Shown one piece after another: positions 1 through 64,000 of a stretch of 64,000 nt of DNA. How positions within the stretch are numbered: the stretch's first letter is position 1; each line of letters starts with the position of its first letter. The translations under genes and the position numbers were made by a program. The notes under the pieces are model-generated. The model ran no database searches and was not told where the DNA came from. It saw nothing but the letters and a program-made list of their open reading frames with translations. Source of the DNA: Myxococcales bacterium (GTDB taxonomy: Bacteria > Myxococcota_A > UBA9042 > JABWCM01 > BTVJ01); NCBI GenBank assembly GCA_045863395.1, contig BTVJ01000025.1:31448-95447 (forward strand), in the 5' to 3' direction.

Positions 1-448
1 CCACACCGACCAGCGCGGCGAGCATGGACACGTTGTCCACCAGCGAGTACTGCCGCACGGCGGACGCGATGCCGAGGGGGAACGCGATGAGCACGGCGAT
101 GAGCATGCCGCCCACGGCAAGCTCGAACGTCGCCGGGAAGCTGCGCGCGATGACGCTGGACACGGTGATCGGGCGCTCGGCGCTCTCCAGGGACGCGCCG
201 AGGCTCCCGTCGAGCACCTGACCCCACAGGCGCGCGTACTGGCTCGGGAGGGAATCGGCGAGCCCCATGCGCTCACGGAAGGCCGCCTTGTCCGCGTCGC
301 TGGCCTGCTCGCCGAGGATCGTCTCGACGGGGTCCCCGGGCGCCAGGCGCAGCGCAAGAAACACGGCGGTGACCACGCCGACGATGGCGATGGCCGACGC
401 GCCGAAGCGCCGGAGCACGTAGCGGAGCAGGGGGTGTCGGGGCCACAC
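1..448 (-). CDS. ABC peptide/nickel transporter permease (DppB/OppB family), partial; runs off the left edge
   Basis: Manual translation from GTG 448: VWPRHPLLRYVLRRFGASAIAIVGVVTAVFLALRLAPGDPVETILGEQAS...SFPATFELAVGGMLIAVLIAFPLGIASAVRQYSLVD, a typical DppB N-terminus. Not in the ORF track. Confidence 0.85.
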   Translation of the reverse strand, partial: MWPRHPLLRYVLRRFGASAIAIVGVVTAVFLALRLAPGDPVETILGEQASDADKAAFRERMGLADSLPSQYARLWGQVLDGSLGASLESAERPITVSSVIARSFPATFELAVGGMLIAVLIAFPLGIASAVRQYSLVDNVSMLAALVGV

Positions 449-461
449 GGCGGCTACGGTA

Positions 462-1082
462 TCACCGGCCCCCGCGCTCCGCCAGGAATCGGGCGAGGGC
501 GTCCGGCGTGTTGACGCCATCGAGCGCCCAGGGGGGGAGCAGGCCGCGGGCGAACAGCTCCTCCCGCAGTATGACGCGCACCGGAAGGTGGTCGCGCACG
601 GCCTGGAGGCGCCGCAGGCCACCGTCGTGCAGGCAGAGCAGGTGGTCGGCGACGTCGGTGGGCCACACGGCGTGCAGCGGCTCCATACCCCGCGGGCCGG
701 CCGGCGCCACGATGCGGCCCGGCTCCGCAAGCTCACAGAGCGCCCGCACCAGAGGCGGGTGGAGCCCCGGCATGTCTACCGCGCAGACGAAGGTGTACGT
801 GGCCCGGGGCCGCAGATGGGAGAGCGCCGTCGCCACCGCCCCGAGCGGGTCGCTGCGCCCCGGCAGGTCCACGAGCGGCGTCGCGGTGCCGACGTCCAGG
901 AGCTCCGGGCGGCGGGCGACGACCACGACCGTGCTGAACAGCTCGGCGAGGCGGTCGGCCAGTACGCGCACCAGCGGCCGCTCATCACCGGGCAGAGCGA
1001 GCAGCGCCTTGTCGGCGCCCATGCGCCTGCTCTCCCCTCCCGCGAGGAGGGCCGCCGCAAAGTGTGTAGGGAGTGCTTCCAA
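462..1082 (-). CDS. mobA: Molybdenum cofactor guanylyltransferase
   Basis: LLAGGESRRMGADKALL, CAVDMP, EPLHAVW and VNTP motifs. Confidence 0.88.
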   Translation of the reverse strand: MEALPTHFAAALLAGGESRRMGADKALLALPGDERPLVRVLADRLAELFSTVVVVARRPELLDVGTATPLVDLPGRSDPLGAVATALSHLRPRATYTFVCAVDMPGLHPPLVRALCELAEPGRIVAPAGPRGMEPLHAVWPTDVADHLLCLHDGGLRRLQAVRDHLPVRVILREELFARGLLPPWALDGVNTPDALARFLAERGGR

Positions 1083-1093
1083 CGGAGGAGGGA

Positions 1094-2983
1094 CTACGGA
1101 CTGCCGCCAAGCCGCTCGATGGCAGTCCGGACCGCGTCCGCGTCGGGCGCGCCAGGCTTCTTGCGGAGGTACTGCCCGTAGTGGTCGATGGCCTGCGGCG
1201 CCTTGCCCTGGGACGCGTAAATCACGCCGAGCTGCTTGTGCGCGTCCGCGTAGCCGGACTTCGCGGCGGCGTTGAAGCGATCCACGGCGAGACCCAGGTT
1301 GCCCTGGATCTTGGCGGTGCGCCCCTCGTGATAGAGGCGCGCGCCCTCGCCCTTCTTGGTGTCGGCCTTGGCCGCGGTATCCTGCTTCTCCGTCTGCTTC
1401 TCGGGTTGCTTGACCGCAGCGGTCTCCTTCTTCTCCTCGCGCGCCTTGGCCTCGGCAACCAGCTCCTTCTGCCGCCGCACCACTGTCTTCTTGAGGGTCT
1501 TCCCCTTGACGTTGGAGGGATCGACGCCGAGGACCGCCGACAGGAGCCCGTTGGCCTGGTCGAGGTTGCCCGCCTTGATGTCCTTCTCGGCCTTGGCGAG
1601 GTAGTCATCGATGTAGGCCGTGCGGACCTGGCCGTGTAGCTCCTTGATCTTCTCAAAATAGACGCTCGCGCTCGCCGTGTCGTGGAGCTCGTTCACCTTG
1701 CTCCACGCCGCCGCGTAGTTGCGCTCGGTCACCTTCTTCTCTACCTCGGCGATGCGGCCGGCGCGCTCCTGCTCGACGCGGGCGCTCAGCAGCTTCGACT
1801 CGGCCTCCTGGTTGGCGGGCTCGGCGGCCTTCACCTTCTCGAGCAGCGCGATGGCGCGGCCCCAGTCCTGCTCCTCGGCAGCCTTCCCCGCGGCGGTCAT
1901 CCAGTCGGCGGGGCCCTCCCCCGGGGCAACCGCGACCTCCACCGGATCGGCCACAGGCTCCTTGACGGGCTCCTTCGCGATCTCCACGGGCGGCTGGACG
2001 ACCGCGACCTGCTGCTCGCCGGCGCCAGGCTCACCCATCGCCGTCTTGGATGCCTCCCCCTGGGGCGCCTCGCCCGCGGCCGGGTCCTTCTGGGCCGGCG
2101 CCGCCGCCACCTGGACCGGCTCGGTGCCCGGCTTGTCCGTCTCGCCGCTGCGCCCGGAGGGGCCCGTGGCCTCGTTGGACGGCGCGGAGACACGATCAGG
2201 CGTGTCGGAGCGGTCGAACACCAGGAAGTAGACCGCCACCAGCGCGACCAGCGCAACGGCAATCACGGCGAACAGCGCCTTCTTGCCAGAGCCCGACGGC
2301 AGGGTGTCCTCGTCCGCGCTCGGCGTCCACTCGTAGGCCTCCCCAGGGCCCACGAAGCGGAGGCGCACGTGGCCAAGCTCCACCGCGTCGCCGGCCCGCA
2401 GGGACACGCGCTTGTAGCTCTCCCCGTTGACGTGGACGCCGTTGGCGCTGTCCAGGTCTTCGACGATGTAGCCCTCTGCCGCCGACCACTCGATGCGGAC
2501 GTGCATGGCGGAGACGGAGCGGTGCTCGATGGTGTGGTCCGCCGTCTCGGAGCGTCCCACCGTCATGGGAGTACGGTCCAGGAGCAGCTCCCGGCCGCCG
2601 AGCGGGCTGCTCGTGATGACCAGCCGCCCCCGATGCTCCGCGGGGATCAGCGGCTGGCGGGGCTGGGGCGAGTCGGCGGTCGCCGCGGCGCGCACATCGT
2701 CCAGGAGCTCTATCTCGTAGTCGCCGACCCGCAGGCTGTCGCCCACGCGCAGCACGGCCCGGCTGTCGATGCGCGCGCCGTTGACCTGCGTGCCGTAGCT
2801 GCTGCCCGCGTCCTCCACGACGACGTGCCCGTTGTCCCGCACCAGCCGGACGTGGCGCCGTGAGACGTTACGCTCGGGGAGGCAGATGGTGTTGGCGCGA
2901 TCACGGCCGATGGTGATCTCGTCAACCTGCACGGGCACGTCACTACGCTGCCCTTCGTCGTCGTGGATCCGGAGCCTCAGCAT
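1094..2983 (-). CDS. Membrane protein with two FHA domains, a TM helix, a Pro/Ala-rich linker and C-terminal TPRs
   Basis: Two FHA motifs (IGRDRANTICLPERNVSRRH..SSYGTQVNG; VGRSETADHTIEHRSVSAMH..SANGVHVNG), TM segment LFAVIAVALVALVAVYFLVF, TPR-like helices. The start could be 3019. Confidence 0.8.
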   Translation of the reverse strand: MLRLRIHDDEGQRSDVPVQVDEITIGRDRANTICLPERNVSRRHVRLVRDNGHVVVEDAGSSYGTQVNGARIDSRAVLRVGDSLRVGDYEIELLDDVRAAATADSPQPRQPLIPAEHRGRLVITSSPLGGRELLLDRTPMTVGRSETADHTIEHRSVSAMHVRIEWSAAEGYIVEDLDSANGVHVNGESYKRVSLRAGDAVELGHVRLRFVGPGEAYEWTPSADEDTLPSGSGKKALFAVIAVALVALVAVYFLVFDRSDTPDRVSAPSNEATGPSGRSGETDKPGTEPVQVAAAPAQKDPAAGEAPQGEASKTAMGEPGAGEQQVAVVQPPVEIAKEPVKEPVADPVEVAVAPGEGPADWMTAAGKAAEEQDWGRAIALLEKVKAAEPANQEAESKLLSARVEQERAGRIAEVEKKVTERNYAAAWSKVNELHDTASASVYFEKIKELHGQVRTAYIDDYLAKAEKDIKAGNLDQANGLLSAVLGVDPSNVKGKTLKKTVVRRQKELVAEAKAREEKKETAAVKQPEKQTEKQDTAAKADTKKGEGARLYHEGRTAKIQGNLGLAVDRFNAAAKSGYADAHKQLGVIYASQGKAPQAIDHYGQYLRKKPGAPDADAVRTAIERLGGSP

Positions 2984-3254
2984 CGCCGTCCTCGCACGAG
3001 TCGCCGTCATCTTCGCCATGGGTCGCGGGTGGAAGCGCTCGCAGCAACCTGTCGTTTCTAGCACGCGCCTGCCAGATTGGCAAGACGGGTGCGTGGACGC
3101 CACCTTACGGTGATCCGATGGCAGCGGGCGCCACGCCCGGCTCGTTGAACGGACAGGCGTGTCACAGGTTCCACGCCCGCTGTGTACTTTTTGCAACCCG
3201 CCACGCCCACCCCGACAGCGCCGCCCAAGGTTGGGGCGCCTGCGCCCCATTGCA

Positions 3255-3279
3255 GAACCTTTGCCAAGCAAGGGCGTCT
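3255..3279 (+). promoter_or_regulatory. Putative ECF-sigma promoter upstream of the ECF gene
   Basis: GAAC-N16-CGTCT matches the RpoE/SigH-type consensus, about 190 nt upstream of the ECF gene. Confidence 0.4.
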
Positions 3280-3467
3280 CCATGTAATTCGGAGGTACGT
3301 GGTCCGCGTTCGCGTGGGCGCAGGCCGCGAAGATCAAGACTCCGGTGGAGGCGGCGCGGCGAAGCCGGCGCCGCGCCTTGGCACAGTTCCTGTAAGGGTT
3401 AGCTTGTAATCACGGAGCCCGCGGAGGGCTCCCGGTCGGCCACCCTCGCCGGCAAAGGATGCACGCC

Positions 3468-4091
3468 ATGACTGACACGAGCACGACGCTTCACGATATC
3501 GAGACCAAGCGCGAGTTCGAGGAGACCACGCTCCGCTACCTGGACGAGCTCTACTCGACGGCGCTGCGCCTCACCCGCAACGACAAGGACGCCGAGGACC
3601 TGGTCCAAGACACGTACCTCAAGGCGTACAGCCACTTCCATCAGTTCAGCCGGGGCACCAACGCGCGCGCCTGGCTGTTCAAGATCCTCACCAACACCTT
3701 CATCAACGCCTACAGGCGGCGAGTGAAGGAGCGCGAGATCCTGGACAAAGAGGAGAAGGGCCAGCTCGGCAGCTTCTTCTTCTCGAAGGAGACGACGGCG
3801 CGCTGGGGCAGCCCGGAGTGGCACGTCCTGTCGACGCTGCTGTCCGACGACGTCAAGCGGTCCCTGGACGAGCTCCCGGTGGACTTCCGCACCGTGGTGG
3901 TGCTGGCGGATCTTCAGGACTTCTCGTACAAGGAGATCGCGAGCATCATGGACACGCCCATCGGCACAGTGATGTCCCGCCTCTTCCGGGGCCGCAAGCT
4001 GCTGCGCAAGAAGCTCCACGACTTCGCGCGGCGCGAGGGCGTCATCGACGCGTCGTGGCAAGAGCGTGGCTTCGAGGCCGTCCCTGCCTGA
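3468..4091 (+). CDS. ECF sigma-70 factor (SigH/SigR/RpoE-like)
   Basis: [27 protein letters not shown] and [24 protein letters not shown]. The start could be 3459. Confidence 0.92.
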
Positions 4092-4265
4092 GCCGGCGCC
4101 CGTTTCAATGTGGGGGGACCCCTCTCGAATTGAGACGATGGTGAGCTGTCCCGGGAGCGCTTGAGGCCAGACCCGACGACTGGGGTCGCACCCTGCCGAG
4201 TGGCCGTGGTGCCTTGGGTGAGAGTAGAATGCCGTGGTCTCTGCGCTCCCTGGGAGGGCGTCCGC

Positions 4266-7200
4266 ATGAACCGACGTGCAGCGAACGACACTCAGCCGCT
4301 GGTGCGCGCCCTGGCGGCGCTCCTCATCGTCATGGCCACCGCGAGCTGTGTCACGGCCGACGGTCCGTCGCCGCTTCCGGAGGGGGACACGGAGAGCGAC
4401 GCGGCCGGCGACGCTCACGCCTCCGGGGGCGACACGGGCACTGACGGCGCCACGGACGCAGCCCACAGCGATACCACCACCGGCGACGCGGGTCCGGGGG
4501 GGGCGGATGGGGCAGGCGGAGACGCACCGGATGCCGCCACCGACGCAGCGGACGCCACCGACCCCTTGAAGGACGGAGCTGGCGGGCCCGACGGAGGCGA
4601 CGGCGACGCGGGCGGGCTCGACGGGGAGTCGGACCTCCATGGCGGCAGCGACGGCGAGGCCGACGGCGCCGACGCGACGCCCGATGGGGTGGATGCGGAC
4701 GCTGGCTCCGGCTGCCCGGCGGGGGGCTGTGACGACGGAGACCCGTGCACGACCGACTCGTGCGACGAGGGGGCGGGCGCCTGCGTCCACGGGCCCGTGG
4801 CCTGCGATGACGGGGACCCCTGCACGCTGGACCTCTGCACGTCCGCCACGGGCTGCTCGTCCACTCCTGCGGACTGCGACGACGGGGACGCCGACACGAT
4901 GGACGGGTGCAGCTCACTGCACGGGTGCGTCCATGCGCCCCTTGGCTGCGACGACGGCGACCCATGCACGGTGCACACCGAGAGCTGTGAGGCGTGGCCG
5001 AAGAGCTGCTCCGACGGGGACCCAGCGACGTTTGACCAGTGCGTGCCGGGGACCGGTGCGTGCGCACATACCTCGCCCCTGTGCGACGACGGCGACCCCT
5101 GCACAGTGGACGCGGTCCACCCGGAGAGCGGCGCGTGCACCCACGTCGCGGCCCCGTGCGACGACGGCGATCCGTGCATGGAGGACGGCTGCTCCTCCGG
5201 GGTGTGCTCCCACGTGCCGGCCTGCGACGACGGCCTGCCGTGTACGACGGACGCCTGCACCCCCGACGGCGGCTGCGACCACGTGGTGGCCTGTGACGAC
5301 GGCGATCCCTGCACCAACGACGGGTGCGACGACGGCGGAGAGTGCGTCTGGGCACCCGCGAGCTGCGACGACGGCGACCCATGCACCGAGGACGCCTGCA
5401 CACCGGCGGGAGGTGTCGCGACCTGCACCAGCAGCCCCAAGAGCTGCGACGACGCGGACCCGTGCACCGAGGACCTGTGCCTGGGTGGGGTCGGATGCAT
5501 CCATGTGCCCGTCACCGGGTGCGCAGCGTGCGCGACGGACGCCGCGTGCGATGACGGGGACCCCTGCACCGTGGACCGGTGCGAGACCGGCGCGTGCGCC
5601 CACGAGGAGGGCGCGTGCGCCGACGGCGATGCCTGCACGGCGGACCTCTGCTCCCCAGGCTTGGGCTGTGTTCACGACCCGTTCTCGTGCGCCGACGATG
5701 ATCCCTGCACGGCCGAGTCATGCGACCCCGTGCTCGGCTGCGTCGCACCTGCCGCGTGCGCGGATGGGGACGCATGTACCACCGACGCATGCGATCAGGC
5801 GACGGGGGCCTGCTCCCACGGGGCCGCGGCCTGCGATGACGGCGACCCGTGCACGTCCGACGGCTGCGACCCAACCCTCGGGTGTACCCACGGCGCCCCC
5901 TGCGACGACGGAGACCTGTGCACCTTCGACCTCTGCATCGGCGGACAGTGCCAGGCAGCGCCGGTGGCCTGCGACGACGGCGACGCGTGCACGGCGGACG
6001 GGTGTGACCCGCGGCTCGGGTGCGTCTCGTCGCCGAAGAGCTGCGACGACGGCGACCCTTGCACCACCGACGCCTGCGCGCCCGGTGGGGGCTGCGCCCA
6101 CTCACAGAGCCCTTGCGACGACGGGGACGCCTGCACCGCCGACGGGTGCGACGATGAGGGCGCGTGCCAGAGCAGCCCTCTGGACTGCGACGACGGTGAT
6201 GTGTGCACGACGGACTCGTGCGATCCATTGCTGGGCTGCGCCTATGCGGCGGCCCTGGTCTGCGACGACGGCATCGCCTGTACGGTGGACGCCTGCGACC
6301 CGAAGTCGGGTTGCGAGGCGCTGGACGGCTGCGAGGACGGGGACTTCTGCACCATCGACGCCTGCGACGCAGTGAGCGGGACGTGCAGCCAGGAGGTCGT
6401 GGACTGCGCCGACGAAAACCTGTGCACGGCGGACGTCTGTGGCCCCATCGGGTGCTACCACGCGGCGACGGCGTGCGGCGACGGCAACCCGTGTACGGCG
6501 GACGCCTGCGACGCTCTGACCGGGAGCTGCGTCCATGCGCCCATCCCAGGCTGTGCGGGGTGTGCCTCCTCCGCGGACTGTGACGACGCCGACCCGTGCA
6601 CCGACGAGCTGTGCAGCGCGGGCAAGTGCGCCTTCACGCCAAGGACCTGCGACGACGGGAACCCGTGCACGGTCGATGCCTGCACCGGCCCCTTCGGCCA
6701 GTGCGCCAGCACCCCGAAGGACTGCGGCGACGGCGACCCCTGCCTTCTCGTGGGCTGCGATCCCAAGGCGGGCGGGTGCGTCACACTGTCGGTCGACTGC
6801 GACGACTACGACCCGTGCACCAAGGACTCCTGCAACCCTGCGTCGGGGTGTGTCAACGCGAAGACTCCCGGCTGCGCCACCTGCATCGTCCCCAGCGACT
6901 GCGACGACGGGCTGGTGTGCACCACGGACCTGTGCAGCCCGTCGACCTTGATCTGCTCGCACGGGGTGGTCCCGTGCGCCGACGGCGACCCGTGCACCAC
7001 CGACGCGTGTGTCGAGGGCGCCGGCTGTACCCACACGCCGGCGCCAGGGTGCGCGGGCTGCCTCACCGCCGCTGACTGCGATGACCAGGACCCCTGCACC
7101 CTCGACGCGTGCAACGGCGCGACCAAGGCCTGCACGCACGCGCCGGTGCCGGGGTGCCAGGTGTGCGCCATCGGCGACGCGTGCGACGACGGGGACGCCT

Positions 7201-7973
7201 GCACCTCAGACGTGTGCAGCGTCCAGACGCTGCTGTGCGAGCACGAGCCGACGCTCTGCGACGACGGTGACCCCTGCACCGTCGACTCCTGTCTCGGGGG
7301 GGCGTGCGTCGAGACCCTGCTGCCCGATTGCGAGTCCTGCAGCGGACCCAACGACTGTGACGACGATGCGGATCCCTGCACGGATCCGGCATGCGAGGGC
7401 GGCTTCTGCGCCCACATGCCCGTGCCCGGGTGCGTCGCCTGCGCCTCCTTCCTCGACTGCGACGACGGCCTCGCCTGCACCCTCGACACCTGCGACCCAC
7501 AGACGAGCCGCTGCGTCACCACTGAGGTTGTGTGCGGCGCCCTGGGTCCGTGCGCCGCTGGGACCTGCGAGGAGCCCGGCGGGTGCGCCGAGCGCCCGGA
7601 CCCGCAGTGCGACGCGCCCTGTACATCGGCCGCGGACTGCGGCGGGAGCCCCTGCGTGGCTGCGGCGTGCGTCGCCGGACATTGCCTGCTGACACCCAGG
7701 GCCTGCGACGACGGCAACCCTTGCACCGAAGACGCGTGCGACGAGGCCATCGGGGACTGCGTCCACGAGGTCGCGCCCACCTGTGGAGCCGCACCCTGCA
7801 CCGAGGACCCGCACTGCGAGACCGACTCTGCGTGCACCTTCGGCTGGTGCGCGACGCCGACCGGCACCTGCGTCGTCGCTCCCTTCCTGTGCAAGGTCCC
7901 CGACCCCTGCGTCAGCGTGAGCTGCGACCCACTCCTCGGCTGCCTCTCGACCCCGATCCCCGCCTGCCCCTGA
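4266..7973 (+). CDS. Large Cys-rich repeat lipoprotein (about 40 CDDGDPCTxDxC repeats)
   Basis: Lipobox-like ATASC, Asp/Gly/Ala-rich linker, then tandem Cys-rich repeats to the C-terminus. Confidence 0.85.
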   Translation: MNRRAANDTQPLVRALAALLIVMATASCVTADGPSPLPEGDTESDAAGDAHASGGDTGTDGATDAAHSDTTTGDAGPGGADGAGGDAPDAATDAADATDPLKDGAGGPDGGDGDAGGLDGESDLHGGSDGEADGADATPDGVDADAGSGCPAGGCDDGDPCTTDSCDEGAGACVHGPVACDDGDPCTLDLCTSATGCSSTPADCDDGDADTMDGCSSLHGCVHAPLGCDDGDPCTVHTESCEAWPKSCSDGDPATFDQCVPGTGACAHTSPLCDDGDPCTVDAVHPESGACTHVAAPCDDGDPCMEDGCSSGVCSHVPACDDGLPCTTDACTPDGGCDHVVACDDGDPCTNDGCDDGGECVWAPASCDDGDPCTEDACTPAGGVATCTSSPKSCDDADPCTEDLCLGGVGCIHVPVTGCAACATDAACDDGDPCTVDRCETGACAHEEGACADGDACTADLCSPGLGCVHDPFSCADDDPCTAESCDPVLGCVAPAACADGDACTTDACDQATGACSHGAAACDDGDPCTSDGCDPTLGCTHGAPCDDGDLCTFDLCIGGQCQAAPVACDDGDACTADGCDPRLGCVSSPKSCDDGDPCTTDACAPGGGCAHSQSPCDDGDACTADGCDDEGACQSSPLDCDDGDVCTTDSCDPLLGCAYAAALVCDDGIACTVDACDPKSGCEALDGCEDGDFCTIDACDAVSGTCSQEVVDCADENLCTADVCGPIGCYHAATACGDGNPCTADACDALTGSCVHAPIPGCAGCASSADCDDADPCTDELCSAGKCAFTPRTCDDGNPCTVDACTGPFGQCASTPKDCGDGDPCLLVGCDPKAGGCVTLSVDCDDYDPCTKDSCNPASGCVNAKTPGCATCIVPSDCDDGLVCTTDLCSPSTLICSHGVVPCADGDPCTTDACVEGAGCTHTPAPGCAGCLTAADCDDQDPCTLDACNGATKACTHAPVPGCQVCAIGDACDDGDACTSDVCSVQTLLCEHEPTLCDDGDPCTVDSCLGGACVETLLPDCESCSGPNDCDDDADPCTDPACEGGFCAHMPVPGCVACASFLDCDDGLACTLDTCDPQTSRCVTTEVVCGALGPCAAGTCEEPGGCAERPDPQCDAPCTSAADCGGSPCVAAACVAGHCLLTPRACDDGNPCTEDACDEAIGDCVHEVAPTCGAAPCTEDPHCETDSACTFGWCATPTGTCVVAPFLCKVPDPCVSVSCDPLLGCLSTPIPACP

Positions 7974-8261
7974 CCGCCCGAGGCCCCACCCGCACATCGG
8001 GCCTGCACGGTGGCCAACTACGAGTCGCTCGTCGGGGCGGGTCCCTGAGCAGACTCGGTCCGCGCGCGCATCGGCGCGCCCGGCGCCCTTCGACGCTCAT
8101 GGCAACGCCAGGTCGCCGGGAGCCGGGTCGCCGGAACGAAGCGCGAGATCGACCATCGCAGACGAGGTCCAGCGGCGAGGGACCCCACCCCGACGGGCCG
8201 GCGCGGTGAAACGAAATGATGGTGAGAGGCCCGCCTCACGCGGGCATGGGCCGGGGGGCGG

Positions 8262-11200
8262 TCAGGCCGTGAGGCGCCGCCGGACGGCAGGGAGCAGGAG
8301 CACGAGCAGGAGCACCAGCACCGACCGAGGCGCGCCCGGCGCCGCGGCGCAGCCGCCGTCGTCCCCACCGCCGCCACCACCAGCAGAGGCCGCGTCGGGT
8401 CCACCGGCGACGTCGCTCCCGCCGGCCGCGTCGGCTCCCCCGATGGTCTCGCCGCCAGACGAGGCGTCCACGCCGCCGGCAACGTCACCGCCGCCGGTCC
8501 CGGCGTCCTCGGACGGGCCGCCGATGTCCTCGCCGGGCTTGGGCGGCTCCTTCACGGCCGTGCCATAGAGGAAGTCCTGGTCGTAGTTGTTCGTGTTGTG
8601 GTGGTCGTGGGCGAAGCTCTGCCACTCCACGATGCCGTCGGAGGGGCCGGGCGCTTTCCAGGCGAACATCCAGCCGTTGCGGATGCCGACCGCCACATCG
8701 AACTTGCCGTCCCCGTCCAGGTCGCCCATGGTCGGCGACGCGGTCAGCCAGCCGCCCGTCATCTTGGGCCAGCCGCTGGGCTCCACGCCCTCGGAGTTGA
8801 TCGCCCGGACCAGATAGCCGCCGCTCCCATTGAGGACCTCTGGCTTCTTGTCACCGTCGATATCGGCGACGGTGGGGTTCATGAAGAACTGCCAGTCCTC
8901 CATCACCCGCGGCCACGCGTCCAGGAACTTGCCGTTGGCCGTGTCCCACGCGCCCAGGTGGTGCTCGAAGTTCTCCCTCACGCCGCCGGCGACGAACGTC
9001 TTGGCGAAGCCGAAGCCGGCGCCGCCCTTGATGTAGTCGATGCCGCCCTTCGCGTCGAGGCGGGCGAAGGTGCCGTGGTTGATCAGCATGTACAGCGGCG
9101 AGTCTGAGCTGTTGGACTTGGGCCCATAGACCTGGTTGTTGAGCTGGCGGTAGACGGTGCCATCATGGTTGTAGATGTAGCCCGAGGACGAGATGGCCTC
9201 GATGGCGATCTCCATGGTGCCGTCGTAGTCCAGGTCGGCGAGGATTGGATTGGCCGGGACGCCCTTGCCCACCACAGGGAGCACGTTGTCCTGCAAGCCG
9301 AACAGCTTGATGGGCCAGCCGGGGTGAAAGGGCCCGCCCGCGTGGTCGTTGCCGTCGTGGTAGAGCACGTAGCCGCGCCCCTCGTTCTCGGCGCCCTTGG
9401 CCCCAAAGGTCTCATTGGTGCCGGTCACGATGTCGAGCCACCCGTCGCCATCCACGTCGCCCACGGCCGGCGTGCACACGATGCGGTCGGAGTTCTGGGT
9501 CTTCTTCGGGTCACGGACCCGCACCGGCCAGCCCTTCATCAGCTTGCCGTCGGCGTGCCACACGTACATGAAGCCGTCCTGCGCGGCGACGATGATCTCG
9601 AGCTTGCCGTCCTTGTCGAGGTCCGCCAGCACCGGGGACCCCATGATGCCGTGGTCGACGATGTGATCCGGGTCCGTGGTGCCCACCGAGTTGGAGAGAT
9701 CCGTGGACACGGGGAAGCCCGGGGCCGGCTTGCCCTTGGAGTCATAGACGAACACGCCGCCGTCCCACGTCGTCACCACGACGAACAGGTCCCCGTCCTC
9801 GCCCATGAGCTTGCCGATGGCAGGCGCGCCGATGGTGGTCTGGCCTACGTCGGGGTCGACGACGAGGTCGGCCGTGGCCTTGCACCCGGTCTTGTCGGCG
9901 CGGTGGGCGCAGGAGTCCCGGTGGTTGCCCATGCCGAGGATCTTGCCCGTCAGGTCATTGGCCGGGTCGAGGTGCGGGCGGTACCCCATGCGCACGGGCC
10001 ACCCATCCGCCTGGCTCCCGTCCGCCTTGAACGCGTGGATCTCACCAGTGCCCGTCCCCTGGATGATCTCGTCCGTGCCGTCCCCATCCAGGTCCACCAT
10101 CTTCGAGGCGCCCTCTGCCGAGCCGTTCATCCAGATGGGGAACGCAGGGTGGAGGTCGGGGTCCTTGTGGACGTGCACTGTCTTGCGGAACTCGCCCTTG
10201 AGGTCCGGCTTTCCGGTCACCGACGCGCGCAGTCGGAGCGTGACCGACCGGCCGTGGGGGTCCTTGAGCTGCTTGTCCAGATCCATCTTCTTCGCCGCCT
10301 CGGTGGCGTCCCACGTGGCGATGACGCCCTCCATGCCCGGGGTCGTGCCGCCGGCGATCTTCGTCCAGCCACCCTTGGGGTCGACGCCGATGGCGTACTC
10401 GAGCTCCCAGTCGTAGCTCGCGTACCGCGGGCCTTTGCCGTCGCGACGGGTCCCGATGCGGCCAGTCACGTCGATCTGCCCCTTGCGGTCGGGGTAGAGC
10501 ATCTGGAACCAGAGGGGGTCCACGATATCGAGCTCCGGGGGGATCCTGGCGTCCAGCACGAAGTCCACGCTCGTCCGTGCGTTGTTGCGCCCGTAGCCGA
10601 AGTGGAGGTCCCAGCCGGGGCCGCTCGGGAACTTGGTCGGGTCAGTGGCGGAGCCCGCCACGTCGATGTCGTCCGAGCTCATGATGAGGATGCCGTGCAG
10701 CTCCGCCGCGGACAGGGGCGGATCCAGCGCCGCCTTGAGCCCCGCCGCGTAGATCAGCCCGGCGTGCCCGCTCGTGATGCCGGTCGCCTCCGAGCTGCAC
10801 CCGCCACCGGGGGTCGACAGCACGAGCTGCCCACCGTAGTTGGTGCAGTTGTTGAAGTTCAGGAACGTGGTCGACTTCTCCTTCTTGCCGTGGTCATGGA
10901 CCACCGCATGCACGTACACCGTGTGGTTGTTGGTGCCCGGCATGTTGTGGTGGAAGGAGAGCTCGTCGGCGGCGCTTGCAATGACGACCACGTTGTTGTC
11001 GTAGGCCCAGTCGATGGCCTGCATGGCCAGCTTCGAGTTGTTCACCGTGCCGAGCGCCTCCTGGATGACGCTGGCTCCCGAGTCGACGCCGAAGATCACG
11101 CCCTCTGCGAAGTCGTTGACGTCCGTCACGAAGCCGTCGCCCACGCGAACATTCAGAATGGTACAGTTCGGGCACACACCGATGTCGCCCTTGCCGTTGT

Positions 11201-11858
11201 TGCCCTCGGCCGCCGAGTCGCGCGCCTCGCCGGTGCCGTGGCCGAACCGCGTGTCGTCGTAGGGATCGTTGTCGTTCCAGAAGAAGTCCCAGCCGCTGAT
11301 GTCGTCCACGTACCCGTTGCCGTCGTCGTCCTTGCCGTCCGACGCGAGGCGGATGAGGTCGCCCGGATCGAAGACTCCGTTCCCGTTGAGATCCTTGTCC
11401 TTGCCGAAGTCGGGGTCCACGTGCTCGTAGTCGCGGATGTCGAACCAGCCGTCGTTGTTGACGTCCCACTCGTCCTTGCTGTCGGGGCCCTTGGCCGGCA
11501 TGTACTTGGCCAGCTCGCCCTTGTTCAGGTAGTGCTTGTTGCGGAGGTCGTCGTTCTCCCAATGGATGCCGCTGTCGAGCACCGCGATGATCACGCGCCG
11601 GTCGCCCGTGGTCCGCTGCCAGGCCCGATCCGCGTGGATGCCCGTGCCGAGCTTGACCTCGTAGGCGCTGATACCGTTGGCCGTGACCCACTCCTCGGGA
11701 ATGTAGGACCACAGGTTCCACTGGCCCCCAAAGCCCGGGTCGTTCGGCGGGTCGAGGCGCGGGTCCTCGTTGGGGCCGTTGGGCCAGGCGAGCGCAGTGG
11801 ACGTGCCAGCCAGGGCCAGTGCGGCGAGCGCCAGAAGGGCGATGCTTCGCAGTCTCAT
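8262..11858 (-). CDS. Secreted S8 subtilase-like peptidase with FG-GAP repeats and a MYXO-CTERM-like anchor
   Basis: Signal peptide; IAVLDSG, DDDGNGYVDDISGWDF and HGTG motifs; several DLDGDG FG-GAP repeats; C-terminus GGCAAAPG-hydrophobic-RRR. Confidence 0.85.
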   Translation of the reverse strand: MRLRSIALLALAALALAGTSTALAWPNGPNEDPRLDPPNDPGFGGQWNLWSYIPEEWVTANGISAYEVKLGTGIHADRAWQRTTGDRRVIIAVLDSGIHWENDDLRNKHYLNKGELAKYMPAKGPDSKDEWDVNNDGWFDIRDYEHVDPDFGKDKDLNGNGVFDPGDLIRLASDGKDDDGNGYVDDISGWDFFWNDNDPYDDTRFGHGTGEARDSAAEGNNGKGDIGVCPNCTILNVRVGDGFVTDVNDFAEGVIFGVDSGASVIQEALGTVNNSKLAMQAIDWAYDNNVVVIASAADELSFHHNMPGTNNHTVYVHAVVHDHGKKEKSTTFLNFNNCTNYGGQLVLSTPGGGCSSEATGITSGHAGLIYAAGLKAALDPPLSAAELHGILIMSSDDIDVAGSATDPTKFPSGPGWDLHFGYGRNNARTSVDFVLDARIPPELDIVDPLWFQMLYPDRKGQIDVTGRIGTRRDGKGPRYASYDWELEYAIGVDPKGGWTKIAGGTTPGMEGVIATWDATEAAKKMDLDKQLKDPHGRSVTLRLRASVTGKPDLKGEFRKTVHVHKDPDLHPAFPIWMNGSAEGASKMVDLDGDGTDEIIQGTGTGEIHAFKADGSQADGWPVRMGYRPHLDPANDLTGKILGMGNHRDSCAHRADKTGCKATADLVVDPDVGQTTIGAPAIGKLMGEDGDLFVVVTTWDGGVFVYDSKGKPAPGFPVSTDLSNSVGTTDPDHIVDHGIMGSPVLADLDKDGKLEIIVAAQDGFMYVWHADGKLMKGWPVRVRDPKKTQNSDRIVCTPAVGDVDGDGWLDIVTGTNETFGAKGAENEGRGYVLYHDGNDHAGGPFHPGWPIKLFGLQDNVLPVVGKGVPANPILADLDYDGTMEIAIEAISSSGYIYNHDGTVYRQLNNQVYGPKSNSSDSPLYMLINHGTFARLDAKGGIDYIKGGAGFGFAKTFVAGGVRENFEHHLGAWDTANGKFLDAWPRVMEDWQFFMNPTVADIDGDKKPEVLNGSGGYLVRAINSEGVEPSGWPKMTGGWLTASPTMGDLDGDGKFDVAVGIRNGWMFAWKAPGPSDGIVEWQSFAHDHHNTNNYDQDFLYGTAVKEPPKPGEDIGGPSEDAGTGGGDVAGGVDASSGGETIGGADAAGGSDVAGGPDAASAGGGGGGDDGGCAAAPGAPRSVLVLLLVLLLPAVRRRLTA

Positions 11859-12008
11859 CGGTGGTGCTCCTCGGGGGTGGGTCCCAGTTCGACGGTCGGC
11901 GGACCATACCACAACCGCCCCACCGTGAGCCACACCCGGTTGCGCTGGGTTACCGAGGGTCCCCGTGGGGGCGGCGGATGCCTCCCCAGCCCTCAGGCTC
12001 GGGAACTG

Positions 12009-12037
12009 TTGTCGCCCCGACGTTGTCGCACTACACT
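12009..12037 (+). promoter_or_regulatory. Putative sigma70 promoter for the ECF/anti-sigma pair
   Basis: TTGTCG-N17-TACACT. An overlapping GGAAC at 12002 may be an ECF -35 element. Confidence 0.4.
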
Positions 12038-12121
12038 GCGGCTGAGCCGGGGCCCTACCGGCCGGCGACGCCGAGCCAAACGACCCCCCTCTGCGGGGAG
12101 AGCTCCCAGGGCGAACGGAAC

Positions 12122-12766
12122 GTGAGCAGAACTTTCGCTACACAGGCGCGTTCGACGGTGCAGGCAGGCGCGGAGGCGACGCCGGCTCTGGAGCCCTCGG
12201 ACGAGCAGCTCATGGAGCGGTTCCGCGACGGCGACGCGCGTGCCTTCGAGGTGCTGGTCGGCCGCCATGGGCGCGCCGTCTACCAGTTCGTTCTTCGATA
12301 CGTCAGCGACGGCGCAACGGCCGAGGACCTGGTCCAGGAGGTGTTCCTGCGGGTGGTCCGGAGCGCCCCGGAGTACGAGCGGCGCGCGAAGTTCACCACC
12401 TGGGTGTACACCATCGCGCGCAACCAGTGCATCGACGCGCTGCGGAGGCGCCGCTACCGGCGCCACCCGTCGCTCGATGCGCCCATGGGCGACGAGGACG
12501 GCCCGACGCTGCTGGAGACGGTAGCAGGCGACGAGCCGGGCAGTGATCGGAGGGCGGCTGACACCCAGTTCACTGGGGCGCTGGACGCCGCGCTGGCAGC
12601 GCTCCCAGACGAGCAGCGGGAGGTGTTCCTCATGCGGGAGGTGCACAACCTGCCGTTCAAGGAGATCGCGGAGATCACACAGGTGCCGACCAACACCGTG
12701 AAGAGTCGTATGCGTTACGCGCTGGAGGCGCTGCGTCATCACCTCCAGGAGTTCGACCCGACGTGA
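12122..12766 (+). CDS. ECF sigma-70 factor
   Basis: SDEQLMERFRDGDARAFEVLV, AEDLVQEVFLRV, FTTWVYTIARN and FKEIAEITQVPTNTVKSRMRYAL. GTG start inferred. Confidence 0.92.
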   Translation: MSRTFATQARSTVQAGAEATPALEPSDEQLMERFRDGDARAFEVLVGRHGRAVYQFVLRYVSDGATAEDLVQEVFLRVVRSAPEYERRAKFTTWVYTIARNQCIDALRRRRYRRHPSLDAPMGDEDGPTLLETVAGDEPGSDRRAADTQFTGALDAALAALPDEQREVFLMREVHNLPFKEIAEITQVPTNTVKSRMRYALEALRHHLQEFDPT

Positions 12767-12794
12767 GCGATCACGACGGGCAGGTGGGTTCGAG

Positions 12795-14648
12795 ATGTCA
12801 TTGAGCAGACAGGACATCGAAGATCGGCTGATGGACTACCTCTACGAGGAGCTGTCCGACGACGAGTCGGCGCTCTTCGAGGAGGAGCTCCGCCGTCACC
12901 CGGATCTCCAGGCGGAGGTGGACTCCCACCGGCGCACCCGGTCTGCGTTCGCTCGCCTGCCGCAGCTCGACATGCCCCACCTCGTTCAGGCCAACATCCT
13001 CAGGGAGGCGCGCCGCGCCGCCGCCGACGTGGGAGCGGCCCGGCAGGAGCCGGCCGGGCTCCTGGCGCGCCTCGCCGCGTGGCTGATGCAGCCGGCGGTG
13101 GCCACGGCGATGATCGGGGTGCTGGTCGCGGCCATCGGGCTCTACGTGGCTGACCGCCGCATGCTGTCCAATGACGAGGTGCGCGAGGATCTGTACGGGC
13201 CCGAGCGGGGGCCGTCGCTGACCGCGGCGGAGCCTCGCTCGCCTGCGCGGGCAGACCGGACGACGCTCTCCGAGGCAGAGCCCCCGCCGGCCGACCTCCC
13301 CACCGCGCCGGATCCAGGACCCGGTTGGGGCGACGAGGTGGCCGTTGCGCCCGTGCCAACCCCGGCGGCGCTGCCTGCGCCGGTCGAGGCGGCGTCCGCA
13401 AGAGTGCCGGATATGGAGGTCGCAGCGGCAGAGGTGGACCGACTCTCGGATCTGGCGCGGGACCGGGGGCTCCGGGCCGGTGGTGTCGACAAGAAGGCCG
13501 AGGGCAAGGTGGGCTCGAAGCTCGACCTGGCGGCTCCGAAGAAGAAGGCGGCGGCCCCGTGGGGAGGCGATCTCGCAGCCGACCTGGACACCCGACAGCC
13601 TCAGCCCGCGCCGGACGTCGCGAAGGAGGCCCCACGCAAGGACGCTCCCGTCGCCGTGCCCCAGGGCATCGCGAGCAACGTGGAGCAGCGGGCGGTCGCA
13701 CCAGGCGCCGACGACAACGCGGTCCGAGACGGGTTTGCGCGTTTCGGCGCAAAGGCTCCCGCTACGGCCCCCCCTGTCCAGGCAGCAGAGAAGGCCGCTG
13801 TGGTGAGCCCGGCCGAGGAGCCCGAGGCATTCCCGCAGGGGGCGAGCAGCGCCCCGCTGGCGAACGAGGTCCGTGGGCCCCAGAAGCAGCAGCTTCAGGA
13901 GCGCAGGGCCGCTGAGGTGGTCTATGGAGGGGAGGACCTCCGCAACTCCGCCAGCGCGCCGGCCGCGACGAGCGTTGGTGGGCTCGCTGACGACTCCTGG
14001 AAGCTCGCGACCGGCAAGGCGGAGCAGCCGGGCGACGCCGGCGGAGCCCAAGTGGAGGCCCAAGCGGCCCAGATCGCTGGTGGAGCGCTGGCGCAGGACC
14101 CGTCCTCCGGGTACCGGACCGAGTCATCGACCCTGGACGCTCGGGAGGACACGGCGCCGCTCGGGATGATGCGACAGGGCGACGCGCTGCTGGCGGCGGG
14201 CGACGTACAGGGAGCGATTGCCGCATACGAGAAGGCCGCGAAGCAGGACCCGTCGCTGGCGCCCCTCGCGCGGCACAAGGTGGCCCAGGCCTATCGTCAG
14301 GCCAACCGCTTCCTGGACGCGCTGGTGAGCTACGACGGGCTCCTGAAGAACTACCCGCGCTACCAGAACCGAGCTGCGGCGCTGCGGGAGAAGTTCGAGG
14401 TCAGCATGGCGCTCGGGCGCCTGGATGTGGCCGAGCGGGCGCTCAAGGACATGGAGGCGGTCGAGGGCGTCGCCGTGGAGGAGCTGCGACAGCGCCTGTA
14501 CGCCCGCCGAGTGGCCATGGAGGCGGACGTCAAGGCGAGCAAGGCCGCCGGAGCCGCCAAGGGCAACGCCGCGCCCGCGCGCGCAAAGTCCATGGAGGCC
14601 GCCGAGCCCGCGTTCGACGAGATCAAGCCCGCCACCGAGGCCAAGTAG
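12795..14648 (+). CDS. Putative membrane anti-sigma factor with a long linker and C-terminal TPR domain
   Basis: Lies directly after the ECF gene. N-terminal LMDYLYEELS..FEEELRRHP anti-sigma-like helix bundle, TM helix, TPR-like C-terminus. Confidence 0.72.
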   Translation: MSLSRQDIEDRLMDYLYEELSDDESALFEEELRRHPDLQAEVDSHRRTRSAFARLPQLDMPHLVQANILREARRAAADVGAARQEPAGLLARLAAWLMQPAVATAMIGVLVAAIGLYVADRRMLSNDEVREDLYGPERGPSLTAAEPRSPARADRTTLSEAEPPPADLPTAPDPGPGWGDEVAVAPVPTPAALPAPVEAASARVPDMEVAAAEVDRLSDLARDRGLRAGGVDKKAEGKVGSKLDLAAPKKKAAAPWGGDLAADLDTRQPQPAPDVAKEAPRKDAPVAVPQGIASNVEQRAVAPGADDNAVRDGFARFGAKAPATAPPVQAAEKAAVVSPAEEPEAFPQGASSAPLANEVRGPQKQQLQERRAAEVVYGGEDLRNSASAPAATSVGGLADDSWKLATGKAEQPGDAGGAQVEAQAAQIAGGALAQDPSSGYRTESSTLDAREDTAPLGMMRQGDALLAAGDVQGAIAAYEKAAKQDPSLAPLARHKVAQAYRQANRFLDALVSYDGLLKNYPRYQNRAAALREKFEVSMALGRLDVAERALKDMEAVEGVAVEELRQRLYARRVAMEADVKASKAAGAAKGNAAPARAKSMEAAEPAFDEIKPATEAK

Positions 14649-14692
14649 GCAGGGCCGCGCGGCTCCTGCGGTCCGCCCTTACGCCGAACCCG

Positions 14693-15376
14693 TCAGACGC
14701 CCCGCGCGTCGGCCCCCCAGATCAGCTTGTGCAACTGCAGGTTGAGGCGCACCGGGAGGCGATCCTCGACAATCCAGGCAGAGAGCTCCCGCGCGTCGAG
14801 CTCCCCGTGGCTGGGACTGAAGAGCACCTGCTGGACCCGGCGCGGCAGGGCGAGCTCCGCCATGGCGGCGACCGCCCATTCATAGTCGGCGCGGCTCGTC
14901 AGCACGATCTTGATCAGATCGTGGGGCAGCAGGGCGTCCAGGTTCGATCGGTCAAAGGTGCTGAGAAACGCGGGGGTCAGGTCGAAGCCCGGCGGCGGAT
15001 CGCGACGGATCGCGCCTGGGGTCTTGAGATCGACGACCTTGATGACCTCCGAGGGCACCTGGGAGAGGGGCCGTGACCCGCCGGTCTCCAGGAGCACCGT
15101 GTAGCCGCGACCGACGAGCTCGCCGAGGAAGGGCACGATCTCGCGCTGCAGCATGGGCTCGCCGCCGGTGACGCACACGAGGGGCAGGCCAAGGTCTGCC
15201 ACGCGCGCCAGGATGCCCTGGCGGTCGAGGTCCTCGCCTTCGTAGAACGCGTGCTCGGTGTCGCAGTAGGTGCAGCGCAGGTTGCAGCCCGTGAAGCGCA
15301 CGAAGGTGCACGGCTCGCCGGCGCGGGTGCCCTCGCCTTGGATGCTCGCGAAGATCTCGTTGACTCTCATGGACAT
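14693..15376 (-). CDS. queE: 7-carboxy-7-deazaguanine synthase (radical SAM)
   Basis: EIFASIQGEG, FVRFTGCNLRCTYCDT, TGGEP and LQLHKLIW. Confidence 0.9.
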   Translation of the reverse strand: MSMRVNEIFASIQGEGTRAGEPCTFVRFTGCNLRCTYCDTEHAFYEGEDLDRQGILARVADLGLPLVCVTGGEPMLQREIVPFLGELVGRGYTVLLETGGSRPLSQVPSEVIKVVDLKTPGAIRRDPPPGFDLTPAFLSTFDRSNLDALLPHDLIKIVLTSRADYEWAVAAMAELALPRRVQQVLFSPSHGELDARELSAWIVEDRLPVRLNLQLHKLIWGADARGV

Positions 15377-15561
15377 GCGACATCCTGGGGCGCGCCGTCA
15401 GCCGGCAGGCGGCGCCGCGGCGCGCGATTCTAGCAGAAGCCGAGTGATCGACTCCAACGGTTGCTGGGCTTTTCTGTACCGCGCTCGCCCCCGTCCGTAT
15501 CATGCGGCGCGGACGTCCCTGTGCCTGGACTCCGCCGTGGCTCCACCTTGGAGGATCATTC

Positions 15562-16893
15562 ATGAAGCTCACCGGTCGCATCGCGCTCGTCACCGCCCTG
15601 TTCGCCACACCTGCCTGGGCCGAAGGCTTCGAGGGGCAGTTCGACGGCGGCCTGGGCTTCGGAGGCATCGCGGAGGACTGGTTCGTCAAGGTGTCCGTGG
15701 GCGCCGCGTTCCAGTTCGACAAGATCGGTTTTGGCGTGCAGGTCCCCCTGAACTTCCGCGCCATCGACTACGAGCCGGAGCAGGACAGCGTCATCCGCGA
15801 GGAGGACTGGGACGAGGTCGGGGACTTCTTCAAGATCCTCAGGTACTTCCAGTACGGGTTCCCGAACGAACCCTACTACGTGCGCGTGGGAGAGCTGACC
15901 GGCGTGTCCATCGGCCACGGGACGGTGGTGAACAGCTACTACAACGTGGTGGACGTCAACCACTACAAGATGGGGATCCGGAGCACCATCGACGTGGGCT
16001 ACGGCGGCGTGGAGGTGATGATCGACCACGTCGCGCCGCCCAACCTGCTGGCCATCCGGCCCTTCGTACGGCCGTTCACGTTCTTCCCGACGGCGGACAT
16101 CTTCAAGAAGGTCACGACGGGGCTCGTCTTCGCGGCGGACTTCGACGCACCGACGGCGCTCAAGGTGGACGCGGGGGGCGTCCCGGTCATCGAGGAGGCC
16201 GGGCCGGTCCGGGCATCGAGCGAGCCCGTCATCCTGTGGGGGTGGGACCTGGACTGGGAGGTGTTCTCCAACGAGTGGGTGGCGATCATCCCGTTCTTCG
16301 ACGTGATGGTGCTCGGCGACGAGGGGGCAGGGACCCACCTCGGGACGTTCATCAACTTCAGCCTCCCGGCGAACATCCACATCGACACGTGCATCGAGTG
16401 GCGCTTCGCGTCCAAGGGCTACCAGCCGACGTACATCTCTCCCATCTATGAGATCGAGCGGTGGCGGTTCGTGCAGGGTCCGAAGATCACCGACGTGCGC
16501 GCAGGGTTTGCGGGCGCCGACAGGGACCGGCACGGGCTGCTCGGGAGCCTGACCTTCCGAGTGGACAAGTGGGTGACCGTGACGGCGGCCTACGAGGACT
16601 ACCAGGGACCGGACAACGCAAACTTCACGGCGCGCCTTGAGCTGCCCTGGATCGCAGACGTCGTGCAGGCGGCTGCTTTCTGGACCAAGCGCAACTTCGA
16701 CGACGCGGAGGACCTGGGGAGCCTGGACAACGCGCTCCTCGTGGCCATGCTGCGGGTCAAGGTGTACGACCCGCTCTACCTCTGGGCCGAGTACAGCCGT
16801 CAGTGGCACGTAGACGAGACCGGCACCGACCGCGGGGAGTACGAGACGGTGGACAACTTCGGGGGCGGCGTCGGCGTCCACGTAGGGTTCTGA
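15562..16893 (+). CDS. Putative outer-membrane beta-barrel protein
   Basis: Signal peptide (..PAWA), amphipathic beta-strands, C-terminal GVHVGF. Confidence 0.6.
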   Translation: MKLTGRIALVTALFATPAWAEGFEGQFDGGLGFGGIAEDWFVKVSVGAAFQFDKIGFGVQVPLNFRAIDYEPEQDSVIREEDWDEVGDFFKILRYFQYGFPNEPYYVRVGELTGVSIGHGTVVNSYYNVVDVNHYKMGIRSTIDVGYGGVEVMIDHVAPPNLLAIRPFVRPFTFFPTADIFKKVTTGLVFAADFDAPTALKVDAGGVPVIEEAGPVRASSEPVILWGWDLDWEVFSNEWVAIIPFFDVMVLGDEGAGTHLGTFINFSLPANIHIDTCIEWRFASKGYQPTYISPIYEIERWRFVQGPKITDVRAGFAGADRDRHGLLGSLTFRVDKWVTVTAAYEDYQGPDNANFTARLELPWIADVVQAAAFWTKRNFDDAEDLGSLDNALLVAMLRVKVYDPLYLWAEYSRQWHVDETGTDRGEYETVDNFGGGVGVHVGF

Positions 16894-16908
16894 CCTACCG
16901 GGGGACGG

Positions 16909-18456
16909 ATGGAAGCACTGATGGCGCTCTGGGCCCTGACCTTCCTGGCCGGGGCCATGCTCATCCAGCTCCTGCGGGCAAACCGGCGCGGGGAGCTGAC
17001 CCGCAAGCTCGGCCTCGCCACCGTGCTGGGCATCGCCGCGACCTGGCCTGACGGCTTCGGCGTGCCGGCCGAGTGGCAGCCTCCCCTGATCGCCCTCGCC
17101 CTCTCGGTCCTGGTGTGGTTTGCGCTGATCCCGATGGTCGGGCGCTCCGTGGCACGGAGCCGGCCGCGGCTCGGACGCAGGCTGACGGAGCTGGTGGTGT
17201 GGTCGGCGGAGGGGCGCGCCGACGAGGCCGTGGGGCGCGCCGCTGCGGCCCTCGGCACGGAGGACGCGGCGGCCGCGCTGTTGGCCCTGGAGGGGATTCC
17301 CAACGGTGAGGCGGCGGCCTTGCGTGCGGTGGCGCACGCCCTCCTCGAGCAGTGGGACGACGTGCTTCGGATCCCCGTGGACGCGGCCAGCGGCCCCCAG
17401 GCGCTGCACGTGCGGGGGGCGCGGGTGCTCGCCCTGGCAGAGACCGGACGAATCGCGGAGGCGCGCGCAGAGGCCGAGGCCATGCGGACCGCCGACGTGG
17501 GGACGGTCGCGCCGGGGGTCCAGCAGTCCATGGCCCTGCTGGCGGACCTGGACATCGCCGCAGCCGAGGGGGACGCACGCGCCGCGGTCGAGGTCCTGTC
17601 GAATCCGCTGCCCCAGGTCCGCGCGGCGTGGATCCTGTGGCGCCTCGGCGTGGCCATGAGCCGGGCGGGACGCCCGTCCGACGCCCTTCGGGCATGGCTA
17701 CAGGCCTGGGACCGCCTGGTGCCACAGCAGCCCATCACACGCCGCGTCATCGAGCAGGGGCTGCGGTCTCTGGGGACGGAGCCGCCCGCGGCGCCGCACC
17801 TCGCCATCGGGGCGCCGGTGGCGACCGCCGGGCTGGTCGGGCTCATCGCAGTGGCGTATCTGATCCAGGTGGTGCTGGAGCGCACCGTCGGTGCCGACGC
17901 GCCCTTCGAGCTCGGCGCCTTCTTCGTGCCGTCGAGCGGGGAGCGGTGGCGCCTCGTCAGCTACGGGCTGGTCCACGCCGGAATCGTGCACGCGGGCATG
18001 AACGCCTGGGTGCTTTGGGACGTGGGGCGCTTCTTGGAGCGTCGCCTCGGGCCAGCGGCCGTGTTCGGCTCGTTCGTGCTCGGGGTGTTCGGCGGGTCGC
18101 TGCTCAGCGAGGCCTTGATGACCCACGGGGGGCTCGTCGGGGCGTCGGGGGGAGTCCTCGGGGTCGGCGGCGCGCTGCTGGTCAACGCGTGGCAGCGGAG
18201 CGCCCAAGAGGGCACGCAGCTCTTCCGCGGCGTCGGCACCTGGCTGCTGATCATCATGGCGTTCAGCGTCATCTTCCCGAACGTGTCCATCTGGGGGCAC
18301 CTGGGAGGCATCATCGCCGGCGCTCTGTTCGGCCTCGGCTTCGGGCGGCTTCGGGGGCACGCGGTGGACTGGGCGCTCATCTCTGCGTCGGCCATCGCCA
18401 TCGCGTGGGCCGTGGTCGGGGTGGTGACCAAGGGAGTCGAGCTGTCGCTGTGGTGA
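16909..18456 (+). CDS. Rhomboid intramembrane serine protease with N-terminal TM/TPR extension
   Basis: WRLVSYGLVHAGIVHAGMN, VGASGG (catalytic Ser) and GHLGG (catalytic His). Confidence 0.88.
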   Translation: MEALMALWALTFLAGAMLIQLLRANRRGELTRKLGLATVLGIAATWPDGFGVPAEWQPPLIALALSVLVWFALIPMVGRSVARSRPRLGRRLTELVVWSAEGRADEAVGRAAAALGTEDAAAALLALEGIPNGEAAALRAVAHALLEQWDDVLRIPVDAASGPQALHVRGARVLALAETGRIAEARAEAEAMRTADVGTVAPGVQQSMALLADLDIAAAEGDARAAVEVLSNPLPQVRAAWILWRLGVAMSRAGRPSDALRAWLQAWDRLVPQQPITRRVIEQGLRSLGTEPPAAPHLAIGAPVATAGLVGLIAVAYLIQVVLERTVGADAPFELGAFFVPSSGERWRLVSYGLVHAGIVHAGMNAWVLWDVGRFLERRLGPAAVFGSFVLGVFGGSLLSEALMTHGGLVGASGGVLGVGGALLVNAWQRSAQEGTQLFRGVGTWLLIIMAFSVIFPNVSIWGHLGGIIAGALFGLGFGRLRGHAVDWALISASAIAIAWAVVGVVTKGVELSLW

Positions 18457-18468
18457 GAGGGCGAGGGT

Positions 18469-18497
18469 TTGACACTCGCGGGGACTTGGGGTACTCC
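18469..18497 (+). promoter_or_regulatory. Putative sigma70 promoter
   Basis: TTGACA-N17-TACTCC, upstream of a GGAGG RBS and ATG 18525. Confidence 0.4.
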
Positions 18498-18524
18498 GGC
18501 AGGTCGGAGTTCCCAGGAGGCAGC

Positions 18525-19652
18525 ATGGGCAGAGCACGTCGGATGTGGGTCCTGGTGGCGCTCCTCGCGGTGGCGGGCGCGACTCCGGCAGGCGCGCAGA
18601 CCGCCGCCGAGCAGGCGGAGATCGAGAACCAGCAGGGCAAGGAGCTGTTCGGCGCCGGGCGCTACGTGGAGTCCGCCGCGCGGTTCCAGCGCGCCTTCGA
18701 CCTGAACCCCCTCTCCAAGTACCTCTACAACCTCGGCTACGCGTGGCTGAATACGGGCACCGAGCCCCAGAAGGCGCTGGACGCCTTCGACAAGTTCGTG
18801 CCCCTGTGCAAGGAGGAGGGCAAGGGCATCTGCGCCGACCAGGAGCGCGTCGAGAAGGAGATGGTCCGCCTCAAGGACCTGGCTTACCGCGCCCTTCCGC
18901 TCGTGACCATGCAGTCCGACCCGGCGGGGGCGACCATCTACTTCATGGAGGAGGGCGCGTCCCAGGAGCGCATCATCGGCCAGACGCCCTTTGCGACGAA
19001 CCTCGCTGAGGGGCGCTACTACCTGCGCCTCGTGCTGGACGGCTACGAGCCCTTCTCGGCGCCCTTCGAGGTCAAACGGCAGGGGGACCTGACCTTGTCG
19101 TTCCCGCTCGCGCGCATCAAGAACATCGGGCATTTGCGAGTTCGGACGAACGTGAAGGGCGCTCGCATCTTCCTCGACGGCAAGCCCTTCGGGATCTCGC
19201 CCTACGAAGAGGTGGTGGACGTCGAGGCGGGCAAGCACCAGATCGTCGTGGAGAAGGACGCCTACACCACCTTCAACGAGCCTGTGGATGTGGCGACGGG
19301 CGCGGAGGTGGACGTCAGCGCGACCATCTTCCTCAAGGACGCCCCCGCGTCGTGGCGGGCCTACGTGGGCTGGCCGACGGCGGTGATCGGGCTGCTCGGC
19401 GTCGGGGCGGGCATCACCTTCTGGCAGCTCGCCGACAAGGAGTTTGCGGGCACGCCCACCTTCAACGACTATGAGCTGTACCAGAACCTGGGGTACGGCC
19501 TCGGCGGCGGCCTGCTGGCCGTGGGCACGGGCCTGATCATCTGGGAGTACGTGCGGACCGACGTGGCATCGGAGGACCGCATCGACATCGCCCCGGTGTT
19601 CAGCGTCGATCCGGGCAGCGGCATGGTCTTCGGCGCCATGGGGAGCTTCTGA
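18525..19652 (+). CDS. TPR and PEGA domain exported protein
   Basis: Signal peptide, TPR (GKELFGAGRYVESAARFQRAFDLNP), two PEGA motifs (SDPAGATI..GQTP; TNVKGARIFLDGKPFGISP), hydrophobic C-terminal hairpin. Confidence 0.82.
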   Translation: MGRARRMWVLVALLAVAGATPAGAQTAAEQAEIENQQGKELFGAGRYVESAARFQRAFDLNPLSKYLYNLGYAWLNTGTEPQKALDAFDKFVPLCKEEGKGICADQERVEKEMVRLKDLAYRALPLVTMQSDPAGATIYFMEEGASQERIIGQTPFATNLAEGRYYLRLVLDGYEPFSAPFEVKRQGDLTLSFPLARIKNIGHLRVRTNVKGARIFLDGKPFGISPYEEVVDVEAGKHQIVVEKDAYTTFNEPVDVATGAEVDVSATIFLKDAPASWRAYVGWPTAVIGLLGVGAGITFWQLADKEFAGTPTFNDYELYQNLGYGLGGGLLAVGTGLIIWEYVRTDVASEDRIDIAPVFSVDPGSGMVFGAMGSF

Positions 19653-21019
19653 TGCGCGCTTTGACGCTGTTTCTGGCCCTCGCGGCCGGGTGTGCCCAGG
19701 GGATCACGCCGCCCGACCCGACCTCCATGGTGAAGGTCGAGGACTACGACGGCGTGGTGGACTACCTCTTCGGCGGGGTCCCGCCGTGCCAGCCCATCCA
19801 GCAGAGCCAGTTCGACAAGGAGCCATTCTCGTGCGCGGGGGGCTGCCCCTGCATCCAGTGCGAGAAGTGCTGCAAGGAGTGCGAAGACCCGGGGCAGTGC
19901 CCCAAGATCGCGGGCTGCGACACGGGGCAGGAGCTGGACAAGGACAAGTGCGCCACGCCAGACGGCATCTGCAAGCAGGGCGAGCGATGCAAGAAGCGGG
20001 ACGCCTGCCTGCAGCGGGACAACCTCTCGCCGCCCATGCGCGTGAAGGTCCCGGCCTTCAAGATCGACCAGCACGAGGTGACCAACGTCCAGTACCGCTT
20101 CTGTGTGGAGATGGGGGTCTGCCGGGCGCAGCCCTACGACACGCTGGGTCAGGCCATCCTGGACGACTACGCCGGGGCGGAGCGGTACGACCAGTACCCG
20201 GCCCTCGTGCTCAACCTCGACGACGCGAAGACCTACTGCGAGTTCGTGGGCAAGCGGCTGCCGACCGAGTTCGAGTGGGAGCGGATCGCGGGCGGGGCGA
20301 CGCTCACGGACAAGGCCGCGGGCGCCCACGAACTGAAGAAGAAGCGGGTCTATCCCTTCCTGGCGCCGGACGAGCCCATCACCAAGTGCAAAGGGCGGGG
20401 CATCGCGCTCAAGCCGTGCAGCGGGGCCTTCTCGACGGCTCCGGTCATGACGTCCACGGACGACAAGGTGGAGGAGCCGCCGGGCAGCGGGCAGTTCGTC
20501 TATGACCTGGGCGGGAACATGGCCGAGTGGACCTCCACGGACCTGTCGACCAACATCATCACCTGCCTCGGCACCGAGAGGTACGCCGAGTGTGTCGAGA
20601 GCAGCGCCGAGGGGTGCGACCAGTGCGTGGACATGGGCGATCCGGATCCGGCTGACGACCCCGAGCCCGTGTGCCAGAGCGTAGGCACGGGGGAGACCTC
20701 GTGCTGGTATCCGTCGGTCGCCGGCAGCGGCGCAGGCGCCCAGGGGTGCTACGCCATCTGCGCGACCCAGCTCGGGTCTACCGCCATCTGCGAGGCCCGG
20801 TGGTCGCCGGCGAGCGGCGCCATCGACCCGAAGAGCGACCTGTCGGACGTAGAGGTGACGCCGTCCCACCGCATCGTGCGCGGCGGCTCCTACGGCATCG
20901 AGGCGGGCGACATCTGCACCGCCCGGAGCGGCGCCCGCGGGACCGAGGCCGTCGAGGGGCTGGAGTCCCACCCCTGGCTCGGCGTGCGGTGCGCGTGCGA
21001 CGCGGACAAGTGCCCCTGA
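19652..21019 (+). CDS. Cys-rich lipoprotein with an FGE-sulfatase (SUMF1-like) domain
   Basis: LAAGC lipobox; FKIDQHEVTN, RLPTEFEWE, YDLGGNMAEW, RGGS and GVRC. TGATG overlap with the upstream gene. Confidence 0.85.
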   Translation: MRALTLFLALAAGCAQGITPPDPTSMVKVEDYDGVVDYLFGGVPPCQPIQQSQFDKEPFSCAGGCPCIQCEKCCKECEDPGQCPKIAGCDTGQELDKDKCATPDGICKQGERCKKRDACLQRDNLSPPMRVKVPAFKIDQHEVTNVQYRFCVEMGVCRAQPYDTLGQAILDDYAGAERYDQYPALVLNLDDAKTYCEFVGKRLPTEFEWERIAGGATLTDKAAGAHELKKKRVYPFLAPDEPITKCKGRGIALKPCSGAFSTAPVMTSTDDKVEEPPGSGQFVYDLGGNMAEWTSTDLSTNIITCLGTERYAECVESSAEGCDQCVDMGDPDPADDPEPVCQSVGTGETSCWYPSVAGSGAGAQGCYAICATQLGSTAICEARWSPASGAIDPKSDLSDVEVTPSHRIVRGGSYGIEAGDICTARSGARGTEAVEGLESHPWLGVRCACDADKCP

Positions 21020-21040
21020 CGAGCGGGCCACGACCCCAGA

Positions 21041-22936
21041 CTACTTCAGGATATTGACCTGGCCCGTGTCCTTCGGCTGGGAGGAGACGGTGGTCCCCGT
21101 GTCCTCCTTCGGGGGGCGCACGGGCTTCTTCTTTCCCACGACCTGCGGCGGATCCTTGGCCTCCGTCGTTCCAGGGGTGTCCGCAGACTCGCCCGAGGGG
21201 CCCTCTGCCTGCTCGCCTGTGGGGTCCTTCGTGGCGTCCAGCTTGGGCGCGTCGGCGACGGGAGGCGGCGCCGGGAGCTGCGCCGTGTAGGTGCCATCGG
21301 CGCGGAAGGGGACGTCCAGGGTCACGACCTGTCCCTCGTCGAAGCGGAAGGCGTAGCTGAGGTGGGCCTCGTCGCGCAGGCGCTCCACGATCAGCGGGGC
21401 CTTGCCAAGACTGTCGTCGCCCTGGAGCACCTCTGCGCCGGGCGGGACACTCGAGAGGCGCACCTTCACCGTGTCGAGGGGCAGCTCGCCGAGCTGCTGC
21501 GTGGGCAGGAGGCCAGGCCCGATGGACAGGCGGTACGCCGGAGGCAGCGTGTCCACGGAGAGCTTGAAGGCGACGGCACCGCCCGCCAGCACCACCAGGG
21601 TGGTTGCGCCCGCGAGGGCCCAGCCCAGCCACCGGGGGCGCGGCGCAGCCGGCACGTCCAGCGCGGTCGGAGCGGTGGTAGCGGTGGTCGCCGGGCCACC
21701 GTGGGCCATCGTGGCCGCCCGGTGGGCCGCGGTGATGACCGTCGAGGTCTTGCGGTCCTCCAGGACGGCCTTCTGAGCCGCCTCGTCGCGCAGGACCAGC
21801 TTGTCGTAGGCTGGCGGCAGGGCCTCGCGCAGCCGGTGGCACTCGGCGGCCAGGTCGTCGCCTGTCGCCGGGCGGAGCGCCGGGTCTTTGGAGAGCAGCC
21901 GCATGACGAGCTGCTCCACCTCGGCGGGGACGTCGATGTCTGGCCGCACCTCCCCCGGCGTCTTCGGGGGCGTGTGGACGTGGTGGTACAGCAGGGCCAT
22001 GGGCTCGCCGGTGAACGGCGCGACGCCTACCAGGGCTTCGTAGGCCATGACGCCCAGCGCGTAGAGGTCGCTGCGCCCGTCCAGGGGGCGCGTCATGCCC
22101 TGCTCGGGCGACATGTACTTGGGCGTCCCCAGGATCATGGCGGTCTGGGTGAGGCTCTCGCGCGTGCCGGACTCGTCGTCGATCATCTTGGCGACGCCGA
22201 AGTCGAGCACCTTCACGAAGTCCGGGTCGTCGTCCACGGTGCAGAGGAAGATGTTGTCCGGCTTGAGGTCACGGTGGACGATGCCCTTCCCGTGCGCCTC
22301 GTGGAGGCTCCTCGCCGCCTGCTCGATGATGCGGAGCACCCGCCGGACGCCCATGGGGCCGCCCTCCCGCAGCGCGCGCTGCAGCGGGCGGCCGATGAGC
22401 AGCTCCATGACGATGTAGAAGGTGCCCTCGTCGAGCTGGCCGAAGTCGATGATGCGGATGGTGTTCGGGTGGGCCAGCTTGCTGACCGCGAGCGCCTCGT
22501 TCTGGAAGCGCCGGACGAACTTCTCGTCCTTGACGAGCTGGCGGAGCAGTGTCTTGATGGCCACCGGGCGCTTGATGCTGATCTGCTCGCCCTTGTAGAC
22601 GGTGCCCATGCCGCCTTCGCCGATCTTGCCGGTGATGCGGAAGCGACCCTGGATCTCCATGCCGAGCATGGGGTCGTGCTTGACCCGCGCGCGCTCGGAG
22701 GCCTCCTTCATGCGGAGGATCTTCTGCTCCAGGGCGGCTGCCTCTCCGGCCGCGGTCACGTCCAGATCGGCCTCTACGGCGGTGGTGCGGCCTGGGTCGG
22801 CCCCCGGCCTCGTCCCCTCGTGGGTCGGGTAAGCGGGACGCCCCCCGTCGGTGGGCTGGGCGACGGTGGCGCCGATCGCCACTTCTTCAGCGGTGGCCAG
22901 CGTCTCGTCCGACTCCTTGCCTCTAGGATCGTGCAT
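21041..22936 (-). CDS. Membrane Hanks-type Ser/Thr protein kinase with a PEGA-like extracytoplasmic domain
   Basis: GEGGMGTVY, VAIK, HRDLKPDN, DFG and GTPKYMSPEQ motifs; TM helix; SSVPPGAEV..GKAP. Confidence 0.93.
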   Translation of the reverse strand: MHDPRGKESDETLATAEEVAIGATVAQPTDGGRPAYPTHEGTRPGADPGRTTAVEADLDVTAAGEAAALEQKILRMKEASERARVKHDPMLGMEIQGRFRITGKIGEGGMGTVYKGEQISIKRPVAIKTLLRQLVKDEKFVRRFQNEALAVSKLAHPNTIRIIDFGQLDEGTFYIVMELLIGRPLQRALREGGPMGVRRVLRIIEQAARSLHEAHGKGIVHRDLKPDNIFLCTVDDDPDFVKVLDFGVAKMIDDESGTRESLTQTAMILGTPKYMSPEQGMTRPLDGRSDLYALGVMAYEALVGVAPFTGEPMALLYHHVHTPPKTPGEVRPDIDVPAEVEQLVMRLLSKDPALRPATGDDLAAECHRLREALPPAYDKLVLRDEAAQKAVLEDRKTSTVITAAHRAATMAHGGPATTATTAPTALDVPAAPRPRWLGWALAGATTLVVLAGGAVAFKLSVDTLPPAYRLSIGPGLLPTQQLGELPLDTVKVRLSSVPPGAEVLQGDDSLGKAPLIVERLRDEAHLSYAFRFDEGQVVTLDVPFRADGTYTAQLPAPPPVADAPKLDATKDPTGEQAEGPSGESADTPGTTEAKDPPQVVGKKKPVRPPKEDTGTTVSSQPKDTGQVNILK

Positions 22937-23051
22937 GGTCTCACGCTACCTGGACGCCGGGGGGATTGCCAGCGCGTCAGGTATGACGCGCCTGGGCCAT
23001 GCGGGGATCTGTGCGCAGCGTTGTTCGCGCGCGGTGCCTCACGGAGGGCGG

Positions 23052-24275
23052 CTAGGGAGCGCCCTCCGGCGCCGGGGCGGCGCCCTCCGGCGCCGGGGCG
23101 GCGCCCTCCGGCGCCGGGGCGGCCCCCTCCGGCGCGGGGGCGGCCCCCTCCGGCGCGGGGGCCTTCTCTGGCGCCTGGGCCGGCTTGGCTCCCTCACCGC
23201 CCTTCGCCTGCTTCTCCTTCTCCCGGTGCACCAGATAGAGGTTGTCGATGACGGTCTCCAGCGGGAGGAACATCTTGCAGGTGTAGGCCCACTCCTCACC
23301 CTCTGCACGCACGGCGTCCGCCGCGTGTGGGGTCTTCCAGCCCGAGGCCATGGTCCGGGAGGCCTCGTTGGCAAAGTAGTTCATGTAGGCGTCCTCCAGC
23401 TTCGCGCCGAAGGGGGAGGCCTCCGCGATGGCGTTGACGGTCTGCCCGAGCTGCACGGCCAGAGGCATGCAGGCGCGCCCCTTGGCGACCTCCTCGAAGC
23501 CCGCGGCCGCCTCGTCCCACTCGCCCTCCTCGGTCTTGGGCGGTACCACGAACTCGGACGCGAACAGGAGCCTGGCTGAGCCCTCCTCCCAGTTGCCCTT
23601 GGCCGCCAGATCGGGCTTGATCTTCTCGTGGAACGCCGCGTAGGCCTTCTTGAGGAACGAGCGCTTGCGGAGCTCGGTGATCCGGGTGAGCAGGGGGCGC
23701 TTCTCCTTCTTGTCCACGTAGAGCTTTCGCACCGAGTTGGCTACCTCGATGGCATCATCGAAGCGCTCCTCCTCCACCGCCTTGTCGAAGGCCGCGACCC
23801 GTGCCTCCATGAGCTTCTTGTTGGCGCGGATGTTGCGCTTGCCCAGCTCCTCCTCCAGCGCTGCGGCCTTCTCCAGGGCGGCCGTCTTGATGGCGACATC
23901 GCCCCCCTTGTCAGCCTGGGCCATGTAGGCGGTGTAGAGGCGGTCCTTGATCAGCCCCTCCGTCGCCTTGCCCTCCGGCTTGCCGAGCGCCTCCTCGAAC
24001 AGGGGGATCGCCTTGTCCCACTCCTCCGCCTCCTGCCAGGCCGTCGCCAGGTAGAACAGCGCATCGTAGTTGGACGGGTCGCTCTTGTGGATCTCCTCCA
24101 GCCGGGCGGCTGCCGCCTTGGGATCGGAGTCGATGAGGGCGATGGCCTCGTCGAGCGGCGGCTCCTTCTTGCATGCGGGGAGCGCAGCGGCGACCAGCAG
24201 CAAGAGCAGGGCGCGCCGGCTCCACCCGCTTGCGCGGGTCGTGGTCGAAGGGAGAAGTCCGAGCGAACCAACCAT
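23052..24275 (-). CDS. TPR-containing lipoprotein with C-terminal APAPEGA repeats
   Basis: LPAC lipobox, TPR helices. Start uncertain. Confidence 0.7.
   Translation of the reverse strand: MVGSLGLLPSTTTRASGWSRRALLLLLVAAALPACKKEPPLDEAIALIDSDPKAAAARLEEIHKSDPSNYDALFYLATAWQEAEEWDKAIPLFEEALGKPEGKATEGLIKDRLYTAYMAQADKGGDVAIKTAALEKAAALEEELGKRNIRANKKLMEARVAAFDKAVEEERFDDAIEVANSVRKLYVDKKEKRPLLTRITELRKRSFLKKAYAAFHEKIKPDLAAKGNWEEGSARLLFASEFVVPPKTEEGEWDEAAAGFEEVAKGRACMPLAVQLGQTVNAIAEASPFGAKLEDAYMNYFANEASRTMASGWKTPHAADAVRAEGEEWAYTCKMFLPLETVIDNLYLVHREKEKQAKGGEGAKPAQAPEKAPAPEGAAPAPEGAAPAPEGAAPAPEGAAPAPEGAP
23058..23162 (-). repeat. About five copies of a 21-bp coding tandem repeat (APAPEGA)
   Basis: Unit such as GCGCCCTCCGGCGCCGGGGCG, repeated with minor variation. 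Confidence 0.85.
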
Positions 24276-24406
24276 GGCACCATCCTCCGGGGTGTGCGGG
24301 AGCCTCGATGACCCACCGAAGGTAACCGGTCCGACGCCGAGCCGCAACAACGGAGCACGGGGCATTTCTTGATTGGCCCCGGGGGGTTCTCTATCCTCTG
24401 GCCCTG

Positions 24407-25666
24407 ATGAGCCTGCCACGCCTCAGCCTCGCCGTCACACTGCTGGTCGCCTGCGCCAACGAGGAGGCGGCGCCCACCTGCGTCCACCAGAGCTGCCCCG
24501 AGGGGATGTTCTGCGACGCAGACCAGGGGGTCTGCCTCGAGGAGCCCATCCCGGCGGCCGCAGTGGGAGAGATTGGCAGCCGCAACGCGCTCCTCGTCGA
24601 CCAGGAAGGCGCTCTGCTCGTCGCCACCTACGACCGCACCCACGGTGCGCTGGCCGTGGGGCGGGGCACCGGCCGCCAGGAGATGGACTTCGTCTTCGTC
24701 GACGGGGCGGACGACGCGCAGGAGCCCAGGGACGTGGGGCGGCACTGCGCCGCCACGCTGGACGCTGCAGGCCGCCTGCACGTGATCTATTACGACGCGA
24801 CGATGGGTGACGCTCGCCATGCGATACTCCAAGGTCTGCGGCTGCTGTCCGTCGAGACGCTCGATAGTGAGGGGGACGTGGGCCAGTACGCATCGATCAC
24901 GGCCGCGGGGAACACACTGCACGCGGCCTGGCGCGACGAGACTCGCGGGGACCTCCGGTATGCTCGGCGCGCGGGGGAGACATGGGAGGTCGTGACCGTA
25001 CCGCCCCCGTCCGACACACCCTGCGTGGACGCTGCGTGTGCCCCCGCGGCACCGGACGTGGGTCGCTTTGCGTCCGTGGGGGTCGCCGGGGGGGCGCCCG
25101 TGATCGCCCACTACGACGCGGCGCGCGGGGACCTGCTCCTCTCGCGGCTCGATCCGGGTGCGTGGTCCACCTCCCGCATCGACGGCATCGACCCGTCGAG
25201 CGGCGCCAACGTCGCGGACGTCGGGAGGTTCGCCTCCCTCGCAGTGGCCCCGGGGGGGACCGTGGCGGTCGCCTACTACGACGCCACCAACCGCGCCCTC
25301 CGCTACGCCTACAGCGAGAGCGGCGCCCTCAAGGTGCTCATCGTGGACGACGGGGTCCACGAGGACCCGGACACCGGCGTGGTGCGACGGAACGTCGTGG
25401 GGCAACACGCGAGGCTGGTCGTGTCACCGGCGGGGGTGCCCTCCATCTGGTACCTGGACGCCACCGACATGGTCATCAGGCGCGCGGTGCGCGGCGAGGG
25501 GGGCGGGTGGTCGAGCGCCGTGGCCGCAGGGGAGGCCCAGGGTGGCCCCTGGATTGCCGCAGCCACCCTGCCGGACGGTCGCGCGGCCGTTGCCTGGGAG
25601 GTCCTGGGGCTGGGCACCGACACCCCCGGGGTCGTCCGTGATCTGGCCCTGTGGGTGGAGCCATGA
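24407..25666 (+). CDS. Lipoprotein with a Cys-rich N-terminus and beta-propeller-type repeats
   Basis: LVAC lipobox; repeated DVGR/QxASxA...xxYYDAT.G.LRYA blades. Confidence 0.7.
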   Translation: MSLPRLSLAVTLLVACANEEAAPTCVHQSCPEGMFCDADQGVCLEEPIPAAAVGEIGSRNALLVDQEGALLVATYDRTHGALAVGRGTGRQEMDFVFVDGADDAQEPRDVGRHCAATLDAAGRLHVIYYDATMGDARHAILQGLRLLSVETLDSEGDVGQYASITAAGNTLHAAWRDETRGDLRYARRAGETWEVVTVPPPSDTPCVDAACAPAAPDVGRFASVGVAGGAPVIAHYDAARGDLLLSRLDPGAWSTSRIDGIDPSSGANVADVGRFASLAVAPGGTVAVAYYDATNRALRYAYSESGALKVLIVDDGVHEDPDTGVVRRNVVGQHARLVVSPAGVPSIWYLDATDMVIRRAVRGEGGGWSSAVAAGEAQGGPWIAAATLPDGRAAVAWEVLGLGTDTPGVVRDLALWVEP

Positions 25667-27639
25667 CGCCGGCGCGGCGCCACGTAGCGCCAATGAGGGC
25701 CGTGAGCACGCCGGCTCCCAGGCCCATGGGACCCGCCGCCGCCTGGTGTCTGGCGGTGGTCGCTGCGTGCGCGTCGGGCTCCGACCTGCCCCCGGAGCAG
25801 TCGCTCCCCGTCGCGGTACAGCAAGCGGCCACGATCACCGCGACCCCCACGTTCCTCCAGGCCGCTGCGGACCGCGCAGTCGCCCGCCTTGCAGAGCTGA
25901 GGCCCGAGGGCTACCCCATCCTGCTCCCCCACACCTCCCACTACGACCCGGATGGAGAGGTCGCCATCGGCTTCGGGCCGGCAGAGGGACACGCGGTGGT
26001 CCTGGCTGCGGGGATGTCGCCCGGCGAGGTGGACTCCCTCGCGGTCGACCTGCTGCTCGACGACGTGGCCCTGGACGTGGCCGCCCACGACTCGGCGGGC
26101 CTCGGCTCGTGCATGGTCGCAGTGGCGCTGCGAGACGTCGTCATGCGCTTCGATCTGCGCATCGCCCGCAACAAGCTGGGCAAGACCGAGGCCGTGGCTC
26201 ACCTCCCCGCGACCCTGGATGCCACACCATGGATCGGCCCCCTCGACGGCTGCGAGGCCATCGGCCTCGGCGGGCTCGCGCCGCTCGTTGCGTCGCGCGC
26301 GCTGGACGCTGCCCGGGAGCAGCTCACGACCAGCTTCGTGGCGACCATCGCGCCCACGCTCCGCGAGGTGCTGCCGTTCAGGCTGCCGCCGGGGCGCCGT
26401 GTGACCCAGCAGTCTCCTGGCGGAGACCCAGGGTCCATGTCCGAGCGGCTCACGCCGTCGGCGAGCGCCGACGGAAGCTCCGTGCTGGTCGTTCAGGGGG
26501 CGCTGGTCTCCATGGGCGCGGACCTTGCGCTGTCCAGCGCCCGGAACACCTGCGTACCCGATCTGCCCATCGACTCGGCCCCGGCCACGGAGCCTCCTGG
26601 GGTGCCCCCCACGGTCCCCGGGACCGGGGCGCCCTACGACGTCGCGCTGAGCCTGTCCGTGTCGGCTCTCAAGCAGGCCGTCGCCCACGCCTGGCGGGCG
26701 GGCCTCTTCTGCGAGAGCGTCGGATCGACGCAGGCAGAGGGGCTGACGGCCGCAACGTTCGCCCCGTGGCTCCCCGACATCGAAGCCCTGGCCAACAGCA
26801 ACCCCGTGTGGCTCCGCTTCTGGCCGGCCGCGTCGCCGACGGTCACCTTCAACGACGAGGGGGCCGGCCCCGGCGGTCTCTCGGTGCACCTCTTCTTCCC
26901 CCAGATCCAGGTGGAGCTCTACGCCGACGTGGAAGAGACGCGCCTCCTGCTGTATCGCCTGACGGGCGCAGTGAGCCTTGGGACCCACCCGGTCCTCGGC
27001 GCTCCGACGAGCCTCGGTGCCCCCCTGGAGCTGCTGGTCGACACGGTCGCCACGGACGGGGTCGTCGTGACGAGCCCCCTGGTCGATGGCCCGGTCGCGG
27101 CTGAGCAGGAGCTGGCCGCCCAGCTCTGGGAGACGGCCATCGGCGCGCTGCTCGGCAAGACGGAGTGGCTCGCCCTGCCGGTGACGACGTGGGAGCCCGA
27201 GCTGCTGTCCGCGGTGAGCGTAGGGGGCACCCACGCGACCCTGTTCCTCCGTCTCGGCAAGCCCGGAGGCGCTCCCGTGGGCGTTGCGCCGGGGCTCCTG
27301 CGGGGCCTGTCCACCATCCCTGGCGAGGCGCCCCCATGGGCTGGCCCCATCGAGCTGCCCCCCATGGGACCGGGCAGCGCGTGGCGGGCAGACGGCCGCC
27401 TCTGGCGCTCTCTTGCAGGCGGAGCGATGCTGCCCCCGAGCGCGAGAGCCGGGCTCCACGTCGTCGAGATCCGCGCCCCCGGGGCTGCGGCGGTCCCGTA
27501 CTACTGGCTGAACCAGCCCGCCCCCCCGGAGGCCGCATCGGGCGGCTGCACGACGGCCCCTGCTGCGCCGGGGGCCCTGTGGCTCGGTCTGTTCGGCGTG
27601 CTCTGGGCGCGGCGCGGGCGGAGAGGTCCGCGGCCGTGA
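25663..27639 (+). CDS. Surface protein with a MYXO-CTERM-like anchor
   Basis: ATGA overlap with the upstream gene; possible lipobox VAAC; C-terminus SGGCTTAPAAPGALWLGLFGVLWARRGRR. Confidence 0.65.
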   Translation: MTPARRHVAPMRAVSTPAPRPMGPAAAWCLAVVAACASGSDLPPEQSLPVAVQQAATITATPTFLQAAADRAVARLAELRPEGYPILLPHTSHYDPDGEVAIGFGPAEGHAVVLAAGMSPGEVDSLAVDLLLDDVALDVAAHDSAGLGSCMVAVALRDVVMRFDLRIARNKLGKTEAVAHLPATLDATPWIGPLDGCEAIGLGGLAPLVASRALDAAREQLTTSFVATIAPTLREVLPFRLPPGRRVTQQSPGGDPGSMSERLTPSASADGSSVLVVQGALVSMGADLALSSARNTCVPDLPIDSAPATEPPGVPPTVPGTGAPYDVALSLSVSALKQAVAHAWRAGLFCESVGSTQAEGLTAATFAPWLPDIEALANSNPVWLRFWPAASPTVTFNDEGAGPGGLSVHLFFPQIQVELYADVEETRLLLYRLTGAVSLGTHPVLGAPTSLGAPLELLVDTVATDGVVVTSPLVDGPVAAEQELAAQLWETAIGALLGKTEWLALPVTTWEPELLSAVSVGGTHATLFLRLGKPGGAPVGVAPGLLRGLSTIPGEAPPWAGPIELPPMGPGSAWRADGRLWRSLAGGAMLPPSARAGLHVVEIRAPGAAAVPYYWLNQPAPPEAASGGCTTAPAAPGALWLGLFGVLWARRGRRGPRP

Positions 27640-27700
27640 GGGCTCGCGGTTGCTCCCGCCGACCCCCGAACGTATGATGCCCGCCCTTGGAGGAGATCCC

Positions 27701-28405
27701 ATGCTTCGCTTCGCTCCCGCCCTGCTCCTGTCGCTGCTCCTGGCCTGGCCCGCAAGCGCCAGGCCCAAGAGCGGCAAGACCTTCACCTACATCGGCCAGC
27801 TCCAGGACGAGGCGCACAACCCCATCGGCGGCGTGTACCCCTTGCAGTTCGCGCTGTACGCCTCGCCGTCCAGCTCCAAGGCCCTGTGGACCGAGACTGC
27901 GTGGGTCGCCGTGGACAAGGGCCGCTACGTCATCGACCTCGGCAGCTCGTCGCCGTTGCCCGCGAAGCTCCGCGTCGAGGACCTGACCATCGGCGTCGGG
28001 CTCCGCGGCGGCCTGGAGCTGGTGCGCGAGCCGGTGGCAGCCGCCATGGGGTTGCCCGTCGAGCCCGTCGCCGTCCCAGCGCCCGAGGGCCGTCAGACGG
28101 TCCCCGAGCCCTCGCCGCGCGCCAAGAACGTGGTCGAGTACGCCGACAAGGCCGGCTACGCGTTCGAAGCGGAGCACGCCGCCACCGCCGACAAGATCGA
28201 GAACATGACCCTCGAGGAGCTGAAGAGGGCCCTGGCGACGAAGCCGAGCCTCGGGAAGGCGAAGAAGTACACGGGACAAGCCGGGGGCGAGGGGGGGTTC
28301 GAGTACACCGAGATGTGCCCGGAGGGCTACGTGGTCGTCGGCATGACCGGCGCCGCGGGCAAGTTCCTCGACAGCCTCCGGTTGGTGTGCGCCCCCCTGG
28401 AGTGA
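27701..28405 (+). CDS. Secreted protein with a fibre-adhesin-type N-terminal domain and a jacalin-like C-terminal motif
   Basis: GGAGGAG RBS, signal peptide, YIGQLQD..G.YPLQFALY..LWTE..V..GRYVIDLG, YADKAGYAFEAEHAATADKI, and GGEGG..CPEGYVVVGMTG..FLDSLRLVC. Confidence 0.6.
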   Translation: MLRFAPALLLSLLLAWPASARPKSGKTFTYIGQLQDEAHNPIGGVYPLQFALYASPSSSKALWTETAWVAVDKGRYVIDLGSSSPLPAKLRVEDLTIGVGLRGGLELVREPVAAAMGLPVEPVAVPAPEGRQTVPEPSPRAKNVVEYADKAGYAFEAEHAATADKIENMTLEELKRALATKPSLGKAKKYTGQAGGEGGFEYTEMCPEGYVVVGMTGAAGKFLDSLRLVCAPLE

Positions 28406-28440
28406 CCCCCCACCTGGCCCTCCACCCGCCGACCTCCGGG

Positions 28441-29406
28441 CTACCGCTCGGCGATGCGCTTGAGGGCGCCCGCCAGGCCTTCGTGGATGGCCTTGACCTG
28501 CGCCGGCGACCAGTCCGCCTTGTCCGTGCGCAGGAACGACGTCTTGTCCACCCGGTTGTCGAAGCGGCCGATGGGCACGTGCCACACCTTGTCGCGCGCC
28601 TCCACCCTCACGGTGTCCGGCTGCCCCGAGGCCTGGATCAGGTGATCGATGTCGTCGCAGCCGTACTCGCCGAGCATGACCGACATGGGGACGCCGTGGT
28701 GGAGGATGGACCCCGGGTCGTTCGGGTCCGTGCGCTCCGTGTTCTTGCGCCGGGACTCCTCGGGGGTCACCCACACGTACAGGATGGACGCCTTGTCCAA
28801 GATGGCGTCCGACAGGGCGGACAGCATGTACTGGTAGCCGTTGTAGCCGGTGAGCGGCATTGTCGACCCGTCCGCGCCGCCGCGGGCCGCCTCGATGACG
28901 ACGGTGTGCCCCGTCAGGCTGGGGACGTAGGCGGCCTGCTTCTCGTCGAGCTGAGCGCGGCACTCTGCTTCGAGGGCGTCCGCCACGCGGCCGAGGACGT
29001 CCGCGGGCACGGAGTCGAGGAGCGCATCGCCACCGGCCGTGACCGTCGCTCGGTCCAGGCGCGCGAAGAGGTGGTGGGCCGCCGAGACCGGCGCCACGGT
29101 GCGCTGGTGGACCAGGTCGTCGTAGTCCTCGTTGAGCAGGGCGGTCAACGTTCCCCAGAAGACCGGCGCACGGAAGGGCTGGTCCGGCCCCCCGTAGAAC
29201 ACGTAGCTCCCGCCCGCCTTCTTCAGCTCGTCGTCGATGCGGTGCATCAGGTGGACGTACGGATAGTCGTCGAGCTGGACCGTCGGGCCCAAGTGCAGCT
29301 CTTCCCGACAGGTCGTCGGGTCGAGGGAGGCCAGGTACTTGCGGACCTCGGACTTGCCGGAGGCCGGCAGAGCCAGCAGCAGGAGGGTGTCGATGATCTT
29401 CGCCAT
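28441..29406 (-). CDS. Uncharacterised P-loop protein (NMP-kinase-like)
   Basis: N-terminal LLLALPASGKSE Walker-A-like motif; ILYVWVTPEESRRKN segment; AGAGAGGA upstream of the ATG. Confidence 0.65.
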   Translation of the reverse strand: MAKIIDTLLLLALPASGKSEVRKYLASLDPTTCREELHLGPTVQLDDYPYVHLMHRIDDELKKAGGSYVFYGGPDQPFRAPVFWGTLTALLNEDYDDLVHQRTVAPVSAAHHLFARLDRATVTAGGDALLDSVPADVLGRVADALEAECRAQLDEKQAAYVPSLTGHTVVIEAARGGADGSTMPLTGYNGYQYMLSALSDAILDKASILYVWVTPEESRRKNTERTDPNDPGSILHHGVPMSVMLGEYGCDDIDHLIQASGQPDTVRVEARDKVWHVPIGRFDNRVDKTSFLRTDKADWSPAQVKAIHEGLAGALKRIAER

Positions 29407-29612
29407 GGGGTCCTCTCTTGTTGCGTCGGTGAGCGCCGAAGTGCGACGGAGCATAGCCGGCGGCGCGCACGCCTGGCAACCAGGTTCGGCGCGAAGGACC
29501 CGAGGGACGGTCGATTCGTGGCGCCGCATGGAGGGGACCGCTGCGAGACCCCCCAGGGGCGGGCCCGCACGTGTCGACGCCCGAGTGAACCGGCCGCGCG
29601 GGACGGCGCCGG

Positions 29613-30761
29613 CTACCGCGGGGACGGCACCAGCGCGGCGCGGGCAGCCAGCACGGTGCGCTCGGCCGTGTCGGCGTCGGAGCCGAACGCGACGAGGTGC
29701 CCCATCTTGCGACCGCGGTGCGGGCGCGCCTTGCCGTAGAGGTGGAGCTTGATCTCCGGGTGGCGGCAGGCGGCCGCCCAGTCGGGGGTGCCCGTGTCCC
29801 AGAGCTCGCCGAGCAGGTTCGCCATGGCGGCGGGGCGCAGGAGCTCCATGGAGCCGAGGGGGAGGCCGCAGATCGCCCGGAGCTGCTGCTCGAACTGGCT
29901 CGACACGCAGGCGTCGAAGGTCAGGTGGCCCGAGTTGTGGGGGCGGGGGGCCAGCTCGTTGACCAGCAGCTCCCCGCCCCGGGTCAGGAACAGCTCGATG
30001 CACAGCACGCCCACGACATCGAGGGTCTCCAGCACGCCGCGCGCGATCTGGAGCGCCCGGCGCCGCACCGAATCGGGCACTCGCGCCGGCGCCACCGACA
30101 CGTCCAGGATGTGGCGCTGGTGGTGGTTCTCGATGAGGCCGTAGTCCGCGTAGCTGCCATCGAGGCTGCGGGCCGCGACGACGCTGAGCTCCAGCTCGAA
30201 GTCGACCAGCGCCTCGAGCACCATCTGCTGCTCGCCGTGCGCCTGCCAGGCGCCGAGCACGGCCTCCTTGGACGACACCCGCGCCTGGCCCTTGCCGTCA
30301 TAGCCCCACGCGGCCGTCTTGAGCACGGCGGGGAAGCCGACCGCCGCGCACGCCGGGTCGACGTCCTCCTCGGTGGCGATCACCGCCCACCGCGTGACGG
30401 GGAACCCGTTGTCTGCCAGGAAGCGCTTCTCCCGCGCGCGGTTCTGCGTCGTGTTCAGCACGACCCCCGCCGGGCGGACGGGGGCGTGGCGCGCGCACTC
30501 CTCCGCGGTGGCGGCGGGCACGTTCTCGAACTCGAAGGTCACCACCTGCACCTTCCTGGCGAACTCGGCGACGGCGTCCAGGTCGTCGTAGGCCGCGCGC
30601 ACCTCCACGTCGGAGACCTGGCCCGTGGGCGTGTCCAGGTCCGGTGACAGGGTGTGGACGCGGTAGCCCATGCGGCGGGCCGCGATGGCGAACATGCGGC
30701 CGAGCTGCCCGCCGCCGAGCACGCCGATGGCGCCCCCCGGCTCGATAATCGGGGTGCTCAT
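29613..30761 (-). CDS. purK: N5-carboxyaminoimidazole ribonucleotide synthase
   Basis: [38 protein letters not shown] and HLYGK..RKMGH. Confidence 0.96.
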
Positions 30762-31249
30762 GGGAGCGCCTCGTCGAGGACCTTCCGCTCTTGCTCGGCG
30801 CGGAAGGCGCGCAGCGCGTCGCGGAGCTCCGGGCGGCTCGTGCCGAGGATGGCGACGGCGAGGAGCCCCGCATTGACGGCGCCCGCCTCGCCGATGGCGA
30901 GGGTGCCGACGGGGACCCCGCGGGGCATCTGGACGATGGAGTAGAGCGAGTCCACCCCTCGGAGCGCCCGGCTCTCCACCGGAACGCCGAGCACCGGGAG
31001 GACGGTGCTCGCCGCGACCATCCCGGGCAGGTGGGCGGCGCCGCCCGCCCCGGCGATGATCACCTCGATGCCGCGGGACTCCGCCTCGGCGGCGAAGGAC
31101 TGCATGAGCGCGGGCGTGCGGTGGGCGGAGACGACGCGGCGCTCGTGGGGTACGCCGAACCGCTCCAGGATGGCCACGGCGTGCTCCATGGTGGGCCAAT
31201 CGGACCGGCTCCCCATGATCACCGCCACCAGCGGTCGGTCGCTGCTCAT
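30758..31249 (-). CDS. purE: N5-CAIR mutase
   Basis: [26 protein letters not shown] and [11 protein letters not shown]. Confidence 0.97.
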
Positions 31250-31377
31250 GACACCCTCCGAGGACGAGGACCTGGGCAGGTCATAGCACGCGCCGCCCCG
31301 CGGGACAACGCCTCGGATGTCGCCGCGGGCGTGTGCTTTTGCCTTGCAAATTCAGACAAAGAAGATACCAATTGCGC

Positions 31378-31878
31378 ATGCTTGTGAAGACAACCGAGCT
31401 GGCGCTTCGAGCGCTGACCGTCCTGGCCTTGGAGGGCGACGGCACCCCGGCGACTCCCAAGCAGCTCGCCGACCGCCTCGAGTGCTCCGTCTCCTACCTC
31501 AGCAAGACCCTCGGGATGCTGGTCAAGGCCGGCATCCTGGAGTCCATGCGCGGGGCCTACGGCGGGGTCCTGCTGCGGCGCCCCGCGACCGAGATCACGC
31601 TGCTCGACGTCTTCGTCGCCTGCCAGGGCGTCCTCGCGACGGACCACTGCGCCGGGACCGCGCCCCGTGACCGGCAGTGCGCCTTCCACGTCGCCATGCA
31701 GGACGTGTACGACCAGACCATGGCTGCGTTGCAGAGCTGGACCCTCGCGGATCTGAAGGCCCGGCCCGTGCGCTGCCGGGACACGGCGGCAGGGGTGAAG
31801 TGCAAGATGTCGTTCACGGGCTGTGAGCACCACGACGACTGGTGCCCGGCGAAGCAGACCGCCGTGATCGACGCCTGA
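31378..31878 (+). CDS. Rrf2-family transcriptional regulator with a Cys-rich C-terminal extension
   Basis: SYLSKTLGMLVKAGILESMRGAYGGVLLRRPATEITLLDV and TLADL motifs. Confidence 0.88.
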   Translation: MLVKTTELALRALTVLALEGDGTPATPKQLADRLECSVSYLSKTLGMLVKAGILESMRGAYGGVLLRRPATEITLLDVFVACQGVLATDHCAGTAPRDRQCAFHVAMQDVYDQTMAALQSWTLADLKARPVRCRDTAAGVKCKMSFTGCEHHDDWCPAKQTAVIDA

Positions 31879-31941
31879 GCGGCGGCCTCCAGGAACGTCG
31901 AGGGCTCACTGTCGCACTGGCGCGCTCCGCGGAGGTGTCCG

Positions 31942-34515
31942 CTACCTGGTGGGCCGCTCCAGGGACACCGTGACGATCTCCCGGTCGTCGCAGGGTCGCG
32001 ACATGAGGATCTCAGCCTGACCGCTGTCCATGGGCAGAGCGACCATCTTCCCGAGCCAGGGGTGATCCGGCTTCTTGCCGAGGGCGGCCTTGTAGAGCTC
32101 GCGGGCCTCGGCCAGGCGACCCGCCCTATGGCGCACCCGACCCAGCTCGCACCGCGTCTGCCACAGGGCGTAGTCTCCGCCGATCGCAGCGCCGAACGTC
32201 TCCTGCGCGCCCGCCACGTCTCCCTGCGCGAGCTGCATCATGCCCAGGTTGTGGGCCGCCCGGCTGTCGGTGGGCGCGAGCTCCAGCGCCCCCCGGTAGA
32301 GCACCTCCGCGCCTCTTGGGTCCCGGAGGTGGTACAGGACGTTCCCCAGCGCCACCTTGGCATCGGCCGCGCCGGGTACCAGCTCCAGGTAGCGCTCCAG
32401 GTGCTTCCTCGCGTCGGCGAACCGGTGCTCCCGGTAGTGGACGTCGCCGAGGACCAGGTAGAGGATCGCGAAGTCCGGGTCGGCGACCAGGCGCTCTTGG
32501 AGTAGCGCCAGCGCCTGCTTGAGCTGCCCGCGCTTCTCCATGAGGTCGACGATGCGCAGGAGGGCCTCCTCCGCGAGCCCCCGGTCGGCCGCCGCCGCCT
32601 TGTACGCCTCGATGGCCTTCGCCGGGTCCCGGAGGCGCTCGTAGGTGCGCCCCAACACGAGTGACGCCGCGGGAAAGTCGCGCCGGAGCTCGATGGCGCG
32701 GAGGAGGATGGGGAGCGCCCCGTCGTGCTCGCCCTTGGCGAAGAGCGCCTCCGCCAGCGCGAGGAGGAAGTCGGGGTCGTCCCCCTTGCGGTCGAGGACG
32801 TGGCGCATGGCGTCCACGGCCCCTGCTGCGTCGCCGGCCTGCATCTGTACGTGGCCGAGGAGCACGTAGGCGTCCGCGAGGCCGCGATCCAGGCGGACGG
32901 CATCCTCGAGGACCCGCCGCGCGTCCGCCCAGCTCCCGGTCGCGATCATGGTCCGCGCGACTCCCAACGCCAGGAGCGCGTCGCCGGGGACCTTGGCCCG
33001 CGCCGTCTCGAGGATCTCCCGCGCCGCCACGGGCTTGCCCGCCTCCATGAGGGCGGCGGCCTCCTTCTCGGCGCGCAGGGCGATGGCGTCACGGGTGGGC
33101 GGCTCAGGCGGAGCCGGCCTGGGCTTCGGCACGACCGGCGCCGGCGACGGCTCGAGGCCGGCCGCGGGCGGGCGCACTGGCTCCGCGGGCGGGGGAGCAG
33201 GTTCGTTCGGCAGCTCCTCCTCCGGCTCCGCGATGACCGCCTCCCGGGTCGCCTCGGCGTTGGACATCACGGAGGTCGTGACGACCACGCCGATGGCGAC
33301 GAGCGCCACGATCAGGAGCCCGACGACGACCCACACGAGGCGGCTGGTGCCGTCGGCGACGCGCTCGAACTCGGCCCCGACGGCCCGGCGCGCGGGCGTG
33401 TCCGTCAAGGCCGGGACCATCTCCTCCGTCACGGGCAGCTCGTCGGCGTCCGGTGAGTCCCCCTGGTCGCCACCGAGCCACACGGCGGGATCGAGCGGCG
33501 CGTCCGGCTCGCGCTTGGGCGCCACACCGACCACGGTGGGCGCATCCACGGCCACGGGCTCGTCGAGCAGGTCGTTGAGCGGCGCAGAGCGCTGGAGGAC
33601 CACGGTCCGCGCCTCCCCGTCCGGATCGGGTGCGAGGTTCGAGACCGTCTCCCGCGGCGCGCCAGGCGTGGCCTGGAGGGACGGCGTGGCAAGCGCTGCC
33701 TCCCGCGGCGCACCACCAGCGACCAGAAAGAAGAAGGAGAGCTCCTCGAAGGTGTGCCGCAGGCCCGAGCCGACGTCGTCCAGCCCCGCGCTCTGCAGGA
33801 GGGTCCGGAGGTGCGCCAGCACCTGCTGGGTGCTCTGCAGCTCGGCGTGAGCAGTCCTGGACGCCACACGCAGGATCTCGCGGTAGCCCTCGGGGAGCCC
33901 CAGCCCCTCCACGTCCTGTTCGAGCTGCTCGGGGTCCTTCTGCCCAAACGACGCGCCGACGACCAGATCGTGGGCGAGCCGCCCGATGGCGCGCAGGTCC
34001 TCCCGCGGGGTGACGAGGCGAGCCTCGCCCTTGTCCAGAGACCCGTCGGTCAACCGCGACAGCCCGAACCCCCGCACCTTCACGCGCCCGTCCTGCGCCA
34101 GGAGGACGCTCCCGGCGGACAGGCCCCCGTGGATCACCCCCTGACGGATGGCGTAGGAGACCGCCGCCGTGACCTCGTGCAGCACCATGGCGGCGCTGGT
34201 CCAGAGCAGCTTCACGTTCATGTCGAGGAGGCTGGCGAGGGTCACCCCACCGATGTCCTCCTCGACGATCCACGCGGGCCCCTCCCGGCCATCCGCGAAG
34301 GCCCGGACGGCCAGCACGTTGGGGTGCGCGAGGAGCTGCGCGCGGGTCAGGGTCTCCCGGAGGATGGCGGCGGCAGCCGGGGTGTGGTGCCGCTCGTGCA
34401 GGACTCGCAGCAGGCCGGTCTGGCCACCGGGTCCCTTGACGAGGTGAACGGTTCCCAGGGCGTCCGTCCCCCGGTCCTCCGTGATTGTCCAGCCCCCGAA
34501 GACCCGATCGGCCAT
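31942..34515 (-). CDS. Ser/Thr pseudokinase with a TM helix and extracytoplasmic TPR array
   Basis: Kinase-fold remnants (LAHPNVL, HGGLSAGSVLL, VKVRGFGLS), TM segment LVWVVVGLLIVALVAIGVVV, many TPRs. Confidence 0.78.
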   Translation of the reverse strand: MADRVFGGWTITEDRGTDALGTVHLVKGPGGQTGLLRVLHERHHTPAAAAILRETLTRAQLLAHPNVLAVRAFADGREGPAWIVEEDIGGVTLASLLDMNVKLLWTSAAMVLHEVTAAVSYAIRQGVIHGGLSAGSVLLAQDGRVKVRGFGLSRLTDGSLDKGEARLVTPREDLRAIGRLAHDLVVGASFGQKDPEQLEQDVEGLGLPEGYREILRVASRTAHAELQSTQQVLAHLRTLLQSAGLDDVGSGLRHTFEELSFFFLVAGGAPREAALATPSLQATPGAPRETVSNLAPDPDGEARTVVLQRSAPLNDLLDEPVAVDAPTVVGVAPKREPDAPLDPAVWLGGDQGDSPDADELPVTEEMVPALTDTPARRAVGAEFERVADGTSRLVWVVVGLLIVALVAIGVVVTTSVMSNAEATREAVIAEPEEELPNEPAPPPAEPVRPPAAGLEPSPAPVVPKPRPAPPEPPTRDAIALRAEKEAAALMEAGKPVAAREILETARAKVPGDALLALGVARTMIATGSWADARRVLEDAVRLDRGLADAYVLLGHVQMQAGDAAGAVDAMRHVLDRKGDDPDFLLALAEALFAKGEHDGALPILLRAIELRRDFPAASLVLGRTYERLRDPAKAIEAYKAAAADRGLAEEALLRIVDLMEKRGQLKQALALLQERLVADPDFAILYLVLGDVHYREHRFADARKHLERYLELVPGAADAKVALGNVLYHLRDPRGAEVLYRGALELAPTDSRAAHNLGMMQLAQGDVAGAQETFGAAIGGDYALWQTRCELGRVRHRAGRLAEARELYKAALGKKPDHPWLGKMVALPMDSGQAEILMSRPCDDREIVTVSLERPTR

Positions 34516-34610
34516 CCCAGCTCCACCTGCACGTCAGTGAACGACAGCAGAGGAAGGTAGCACCGCAACCAGGCCGTGTCACGCCGCCGCCGGCTCGCCC
34601 CATCGGGCGT

Positions 34611-35636
34611 TCAGAGCAGCGACCCCTGCCCCCCCTCGACGACGGCCACCCCCAGGTGACGGTACGCGGCGGGAGTGGCGACTCGCCCCCGGGGAGTGCG
34701 CTGCACGAAGCCCTCCTGGATGAGGAAGGGCTCGCACACGTCCTCCAGGGTGTCGCGCTCCTCGGCGACGGCCGCAGCCAAGGTCTCGATGCCGACGGGG
34801 CCACCACCGAACTTCTCGATGAGGGCAACCAGATACTTCCGGTCGAGGGGGTCGAGCCCCTTCTGGTCCACCTCCAGGCGCCCGAGCCCGTAGTCGGCGA
34901 TGTCCCTGGTGATGCGCCCGTCGCCCTTGACCTCGGCGAAGTCACGGACCCGCCGGAGCAGGCGGTTGGCGATGCGCGGCGTCCCGCGGGAGCGGCGCGC
35001 CATCTCCAGCGCGGCGTCCTCCTCGATGGCAATGTCCATGAGGGAGGCCGACCGCCGCACGATGGTCTGCAGCTCGGCGTGCGTATAGAAGTGAAGGCGC
35101 AGGATGGCGCCGAACCGATCCCGGAGCGGCGACGTGAGCAGGCCGGATCGCGTCGTGGCGCCCACCAGCGTGAACCGGGGCAACGGCAGCTTCATGCTGC
35201 GCGCGTGGGGCCCCTGGCCGATGACGATGTCGAACTGGAAGTCCTCCATGGCCGGGTAGAGGTTCTCTTCGATGGCCGGGTTCAGGCGGTGGATCTCGTC
35301 GATGAAGAGCACGTCCCGCTCGCGCAGGTTGCTCAGGATGCCCGCGAGGTCGCCCTTGCGCTCGATGGCGGGGCCGCTGGTCACGTGGATGCCCACGCCG
35401 AGTTCGTTGGCGATGATGTGCGCCAGCGTGGTCTTGCCGAGGCCCGGAGGCCCGCAGAACAGCATGTGGTCGAGCGCCTCGCCGCGGCGGAGCGCGGCGG
35501 TCACGAAGACCCGCAGGTTCTCCTTGTGGTGGCCCTGGCCGACGTAGTCCTCGAAGGTGCGCGGGCGCAGGAGCCCGTCCTGGCCGCCGTCGTCCGGCTG
35601 GGGCCGGGGGTCCACCTCGCGCTGGTCCTGTGCCAT
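34611..35636 (-). CDS. ruvB: Holliday junction branch migration helicase
   Basis: [31 protein letters not shown] and [19 protein letters not shown]. Confidence 0.98.
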
Positions 35637-35640
35637 CGCC

Positions 35641-36228
35641 TCACCCCATCATGCGGAGGGCATCGCGCAGCAGCTCCTGGAACGGGCGCGCCTCGCCCTG
35701 CCCTTGCAGCGCCTCGACGGCCTTCTCGACCGCGGTCGCCTTGTAGCCCAGGTTGATCAGCGCGGAGCGCAGGTCGTCCCAGACACCGCCTCGAGCCGCC
35801 GGCCGAGCCGGTGCCGGCAGCGCCGACGCGGGCGTCTTGCCGCGCAGCTCCAGCAGCATGCGCTCGGCCAGCTTCTTCCCCACGCCGGGCACCTTCTGGA
35901 GCTGCCTCAGGTCCTCGCGGACGACGCAGTCTACCAGCTCCGCGACGCCGATGCCGCCGAGGATCCCGATGGCCAGCTTGGGGCCGATGCCGGTGACCCC
36001 GAGCAGAAGCAGGAACATCTCCCGCTCCGCCGCATCCAGGAAGCCATACAGCAGCATGGCGTCCTCGCGGACGTGCATGTGCGTCAGCACGGTGACCTCG
36101 CCGGTGGCCGCGGCGAGGCGCCCGAGGGTGCCGGCCGGGGCGATGACCCGATAGCCGACGCCGCCCACGTCGATGTCCGCGTGCTCGTCCTCGACGGCGG
36201 CGACTCGGCCGCGCAGGAACGCGATCAT
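35641..36228 (-). CDS. ruvA: Holliday junction DNA-binding protein
   Basis: [32 protein letters not shown] and [11 protein letters not shown]. Confidence 0.97.
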
Positions 36229-36779
36229 GGCGCCTCCGCGGGTCGACCGGACCCGATGCAGTGCTCACGCGAGGCGATTGCCGCGGGCCCACCGGCGCGC
36301 TGGCAGTGACAGATGGCGACGGCCAGCGCGTCGGAGGCGTCCGCCTGGGCCACCTGGGGGAGGCCGAGGATGATGCGAATCATGGCTTGGATCTGGGACT
36401 TCTCGGCCCGCCCGTGCCCGACCACGGACAGCTTCACCTCGGCGGGCGCATACTCGAAGACAGGCAGACCTGCCCGCGACGCCGCCACGAGGGCCGCCCC
36501 CCGCGCCTGACCGAGCTTCATGGCGCTGCCGACGTTGCGCGCGACGAACACCCCCTCGACGGCGACGACGGAGGGCGCATACCGCGCGATGAGCGCCGAG
36601 ACTCCATCGTGGATGGCCAGCAGCCGGTCGCAGAGGGGGGCGTCCGCGTCGAGCACCAGGACCCCGTTGTCCACGTGGCGGACGGCACTCGCCGCGTGCT
36701 CCACGACGCCCCAGCCAGCCAGGCGGCTCCCCGGATCGATCCCCAGGACGCGCTGGCTCACTGGGCTCACTGGGCTCAC
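36225..36779 (-). CDS. ruvC: Holliday junction resolvase
   Basis: VLGIDPGS, VAVEGVF, LGQARG, EYAPAEVK and DASDALAVAICH. GTG start overlaps the yebC stop; alternatives are 36770 and 36761. Confidence 0.95.
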   Translation of the reverse strand: MSPVSPVSQRVLGIDPGSRLAGWGVVEHAASAVRHVDNGVLVLDADAPLCDRLLAIHDGVSALIARYAPSVVAVEGVFVARNVGSAMKLGQARGAALVAASRAGLPVFEYAPAEVKLSVVGHGRAEKSQIQAMIRIILGLPQVAQADASDALAVAICHCQRAGGPAAIASREHCIGSGRPAEAP

Positions 36780-36781
36780 TG
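36755..36781. repeat. Three copies of a 9-bp tandem repeat (GGCTCACTG) at the yebC/ruvC junction
   Basis: GGCTCACTG-GGCTCACTG-GGCTCACTG read directly. Confidence 0.9.
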
Positions 36782-37531
36782 GTCGAGGCGGGCGAGCTCG
36801 TCCTCGTCGATGTCGAAGTTCGCCCAGACGGTCGTCACGTCGTCGAGGTCCTCGAGGAGGTCGACGAGGCGGAGCGCCTGCTCGGCGCTCTTGCCCGCGA
36901 GCTGCACCGTCGTGGTCGGGACGCGCACGGGCTTCGCCGAGATCACCTTGAAGCCGGCGGCCTCCACGGCGCTGCGCACGACGTCGAGCTCGGCGAAGGG
37001 CGTGGTCACCTCGAAAGTGCCCTCCTCTTCGCCGGCCTCCAGCTCCTCGGCGCCGGCGTCGAGGACCGTCATCATGAGCTCGTCCTCGGTGGTGCCCTCG
37101 CCGCTCACCGTGACGAGGCCCTTCTGGTCGAACATCCAGCCCACCGCTCCCAGCTCCGCCATCTTTCCGCCGTTCTTGTTGAAGACGGTGCGGATGTCCG
37201 TCAGGGAGCGGTTGCGGTTGTCGGTGGTCACGTCCACGAGCAGTGCGCACCCGTCGGGACCGTAGCCCTCGTAGGTGACGTCCTCGTAGCTGACCCCCGC
37301 CAGCTCTCCGGTGCCCTTCTTGATGCCGCGCTGGATGTTGTCACCGGGCATGTTCGCCGCTCGGGCCGCGTCGATCGCTGCCCGCAGCCGCGGGTTTCCG
37401 CCAGGATCGCCGCCGCCCATGCGCGCCGCGACGGTGATCTCGCGGATGAGCTTCGTAAAGACGCGGCCACGCGCGGCGTCGGCCTTGCCCTTCTTGTGCT
37501 TGATGGTGCTCCACTTGCTATGACCCGACAT
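36776..37531 (-). CDS. yebC: YebC/PmpR family protein
   Basis: MSGHSKWSTIKHKKG, YEGYGP, TDNRNR and LEDLDDV. Confidence 0.97.
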   Translation of the reverse strand: MSGHSKWSTIKHKKGKADAARGRVFTKLIREITVAARMGGGDPGGNPRLRAAIDAARAANMPGDNIQRGIKKGTGELAGVSYEDVTYEGYGPDGCALLVDVTTDNRNRSLTDIRTVFNKNGGKMAELGAVGWMFDQKGLVTVSGEGTTEDELMMTVLDAGAEELEAGEEEGTFEVTTPFAELDVVRSAVEAAGFKVISAKPVRVPTTTVQLAGKSAEQALRLVDLLEDLDDVTTVWANFDIDEDELARLDQ

Positions 37532-37781
37532 CGCGCAACGTCCTCCTTCGGGGGCTCGGGACACACCCCACCGGGGGCGTCCTCGCGAGACCGCGGGGAA
37601 GTAGCACGGCCCCCGGGGAGCGTTCAAGGGAATTCTGAGCAGGGGCCGGACCTTCCAGCGAGGCGCCGCGGGCCCAGAGCCAGCTTGCGCACGGTCGCGC
37701 CGGCCGCTAGCATTCGGCCGGCACTTGAGCCCGGCACCGCGTGCGCCACGCTTCCGTTCCATTGAGGTGAGGGGAGGTCGA

Positions 37782-38438
37782 ATGGTCGAGACCCTGCGGG
37801 AGTTCTTCGACGTCATCGGGGTCGAGTGGGTCCTATGGTTGCTCCTGGCCCTTTCCGTGATCAGCATCGGCGTGATGATCGAGCGAGCGGTGTTCTTCGC
37901 CGTCAACTCGGCGGACGTGCATCACGTGGCCGAGATCCTGCGCAAGACGATGATCGACGGCGACGACCGGCCCGGCGCCATCCGCCAGCTCAAGGCGCTC
38001 AAGGGGCTGGAGGCCGCAGTGCTCCTCGACGGCATCGAGCACCTCCAGAAAGGCCCGGAGGCGGTCGAGGAGCTTGTGGACGCCGCGGTTGCTCGCGAGC
38101 GGGTCCGCTACGAGCGCTACCTGCCCTTCCTCGGCACGCTCGGGAACAACGCGCCCTTCATCGGGCTGTTCGGGACAGTCCTCGGCATCATCAGCGCCTT
38201 CGGTGATCTCTCGGGCAGCGTCAGCGGCGACGCGGCGCGCAAGTCGGCGCTGATGGGCAGCATCGCGGAGGCCCTCGTCGCGACGGCAGTCGGCCTCCTC
38301 GTCGCCATCCCCGCCGTGATCGCGTTCAACCAGTTCAAGGGCAAGATCAAGGAGCGGTCGTCTCACACCGAGGCCCTGAGCCGCATGCTGCTGGCCCACC
38401 TGAAGGACGAGGAGCGCCCGCGCGGGCGCGCGGCCTGA
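37782..38438 (+). CDS. MotA/TolQ/ExbB proton channel protein
   Basis: LGTLGNNAPFIGLFGTVLGII and IAEALVATAVGLLVAIPAV. Confidence 0.93.
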   Translation: MVETLREFFDVIGVEWVLWLLLALSVISIGVMIERAVFFAVNSADVHHVAEILRKTMIDGDDRPGAIRQLKALKGLEAAVLLDGIEHLQKGPEAVEELVDAAVARERVRYERYLPFLGTLGNNAPFIGLFGTVLGIISAFGDLSGSVSGDAARKSALMGSIAEALVATAVGLLVAIPAVIAFNQFKGKIKERSSHTEALSRMLLAHLKDEERPRGRAA

Positions 38439-38457
38439 GCCTCCGAGGGGTTGTGAC

Positions 38458-38895
38458 ATGGCAGGCGGCGCCAACCTGGACGACGAAGAGGGCATCACCG
38501 GGATCAACATCGTCCCCCTGGTGGACATCGTCCTCGTGCTCCTGATCATCTTCATGGTGACGGCCGAGTTCCTCCGGGAGGAGCCCGAGGAGCCGCCGCC
38601 CGGCATCGAGGTGGAGCTCCCGAGCGCGGCGACGGGTGAGTCGCCTCCCAACAAGTCGTTGCTTGCGCTCGTGATCAACAAGAAGGGCGACCTCTTCCTC
38701 AACGGGAAGCCCACGGATGAGGGCGCCATCCAGGCGTTCATCCGCTCTGCGGACAAGCCGCCGAAGGAGCTTGAGGCTTTCATCGCCGCCGACAAGGGAA
38801 CGAGCCACGGGGCGGTCGTGGAGGTCATCGACTTCCTCCGCCTTCAGGGGGTCGAGCGCTTCGCGATCAACACCAAGTCGCAGACCATCGAGTAG
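38458..38895 (+). CDS. ExbD/TolR family protein
   Basis: INIVPLVDIVLVLLIIFMVT, VELPSA and ADK..HGAVVEVID. Confidence 0.93.
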   Translation: MAGGANLDDEEGITGINIVPLVDIVLVLLIIFMVTAEFLREEPEEPPPGIEVELPSAATGESPPNKSLLALVINKKGDLFLNGKPTDEGAIQAFIRSADKPPKELEAFIAADKGTSHGAVVEVIDFLRLQGVERFAINTKSQTIE

Positions 38896-38903
38896 GGGGC
38901 GCG

Positions 38904-39782
38904 GTGCAGCAGGGCGAGCGCGGCAGGCGGTGGGCGCAACTGGGAGGGGCCGTCGGGCTCTCCCTCATCGTCCACGCGGCCTTCGGGCTCACCCTGAGCG
39001 TCGTGAGCCCCCCGGCCCCACCTCCCGAAGAGAAGCCCGAGCCCGACCGCTACGTGCGCATGAACCTCCGGAGTGACGAGGTGCGGCTGCCGAAGCCGCC
39101 CAAGCCGCAGGAGGAGGAGGCGCCACCCGAGCCTCCACCGGAGCCCGAGCCTGTCCCACCGCCCGAGCCGCCGCCCGAGCCGCCGCCCGAGCCTCCACCC
39201 GAGCCTCCACCCGAGCCGCCCAAGCCCAAGCCGCGGCCGAAGAAGGTGGACGCGACTCCGCCGCAGGGCGAGCAGAAGGAGCCGCCGAAGGCCGACACGC
39301 CGGCCGAGCCTGCGCCCCTCGTGGTGTCCAACGTGACGCTTGGGGGAGGCGTCAAGGTGCAGAAGGGGGAGTCGGACGTGTTCGGTGACCCCGGGGTAGG
39401 GGCGACCCCGAGCAACGTGCAGCCAAGGAAGCCCCGGGCGGCGCAGGAGGGGACACCGGAGGGGACGGGGCCTGCCGGACCGCCAACGGTGGCGGCGGCG
39501 CCTCCCAAGGTGGTCCCTCCGAGGCCCCGCATTCGCGTCAAGGGCAAGTACCCGGAGGACGCCCCCATCCTCGGCCGACCCGTGGATGTCAAGCTGGCGC
39601 TGCGCATCGACGAGAATGGGAAGGTCACGAGCGTGGAGGTGGTCGCGGGTGGGGGCGCGCTCTTCGACGAGGCGGCGCGAGCGACCGCCCGGAAGCTCGT
39701 GTTCTACCCGGCGACGCGGGACGGCGTCGCCATCGCCTACCCCTACCCGGTGCCCTGGACCGTCACGTTCGCGCCGCCCTGA
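38904..39782 (+). CDS. TonB-family energy transducer
   Basis: TM segment SLIVH, Pro-Glu repeats, C-terminal YPEDA..V.LALRIDENGKV..FDEAA..FYPA domain. Confidence 0.88.
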   Translation: MQQGERGRRWAQLGGAVGLSLIVHAAFGLTLSVVSPPAPPPEEKPEPDRYVRMNLRSDEVRLPKPPKPQEEEAPPEPPPEPEPVPPPEPPPEPPPEPPPEPPPEPPKPKPRPKKVDATPPQGEQKEPPKADTPAEPAPLVVSNVTLGGGVKVQKGESDVFGDPGVGATPSNVQPRKPRAAQEGTPEGTGPAGPPTVAAAPPKVVPPRPRIRVKGKYPEDAPILGRPVDVKLALRIDENGKVTSVEVVAGGGALFDEAARATARKLVFYPATRDGVAIAYPYPVPWTVTFAPP

Positions 39783-42020
39783 TCAGGCGGACCGACGGCG
39801 CCCGACGACTGCGGCAAGCCCCCACAGCAGAAGAAGGAGCGACCCCAGGGGGACGCCGGGTGCTGCGGAGCAGCCGGAGCCAGAGCTCGACGCCTTCGAC
39901 CCTCCAGGTGGCGCCTCCACTCCCTTGGTGCAGCCGCAGGTCGTAATCTCTCCGGGGCTCGGCTTCTTGCAGACCGCGAAGTCGGTGGAGTTCTCATCCG
40001 TGTCGTAGCCCTCGCAGCGTGTCAGCGACTGACCCTGACCCGGCTTCTTCGCAAACTTGCCCTCACCGACGCCAGCGGCCGTGCACGTGGGGAGATCCGC
40101 CCCGTAGACCAGGCTGTCCACGACCTTGGGGCCGTCCGAGGCGGCGAAGACCAGCGCCACCCCGTCCGGGCCATCCTGCAGGTCGGCCTTGGCGTTCAAC
40201 AGGCCCGCCAGGGCGGCGTGAGTGTTGCCGTCCTTGGTGATCACGAAGTAGCCGGAGGCGGGGATCTCCTCGTCGGTCAGCGGGATGGTGGCGTACACGT
40301 CGCACTTCGTGCCGGTGGCGCCGTTGTAGGCAAGCACGGAGAAACACGAGAGGTCCGTGCCAGGCTCCCCCCAGATCTCGATGAACGCATCCACACCCTT
40401 GCTGACCTGGATCTCGCTGATCTTGGGCACCACGGTGGGCAGCTTGCAGGAGCCACCGCCACCTCCTCCTCCGCCACCACCGCACACGTTCGGCCCACCG
40501 GGCGTCGGAGCGGCGACCCCGAGATCCGCCCCGTGCGCCCCCGTGTCTGCCCCGTCCGGGCACCGCGCCACCGCCTGGCTCTTCGCCGCCTTGGGCCCCG
40601 CGCCCTTGTCGAGCCCCGCCTCGGTGCAGGAGCCAATCTCGCCGTTCCACGCGAGCTGGTCTATGATCGCGGTGCCGCTCGTCCCGTTGAAGACGACCCG
40701 GAAGGCGTCGGGGCCGTTCTGGAACGCAAAGCCGTACACCATGTCCGCGCCGGCCAGCTCGTTCTTTGCGATGACCAGGTAGCCGCTCGGGGGAATCGAG
40801 AGACCGCCGAGCCCCAACGTCTTCTCGACCTTGCAGGTCGCCCCGCCGGTGCCGCCGTTGATCTCCAGCAGGGAGTAGCACCGCAGGTCCGTCCCCGGCG
40901 GCCCCTTCAGCTCGACGAAGGCCTCGGTGTCCGGGTCATAGACCACCTCGTTCACCACGATGGCCACATGCGAGTCCCCGCAGGGTGCAGGGCAATTGTT
41001 GGACTCCCCCGGCGTGGGCGGCGTCTCCACCCAGTCCACGGAGTCGTTGCCGCTCGTCCCGCACCTCGACAGGCTGTTGTCTTTGGGCGCCGGAGCGGCG
41101 TGGCCGCTGCCCACCTCGGGGCACGCACCCAGGACCGCGCCGTAGGCGACCCCATCGACCAGCACATCCTCGTCGTCCCCCTTCCAGACGAGCTTCACGG
41201 CGTCCGGGCCGACCTGGAGATCGATCTCGATGACTGCGAACCCGCCAGCGTCCAGGCTCCGACCGGCCAGCGCGTGCACCGTCGGGTCGCACTTGTCGCC
41301 CGCCGTGCCACCGTTGAGCTGCACGAGGGCGTAGCAGCCGAGGTCCGTCCCCGGGTCGCCGACCAGCTCCACGAACTCGACGCCGGACTTCAGCCTCAGC
41401 TCGCTGAGACGCACTGCCCCGACCGGCTCCGCGCCGCAGGAGGCCGGCGCTGGGCAGTCGTTGGGCCCGCCGGGGGTCGGCTTGGCACATACCTGGAAGT
41501 CCTTCCCATTGACGTTCGTGTCCACCCCGTCGGCGCGCCCGATGCTCTTCCCGTTGGCCGGCGCCAGGGCCGGGAGCCCTCCCTCGACCACCGGCGTCTC
41601 GCACGCGTCGAGCGCACCCCCATAGGCCAGCGTGTCGATGTGCGCGCCGGAGGCCGTGTGGACGAGCGTCACGGCGTCGGGACCGTTCTGCAGGTCCGCC
41701 TTTGCCGAGACGAGGTCCGCCGTGTCCGCAGTCGCGATCAGGAAGATCCCGTCCTCCGGGATGGTGGTCCCGGCCGGGATCGCGATGGTCGCGTACACGT
41801 CGCACTTGTCGCCCGCTTCGCCCCCGTTGGTCGCCACCAGAGAGAGGCAGTCGATCAGCGCCCCGGGGGGCCCGACGAGCTCGATGAAGGCCCCCTCCTT
41901 CGGGCCGACCTGCACCTCGTTGATCAGCACGGAGCCCGCTGTGCCGTCCGGGCACTGGGCGGCCACGGGGCGCGCGAGCAGCAGCGCGAGAGCTGCGACG
42001 GTCAGGGAGATCGGCCTCAC
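39783..42020 (-). CDS. Surface protein with four lamin-tail-like domains and a MYXO-CTERM-like anchor
   Basis: Signal peptide; four repeats of (I/V)(N/S)E..F(I/V)E(L/I).G.PG..C..NG..Q.GPD.V.L..D..YG..S..R..PTPG; C-terminus SGCSAAPG-hydrophobic-RRR. Confidence 0.8.
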   Translation of the reverse strand: MRPISLTVAALALLLARPVAAQCPDGTAGSVLINEVQVGPKEGAFIELVGPPGALIDCLSLVATNGGEAGDKCDVYATIAIPAGTTIPEDGIFLIATADTADLVSAKADLQNGPDAVTLVHTASGAHIDTLAYGGALDACETPVVEGGLPALAPANGKSIGRADGVDTNVNGKDFQVCAKPTPGGPNDCPAPASCGAEPVGAVRLSELRLKSGVEFVELVGDPGTDLGCYALVQLNGGTAGDKCDPTVHALAGRSLDAGGFAVIEIDLQVGPDAVKLVWKGDDEDVLVDGVAYGAVLGACPEVGSGHAAPAPKDNSLSRCGTSGNDSVDWVETPPTPGESNNCPAPCGDSHVAIVVNEVVYDPDTEAFVELKGPPGTDLRCYSLLEINGGTGGATCKVEKTLGLGGLSIPPSGYLVIAKNELAGADMVYGFAFQNGPDAFRVVFNGTSGTAIIDQLAWNGEIGSCTEAGLDKGAGPKAAKSQAVARCPDGADTGAHGADLGVAAPTPGGPNVCGGGGGGGGGGSCKLPTVVPKISEIQVSKGVDAFIEIWGEPGTDLSCFSVLAYNGATGTKCDVYATIPLTDEEIPASGYFVITKDGNTHAALAGLLNAKADLQDGPDGVALVFAASDGPKVVDSLVYGADLPTCTAAGVGEGKFAKKPGQGQSLTRCEGYDTDENSTDFAVCKKPSPGEITTCGCTKGVEAPPGGSKASSSGSGCSAAPGVPLGSLLLLLWGLAAVVGRRRSA

Positions 42021-42033
42021 GGGTTCACCTCAC

Positions 42034-44199
42034 TCAGAACTTCACGTCGACGACGCCACGGATGACGTGTTCGGGGTTGCGCTCGGGCGGGGATGCGTCG
42101 AAGAACCACCGCAGGTCGTACCGAACATAGCCCTTCACGTACTTGAGTATGTTGAAATCCACCCTGGCATACCACTCCACCCACTCGTCGCCGCTCTCCT
42201 TGTCGGGGACGCCGTCACCGTCGGTGTCCTCCTCCACGGACTCGATGTCCTCGTTGGCGAGCTTCACGCGGGTCGAGAACCCGAGGAAGGGGACGGGCCT
42301 CACCCCGATGCGCAGCCAGGTGCTGTAGTCGGTCTGGAACTTGTCCTCGTACTTCTTGATGTCCTTCCACGACATCTTGTAGTAGGCGGTGATGGTCGTG
42401 AGCGGGATCGCCCGCAGCGTCGTCTGGAGCCCCCAGTCCACCTTCATTCCCTGGCCGTAGGTGCTCGCCTCGTTGGCGGCGGCGACCGCGGCCTCGTCGG
42501 GCGTCAAGCCCTCGTCCAGGAAGGTCTCGAAGGCGCTGTCGAGGTCGATGTCCGTCGACAGGCCGTAGTCCTGCTCCCGCCCGCCCTCGGTCAGGTCCTT
42601 GTCGTTGTACTTGACCCAGGTGCTCAGCCGCAGCTCCCGGATGGGCTCGAAGTCCTGCCGGGTCGATGCCTCCAGGTCCGTGCGGTCGATGGTCGGGTGG
42701 TTCCAGACGTTGAGCACGGCCTGGGCCTTCCACCACCGGAACGCCTTGGCCACCATCCGAACGCGCCCGCCCACCTCGTCCCGGGCGCGCCGCCCGAGCA
42801 GCTCATCGGGCGCCGCCTCCCCCCGCCCGTGGGGGTTGTCGTAGGTGTCGTCGTAGTAGCGCAGCGCGATCTCCAGGTCCACGGGCTCCAGGTCGAGCAT
42901 GGAGCGCAGCACGGCCCCGTTCCCGCCGTTGTCCGTGCGCGCGTACTCGAAGAAGAGGTCGACGATGCCCGTGCCCCACGCGGCGTCGGCGCCGACGGTC
43001 CAGAACGAGTCGCGGTAGGGGAGGGAGGCCGAGGGCGCCCAGTGGACCTCCCCGTCGCCGAACTGAAAGTGTGTCTTTGCCCAGTACCCCGTCACTCCGA
43101 AGTGCGCCCGCCCACCGAAGCGCGTGGTCCAGTTGCCGCCCACGAGGAGCTCGTCGTAGACGTTGGGGAAGGTCTCGTAGGCGAAGCACCGCCCCTCGCC
43201 ATAGCAGGACTTCTCGCCACCGTCGGCGTCCTCGTCGGAGAAGTAGGTCCGGTTGGGCCGGTAGTCGTACATGTATTGATGGTACCGCCACCAGGAGAAC
43301 AGCGCCGTCACGTCCATCCAGACGTCGTCGGTCAGGTGCATCTCGGTGAGCTGGGCCGCGGCACCGAACAGCCCCTTCCGCGGGTTGAAGTCCACCTTCC
43401 TCGTGTCGATGCTGTCGCTCACGAGATCATCCGAGTACCAGCCATAGGGGCGCCGGCGGGTCGTCGTGTCCAGCACCAGTCGCTCCCCGAAGCCCGCATT
43501 GTAGGACCCGATGATGAACGCCCCCCGCGCCTTGTCCCACAGCTCCGTGTCGAGCCACAGGTAGACCTTGGGCGCGTACTCGTAGGTGTAGGCTGGCGCA
43601 TCCGCGATCATGTACTGCTCGGCGCCCGTGTCCACGAAGCGGGGCTGCCCCGGCGCCTCGTGGACGATGCCCACGTAGCCGAAGCCGACCAGGTCGTCCC
43701 AGCCGTCGAGCCGCAGCCGCAGGTAAGCGACCGGGCCGCCCTCGTCCCCGATGGCCTCGGCCACCTTCACCCGCACGCTCCCGCCGATGGGTGGGGGAGG
43801 CGGCGTGCGCGAGACGACGTAGAGAAAGACGCGGATCTGGGCGAGCACGTCCGAGGGAAGGCCGACGACGTCCTCCAGGTTCGACACGCTGGAGAACCAC
43901 CCCCCACGAGCGGCGCGCGCCTCGATGATCGCGTCGGCCATGGGGTAGGTGATGCCCGGCAGCTCGAAGAGGTCGTCGCGCCCCGCCCGGTTCAGGTCGA
44001 CCTTCTTCTCCATCAGGTCGAGCAGGAGGTCCCGCTCCCCCTCGGTCAGGTCGCCGTTGCTGAACAGGTCGAGGATGTCCTCCTCGGTGTCGACGAGGAT
44101 CGGGACGTCGTAGACCTCGGCGCCAACGGGCCCGGAGAAGAGCGCGACCCCCAGGGCGACCAGGGGCGCGAAGAGCCGTCCAGTGCGATGCAGGCCCAC
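42034..44199 (-). CDS. ComEA-type helix-hairpin-helix domain fused to a putative outer-membrane beta-barrel
   Basis: Signal peptide; KVDLNRAGRDDLFELPGITYPMADAIIEARAARGGWFSSVSNL (HhH); long aromatic-rich beta-stranded region; terminal VVDVKF. GTG start inferred. Confidence 0.75.
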   Translation of the reverse strand: MGLHRTGRLFAPLVALGVALFSGPVGAEVYDVPILVDTEEDILDLFSNGDLTEGERDLLLDLMEKKVDLNRAGRDDLFELPGITYPMADAIIEARAARGGWFSSVSNLEDVVGLPSDVLAQIRVFLYVVSRTPPPPPIGGSVRVKVAEAIGDEGGPVAYLRLRLDGWDDLVGFGYVGIVHEAPGQPRFVDTGAEQYMIADAPAYTYEYAPKVYLWLDTELWDKARGAFIIGSYNAGFGERLVLDTTTRRRPYGWYSDDLVSDSIDTRKVDFNPRKGLFGAAAQLTEMHLTDDVWMDVTALFSWWRYHQYMYDYRPNRTYFSDEDADGGEKSCYGEGRCFAYETFPNVYDELLVGGNWTTRFGGRAHFGVTGYWAKTHFQFGDGEVHWAPSASLPYRDSFWTVGADAAWGTGIVDLFFEYARTDNGGNGAVLRSMLDLEPVDLEIALRYYDDTYDNPHGRGEAAPDELLGRRARDEVGGRVRMVAKAFRWWKAQAVLNVWNHPTIDRTDLEASTRQDFEPIRELRLSTWVKYNDKDLTEGGREQDYGLSTDIDLDSAFETFLDEGLTPDEAAVAAANEASTYGQGMKVDWGLQTTLRAIPLTTITAYYKMSWKDIKKYEDKFQTDYSTWLRIGVRPVPFLGFSTRVKLANEDIESVEEDTDGDGVPDKESGDEWVEWYARVDFNILKYVKGYVRYDLRWFFDASPPERNPEHVIRGVVDVKF

Positions 44200-44200
44200 C

Positions 44201-44719
44201 CTACTGCCCCTCGTTCCACACGCGCTGGAACTCGACGCTGTACTGGCCCGCCAGCTCCGGGGAGCGCAGCACGAGCAGGTTCTCATCGTTGTTCCAGTTG
44301 GCGTTGTTGGTGAAGTTGAACGACCCCGTGGCGACGGTCTCGCCGTCGATGATCACGAACTTGTGGTGCATGGTCGCGGAGTTTCCGTCCTCGCGCACGT
44401 AGACGCCCCCACCCTTCAGCAGCGCGATGTTGGAGGCCATCGCCGCGATGGACCCGTGCTGCTGCTGCTCGTAGAGCACCCACACCTGCACGCCTCGGCC
44501 CACGGCGTCGATCATCGCCTGGGCGATCTCCGGGTCCGTGAACGAGTAGATGGCGCACTCGACCGTGCTGCCAGCCCCTTCGATGAGGCCAGTGACCACC
44601 TCGGAGCAGGTGCCGTGAGGCTCCGAACAGAAGTACACGTCGGGCGCGGCGACGTCGTCGGCGCAGGCAGAGAGGAACAGCGGCGCGAGGAGCGCCCCCA
44701 TGGCGCGTTTCAGAGTCAT
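44201..44719 (-). CDS. Phospholipase D-superfamily (Nuc-like) single-HKD lipoprotein, probable nuclease
   Basis: FLSAC lipobox; AIYSFT..IAQAMIDAVGRGVQV; MHHKFVIIDGETVATGSFNFT..NDEN. Confidence 0.85.
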   Translation of the reverse strand: MTLKRAMGALLAPLFLSACADDVAAPDVYFCSEPHGTCSEVVTGLIEGAGSTVECAIYSFTDPEIAQAMIDAVGRGVQVWVLYEQQQHGSIAAMASNIALLKGGGVYVREDGNSATMHHKFVIIDGETVATGSFNFTNNANWNNDENLLVLRSPELAGQYSVEFQRVWNEGQ

Positions 44720-44811
44720 GGGCGCGGATTGTAGCAGCGCCCTGCGCGCATGCGCCAGCCACAAAGCGGCAACGGGACGGCGCGGTGACGATCACCGGAG
44801 CCGTGCGGGGG

Positions 44812-45882
44812 TCAGTTCATGGCGGCTTTGAGGGCCTCCGCCTGGAACCAGCCAGCCACGGCGTCCAGGACGGCGGCGAGCTCCTCCCCCTCCACGATGC
44901 GATCGAGCTTGTACAAGGTCAGATCGATGCGGTGATCGGTCAGGCGGTTCTGAGGGAAGTTGTAGGTCCGGATCCGCTCGCTGCGGTCCCCGGAGCCCAC
45001 CTGGCTCTTGCGGTCGGCCGCGCGCTCCGAGTCCACGCGCTCGGTCTCCATCTCCAAGAGCCGCGCGCGCAGCACCTTCAAGGCCTTCGCCTTGTTCTTG
45101 TGCTGGCTGCGCTCGTCCTGGCACGTGACGACGAGGTTGGTCGGCAGGTGGGTGATGCGGATCGCCGAGTCGGTCGTGTTGACGTGCTGCCCACCCGCCC
45201 CGGACGAGCGGTAGATGTCGATGCGCAGGTCCTTGTCCTCGATGTGGACGTCGACCTCCTCCGCCTCCGGCAGCACCGCGACCGTGCAGGCGCTCGTGTG
45301 GATGCGCCCCTGAGCCTCCGTGGCCGGGACCCGCTGCACCCGGTGGACGCCACTCTCGTACTTGAGGCGGCTGTAGACACGGTCGCCCTCGATGCTGGCG
45401 ATGACCTCCTTGTAGCCACCGACGGTGCCCGGGCTGTCGCTCATGACCTCGACGCGCCAGCGCTGGGACTCCGCAAACCGCGAGTACATGCGGAACAGGT
45501 CGGCGGCGAACAGGGCAGCCTCGTCGCCGCCCGTCCCGGCGCGGATCTCGAGGATCACGTTGCGGTCGTCGCGCGGATCACCGGGCAGGAGCAGGACGCG
45601 GATGCGCTGCTCCAGCTCCTCGGCCTTCTGGCGCAGCGCCGGGAGCTCGTCACGGGCCATGGCCCGCATGTCCGGGTCATCGTCGTGGGAGAGCTGCTCG
45701 TTGCCCGCGATGTCCGCCAGGAGCCGCGTGTACTCGCGGTAGGCCTCGACGGTCGGCTCCAGCCGCGCCCGCTCCTTGGAGGCGCTCATGAAGCGCTCCC
45801 GGTCGGCAAGCACGCCAGGATCGGAGAGCTGGTCGGTCAGCGCCTCGAAGCGCTCGACGACCTCTTCCAGCTTGTGGAACAT
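44812..45882 (-). CDS. prfA: Peptide chain release factor 1
   Basis: [19 protein letters not shown] (PxT motif), GAGGQHVN and RTYNFPQNR. Confidence 0.97.
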
Positions 45883-46022
45883 CAGGACCCCACAGAGGGC
45901 TCGGGACGTGTACCACGGGCGAGATCATGGGCGCAGGCACCCGACCAACGCCGGGACCGCCCGGTCCGCTGGAGGCGAAGCGGGCGCGCCGGGGAGACGT
46001 GCCGAAGCGTCCGGGTCGGCGC

Positions 46023-46241
46023 CTACGCCTTGCCCCCAACGTTGATGTTGGCGTACTTGCGATTGAACCGCTCGACCCGCCCTGCCGTGTCGAGCAGCTT
46101 CTGCTTTCCGGTGTAGAAGGGGTGGCAGTTGGCGCAGATCTCCACGAAGAAGCTGCCCCTCGTGCTGCGCGTCTCGTAGGTCGCCCCGCAGGCGCAGCTG
46201 ATGGTCGCCTGCTTGTAGTCGGGGTGGATACCCTCTTTCAT
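46023..46241 (-). CDS. rpmE: 50S ribosomal protein L31 (Zn-binding type)
   Basis: [34 protein letters not shown]. Confidence 0.97.
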
Positions 46242-46345
46242 GTCCTGTCTCCTCTGGTCGCCACGGGTGCAGCCCGACGCAAGGCGCGGGGCCAGGGCTT
46301 TTACCCGACCGCCGCGCTTCGCGCAAGGGGAAAAGCCTGAGCCGT

Positions 46346-47593
46346 CTAGCCGCTCATGGAGTTGAGGAAGTCCCGGTTGGACTCGGTCTTGCCGAGCTTG
46401 TCGAGCAGGAACTCCATGGAGTCGATCACGTTCAGCGGGTGCAGGAGCTGGCGCAGGATCCACATGCGGTTGAGCGTGACGGGATCCAGCAGCAGCTCCT
46501 CCTTGCGGGTGCCGCTCTTGTTGATGTCGAGGCACGGGAAGATGCGCTTCTCCATCAGCTTGCGGTCAAGGTGGAGCTCGCAGTTGCCGGTGCCCTTGAA
46601 CTCCTCGAAGATCACCTCATCCATGCGGCTGCCGGTGTCGACCAGCGCCGTCCCGATGATGGTGAGGCTGCCGCCGTCCTCGATGTTGCGGGCCGCGCCG
46701 AAGAAGCGCTTGGGCTTGTGCAGGGCGTTGGAGTCCACACCACCGGAGAGGATCTTGCCCGACGGCGGCACCACCGTGTTGTAGGCGCGGGCGAGGCGCG
46801 TGATGGAGTCGAGCAGGATCACCACGTCGCGCTTGTGCTCGACGAGGCGCTTCGCCTTCTCGATGACCATCTCCGCCACCTGGACGTGGCGCTGGGCCGG
46901 CTCGTCGAAGGTCGAGCTGATCACCTCGCCGCGGACGCTGCGCTCCATGTCGGTCACCTCCTCGGGCCGCTCGTCGATCAGCAGCACGATGAGGTAGACC
47001 TCCTTGTGGTTGGACGCGATGGCGTTGGCCAGGTCCTGGAGCAGCACCGTCTTGCCGGTGCGCGGCGGCGCCACGATCAGCGAGCGCTGACCCTTCCCCT
47101 GCGGGCAGAGCAGGTCGATGATGCGCGTCGAGAAGTTGCGCGACTCGAACTCCAGGTTGAGCTTCTCGTTGGGGTACAGCGGTGTCAGGTTGTCGAAGAG
47201 CACCTTGTTGCGGCAGGCCTCGGGCTCCTCGAAGTTGACCGCCTCCACCTTGAGCAGCGCGAAGTAGCGCTCGCTGTCCTTCGGCGGGCGGATCTGGCCG
47301 CTCACCGTGTCGCCCGTGCGCAGGTTGAACCGGCGGATCTGGGACGGGGAGACGTAGATGTCGTCCGAGCCCGGGAAGTAGTTGTAGTCCGGCGCCCGGA
47401 GGAAGCCGAAGCCGTCCGGCAGCACCTGGAGCACGCCCTCCCCGTAGATCAGGCCGTTCTTCTCAGTCTGCGCCTGCAGGATGGCGAAGATGAGCTCGTG
47501 CTTGCGCAGACCCCGGGCGCCCTCGACGCCCAGATCCTTCGCGAGCTGCACGAGATCGCTGATCTTCTTGTCCTTCAGATCCTTCAAGTTCAT
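46346..47593 (-). CDS. rho: Transcription termination factor Rho
   Basis: [45 protein letters not shown] and [20 protein letters not shown]. Confidence 0.98.
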
Positions 47594-47906
47594 TCGCTGG
47601 GTTCTCCTTGCGGGGGCTCCGCCCGCGCGTGTGGGCGACCTGAGTGGCGGTGCTGGGGGGTTTTTCGTCTCGCTGCGGGTGCCGGGCGCGGTGCCCTGCC
47701 CCATTGATTCCGCTGGTATTGAGCGTTGTTCAGAGCCGGATAGGGTTCATCGGAGGTTGCAGTGGAACAGCACGTGGGAAGCTGGGGCGCTGTCACGCCG
47801 CCATGAGTTCTGCGGATGTTCGAGGTGAACCTCGGGCCGCCGCCTGGCCCAGTGAGAACGATCTCGACGAACACGGGGATGCGCGCCCTGGGCGAGCACG
47901 ACGGCC

Positions 47907-47935
47907 ACCTTAGCGCCAGGTGGCGGGGATGTCAA
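47907..47935 (-). promoter_or_regulatory. Putative sigma70 promoter of rho
   Basis: On the minus strand, TTGACA-N17-TAAGGT, about 310 nt upstream of the rho ATG. Confidence 0.6.
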
Positions 47936-47970
47936 CCACCTTGCAGGCGTCACAGGAGGGCCCATCCACC

Positions 47971-49443
47971 TCACGCACGGGCGACGGCGCTGGCCCAGCG
48001 GTCGCGCATTGCCCTGACCTCGGCGGGGAGCATCGCCGGCAGGAAGCGACGGTCCTCGCGCCATACGGCCCGGATCTCTTCCAGGCTGCTCCACACACCC
48101 GCACCGAGCCCCGCGAGGAAGACGGCGCCCATGGCCGTGGTCTCCGTGTTGCGCGGGCGCACGACCTCCACCCCCGACAAGTCCGCCTGGAGCTGCATCA
48201 GCAGGTCGTTGCTGCACGCGCCGCCATCCACCTTGATCACGGCGGTCGGCTCGCCCCGGTCCCGGGCCATGGCGTCGAGCAGATCGCAGTTCTGGAGCGC
48301 GATGCCGTCGAGGCAGGCCCGCGCGATGTGCGCCGCCGTGGAGCCGCGTGTCAGCCCCAGGATCGCGCCGCGGGCACCCTCCCGCCAGTGGGGCGCGCCG
48401 AGGCCGACGAAGGCGGGCACGAACACCACCTCGCCGCTGTCGGGCACCCGCCTCGCGAGCTCCTCGATCTCTGGCGCCGACCGAATGACGCCGAGCCCGT
48501 CGCGCAGCCACTGCACGGCAGCCCCCGCGATGAAGGCGCTGCCCTCCAGCGCGTAGGTGGTCACGTCGCCCAGCCGCCACGCCACGGTGGTCAGGACGTC
48601 CTGGGAGGGCACCGGGGTCGGGCCCGTGTTGACGAGCATGAAGCAGCCGGTGCCATAGGTCAGCTTCGCCTCGCCCGGCTCGAAGCACGCCTGCCCGAAG
48701 AGCGCGGCCTGCTGGTCCCCGGCCATCCCCGCCACGGGGATCCCCGCGGGCAAGACCCGGTTCCCGACCGTGTGGCCATAGACCTCCGCCGAGCCGCGGA
48801 TCGCTGGCAGCACCGCACGGGGCACACCGAGCAGGTCCAGCATGCGGTCGTCCCAGTCGAGGGACGACAGGCCCATCAGCATGGTGCGGCTGGCGTTGGA
48901 CACGTCGGTGACGTGCACACCCCCTGTCAGCCGCCACACCAGGAAGGAGTCGATGGTGCCGAAGGCGAGCTCGCCGGCCAGGGCGCGCGCCTCCACCCCC
49001 GGCTGGTCCAGCATCCAGCGGACCTTCGTGCCGCTGAAGTAGGCGTCGACGACCAGCCCGGTGCGCTCGCGCACCAGCGGCCCGTGGCCGGCGGCGCGCA
49101 GCGAAGCACAGCGGTCCGCAGTCCGCCTGCACTGCCAGACGATGGCGTTGTGGACGGCGCGCCCGGAGCCCCGCTCCCACAGCACGCTGGTCTCCCGCTG
49201 GTTGGTGATGCCGATCCCCGCGACGAGGCCCGGGTCGACCCCGCTCTCTCCGAGGACCCGCCCGATGGTGCCGAGCACCGACTCCCAGATGTCCTCCGGG
49301 TCGTGCTCCACCCAACCGGGCCGCGGAAAGATCTGCGGGAACTCGCTGGTGGAGCGCCCCACGACGTTCATGGCGTCATCGACGAGCAGCACCGTGGTGC
49401 CCGTCGTCCCCTGGTCGATGGCCAGGATGTACCGCTTTTGCAT
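47971..49443 (-). CDS. glpK: Glycerol kinase
   Basis: LAIDQGTTGT, GITNQRET, YFSGTK, TDVSNASRT, GDQQAALFGQ and YALEGS. Confidence 0.96.
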   Translation of the reverse strand: MQKRYILAIDQGTTGTTVLLVDDAMNVVGRSTSEFPQIFPRPGWVEHDPEDIWESVLGTIGRVLGESGVDPGLVAGIGITNQRETSVLWERGSGRAVHNAIVWQCRRTADRCASLRAAGHGPLVRERTGLVVDAYFSGTKVRWMLDQPGVEARALAGELAFGTIDSFLVWRLTGGVHVTDVSNASRTMLMGLSSLDWDDRMLDLLGVPRAVLPAIRGSAEVYGHTVGNRVLPAGIPVAGMAGDQQAALFGQACFEPGEAKLTYGTGCFMLVNTGPTPVPSQDVLTTVAWRLGDVTTYALEGSAFIAGAAVQWLRDGLGVIRSAPEIEELARRVPDSGEVVFVPAFVGLGAPHWREGARGAILGLTRGSTAAHIARACLDGIALQNCDLLDAMARDRGEPTAVIKVDGGACSNDLLMQLQADLSGVEVVRPRNTETTAMGAVFLAGLGAGVWSSLEEIRAVWREDRRFLPAMLPAEVRAMRDRWASAVARA

Positions 49444-49544
49444 GTCTGCTACTCCCTGCACAGCCTCGCGACAGGGCGACAGATCCACAAGCGCCCCTTC
49501 CCGTCAACCCCCTCCCCTGCTACGCTGCGGCCACGGAGGCCCCC

Positions 49545-49841
49545 ATGAACGACCCCAAGCAGAGCGTCACCATCGCCATCCAGCTCGAGGACGAGACGGC
49601 CCAGGGCGCCTACGCGAACCTGGTGCTGATCAACCACACGGAGACCGAGTTCGTGCTCGACTTCGCCTTCGTGCAGCCCCAGCAGCCCAAGGCCAAGGTG
49701 CGCTCGCGCGTCGTCCTGTCCCCGAAGCAGGCGTCGCGCCTCATCGCCGCGCTCACTGAGAACGTGGGCCGCTACGAGAAGAAGTTCGGCCCCATCGGCC
49801 CCGTGGGCACGCCGGACCCATCCACGACCCTCGTCCACTGA
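49545..49841 (+). CDS. DUF3467-like protein
   Basis: AQGAYANLVLINHTETEFVLDF..RVVLSP..L..NVGRYEKKFGPI. Confidence 0.75.
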   Translation: MNDPKQSVTIAIQLEDETAQGAYANLVLINHTETEFVLDFAFVQPQQPKAKVRSRVVLSPKQASRLIAALTENVGRYEKKFGPIGPVGTPDPSTTLVH

Positions 49842-49843
49842 CC

Positions 49844-50617
49844 ATGCGCCTCGCCCTCGGTGCGGCGATCCTGCTCGCAGCCGTCCCGGCCCGCGGCGGC
49901 TGGACCTCACCGGACCGCGTGATCACCAACACCGCGTACACCCTCGAGGAGAGCGAGCTGATCATCGGCATCCTCTCGCCGCTCCAGTACGGGGTCACGG
50001 AGGACGTCACCATCGCGCTCCACCCCATCCTGGCGCTGCTGCTGACCCCCAACGTGTCTGCGCGGGTCCGCCTGTGGCAGGAGGAGGTGACGGTCAGCGT
50101 CGCAGCCAGCTACTCCCAGACCTTCCTGCGCAGGGTGGGCTTCGAAGAACACGCTGCGGGCGACTCGGCGACCCCGTACGTTCGCCCCGGTGACACGGAG
50201 AGCATCGAGTCCGGCTTCCCGGGGAGCGTCCAGATGGGGGTCCTGGTGTCGGTAGGCGTGGGAGCGGAGACGACCTTCACTCCCTACGCGGGCTACACCG
50301 TCGACTTCTTCACCCAGGTCGACGACGGCCTCGTCACCCACCTGTCCACGCACGGTCCAGTCGCGGGCCTGGGCTTCAACTGGCTCATCGGCGAGGAGGA
50401 CCTGCTGACCGTGCAGGTCCAGGCGCTGTGGTCGGTGCCGGATGAGCGGCCGGAGGTGCCCACCGGGACCGTTGCCTGGGTCCATGCCTGGGACGAGCTG
50501 CGCCTGGGGATCGGGGTCGCGGCGGGGCGGTTCCCCCTGCGGATCGGGGAGGGCGTGGCGGGAGAGGTCGTCGAGATCCCGATCTACCCCTACCTCGACC
50601 TGTGGTGGCGGCGCTGA
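49844..50617 (+). CDS. Exported hypothetical protein, possibly an outer-membrane beta-barrel
   Basis: Signal peptide; NTAYTL..YGVTE; C-terminal PYLDLWWRR. Confidence 0.55.
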   Translation: MRLALGAAILLAAVPARGGWTSPDRVITNTAYTLEESELIIGILSPLQYGVTEDVTIALHPILALLLTPNVSARVRLWQEEVTVSVAASYSQTFLRRVGFEEHAAGDSATPYVRPGDTESIESGFPGSVQMGVLVSVGVGAETTFTPYAGYTVDFFTQVDDGLVTHLSTHGPVAGLGFNWLIGEEDLLTVQVQALWSVPDERPEVPTGTVAWVHAWDELRLGIGVAAGRFPLRIGEGVAGEVVEIPIYPYLDLWWRR

Positions 50618-50642
50618 CGGGAGTGGACGCGAGCGGACGAGA

Positions 50643-51572
50643 TCAGGGGGCCTCTCTGTCCAGCATCTCCCGGGCGAGGTCTCGAACCAGCGCGTGCGCG
50701 TGGCTCTCGGCCATCTCGCCGAGGTAGCGGCGCGCAAGCTCCGAGTCGAGGTCTCCGAGCGCGTGCACGGCGGCCCGCAGCACGTCCGGGTCGTTGCTGG
50801 ACGTCAGCCTCGCCAGCGGCCGCACGGCCCGCTCGTCGCGCAGCCGCCCGAGGGTGACGGCGACCGACTCCAGGAGCGCCGTGTCGTCGGACCCAAGCGC
50901 GTCAATCAATACGGGCACCGCCGCCGTCAGCCGACGTTCGCCGGCCTCCACCGCCGCCTGGGAGCGCTCGGCGGCTCCCCCTTCGCGCAGCAAGCGCAGC
51001 AGCTCGGCGTCCTCCACGTGGTGCACGAGGATTCGAGCCTCCAGCCGCTCCTTGGCGACGCGGGTCACATCGCCGAGCAGCCCCTCCACGGTGGCCCCGA
51101 CGGGCGCCCCCTTGCGCCACGCCGCCTCGCGCCGCTGCTCGTCCCGGTAGAGCTCGGCAGTGACTCCCCGCACGCGGCGCTCGGCCTCCGCCCGGACCGC
51201 CACGTAGAGGGTGCCCTCGTCGGCGGCCGGTCGCGGCTCGTCGCCGTCCAGGAGCTGCACGATGTACGCAGCCCTCACCTCGAAGCCGCCGTCAGCGCCG
51301 GCGCGGTCTGGCGCCCAGGGCAGCGCCCCCCGCTCCTTCCACGCGTCCCTGACCACGTCTTCGATGGCGGCGGAGAACGTCGCGGGCCGATCTGCGTTTG
51401 TAGACAACTCGGCCACCATCACCGCCGAGATGGCCAGCCGGTCGGGCGTGAGGCGCACCTCGGCCGCGGGCGCGACCACCGGCGGAGTGGGGGCTGGTGG
51501 CCGGACCGGCTCCTCGGAGCGGCAGGCGCCCAGCAGGATCAACGGCAGCCATCGAGCGGAGGACACAGTCAT
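50643..51572 (-). CDS. HEAT-repeat lipoprotein
   Basis: LLGAC lipobox; AVPVLIDAL..LGRLRDERAVRPL..AAVHALGDL repeats. Confidence 0.72.
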   Translation of the reverse strand: MTVSSARWLPLILLGACRSEEPVRPPAPTPPVVAPAAEVRLTPDRLAISAVMVAELSTNADRPATFSAAIEDVVRDAWKERGALPWAPDRAGADGGFEVRAAYIVQLLDGDEPRPAADEGTLYVAVRAEAERRVRGVTAELYRDEQRREAAWRKGAPVGATVEGLLGDVTRVAKERLEARILVHHVEDAELLRLLREGGAAERSQAAVEAGERRLTAAVPVLIDALGSDDTALLESVAVTLGRLRDERAVRPLARLTSSNDPDVLRAAVHALGDLDSELARRYLGEMAESHAHALVRDLAREMLDREAP

Positions 51573-51606
51573 GAGGACACCGAGTATAGCATGGCGGGAG
51601 GTCGTC

Positions 51607-51635
51607 TTGACCAACGGGCGAGGTCAGGGTAGGGT
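51607..51635 (+). promoter_or_regulatory. Putative sigma70 promoter
   Basis: TTGACC-N17-TAGGGT upstream of ATG 51697. Confidence 0.45.
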
Positions 51636-51696
51636 TGGTCGGATTCCGGTGTCGTTTTGCGTGCTTGACGGCACAGAGCAGGGAGGCGCGAGCCCG

Positions 51697-52722
51697 ATGA
51701 AGTGTTCCGTGAGATCCCTTGGACTGCTGGCGCTGGCGGCGACCCTGGCAGCAGCCCTCGGTGGGTGCGTGCAGCGGACCTGCGACGTGGACGGCAACGG
51801 CGAGTACGCCAAGGCGATGCGCGCGTCACCGAGCGTGCTGGTCAAGGACGAGGTCGGCGGCAAGTGCGACACGGTTGACTGGCGGTTCGTCTCCCACTTC
51901 GAGGACGCCAACGCCACGCTGGTCTTCCGGGTGGGAGACCCCTTCAAGGGGCACAAGGCCGAGGGGACCATAGCGCTCTACGACGTGGACGCGCAGCTCC
52001 TGGACCAGGCCGCCATCCGCCCGAATGAGAGCAAGTACGAGTTCCGGTTCCCCGTCAGGGCGCGCAAGCAGTACTTCGTCAAGGTCGAGTCGACCAGCGG
52101 CGTGGCCGAGTACACGCTGGAGACCAAGTTCGAGTCCACGGACCCATGCGCCAAGTGCAACCCAGAGCAGGACTGCATCCAGGGCAAGTGCGTCGCGAAG
52201 GTCAAGGCCGTGCAGAAGGCCTCCTGCGAGGGGGCCTGCCCCGACGGCTACACGTGCGACGTCGCGATCAGCAAGTGTGTGAAGATCCCCTGCGGCGGCC
52301 CCTGCCCAGGCAACCAGACCTGCGACGAGGACAAGGACAAGTGCGTCGGGTCCTGGACGCCCGAGTGCAAGAAGGACAAGGACTGCAAGGGCGAGAAGGT
52401 GTGCCTGAAGGGGCGCTGCAAGGTGAAGGAGCAGGTGAAGGTGGACACGGGACCGGATCCCGTGCCGGGTCCGATCGATGAGGGAGGACCGAAGACGGTC
52501 ACCGCAGTCATCACCCAGGTGATCCCCAGCGGCAACGGGCTGCTCCTGATCCTGAGCCGGGGGTCGGCTGCCGGCCTGAAGGTCGGCCAGTCGGGCTCCA
52601 TCGCAGGCGCTGGGGCGAGCTGCACCATCGTCGAGGTCAACCCGAACCGCTCCACGGCCAAGACCAACATCGACAAGACGAAGCTCGGCAACGCGAAGAA
52701 GGTCAACTTCACCATCAAGTGA
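51697..52722 (+). CDS. Cys-rich lipoprotein (beta-sandwich, Cys repeats, FlgT-C-like terminal domain)
   Basis: LGGC lipobox; CxxxCxxxxxC repeats; C-terminal ILSRGSAAGLKVGQ..IVEV..RSTAK. Confidence 0.65.
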   Translation: MKCSVRSLGLLALAATLAAALGGCVQRTCDVDGNGEYAKAMRASPSVLVKDEVGGKCDTVDWRFVSHFEDANATLVFRVGDPFKGHKAEGTIALYDVDAQLLDQAAIRPNESKYEFRFPVRARKQYFVKVESTSGVAEYTLETKFESTDPCAKCNPEQDCIQGKCVAKVKAVQKASCEGACPDGYTCDVAISKCVKIPCGGPCPGNQTCDEDKDKCVGSWTPECKKDKDCKGEKVCLKGRCKVKEQVKVDTGPDPVPGPIDEGGPKTVTAVITQVIPSGNGLLLILSRGSAAGLKVGQSGSIAGAGASCTIVEVNPNRSTAKTNIDKTKLGNAKKVNFTIK

Positions 52723-52734
52723 TCCCGGGGGGCC

Positions 52735-53193
52735 GTGCACATCGTCCTCGTCGAGCCTGAGATCCCCGGCAACACCGGCAGCATCGCTCGCGTCTGCGCG
52801 GGCACCGACACGACCCTGCACCTGGTCGGGCGCCTGGGGTTCTCCCTGGAGGACCGCTACCTGAAGCGGGCGGGCCTCGACTACTGGCCTTCGGTGAGGC
52901 TCCGGCTGCACGACTCCCTGGACGCGGTGCTCGCGGAGCACGCGGGCTCGGGATGGTGGTTCCTCAGCACGCACGCGACGCGCCTCTACACCGACGTCCG
53001 CTATGGGTCCGACGATCTCCTGGTCTTCGGGTGCGAGACCCGGGGGCTGCCCGAGAGCGTCCGAGAACGCTACGCGGACCGGCTCGTCCGCATCCCGGTC
53101 AACGCCAATATCCGGAGCCTCAACCTGGCGAACGCGGCGAGCATCGTCCTGTTCGAGGCGCTGCGACAGACCGGCTGGACCCCGGCGAGCTGA
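52735..53193 (+). CDS. trmL: tRNA (cytidine/uridine-2'-O)-methyltransferase
   Basis: HIVLVEPEIPGNTGSIAR, RAGLDYW, FGCETRGLP and RSLNLAN. Confidence 0.93.
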   Translation: MHIVLVEPEIPGNTGSIARVCAGTDTTLHLVGRLGFSLEDRYLKRAGLDYWPSVRLRLHDSLDAVLAEHAGSGWWFLSTHATRLYTDVRYGSDDLLVFGCETRGLPESVRERYADRLVRIPVNANIRSLNLANAASIVLFEALRQTGWTPAS

Positions 53194-53194
53194 C

Positions 53195-54406
53195 GTGACC
53201 ACCCCCGACCCCGCCGCCGTCGACTTCGCCCTCAAGCTGGCTCGGGCGCTCCACGTCCATGGGGCCCCGGCACACCGCCTGGAGGAGGCGATGACCCTCG
53301 TCACCGGGCAGCTCGGCATGGAGGGGCAGTTCTTCTCTACGCCGACGTCCCTCCTCGCGGGGTTCGGCCCCCTGGGCGAGCAGCGCACCTACCTGCTGCG
53401 GGTCGATCCCGGGGGCGTGGACCTGGAGAAGCAGGCGCTGCTCCACGACGTGGTGACCGAGTTCTCGGCGCGACGGATCGACCCCGACGAGGCATCGGCA
53501 CGCATCGACGCCATCGAGGCGGCAGAGCCGCGGTACGGCGCCATGACCGAGATCCTGTGCGCCGGGCTGGCCTCGGGCTGCGCCGCCGTGTTCTTCGGGG
53601 GCGGGGTCGCCGAGGTGTCCGTAGGCGCCGGCATCGGGCTCATGGTCGGGCTCATTCGGATCGTCGCGACGCGATGGCGGTCGCTGGGACCAATCCACGA
53701 GGGGGTCGGGGCGCTGCTGGCCGCTCTCCTTGCTGCGCTCGCCGACCACGTGGCCGGCCCCGTCTCGGTGCCCGTCAGCGTCCTCGCGGGCCTCGTGATG
53801 TTGCTGCCGGGGCTGACCCTGACGACGGCCATGACCGAGCTGGCGACCCGCAACCTGGCCTCGGGCACCGCGCGCCTCGCCTCCGCCACGGTGACGTTCC
53901 TGATGCTGGGCTTCGGCGTGGCGCTCGGTACACGCCTCGCGGAGCTGGTGGCGGGAGTCGGGGTCGCGCTGGAGCCGGACGCGCTGCCAAGCTGGGCCTC
54001 GCCCGTGGCCCTGGGGCTCGCGCCCTTGGTGTTCGCCGTGCTGTTCCGCGTGCTCCCGCGGGACATCCCCTGGGTGCTCTGCGGCGGATTCCTGGCGTTC
54101 TACACCGCACGAGGCGGGAGCGCGCTGTTGGGCGCAGAGCTGGGTCTCTTTCTGGCGACGCTCACGCTGGGCCTTGCCGCAAATGTGTGGTCTCGCGCCC
54201 TGGAGCGCCCCTCGGCCGTGGGGGTGGTCCCAGGGATGATCCTGCTGGTTCCAGGGAGCGTCGGCTACCGGAGCCTGACGTCGCTCATGCAGGATGACGT
54301 CGTCGGGGGCGTCCAGACCGCGTTCACCGTGTCCCAGATGGCGGTCGCGCTGGCGGCGGGGCTGCTCGTGGCCAACGCCCTGGTCGCGCCCCGCCGCGCC
54401 TTGTGA
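53195..54406 (+). CDS. ThrE-family threonine/serine exporter
   Basis: GAPAHRLEEAM, LLPGLTLTTAMTELATRNLASGTARL and PGMILLVPGSVGYR; about 10 TM helices. Confidence 0.88.
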   Translation: MTTPDPAAVDFALKLARALHVHGAPAHRLEEAMTLVTGQLGMEGQFFSTPTSLLAGFGPLGEQRTYLLRVDPGGVDLEKQALLHDVVTEFSARRIDPDEASARIDAIEAAEPRYGAMTEILCAGLASGCAAVFFGGGVAEVSVGAGIGLMVGLIRIVATRWRSLGPIHEGVGALLAALLAALADHVAGPVSVPVSVLAGLVMLLPGLTLTTAMTELATRNLASGTARLASATVTFLMLGFGVALGTRLAELVAGVGVALEPDALPSWASPVALGLAPLVFAVLFRVLPRDIPWVLCGGFLAFYTARGGSALLGAELGLFLATLTLGLAANVWSRALERPSAVGVVPGMILLVPGSVGYRSLTSLMQDDVVGGVQTAFTVSQMAVALAAGLLVANALVAPRRAL

Positions 54407-54488
54407 GAGCGCGCCCGGTTTGGGGGTGTGATCTCCCTTGACTCGGGCGGGCGCCCCCAGGAACATGGCGCGGGGTCAGGAGGGCCGG

Positions 54489-55856
54489 ATGCTCGAAGGG
54501 ATTCGCACCATACACCTCATCGGGATCGGGGGCATCGGCGTCAGCGCCGTGGCGCGCGTGCTGAACCAGCGGGGCTTCGCCGTTCGCGGGTCGGACGTCC
54601 GCGAGTCGTCCATCACGCTGGCGCTGCGCGAGGAGGGGGTGGACGTGCGCATCGGCCACGCAGCCTCCCACCTGGACGGCGTGGATCTCGTGGTCCGCTC
54701 CACGGCCATCCCGGCGACAAACCCGGAGCTGGTCGCCGCCGCCGAGCGGAGAGTGCGTGTCGTGCACCGCTCCGAGGTGCTCGGAGAGCTGCTGGTCGGC
54801 AGGGAGTCGGTAGGGGTGATCGGGACCCACGGCAAGGGAACGGTCAGCGCCATGATCGCGTGGGTGCTCGAGGCGGCCGGTCGCGCCCCGGGCTTCGTCA
54901 TCGGCGCCATCCCCCACAACTTCGGCGTCAACGCGCGAGACGGCAGCGGCCCGATCATCGCCGAGGTCGACGAGAGCGACGGGTCCCTGGTCAACGTGCA
55001 CCCTCGCTGGGCGGTCCTGAACAACCTGGAGCTCGACCACCTCAACTACTACCCGGACTGGGAGACCCTCTCGTCGACCGTGCGGCGCTTCTACCTGGAG
55101 AACCACGAGCTGCGAGCGTCCATCGTCAACGTGGACGACGAGGGGGTGCGCAGGCTGCTCCCGCTCCTCGATGGCGTCGAGCCCGTGACCGCTGGCCTGC
55201 GCCCTGAGGCGCGCTACCGCGGGACGGACGCCCGGACCGAGGGCATGGTCGGCCGCGTCGCCGTGTCCCTGGACGGGGCGCCGGTCGGGGAGCTCACCCT
55301 GCGCGTGCCTGGGCTCTACAATGTGCACAACGCGCTGACAGCAGCCGCCACCTGCCACGCCATGGGCGTGCCGTTCGAGGACGTGGAGCGCGGGCTGGCC
55401 AGCTTCGAGGGGCTGGAGAACCGGTTCACCCTCGTGTCGGCGGGGGGGGTACAGGTCGTCAAGGACTACATCTCCCATCCCACCGGCATCAAGCGGGTGC
55501 TGGAGGCGGCGCGGGAGATCGCGCAAGGGCGCATCACGGCGGTGTTCAAGCCCTACCGCTTCACGATGATCCACTATCTGCAGGACCAGTACCGGGAGTG
55601 CTTCCGGGAGGCGGATCGCCTGGTCATCACGGAGCTCTACACCGCAGGGGAGGTCCCCATCCCGGGCGTCGACGCCCCGTGGCTGTGCGACAAGGTGCGA
55701 GAGTCGGGAGCGGACGTGACGTTCGTGCCGGCCATGGAGGACATCGTCCCCTGGCTGCGGGCGCACGTCGGCTCGGGGGAGCAGGTGATCTTCTTTGGCG
55801 GCGATGACCTGTTCCGGCTCGCCGACGCGTATGTGGACCAGCTTCGCGCCCCCTGA
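54489..55856 (+). CDS. MurC-like Mur ligase with non-canonical substrate motifs
   Basis: HLIGIGGIGVSAVA, GTHGKGT, EVDESDGS, LDHL and GLYNVHNA. DYISHPT replaces DYAHHPT, and KPYRFTM replaces QPHRxxR. Confidence 0.85.
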   Translation: MLEGIRTIHLIGIGGIGVSAVARVLNQRGFAVRGSDVRESSITLALREEGVDVRIGHAASHLDGVDLVVRSTAIPATNPELVAAAERRVRVVHRSEVLGELLVGRESVGVIGTHGKGTVSAMIAWVLEAAGRAPGFVIGAIPHNFGVNARDGSGPIIAEVDESDGSLVNVHPRWAVLNNLELDHLNYYPDWETLSSTVRRFYLENHELRASIVNVDDEGVRRLLPLLDGVEPVTAGLRPEARYRGTDARTEGMVGRVAVSLDGAPVGELTLRVPGLYNVHNALTAAATCHAMGVPFEDVERGLASFEGLENRFTLVSAGGVQVVKDYISHPTGIKRVLEAAREIAQGRITAVFKPYRFTMIHYLQDQYRECFREADRLVITELYTAGEVPIPGVDAPWLCDKVRESGADVTFVPAMEDIVPWLRAHVGSGEQVIFFGGDDLFRLADAYVDQLRAP

Positions 55857-55880
55857 GCGTGGGCGAGCGGGAGGAGCACG

Positions 55881-56045
55881 ATGGATCCGTTGATGGTGGT
55901 GTGCCCCGAGTGTGGCGAGGACGTAGAGCTCCCCGAGGACGTCGAGGAGGGCGAGATCGTCGAGTGCGACAACTGTGGCGCCGAGCTGGACGTGACGAGC
56001 CTGGATCCGCCCGAGGTCATGCTGTTCGAGGAAGACGAGAAGTGA
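55881..56045 (+). CDS. LysW-like acidic zinc-ribbon protein, 54 aa, not in the ORF track
   Basis: GGAGGAG RBS then ATG. Translation MDPLMVVCPECGEDVELPEDVEEGEIVECDNCGAELDVTSLDPPEVMLFEEDEK*, with CPECG..GEIVECxxCGAEL.V..LDP as in LysW. The stop overlaps the next GTG. Confidence 0.85.
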   Translation: MDPLMVVCPECGEDVELPEDVEEGEIVECDNCGAELDVTSLDPPEVMLFEEDEK

Positions 56046-56905
56046 GCAGTCAACGCGAGGCGGTGTCCGCGATGCTCAGCGACCTCGTGGACCTGTGGCG
56101 GGCGCGTCATGGGACGCCCGTGGCGCGCTTCGACGTGACGGCCGATGGACGCCACGTGTCCGGTGCGGTGCTGACCCGCGCCCAGGCTGGGGAGATCGCG
56201 ATGCGGCTCCCCGACGACGTGTCGCTCAACCTCCAGATCCTCGAAGATCGGTCGGAGGTGCCCCCTCTCGGCTGGATGAGGCCCGTGGGGGCCCTGGCCC
56301 CGCTCTACCGAGGAGCGGATCTCGGGCGCTTGACCACCGAGGTCCTGGGGACCGACGGCGCGGTCCGGGCCCTGGAACGGGAGGGAGGCGCGGTCCTCGT
56401 CCAGGCAGATGACGACACCCTCGGGTGGGCGTTGGCCACCGACCTGACGGTGGCGGATGCAGGGAAGACGGAGGTCCTGGTCGACGGAGAGAGGATCCCT
56501 GCCCAAACCGACACCATCGTGCGGTTGTGGGACGCGGCGCGGCCGTTCGTGGAGGCTCGCACCCCGTACGTGCTCGGCGGGCGGTCAGATGGTCGGGCGG
56601 ACTGCTCGGGGCTCGTGTCGCTCGTGTTTCGCCGCGCCACCGGGGCCATCCTCCCGCGGCACTCCATGGATCAGCGTCGCCTCGGCGAGCGGGCCTCGCG
56701 GGCGGAGGCGCGCCCGGGGGACCTGATCTTCGCGCGGCTCGGTGACACGAACATCCCCCACGTGGGCTTGCTGCTCCCAGGGGACCGGGGGCTCGACATC
56801 GTCCACGCCTCCCAGCGCGCGGGTCACGCCGTGCGCCAGCCTGAGGCCGAGTTCCTGGAGGGCTATCGCTTCATGGCGGTGCGCCGGGTGCTTGGCGATG
56901 TCTGA
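56042..56905 (+). CDS. NlpC/P60 (C40) cysteine peptidase without a signal peptide
   Basis: PYVLGG..DCSGLV..LPRHS..PGDLIF..HVGL..IVHAS. GTG start in a GTGA overlap with the LysW-like stop; the ORF-track start at 55859 is probably over-extended. Confidence 0.88.
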   Translation: MSSQREAVSAMLSDLVDLWRARHGTPVARFDVTADGRHVSGAVLTRAQAGEIAMRLPDDVSLNLQILEDRSEVPPLGWMRPVGALAPLYRGADLGRLTTEVLGTDGAVRALEREGGAVLVQADDDTLGWALATDLTVADAGKTEVLVDGERIPAQTDTIVRLWDAARPFVEARTPYVLGGRSDGRADCSGLVSLVFRRATGAILPRHSMDQRRLGERASRAEARPGDLIFARLGDTNIPHVGLLLPGDRGLDIVHASQRAGHAVRQPEAEFLEGYRFMAVRRVLGDV

Positions 56906-58367
56906 GGCCCGTACGTTCGGGGAGTTCGCGGCCTCGCTCCGCGGAGCAAGGATCCACGTGGCGGGCCTTGCCGGCACGGAGTGCAGCGCCTTCCTGCGGG
57001 CCCTGTCTCGCCACGGCGTGACCGGCGCCATCGTCCACGATCTGTCTCCCGACCGGGAGGCTCTGGCGCGCACGTTCTCCACGACCCACGTCGCCCTCCC
57101 CCCCGACGAGCGGGAGGCGCTGCTCGTCCAGCTCTTGGCCGAGGTGGAGGACCTGCGGCTCGGCGACCGCTATCTGGAGGGCATCGAGGAGGCGGACGTC
57201 CTGTTCGTCAGCCAGGCGTGGGACCTCTACCCCCGGAATGCGCCCGTCGCCGCGTTCCTGGCCTCCTCGCCGGAGCGCGTCCTGACGTTGATGGACCTGA
57301 TGCTCCGGTTCCTGCCCTGCCCGGTCATCGGGGTCACGGGGACCAACGGCAAGACGACGACCGCGTCCATGCTCGTGGCCTTGCTGGAGGCAGCAGAGGT
57401 CGCGGTGGCCACGGGCGGGAATCACCGCTATCACGACCAGCTCCTACCCGGCATCGACGCGATCTCGAAGGACGCGGTGGCGGTGCTGGAGGTCTCGCAC
57501 AAGCACCTGGCCAGGCTGGCGCGAGGGCCGGCCGTCGCCGTGGTCACCAACGTGACGGGGGACCACCTGGACCAGCTCCCGCGGCACGAGTACGAGGCGC
57601 GAAAGGCGCGGCTGGTCGAAGTGCAGCACCCCGGGGACCTCTCCGTACTCTGCGCCGACGATCCGGTGTGCAGGAGGCTGGCCGCGCAGGCGCCTGGCCG
57701 CGTGGCGCTGTTCTCGGTTCACGGGGACCCTGCGCCGGAGGCCGACGCAGCCTGGTTGCGCGGCGCAAACCTGGTGGTGCGTGTCGGGGGCGACCAGGTG
57801 GTGGTCCCCCGCGCCGCAGTCCAGCAGCCGGGCCTTCACAGCGTGGCCAACGCGCTGGGGGCCATGCTGGCCGTGTCGCCCTGGGTCAGGGACGCCCGGA
57901 CACTGGGGCGGGGGCTGCGTGCGTTCCGCGGAGTGCGGCACCGGCTCGAGTACCTTCGGCGCATCGGCGGGATCCCGGTCTGGGATGACTCTGCCTCCAC
58001 ATCGCCGGCTGCCACCCTCGCAGCCGTGGAGGCGCTGGTCGAGGAGGGAGCGGCGCAGGTGGTCCTGGTCGCCGGCGGAGACGACAAGGGCAACGACTGG
58101 TCTGCGGTGGCGCGTGTTGGTGGGCGGGTCCGGGCGCTGGCGTTGCTCCCCGGGACGGCCGCGGATCGTCTGGCAGAGACCCTCCCCAACGTTCCGGCGA
58201 CGCGCCATGTGAATCTGAGGGAGGCCCTGGATGCGGCGCTCCTTGCGGCCCAGCCTGGTGACGCGCTGCTGGTGTCCCCCGCAGGAGCGGGCTTCTTCGC
58301 GCGCTTCGCCGAGGGGGACGGGGATGCCCCCGGTCTGCGCGCCATGATCCGGCGCTGGGGGCGCTGA
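56898..58367 (+). CDS. MurD-like Mur ligase, divergent
   Basis: IGVTGTNGKTTT, TNVTGDHLD, FRGVRHRLE, GGDDKG and LVSPAG. EVSHKHL and DDSASTS differ from the canonical ELSSFQL and NDSKATN. Confidence 0.82.
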   Translation: MSEARTFGEFAASLRGARIHVAGLAGTECSAFLRALSRHGVTGAIVHDLSPDREALARTFSTTHVALPPDEREALLVQLLAEVEDLRLGDRYLEGIEEADVLFVSQAWDLYPRNAPVAAFLASSPERVLTLMDLMLRFLPCPVIGVTGTNGKTTTASMLVALLEAAEVAVATGGNHRYHDQLLPGIDAISKDAVAVLEVSHKHLARLARGPAVAVVTNVTGDHLDQLPRHEYEARKARLVEVQHPGDLSVLCADDPVCRRLAAQAPGRVALFSVHGDPAPEADAAWLRGANLVVRVGGDQVVVPRAAVQQPGLHSVANALGAMLAVSPWVRDARTLGRGLRAFRGVRHRLEYLRRIGGIPVWDDSASTSPAATLAAVEALVEEGAAQVVLVAGGDDKGNDWSAVARVGGRVRALALLPGTAADRLAETLPNVPATRHVNLREALDAALLAAQPGDALLVSPAGAGFFARFAEGDGDAPGLRAMIRRWGR

Positions 58368-59225
58368 GTGCTATCCGTCACCACCTGCGATGGGTGGGTC
58401 CTCGCCGGGGAGGTCTGCGAAGCTGTGGGAGCGCCCGTGGCGCGGGCCGTCGGCGTCCACGCGATGATGTGTGATCGTCGCACGCTGGACCGACCGCGGG
58501 GCGCTGGTCTTGCGTCCGCGCTGGCGCGCGCCGGCGTGGAGGTACATCTCTACGACCTGCGGGGCCATGGTCAGAGCACGGGGGGCGACCCGCGGGTCGT
58601 CACCTACGACGACCTCGTGCTCCAGGACATCCCTGCCCTGCTCCGAGCGACGGCCGCTTTGGAGCCCCGGCTCCCACTCGTCCTGGTCGGGCACAGTCTG
58701 GGGGCCCACGCGGGCCTGGCTGCCGTGGGGAGCGACCGAGGTCTCGCGGTGGCGGGCGTCGTCAGCCTCGGCGGCAACATCTGGATGCGCCGCACGGAGC
58801 CGGACGCCCGGCGCTGGGCGGTCAAGCGGCTCTCCATGGAGCTGTGGGGTGCCATCGCGTGGTTCGGCGGGCGGTTCCCGACCCGCGCCCTCCGCATGGG
58901 CACTGACGACGAGGCGCTCCCCTACGTGAGACAGCTCGTGGGGTTCTCACGCACGGGGCGCTGGAGCGGCGCGCGCGACTGGGACGGGGCGCTGGCGAGG
59001 GTCACCTGCCCCGTGCTCAGCGTGACCAGCCGGGACGACCGCTGGATGTGCCGCCCGGTGTCGGCGGCACGGTGGCTGGAGGCGCTACCCCAGACCGAGC
59101 ACCGGATCGTCGGCGACCGCCCTGGTGATCCGCGCGGCGTGGGCCACATGGGGCTCGCCACGGACCCTCGCATGGCGTCAATCCATCGCGAGATCTCCGG
59201 CTGGGTGCGGTCGGTAGCCCGGTAG
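58368..59225 (+). CDS. Alpha/beta hydrolase
   Basis: DLRGHGQS, GHSLG nucleophile elbow, DD and GHM triad residues. Starts immediately after the MurD-like stop. Confidence 0.85.
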   Translation: MLSVTTCDGWVLAGEVCEAVGAPVARAVGVHAMMCDRRTLDRPRGAGLASALARAGVEVHLYDLRGHGQSTGGDPRVVTYDDLVLQDIPALLRATAALEPRLPLVLVGHSLGAHAGLAAVGSDRGLAVAGVVSLGGNIWMRRTEPDARRWAVKRLSMELWGAIAWFGGRFPTRALRMGTDDEALPYVRQLVGFSRTGRWSGARDWDGALARVTCPVLSVTSRDDRWMCRPVSAARWLEALPQTEHRIVGDRPGDPRGVGHMGLATDPRMASIHREISGWVRSVAR

Positions 59226-59262
59226 TACCAGACGTGCACGCCGCCGTGCCACGTAGCCGAAG

Positions 59263-59697
59263 TCAGGCCGTATGGCCGCCCTCCAGTGGCTGGTGCTCCC
59301 CCTCGGGGAGCGCGACCCCGAGCCTCCCGAGCAAGGCTCGAAGCGCGGGGTTGGCTCCCATCCAGGCGAGCTCGTCGGGAGTCAAGAAGGTCGAGCGGCG
59401 GGCAGCAAGCCAGGGCGCGGTGACGCTGATCTCCACCGTGTCCGGGTGCGCGCGGACGACGATTGCTCCGCGCCCGTCCGAGTCCACGCGCAAGAGCATC
59501 CGCCCGAGTCTGTCCAGAAATTGATGCGCTCGCAGCGCCAGCAGGTTCTGCGGGTCAGAGAAGAACGCAAAGTTCCTGTTCCGGCTCAGGGCACTGGGCT
59601 CCCCCCGAATGGACCAGAGGCGCGCGATCCCGTGGAGGTTGTCGCGCTCGCTCGCGTCGCTCCACTGCTCCCTCGTGGCTTCACCGCTGTCGGTCAT
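59263..59697 (-). CDS. Hypothetical protein
   Basis: GGAGG RBS; ORF MTDSGEAT..LSRNRNFAFF..RRSTFLTPDEL. Confidence 0.55.
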   Translation of the reverse strand: MTDSGEATREQWSDASERDNLHGIARLWSIRGEPSALSRNRNFAFFSDPQNLLALRAHQFLDRLGRMLLRVDSDGRGAIVVRAHPDTVEISVTAPWLAARRSTFLTPDELAWMGANPALRALLGRLGVALPEGEHQPLEGGHTA

Positions 59698-59828
59698 GGC
59701 ACGTGCCTCCTGGGGAAAGGTTAACCAACCCCGCGGAGACCGAGTATAGCGCTGGTCGGATGTACCGGGAAGCCGGCGAGGGCGTGGGTTGGAGGGAGAA
59801 CGGGCGGGAGGGGCGGTCGGGCAGGACG

Positions 59829-61190
59829 CTACTTGCGCATCAGGTAGACGCTTCCGCCGCGCTTCTTGCCGGCAAGAGCGCCGGTCCAGGACCCATTGAG
59901 GCTCTGGTTGCTCTTTCCGAACTTGCCGTACACGCGCACGAAGTCGTCTCCGTTGACGCCCTGGGCCGTCATCTTGCCGCCGCTCAGGACGTACCCCGAA
60001 AGGCTGAACACCTTGCCGCCGACCTGCGCCGTGCCGCTGATGTTCTTCTTGTTGCCCGCCACCTTGAGCAGGATCTGGCCGCCCACGGCGCCGAACACCT
60101 TGCCGGAGTAGGCACCCGTGACGGGGGTAGCCGGCTTCTTCTGGGCCTCGGCCTCGGTGACGACGTCCTCGTCGGCCATCGGCGGGCAATTCGCCGTGCC
60201 CTCGTCGACGGCCTCCTTGAAGCCTGGCTCAACCTCGAACTTCTTGCGAAGCTCGACGTACTGCTCGCCGGTCATCTCGAAGTTCTCGAGGACGTCCTTC
60301 TGGAGCTGCCCCATCCGCTCGGGCTTCACGTTCGCCTGGCGCATGCACTTGTTCTGTACCAGGATTCCGATCACCTTGGAGCGCTGCACGTCGTCAAACG
60401 TAGGGCACTCGGCGATGGCCGCGTCGATGCGGCCCTGGACGCCCGCGTCCTTGGCCTTGATCTCGTTCAGCTTCAGGGCGTGGCCCGCCTGATCCATCCC
60501 CGAGTCGGCGTAGAGATCCGCCTCGACCTGGATCATCTTCTGGGCGTCGGTCTCCTTCTTGCGGAGGCAGCCGACGTCGACGGCGAGATTGATGACCGCA
60601 GCCTTCGCCTCCTCGCTCAGCTGGGGCATGCAGGCTTCCTTGGCCGCCTCTGCCGCCTCATCCTTGAACTTGCCCGTATCGGCGACGTAGGTGTCGAGTA
60701 CGTACTCGTACTTCTTGAGGATCTCGAGGCGGGTGGCGTCTGCCTGGCTCTTGTCCTCCAGCTTGGCGATGGAGCACTCTACCTCGGCGTAGGTCTTGAC
60801 CCACTCGTCCTTGGTGTGCTCCTTCGGGGCGGCAGCGGCCTCAGCGGCGGCCTTGCCCTCCGCGAGGGCCTCGGCGCGCGCCTCCTCGATCTTCTTCTCA
60901 GCCTCGGCGAGCGCCTCGGCCCGGGCCTCCTCCACCTTCTTCTGAGCCTCCTCCGGAGAGAGGCCCTCTTCCTTCTTCTCCTCGGCGGCCTCCTCCTTCT
61001 TCTCCTCGGCGGCCTCCTCCTTCTTCTCCTCGGCGGCCTCTTCCTTCTTCTCGGCGGCCTCCTCCTTCTTCTCTTCCTTCTTCTCCGCCGGAGCGGCGGG
61101 CGTCGCGGGGGTCTCGCTCTTGTCGCAGGCCATGCCGCCCGCAAGCAGCGCCGCCGCCAGCGCGGTTGCTGCCAGGAAACGAATCTTCAT
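59829..61190 (-). CDS. Lipoprotein with EEKKEEAA repeats, Cys-linked helical repeats and a beta-rich C-terminus
   Basis: MKIRF..GGMAC lipobox; GGAGG RBS. Confidence 0.75.
   Translation of the reverse strand: MKIRFLAATALAAALLAGGMACDKSETPATPAAPAEKKEEKKEEAAEKKEEAAEEKKEEAAEEKKEEAAEEKKEEGLSPEEAQKKVEEARAEALAEAEKKIEEARAEALAEGKAAAEAAAAPKEHTKDEWVKTYAEVECSIAKLEDKSQADATRLEILKKYEYVLDTYVADTGKFKDEAAEAAKEACMPQLSEEAKAAVINLAVDVGCLRKKETDAQKMIQVEADLYADSGMDQAGHALKLNEIKAKDAGVQGRIDAAIAECPTFDDVQRSKVIGILVQNKCMRQANVKPERMGQLQKDVLENFEMTGEQYVELRKKFEVEPGFKEAVDEGTANCPPMADEDVVTEAEAQKKPATPVTGAYSGKVFGAVGGQILLKVAGNKKNISGTAQVGGKVFSLSGYVLSGGKMTAQGVNGDDFVRVYGKFGKSNQSLNGSWTGALAGKKRGGSVYLMRK
60965..61086 (-). repeat. Coding tandem repeats of about 21-24 bp (EEKKEEAA)
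   Basis: Repeated TCCTTCTTCTCCTCGGCGGCCTC-like units on the + strand. Confidence 0.8.
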
Positions 61191-61357
61191 TCCATCCTCC
61201 TTCGTGTCTGCACCGAAGGCCCCGAGACGTTCGCCCGAGAGCCCTGCCTGAGCGCCGCGTATGCACGGAACAGTTCGTGCCGGGCGTCGCTCTGACGCGA
61301 TCCTTGGTGGAGCCTCACGCTCGGCGTCCTGCGCGTGGGCCCACTCGTGACCGCGCG

Positions 61358-61386
61358 ATGATAGAAACCCCGCCCCATTCTGTCAA
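61358..61386 (-). promoter_or_regulatory. Near-consensus sigma70 promoter for the lipoprotein gene
   Basis: On the minus strand, TTGACA-N17-TATCAT. Confidence 0.65.
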
Positions 61387-61637
61387 CGGCGCCGCGAGGG
61401 GCCCCGGGCGGACCTCCAAGGAGGAGCTTCGGGCGGCATCCCGCGGGGGACTGGCGCCTGGCACGTGCGTTGGGGGCGGGGGGTGTCATACGCATCCCGC
61501 ACGCCGGTAGGCCCCTCCGGACAGCTCGGATCGTGCGGGATGGACCGCACCCGGGCGCTTTCGAGCTACCTGGCGATGTGGTAGCCTGCGGCCGCCATGT
61601 GTGCTGTACGCCTGCCACGACCTGCCCGGACTAGCTC

Positions 61638-62942
61638 ATGATTGCGCTGGACGCACCCTCGGACTTCCCCTCTCGGCTGCCCCGCTCGGCCCTGGACAGC
61701 GACGCCACCGCCGCCATCGCTCACCTTCAGCGAAACGGGTTCATGGCGTACTTCGTCGGGGGGTGCGTGCGTGACCTGTTGCTCGGGCGCAGACCAAAAG
61801 ACTTCGACATCGTCACGAGTGCAACGCCGACCGAGATCAAGCGCCTCTTCCGCAACTGTCGCTTGATTGGCCGTAGGTTCCGTCTGGCCCACCTCTACTA
61901 CGGTTCCAAGATCATCGAGGCCGCGACCTTCCGGGGCGCGAGCGCCGCCGACGGGCGCACCCGCATCGAAGATCAGGGCTCCGTCGAGCGCACCAACACC
62001 TTCGGTACGCCGGAGGAGGACGCTTTTTCGCGGGACTTCACCGTCAATGCCCTGCTCTATGACCCCGTGAAGAGGTCGGTGATCGACTTCGTGGGAGGCA
62101 CCCGCGATCTAGTTGCAGGGTGCCTCCGGACCATCGGCGATCCCATGCGCCGCTTCGAGGAGGATCCGGTGCGCATCCTTCGCGCCGTGAAGTTCGCTTC
62201 GCGCCTCGGGTTCAGGGTCGCACCGGAGGTACAGGTGGCAATGCGGGTTCACGCTCACCTGATCGCTACCTGCCCACCGCCGCGAGTAACGGAGGAGGTA
62301 TTCCGGATTGCCGAGTCACGCCACTTCGAGCTTGCCGTGGAGGTCATGACGGGGGCCGGAGTGCTGGGCTCGATCCTCCCCGAAGTCGCGACCAGGTTGG
62401 ACGACAGCGCGTCGAGGGCGCGCTTCGGCCGGCTCGCCAGGGCGGTGGACCGCACGGGGCGCGCGTACGAGTCCGTGCCGAGGGAGCTGATCCTTCCAGC
62501 ACTTTTGTACCCTCTGCTCATCGACGGTACGTCTGGGGCCTTGCGTCCTGCGCCCGGTTTGGGAGAGCAGGCCCTCACGATTGCCCATCCCCTCCTCGAC
62601 CGCATGCAGATACCGGCGCGCCTGCGGGAGTCACTCCGCGCGACCATGAACGTCCTGGGCGCCATTCGGGGAGCCGTCGCGCCGCCCCAGGGGAGGCGCG
62701 CGCGTAGCGTGCTGGCCAGCCCGTCGTTTGACACCGCGCTCGGTATGCTCCGCCTGATTCACCAGACCGAGGGTGGCGCTTGGCCCAGTTACTCCAACTG
62801 GGCTTGGGCTCGCGAGGGCCGCGCCACAATAGCACCCGCCGTGCGCGCCACCAACGAGGAGCCACCGTCGGGGGGGCCCCAAACGCAACGCCAGAAGAGG
62901 AGGCGTCGCCGGTCAACGTCACGAGCCACCCTTCCGACCTGA
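61638..62942 (+). CDS. pcnB: Poly(A) polymerase I
   Basis: VGGCVRDLLLG..KDFDIVT; PAP-specific LIGRRFRLAHL signature; RDFTVNAL, EDPVRILRA and an Arg-rich C-terminal tail. Confidence 0.88.
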   Translation: MIALDAPSDFPSRLPRSALDSDATAAIAHLQRNGFMAYFVGGCVRDLLLGRRPKDFDIVTSATPTEIKRLFRNCRLIGRRFRLAHLYYGSKIIEAATFRGASAADGRTRIEDQGSVERTNTFGTPEEDAFSRDFTVNALLYDPVKRSVIDFVGGTRDLVAGCLRTIGDPMRRFEEDPVRILRAVKFASRLGFRVAPEVQVAMRVHAHLIATCPPPRVTEEVFRIAESRHFELAVEVMTGAGVLGSILPEVATRLDDSASRARFGRLARAVDRTGRAYESVPRELILPALLYPLLIDGTSGALRPAPGLGEQALTIAHPLLDRMQIPARLRESLRATMNVLGAIRGAVAPPQGRRARSVLASPSFDTALGMLRLIHQTEGGAWPSYSNWAWAREGRATIAPAVRATNEEPPSGGPQTQRQKRRRRRSTSRATLPT

Positions 62943-63294
62943 CCCTCGACCTCTGCGAGACAATTCAGCGGTTTGGAGTCACCGCACCCTTCCAGAGCCA
63001 GTATCGACGAGCTGCCTGGCGGTGACGGTCCAGGTAGAGCTGCCCTGTTGAGCCTGTCGGCAGGAGCAGCTCGGACCACATTGTCAGGCCCGTTCGAGGC
63101 AGACCGACCGCAACTTCATCGCCCTGGTCGTGCGGTCGCATCCTCAGTGAAGGCTTTGAGTGGTTTGCGCTGTCCTCAGACGAAGGTCGCGAGACGTTTC
63201 TCGCACATTCAGTTGTCGTGAGGGTGAGAAGACTGGGTCCGCCGGCGTTTCGGACCCTGGAGGGTGGGAGTCAGTCGCCCAACATACGGAGGGT

Positions 63295-64000
63295 CTACGG
63301 ACAGACAGCCCCGCACGGGGACACTGCCTCGGACACGCAGATAGAGTCCCAGGCAGTGCCGCAGCAGAAGGGATCGATTGCGCAGACGCAGTTCTGGATG
63401 CCTGCATTTGAGCATCCCGGAGTGCCCTGTGCCGTGCAGCATGTCCCGGCGCTAGACCCACCGCACATCTGGATCGCCTCGTCCGCACAGATACCGTCCC
63501 AGGCCGTGTTGCAGCAGAACGAGTCCACCGCGCACACCGTCTGGCAGCAGCTCACGTTCGAGCAGCCGGGAGTGCCGTTGGCGCTGAAGCAGTCGCCGCC
63601 CTGACCGGGGCAACCGCCCGGGCAGGCGCCGCAGTCGTTCGGGCACGTCGTGCACGTCTCCGTGCCGTTGCACGCGCCGTCACCGCAGACCGGCGGGGGC
63701 GGGCCGCACATCTGGGTGGCCTCGTCCGCACAGATGCTGTCCCAGGCCGTGTTGCAGCAGAACGAGTCCACCGCGCACACCGTCTGGCAGCAGCTCACGT
63801 TCGAGCAGCCGGGAGTGCCGTTGGCGCTGAAGCAGTCGCCGCCCTGACCGGGGCAACCGCCCGGGCAGGCGCCGCAGTCGTTCGGGCACGTCGTGCACGT
63901 CTCCGTGCCGTTGCACGCGCCGTCACCGCAGACCGGCGCCACCTGGCACATCTGAGCAGCCTCGTCGGCGCAGATGCTGTCCCAGCCCGACTCGCAGCAG
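63295..64000 (-). CDS. Cys-rich repeat protein, C-terminal part; starts beyond the right edge
   Basis: Repeats of CCxTAWDxICAxEA and VCGDGACNGTETCTTCPNDCGAC; the frame is open to the window edge. Confidence 0.75.
   Translation of the reverse strand, partial: CCESGWDSICADEAAQMCQVAPVCGDGACNGTETCTTCPNDCGACPGGCPGQGGDCFSANGTPGCSNVSCCQTVCAVDSFCCNTAWDSICADEATQMCGPPPPVCGDGACNGTETCTTCPNDCGACPGGCPGQGGDCFSANGTPGCSNVSCCQTVCAVDSFCCNTAWDGICADEAIQMCGGSSAGTCCTAQGTPGCSNAGIQNCVCAIDPFCCGTAWDSICVSEAVSPCGAVCP
63461..63938. repeat. Near-identical 243-bp tandem duplication (81-aa unit), with a third copy starting near 63946
   Basis: 63461-63695 recurs at 63704-63938 with few mismatches. Confidence 0.88.

Follow-up and report, generated by a model that had tools for sequence, protein, structure and literature searches.

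Gene organization and family assignments

The window in this study, which is the whole 64-kb stretch of DNA that was analyzed, carried five open reading frames (ORFs) on the same strand at positions 54489–59225. Two further genes, located on another contig of the source genome (G000) and unlinked to the operon, are listed with them.

54489..55856, + strand: murC; 376 bits to TIGR01082 (cut-off 335), the only copy in the genome
55881..56045, + strand: LysW-like zinc-ribbon carrier, 54 amino acid residues; 58.6 bits to Zn_ribbon_LysW PF21344
56042..56905, + strand: NlpC/P60 cysteine peptidase; 62 bits to NLPC_P60 PF00877
56898..58367, + strand: divergent MurD (MurD*); 203 bits to TIGR01087 (cut-off 212), N-terminal domain unmatched
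58368..59225, + strand: alpha/beta hydrolase; 62.6 bits to Hydrolase_4 PF12146
G000, contig C1:178510-179568: fold-II PLP enzyme, ThrC-like, beside the ATP-grasp ligase gene
G000, contig C1:179565-180905: ATP-grasp ligase, outside the 64-kb window

The ORF coordinates agreed with the initial annotation, which had described a 24-nt gap, a GTGA overlap (-4 nt), an 8-nt overlap (-8 nt) and a 0-nt gap between successive genes. GC3 ranged from 0.87 to 0.92 across all five ORFs. The operon had also been placed outside any dcw cluster and in a window without lysX. Both observations held: the dcw cluster was found on contig C35, where murG runs straight into murB, mraY and ftsW are separated by 3 nt, and murC and murD are both missing; and no LysX/ArgX above the TIGR02144 cut-off was found genome-wide either (best score 41.6 bits, cut-off 275.6). 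The operon murC, with its three domains present, was the sole match above the TIGR01082 cut-off in the genome, and MurD* was the best TIGR01087 match, the next one scoring 94 bits. A reading as a side pathway was abandoned, because the operon holds the only murC and murD of a 97.4% complete genome whose dcw cluster lacks both. As the sole copies, they place the pathway in housekeeping peptidoglycan synthesis, and a separate secondary-metabolite pathway was rejected on the same ground. Of the opposing scenario named by the initial annotation, in which these are the only murC and murD of the genome and act canonically, the first half, sole copies, is what was found. Nor does the window hold the whole pathway, since two core genes, those of the PLP enzyme and the ATP-grasp ligase, lie outside it.

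MurC and the hydrolase as local neighbors

The operon MurC is a member of a Myxococcota/Bradymonadia MurC clade sitting outside the dcw cluster. In 72 of 80 loci of this clade, murC was directly before a murD-like gene without a carrier, and the carrier was near murC in just 2 of the 80. In one module family, MurC sits within the dcw cluster. The carrier was fused to the MurC C-terminus in 2 of 120 MurC homologues among the matches listed. The motifs SHP and KPYRFT[ML] occurred in 121/121 rows of the clade, and the canonical HHP...QPHRxxR stretch, which we take to be the L-Ala-site motif with the corresponding residue roles, was not encountered. The operon MurC is a housekeeping neighbor rather than a core component of the carrier module, to which it is linked only locally. 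Similarly, the hydrolase gene, although translationally adjacent, does not belong to the conserved module: no homologue was found in the 80 MurC loci or the 14 module loci, so that it was found only at this locus and was rejected as the release enzyme.

The lysine-tailed carrier

The carrier ends in EEDEK, i.e., in a terminal Lys, and a terminal Glu is absent, which makes the loading at a C-terminal Glu proposed previously impossible. The LysW lysine pathway was also rejected, as the carrier lacks the terminal Glu and the genome lacks LysX. The carrier scored 44.7 with TIGR01206, under the cut-off of 53.2, and was the single carrier match in the source genome. Its four Cys residues (C8, C11, C29, C32), Pro43, Glu53 and Lys54 were invariant in an alignment of 30 rows hand-chosen for the Lys end. 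Three acidic residues plus Lys were found at the C-terminus of 33 of 150 carrier representatives among the matches listed. A search of the ESM Atlas returned LysW-family clusters only, and a scan of viral contigs with the carrier gave 2 weak partial matches. Of 14 carrier matches in 401 genomes, those of G392, G332 and G209 were other zinc ribbons and that of G372 was of the EDWGE type; dropping these four left 10 Lys-ended carriers. The G031 match (6e-4, inside a 756-aa frame) was another zinc ribbon as well.

Linkage and distribution of the carrier module

The conserved unit consists of the carrier, NlpC/P60, MurD*, the ThrC-like PLP enzyme and the ATP-grasp ligase. The same 10 of the 401 genomes contained both the Lys-ended carrier and a member of the ATP-grasp family (E <= 2e-81; next match 1.5e-38). 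MurD* (>500 bits; next 343) was found in 13, including all 10 with carrier and ligase. In metagenome loci, module partners were present at 11/11 Lys-ended carriers vs 0/36 other zinc ribbons. In addition, NlpC/P60 was fused to MurD in P0296, and a D-glutamate-cyclase-like domain followed the carrier in three loci, and in the complete gene (L131) it was fused to NlpC/P60. Linkage of the carrier, NlpC/P60 and MurD-like genes across genomes, as initially suggested, was therefore borne out by these partners and fusions; the suggested conservation of a four-gene core was not, since it would include MurC (carrier near 2/80 loci).

The remaining three genomes with MurD*, G209, G332 and G372 (90–95% complete), possessed NlpC/P60 and a MurD* whose loop was remodelled in the same way, and in them no Lys-ended carrier, module ligase or module PLP enzyme was found. 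MurD* thus cannot depend on the carrier in every genome. In all three, MurD* is followed by an NTP-transferase-like gene. Moreover, the module has a NagZ-like gene ahead of it in 10 loci of one family, and that of G000 is ~56 kb away from the operon. The carrier module appears to occur over several Myxococcota lineages, and in CPR bacteria as judged from one fragmentary locus; breadth beyond this phylum rests on one metagenome scan of at least 585 stretches.

The divergent MurD

The AlphaFold model of MurD* had a pLDDT of 93.3, and its top Foldseek matches were MurD. The MurD fold and the ATP/Mg residues are retained, as are the equivalents of Thr321, Lys348, His183 and Asp317. In E. coli MurD, the alpha-carboxylate is bound by Thr321/Lys348 and the gamma-carboxylate by Ser415/Phe422, according to the available part of one account (PMC9780078). 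The Thr321 and Lys348 equivalents were kept in 14/14 locus-derived MurD*, whereas Ser415, in a loop mapped by sequence alignment only, was lost with a 2-residue deletion in 14/14 and kept in 19/19 ordinary MurD. Furthermore, MurD* has an N-terminal insert, an altered Gly motif and an invariant Arg177, and has lost Lys319. In the database MurD*-like rows P0299, P0301 and P0305, Ser415 was kept and Lys348 was lost instead. G000 and 12/12 further MurD* genomes tested had no MurD besides MurD*, and a full-length ordinary MurD of 332–399 bits was found in 12/12 control genomes (hand-picked, 11 distinct). MurD* replaces the ordinary murD.

The NlpC/P60 peptidase, PLP enzyme and ATP-grasp ligase

In NlpC/P60, the N-terminal region is SH3b-like and a signal peptide is not evident; SH3_16 scored in two relatives, and residues 68-257 of NlpC/P60 matched structure 2HBW. 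The catalytic Cys-His-His residues (C188, H240, H255) were invariant in 11/11 rows, and the Asp/Ser/Arg of the D-Glu S1 site were kept. The position of YkfC Asp256, mapped by motif, was occupied by His or Asn in 11/11 rows, from which it follows that this NlpC/P60 would lack the pocket in which a free N-terminal Ala binds. It is the proposed release enzyme.

The PLP gene abuts the ligase gene in 9 of the 10 module-genome loci. The PLP enzyme was closest to threonine synthases (81 bits, family cut-off 421), and the Asn/Arg stretch, to which we ascribe phosphate binding in ThrC, is replaced. K67 and SSGNA, presumably the PLP Lys and, by its Ser, the position of the second base of racemases, were invariant in 9/9 rows; the motif also occurs in non-racemases. 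A racemase activity may be read from this motif and is the weakest step of the proposal; a targeted literature search found no paper supporting the racemase significance of this Lys/Ser motif. The fold of the ligase resembles PurT/PurD/biotin carboxylase, and LysX/RimK were not among the fold matches listed. Its best peptide-ligase matches were, weakly, the glutamyl ligase BesA, over ~45 positions only, and PGM1. A plasmid search with the ligase returned distant genes labelled 'biotin carboxylase' only (26 records). All module parts are small soluble proteins.

Glutamate racemase and D-Glu supply

Nearly all peptidoglycan stems carry D-Glu at position 2. No murI match was found in the source genome. 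Among the 401 genomes, murI was matched in 1/10 module genomes vs 307/391 others; as the 10 module genomes represent about four lineages only, the Fisher p of 1e-5 overstates the case. The exception, G213, contains the module plus a racemase-like gene (8.6e-36). A murI match was absent from 93 of the 401 genomes, 81 of which lacked MurD*, so that missing murI is common. In 5/5 genomes tested, class IV aminotransferases were present, with scores under the Dat cut-off; they could provide D-Glu. MurL (NF041275) was matched in 0/5 genomes and in no control genome either.

A proposed route and its alternatives

Our favored reading, held tentatively at somewhat less than an even chance, is a racemase-free, carrier-tethered incorporation of D-Glu at stem position 2, in which the acceptor of a Mur ligase would be tethered to a protein and a pool of free D-Glu would not be needed. 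It is inferred from gene content, linkage, co-occurrence, replacement of the ordinary murD and residue changes. MurC would form UDP-MurNAc-L-Ala as usual, the established reaction of its family. The ATP-grasp ligase may activate the gamma-carboxyl of L-Glu and amidate the epsilon-amine of the terminal Lys of the carrier, and the PLP enzyme may then invert the free alpha-carbon to give gamma-D-Glu-carrier. The remodelled gamma-carboxylate site suggests that MurD* could join UDP-MurNAc-L-Ala to the tethered D-Glu, after which NlpC/P60 would free the product from the carrier. Carrier-tethered Mur chemistry, as originally envisaged, thus is still the best reading for MurD; it no longer extends to MurC, given the latter's rare linkage to the carrier (2/80 loci). 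No published account of a carrier-bound route was found in targeted literature searches.

An unlikely but serious alternative is that the module is for D-Glu supply only: the ligase and PLP enzyme would make gamma-D-Glu on the carrier, NlpC/P60 would free D-Glu, and MurD* would be drifted but conventional. The joint loss of carrier, PLP enzyme and ligase from three genomes retaining MurD* and NlpC/P60, the four kept residue equivalents (Thr321, Lys348, His183, Asp317) and the murI anti-correlation all agree with this. However, an ordinary MurD would suffice for free D-Glu, yet MurD* is found in all 10 of the module genomes among the 401, and in MurD* the gamma-carboxylate Ser is lost (14/14) and an invariant Arg177 is gained. 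It is rather improbable that the module uses PLP-dependent beta/gamma-elimination or replacement, acting on an amino acid bound to the carrier, to place another residue at position 2 or to modify the stem, and hence yields non-standard peptidoglycan. The PLP enzyme does resemble threonine synthases, a family doing elimination/replacement, the amino-acid site of the MurC clade is altered too, and MurD* has lost Lys319, the mutation of which relaxes specificity in the available part of one report (PMC8788868); but the ThrC Asn/Arg of the stretch that we take as phosphate-binding are replaced, the dcw-encoded MurE and MurF look ordinary, and the D-glutamate-cyclase-like fusions point to D-Glu.

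Quite improbable, too, is salvage of prey or own muropeptides, with NlpC/P60 trimming them, MurD* re-ligating D-Glu or a gamma-D-Glu-diamino-acid dipeptide and the carrier serving as a buffer or accessory. The NagZ-like gene before the module in one family and the NTP-transferase-like gene after MurD* in the three carrier-less genomes would fit salvage, and a gamma-substituted acceptor is equally compatible with the lost Ser415. Salvage, however, leaves the PLP enzyme and ligase, which co-occur with the carrier in 10/10 genomes, without a function, YkfC Asp256 is missing from NlpC/P60 (11/11), and the NagZ-like gene of G000 is remote from the operon. Finally, the form given in the initial annotation, in which both Mur ligases extend the C-terminal carboxyl of the carrier into a separate short peptide freed by the peptidase or hydrolase, is very improbable. 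Although the tight translational coupling of the operon and the two MurC-carrier fusions among the matches listed speak for it, in a fusion the Lys tail stays free and adjacency alone may explain it, the ligases are the only MurC and MurD of a nearly complete genome, the carrier is seldom near the MurC clade, MurC of one module family is in the dcw cluster, and the hydrolase is not conserved.

Comparison with known systems

Similar to the LysW/ArgW amino-group carrier system (LysW, LysX/ArgX, LysZ/Y/J/K) of Thermus, Sulfolobus, Thermococcus and haloarchaea, the module comprises an acidic four-Cys zinc-ribbon mini-protein together with an ATP-grasp enzyme as putative loader, a PLP enzyme and a peptidase proposed for release. 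LysW ends in EDWGE, whose terminal Glu carries the substrate, as described in the available part of PMC10433800. Different from LysW/ArgW, the carrier here is Lys-ended, its partners are cell-wall enzymes, the ligase fold is PurT/PurD/biotin carboxylase-like and no LysX scored above the cut-off. The linkage polarity is probably reversed, with the amine on the carrier and the carboxyl on the substrate; if so, the LysW fold would gain a reversed, lysine-anchored chemistry. NlpC/P60 shares the SH3b-like + NlpC/P60 layout, the Cys-His-His residues and the D-Glu-site Asp/Ser/Arg with the gamma-D-Glu-diamino-acid endopeptidases YkfC, dipeptidyl-peptidase VI and AvPCP, but the subfamily-defining Asp256 is His or Asn here (11/11 rows). 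Butirosin biosynthesis (BtrI/BtrJ/BtrK) involves gamma-glutamyl chemistry on a carrier, to which gamma-L-Glu is attached by an ATP-grasp enzyme; once tethered, the amino acid becomes the substrate of a PLP enzyme. The module, as proposed from its genes alone, would be alike in the gamma-Glu loading and the PLP step. The butirosin system uses an acyl carrier protein thioester and decarboxylation in secondary metabolism, without a Mur ligase or NlpC/P60.

The available part of PMC8788868 lists MurI, D-amino-acid transaminases and MurD2/MurL as the described origins of D-Glu. Similar to MurD2/MurL of Xanthomonas and rare actinobacteria, the module pairs a divergent MurD with accessory genes in a murI-less genome; in the same part of that report, MurD2 uses L-Glu and has the signature Glu182/Arg348. 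The MurD2/MurL pathway operates without a carrier or PLP. The Glu182/Arg348 signature was found in no locus-derived MurD*, which have Asp/Asn at 182 and Lys at 348 (14 rows). If true, the proposed route would be a further D-Glu source, would explain wall building in some murI-less bacteria and would provide an example of a Mur ligase working on a protein-tethered substrate. With canonical MurI + MurD, the module shares the MurD fold, the ATP-site residues and the same pathway slot; it differs from them by the missing murI match and, in MurD*, by the N-terminal insert, the altered Gly motif, the lost Lys319, the remodelled Ser415 loop and Arg177.

The Operon and Its Protein Families

The five ORFs of the operon and their junctions were as the initial annotation had given them.

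53186–54406, + strand, ThrE-family threonine/serine exporter gene, 82 nt upstream of murC
54489–59225, + strand, murC (54489–55856), carrier, NlpC/P60, divergent MurD-like ligase (MurD*) and alpha/beta hydrolase genes

At the locus of the nearest relative, this position has no ThrE-family exporter gene, and a SpoU methylase gene directly precedes murC. By Pfam and NCBIfam models, MurC scored over its family cut-off, and the third and fifth products were an NlpC/P60 protein and an alpha/beta hydrolase, respectively. MurD* scored slightly below the murD cut-off, and its N-terminal domain had no match. The small protein was a LysW-type zinc ribbon, as previously proposed. However, it ends in EEDEK, whereas the load of LysW sits on the terminal Glu of EDWGE according to excerpts of PMC10433800. 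LysW chemistry as such, with loading on a terminal Glu, therefore cannot apply. The absence of lysX, noted earlier for the window, held genome-wide (best LysX score, 41.6 bits).

Sole murC and murD of the Genome

The source genome (8.77 Mb, completeness 97.4%) contained nine Mur-middle-domain matches, two of them in the window. From their motifs, we take the remaining ones to include MurE, MurF, an Mpl-like ligase and FolC. The same reading of motifs presumably gives a cyanophycin synthetase paired with another Mur-type protein (contig C22:84915–89371) and a CapB/PgsB-like poly-gamma-glutamate synthase (C6:103312–104586). The only above-cut-off MurC was the window copy, and the window protein also scored best in the murD search (runner-up, 94 bits). 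Canonical copies elsewhere, which the initial annotation had suggested looking for, were not found in the genome; the window murC and murD are its sole, housekeeping copies. The cell-wall/division (dcw) cluster on C35 was ordered ftsI-murE-murF-mraY-ftsW-murG-murB-ftsQ-ftsA-ftsZ. Because mraY and ftsW were 3 nt apart and murB directly continued from murG, the murD and murC slots are both empty. ddl was likewise missing between murB and ftsQ (L004:5825–7788).

Among other genes, murA was found. The genome search gave no match for murI, the glutamate racemase gene, and none for MurL, the latter in a search run without a positive control. Class IV aminotransferases scored below the Dat cut-off, and the best member reads as IlvE. 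The CapB/PgsB-like enzyme may also need D-Glu in this genome.

In the MurC clade, the motifs GTHGKG[TS], SHPTG and FKPYRFT[ML] were common to all 121 sequences (the 120 homologs listed and the window MurC). The changed motif is presumably the amino-acid site, and the first stem residue may differ. Of 164 loci found, 80 (L014–L093) were kept for neighborhood comparison; by record titles the clade's loci were mainly from Myxococcota, Bradymonadales and Deltaproteobacteria MAGs. A murD-like gene directly followed murC in 72 of the 80, six had no murD-like match (mainly short contigs), and none had a dcw gene nearby. The murC-murD pair of this Myxococcota/Bradymonadia clade lies outside dcw.

A Conserved Carrier-MurD* Module

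The linkage initially proposed across genomes held for carrier, NlpC/P60 and MurD*. It failed for MurC, near which carrier and NlpC/P60 were found in only 2 of the 80 loci, and for the hydrolase, absent from all 14 module loci. In two of the 120 MurC homologs listed, the C-terminus was fused to the carrier, whose Lys tail stays free. In family f24 the module was present and an ordinary-type murC was located in dcw. MurC is a neighbor of the carrier module, not its core. Besides carrier, NlpC/P60 and MurD*, the module comprises a ThrC-like PLP enzyme and an ATP-grasp ligase.

Among the 150 carrier-family representatives listed (the best of 770 matches), 33 ended in three acidic residues and Lys and 17 in EDWGE; the Lys-ended carriers are a family. 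A metagenome scan, one search pattern of which favored the Lys tail, identified at least 47 carrier-type loci. Among the matches listed, all 11 Lys-ended loci had at least one of the four partners and five had all four; 0/7 EDWGE loci and 0/29 others had even one of them. L121, a low-GC fragment with ligase, PLP enzyme and carrier only, gave the impression of being CPR-like. MurD* was fused with NlpC/P60 in protein P0296. A D-glutamate-cyclase-like domain followed the carrier at L131, L142 and L123, and the complete L131 gene also included an NlpC/P60 fusion. In the source genome, the PLP-ligase gene pair was on contig C1, outside the window, and a stand-alone D-glutamate-cyclase-like gene on C2 (L196:6024–6971) was 32% identical to the L131 domain.

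In 401 genomes of the same phylum, the carrier profile gave 14 matches; setting aside a protein ending in EDWGE and three zinc ribbons of unrelated type left 10 genomes. The ligase profile, four alignment rows of which came from these ten genomes themselves, gave 31 matches, with the ten at E ≤ 2e-81 and the next at 1.5e-38. The PLP gene adjoined the ligase gene in nine loci; the tenth ends at a contig edge. Full-length MurD* above 500 bits was found in 13 genomes, the ten plus G209, G332 and G372 (next score, 343). MurD* was the sole MurD in all 12 MurD* genomes tested, and ordinary MurD was found in 12/12 hand-picked controls (11 distinct). murI was matched in 308 genomes, including 1/10 module genomes (G213, weakly) vs. 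307/391 others. The Fisher p of 1e-5 overstates this anti-association, because the ten genomes represent roughly four lineages and MurD* is missing from 81 of the genomes without a murI match. Whole families had neither murI match nor module (e.g., f29, 0/11; f25, 0/2); further D-Glu routes are therefore likely in the phylum.

Features of MurD*, the PLP Enzyme and the Ligase

The MurD* model (pLDDT 93.3) matched MurD structures best, and an unrooted FastTree separated 19 ordinary MurD rows from all 19 MurD* rows (support 0.98). Excerpts of a review (PMC9780078) assign binding of the D-Glu alpha-carboxylate in MurD to Thr321 and Lys348, and that of the gamma-carboxylate to Ser415 and Phe422. 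The Thr321 and Lys348 equivalents were kept in 14/14 aligned locus-derived MurD*. Ser415 was lost with a two-residue deletion in the same 14 and kept in 19/19 ordinary rows. P0299, P0301 and P0305, one from a cluster named Candidatus Segetimicrobium, had the opposite pattern, with the Ser415 loop kept, Lys348 lost and the P-loop changed to GKFT. Lys319 was lost in 19/19 MurD* and 2/19 ordinary rows, and Arg177 was invariant in MurD*. The Glu182/Arg348 signature that excerpts of PMC8788868 give for MurD2, of the alternative MurD2/MurL route, was in no aligned row. A D-Glu acceptor already amidated at its gamma-carboxyl would fit the MurD* pattern.

The PLP enzyme kept its Lys and an invariant SSGNA, scored far below threonine-synthase cut-offs and lacked the ThrC Asn/Arg stretch. 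Ser at the SSGNA position may favor racemization; a literature search on this point found no publication. The ligase model (pLDDT 89) had a fold similar to those of PurT, PurD and biotin carboxylase (TM ≤ 0.63), and the fold matches listed included neither LysX nor RimK. By sequence, its nearest peptide ligases were BesA and PGM1, weakly.

A Possible Tethered Cycle

Together the parts fit one tethered cycle, which we propose tentatively and each catalytic step of which we infer. The terminal Lys of the carrier would be gamma-glutamylated, the carrier-bound Glu inverted by PLP-dependent catalysis, the D-Glu ligated by MurD* while still tethered, and the gamma-D-Glu-Lys bond cut for release. No published description of a carrier-MurD module was found in a search covering few subscription journals.

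The strongest evidence against an obligatory tether is MurD* with NlpC/P60 lacking the carrier. In G209, G332 and G372, MurD* with the same remodeled loop and NlpC/P60 lay between NagZ-like and NTP-transferase-like genes, and searches for the carrier, the ligase and the module PLP enzyme found none of them. In each of their loci (L182, L186 and L185, respectively) the four genes form one run, from which the carrier, PLP and ligase genes are cleanly missing. G372 has a gene of the Asp/Glu-racemase family. These genomes may depend on salvage; alternatively, MurD* may accept free D-Glu as well. The loci are possibly a reduced, salvage-only form. A module that only supplies free D-Glu is unlikely, if less so than the other alternatives; the scarcity of murI matches speaks for it and the loss of Ser415 against it. 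Synthesis of another residue is improbable, and salvage marginally more so, as it would give the ligase and PLP enzyme no role. The two-ligase peptide of the initial annotation is very improbable: murC and murD* are the sole copies in the genome, and MurC is rarely near the carrier.

Release in the tethered cycle would fall to NlpC/P60. Similar to YkfC, the module NlpC/P60 possess the Cys-His-His triad and the D-Glu site. By motif mapping, however, they differ from YkfC in having His or Asn at the position of Asp256, the residue that binds the free amine of Ala according to excerpts of PMC2954226. They would therefore not be confined to muropeptides in free form, and substrates blocked at the N-terminus could be accepted.

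Follow-up and report, generated by a model that had tools for sequence, protein, structure and literature searches.

The window, that is, the whole stretch of 64,000 nucleotides that was analysed, carries a gene for a variant MurC and, directly 3ʹ of it, genes for a LysW-like protein, an NlpC/P60 peptidase and a divergent MurD (MurD*), which overlap or lie close to one another. The features considered below are as follows, in window coordinates.

54489..55856, + strand: variant MurC (UDP-MurNAc:amino-acid ligase), 455 aa, the genome's only MurC
54822..54845, + strand: P-loop GTHGKGTV, with the catalytic Lys kept and the Mg1-binding Thr (T130 of H. influenzae, according to the accessible part of PMC3060825) replaced by Gly
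55461..55487, + strand: KDYISHPTG, with Asp and Tyr kept and the equivalent of His348 (same source) replaced by Ser329
55548..55568, + strand: KPYRFTM, with the Arg377 equivalent kept, His376 replaced by Tyr, Arg380 by Met and Gln by Lys
55791..55808, + strand: FFGGDD loop (residues 435–440), which replaces GAG[DN] and places a new Asp439 on a pocket loop
55881..56045, + strand: LysW-like zinc-ribbon protein, a putative lysine-tailed carrier, 54 aa, ending in FEEDEK; 58.6 bits on PF21344
56042..56905, + strand: NlpC/P60 cysteine peptidase with an SH3-like region (PF00877), starting with GTG at 56042 or ATG at 56072
56898..58367, + strand: divergent MurD (MurD*), 489 aa, the genome's only MurD-like gene

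An alpha/beta hydrolase gene (PF12146; 58368–59225, +) begins right after the MurD* stop codon.

The variant murC ORF has an ATG start preceded by GGAGG and a GC3 of 0.92; a scan for promoters and terminators returned 0 sites. The protein scored 376.4 bits on TIGR01082 (MurC; cut-off 335.1), compared to about 490–540 bits for canonical MurCs of the same phylum. The best Foldseek match of its AF2 model (68 homologues as input, mean pLDDT 92.4) was H. influenzae MurC 1p3d (E 1.4e-48, TM 0.91), a closed product complex with which the model has the three-domain Mur ligase fold in common. In contrast, the variant stayed below the cut-offs of TIGR01081 (Mpl; 156 vs 388.7 bits) and NF053645 (pseudomurein ligase pMurC; 97 vs 560 bits), and the (S/T)A(F/Y)FDK loop of Mpl is absent from it. 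Mpl resembles the variant in its MurC-like fold, in ligating UDP-MurNAc and in missing the second Arg of QPHRxxR, but the genomes that carry the variant encode Mpl as a separate gene, and Mpl sequences group in a clade of their own in the tree.

The first-pass annotation called the gene a MurC paralogue, a designation that was not supported, as no second murC was found in the window's genome (G000) or in four single-contig relatives. In G000, which is 97% complete, the variant was the only match above the MurC cut-off, the second match to the profile was Mpl, as identified by its signature, and tblastn with four canonical MurC queries gave nothing better than the variant. The dcw cluster of this genome (contig C35; L016 2669–15788) reads ftsI-murE-murF-mraY-ftsW-murG-murB-ftsQ and, from mraZ to ftsQ, neither murC nor murD nor ddl was seen in it. 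Its ftsL and ftsI are separated by a TPR-like gene, and its MurE retains DNPR (meso-DAP type). Further Mur-ligase matches on contig C22 were rejected, as sequence inspection identified them as cyanophycin synthetase genes; at that site (L017 6916–12244), a cyanophycinase-like gene is followed by a cyanophycin synthetase gene and a second Mur-ligase-domain gene.

A single murC over the cut-off was present in 36 of 41 related genomes, at the coordinates of the variant matches, and the motifs were read directly in 30 loci. The other five genomes were G002 (62% complete, no match), G010 and G013 (Mpl only), and G017 and G020 (partial variant). Twenty secondary MurC matches were fetched, comprising 19 Mpl and one truncated canonical-type fragment (G012), and the single-contig genomes G052, G198, G329 and G331 had the variant and Mpl only. 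It is this variant that serves as the only MurC throughout the class and in related families; six families outside the class also have it, and variant MurCs formed one clade (SH-aLRT 100 in a quick tree of 105 rows). Records carrying it include 'Myxococcales bacterium' and 'Persicimonas sp.'; the accessible part of PMC7188933 describes Persicimonas as a cultured predatory genus of Bradymonadales, an order with cultured members. Usually, variant murC directly precedes an ordinary murD away from the dcw cluster: dcw neighbours (murG not counted; flanks 1.5–4 kb) were seen at 0/50 variant loci, compared to 17/20 canonical-type loci of the same phylum. A HEAT-repeat protein gene (50643–51614, −) is a recurrent upstream neighbour of variant murC (11 loci), indicating that the window locus is the class's usual murC-murD site.

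These data bear on whether the gene might be a true paralogue or an inactive copy with a side function, the canonical murC being merely missing from the assemblies. Such a reading would fit the location outside dcw, the loss of the Mg1 Thr and the truncated canonical-type fragment in G012. However, canonical murC is absent from the four single-contig genomes and, by four tblastn queries, from G000, and the variant is conserved where it is alone and decayed only where canonical murC is present (see below). This reading is largely refuted, and we regard it as extremely improbable. Judged by gene content, the variant acts as the first ligase, and is the only such enzyme to start the cell-wall peptide in a large, mostly uncultured group of Myxococcota.

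Both the conserved scaffold and the altered motifs read by the first-pass annotation were confirmed: GIGGIG (residue 12), EVDESD (159) and DHL (183) are kept, and GTHGKGTV (112), ENRF (310), KDYISHPTG (325) and KPYRFTM (354) are changed. A fifth change, from GAG[DN] to GGDD, had been overlooked. Among 240 homologues, all had GKG[TS], NR[FY], KD[YF]xSHP and KPYRxx[ML], 236 had FGG[DN]D, and none had GKTT, DDYxHHP or QPHR. As the motifs are common to all 240 homologues, their conservation indicates that the pocket changes are neither chance nor decay. When 50 variant and 21 canonical MurCs of the same phylum were aligned, the two groups differed completely at G117/T, N311/R, S329/H, Y356/H and G438/A; G438 was found in 49/50 and D439 in 47/50 variants, compared to A and G in 21/21 canonical enzymes, which we take to be A459 and G460 in MurC numbering. 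The catalytic and ATP-site residues K116, E159, H184, R312 and D326, corresponding to H. influenzae K129, E173, H198, R326 and D345 (numbering transferred by motif via alignments to other solved MurCs), were kept in all 50 variants.

The amino-acid site of MurC comprises Y346, H348, H376, R377 and R380, and T130 and E173 of the H. influenzae enzyme are Mg1 ligands (PMC3060825, accessible part). By this description, the variant keeps the equivalents of Y346 and R377 and carries H348S, H376Y and R380M/L, and the Mg1 ligand Thr130 of GKTT is Gly in 240/240 homologues. Known MurCs (TIGR01082; H. influenzae 1p3d, P. aeruginosa and E. coli 2f00) are like the variant in passing the cut-off, in fold, in the catalytic Lys, Glu, His, Arg and Asp, and in pathway position beside murD. 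Unlike them, the variant has Gly for the Mg1 Thr, has lost the equivalents of His348, His376 and Arg380 together with the GAG loop, and is encoded outside dcw, never with PgeF in the genomes scored. The GKG[ST] P-loop resembles that of FolC, so an enzyme without the Mg1 Thr need not be inactive, though its activity could be lower. The variant is a new form of a known enzyme, with the role and fold of MurC but without the full set of residues that define its L-Ala site, and the name L-alanine ligase should therefore not be assumed.

The pocket of the recycling ligase is changed as well. Mpl of G000 (C5:163853–165199, L002) has EAESNT and MSGR instead of EPRSNT and MSNG, and this change is clade-wide: the Arg of EPR was present in 28/28 controls (two of 30 control loci were unparsed) vs 0/25 clade members, in which SNG has mostly become SGR. 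The altered loops match those altered in the variant MurC, and the changed positions are named as peptide-binding in the accessible part of PMC3060825. The MurD of the variant clade (e.g., L070 and L009) has a GTDGK P-loop in 26/26 sequences, compared to GTNGK in 25/25 controls; in addition, SFQLE has become [AC]FQL[WLIT] and DHLDR has become DHLDY.

According to the accessible part of PMC12280929, PgeF (YfiH) cleaves UDP-MurNAc-L-Ser and UDP-MurNAc-Gly and is absent from species whose wall peptides start with Ser or Gly. We therefore searched 401 phylum genomes for PgeF, counting it as absent when a genome was not among the matches, and manually compared the outcome with the type of MurC in 201 genomes. 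PgeF was found in 0/72 genomes with variant MurC and in 119/120 with canonical MurC; nine genomes in which no MurC could be scored were left out of this tally, seven of them with PgeF. Across the class, it was found in none of 78 genomes, and a Pfam search at E<=0.01 likewise returned it in none of five, four of them single-contig.

Family f22 contains a reversal. Here, PgeF was present in 8/34 genomes, in six of which canonical MurC was found, and the old variant copies, where read (G126, G154, G289, G326 and G402), had lost P-loop, DH or pocket residues. The presence of canonical MurC alongside a decayed variant indicates that either enzyme can fill the role of the other and that PgeF goes together with the canonical one. 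The decayed genes at L121 (G154), L122 (G126), L329 (G289) and L333 (G326) are full-length or nearly so and still lie beside murD, and their products may keep a non-catalytic role. In the three reverted genomes that were examined, Mpl is still of the altered form and MurD of the clade type, so these changes do not strictly depend on a residue other than Ala. Two genomes depart from the pattern, as G062 has a second, canonical-type MurC and G041 a canonical MurC, both without PgeF. Extra canonical-type murC copies, intact in G062 (L113) and truncated in G012 (L062), were apparently acquired, and neither genome has PgeF. As the whole pattern amounts to about two independent events (one origin and one reversal), the large PgeF and MurC counts overstate the support that they give.

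The first-pass annotation had supposed that the ligated substrate is probably not free L-Ala. The doubt about L-Ala gained independent support from the PgeF pattern, the Mpl loop changes and the association of PgeF with canonical MurC in the reverted sub-clade, whereas the peptide substrate that it implied became less likely, because most relatives have an ordinary adjoining murD and a separate Mpl; a free small amino acid is the likelier substrate. We infer catalytic activity and lean towards the variant being a housekeeping ligase that adds L-Ser or Gly; the PgeF and Mpl patterns argue against UDP-MurNAc-L-Ala being formed. The variant would use ATP to phosphorylate UDP-MurNAc at its lactyl carboxylate and join the product to free L-Ser or Gly rather than L-Ala, so that the clade's stem peptide would start with a non-Ala residue; PgeF, which destroys UDP-MurNAc-L-Ser and -Gly, would have been lost, and Mpl would have adapted to recycling the altered peptide. 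L-Ser would be the foremost single candidate, held tentatively, and Gly is an unlikely one; preferring Ser over Gly is a guess drawn solely from the new hydroxyl and carboxyl groups of S329, Y356 and D439 on the pocket loops. In E. coli, such a ligase would be opposed by the host PgeF.

The variant might instead be a high-fidelity L-Ala ligase, whose rebuilt pocket better excludes Ser and Gly, so that PgeF is unneeded and the wall is ordinary. This would account equally well for PgeF being lost here and for its occurring alongside a canonical MurC that is prone to error, and it agrees with the takeover by canonical MurC while clade-type MurD and altered Mpl remained. There is also a precedent, as Lactobacillales with L-Ala walls and without PgeF exist (PMC12280929, accessible part). 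However, it gives no account of the parallel change of Mpl at its two homologous pocket loops within this clade, and the new residues are polar while H348S and the Ala-to-Gly change remove bulk, which seems unlike a tighter selection for a methyl group. The YfiH preprint, in its accessible part, cites a MurC from a Gly-walled mycobacterium that prefers L-Ala or uses it equally to Gly, with similar kinetics, indicating that wall composition need not follow MurC sequence. Given these kinetics, the roughly two events, G062 and G041, the reverted genomes with their Mpl and MurD, and the Lactobacillales, a high-fidelity L-Ala ligase is still a real rival, if a rather improbable one. Under the preferred reading, with L-Ser or Gly added, the closest parallels are the MurCs of the Ser/Gly-walled Erysipelothrix larvae and Microbacterium oryzae, whose hosts also lack pgeF (PMC12280929, accessible part). 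They resemble the variant, compared by description only, in the non-Ala first residue proposed here, but their hosts are Gram-positive, unlike the variant's clade.

The three genes 3ʹ of murC in G000 form a separate module. The LysW-like protein scored below the cut-offs of TIGR01206 and NF041070, and its tail has E53 and K54 invariant in 11/11 sequences, all of which end in E[ED]EK. The Cys-His-His triad of the NlpC/P60 peptidase is intact, with C188, H240 and H255 invariant in 12/12. MurD* reached 203 bits on TIGR01087 (cut-off 212), the best match in G000, and the nearest folds to its AF2 model (pLDDT 91.7) were MurD structures. A search of the 401 phylum genomes for PF21344 gave matches in 12; ten of the 12 proteins end in [ED]EK, have NlpC/P60 adjoining and MurD* adjacent or nearby, and the remaining matches were one true LysW and one that was weak and unlinked. 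As eight of the ten module genomes lie outside the class of the window's genome, mostly with canonical MurC, the module does not depend on the variant MurC. MurD* was the best MurD match in all eight module genomes tested. When metagenomes were scanned with the MurD* alignment, most matches were ordinary MurD and 1/79 loci (L210) had the module; ESM Atlas returned only LysW-named clusters. Fusions of NlpC with MurD* and natural fusions of MurC with the LysW-like protein (P0015, P0024) also occur. Several loci have genes for a PLP enzyme and an ATP-grasp-like protein after MurD*, and homologues of both lie together in G000 (C1:178480–180905).

Glutamate racemase was found in 308/401 phylum genomes and was not found in G000, G001, G041 or 9/9 f23 genomes; G203 gave a weak match. 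It is likewise absent from families f24, f28 and others that do not have the module, and an additional match to aminotransferase class IV in G054 and G064 may supply D-Glu. The MurL profile NF041275 matched 0/5 genomes including G000, with no positive control matching, and the only aminotransferase of this kind seen in G000 was IlvE-like. In MurD*, the MurD2 stereo-determinants Glu197 and Arg358 are Asp222 and Lys397 (read in P0123), the Thr321 equivalent is kept, Lys348 mostly so, Lys319 is lost in 23/25 and the SPACAS loop is altered; K319T lets E. coli MurD accept L-Glu (PMC8788868, accessible part). The module is like the MurD2/MurL route to D-Glu in its divergent MurD and in a genome without a glutamate racemase found, but differs at both stereo-determinants. 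With LysW amino-group-carrier systems it shares the acidic zinc-ribbon carrier fold, but the tail ends in Glu-Lys rather than EDWGE and G000 has no match over the cut-off for a LysX/RimK partner (TIGR00768).

Because the carrier, NlpC/P60 and MurD* replace murD in G000 and no glutamate racemase was found, the second stem-peptide step is probably unusual too. A plausible route, which we propose with less than even confidence, would have an ATP-grasp enzyme load Glu onto the carrier's terminal Lys, a PLP enzyme racemise the carrier-bound Glu, MurD* add UDP-MurNAc-X to it, and NlpC/P60 release the product from the carrier. Alternatively, the module may salvage prey-derived D-Glu, or a moonlighting racemase may supply it.

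The fusions also bear on whether the variant adds a residue outside Ala, Ser and Gly, such as a larger or charged amino acid (Thr, homoserine or a diamino acid), a short peptide or a carrier-bound residue, in which case PgeF would have no need to edit. This would be in keeping with the joint change of five pocket positions and the P-loop, the new Asp facing the pocket loop, the second Arg, otherwise invariant, kept in 0/240 homologues, and the MurC-LysW-like fusions. On the other hand, no other position-1 residue is known according to the accessible part of PMC12280929, the MurD that comes next in most relatives looks ordinary and goes on working once canonical MurC has taken over, and the LysW-like gene occurs in only 2/41 close relatives and also with canonical MurC. 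We consider such a residue distinctly unlikely. A carrier-fed MurC as a general mechanism was rejected, as the LysW-like gene was over the cut-off in those two relatives only and also occurs together with canonical MurC (G041, family f23). The most far-reaching possibility is a combination, which we hold to be quite doubtful, in which a Gram-negative clade that includes predators would have an unprecedented first residue, other than Ala, Ser or Gly, and G000 would also add the second on a lysine-tailed carrier. If true, that first residue would shield the clade's own wall from MurNAc-L-Ala amidases possibly used on prey, and both first stem-peptide steps in G000 would be run by undescribed chemistry.

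Of the features of peptidoglycan, L-Ala at position 1 is one of the most conserved. The accessible parts of PMC12280929 and the YfiH preprint name exceptions that are Gram-positive or mycobacterial, and the former states that how Ala, Ser and Gly are told apart is not understood. In the literature searched, with subscription journals mostly uncovered, there was no paper on this MurC type, on Bradymonadales wall composition, or on LysW together with peptidoglycan and MurD; the accessible parts of PMC10745416 and of the pseudomurein preprint contain no mention of this MurC type. If stem peptides throughout a large Gram-negative clade did begin with a residue other than Ala, assumptions on wall chemistry would change, and predators might have in it a mechanism of self/prey discrimination. 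Even a high-fidelity MurC would be new, and the family offers naturally occurring pocket changes, conserved throughout, together with a natural reversal for testing residue discrimination.

Elsewhere in the window, large secreted Cys-rich or repeat proteins are encoded at 39783–44764 (−) and 63295–64000 (−). The former region includes a phospholipase D-like nuclease ORF at 44201–44764 (−), and the latter, at the window end, is a tandemly repeated Cys-rich ORF.
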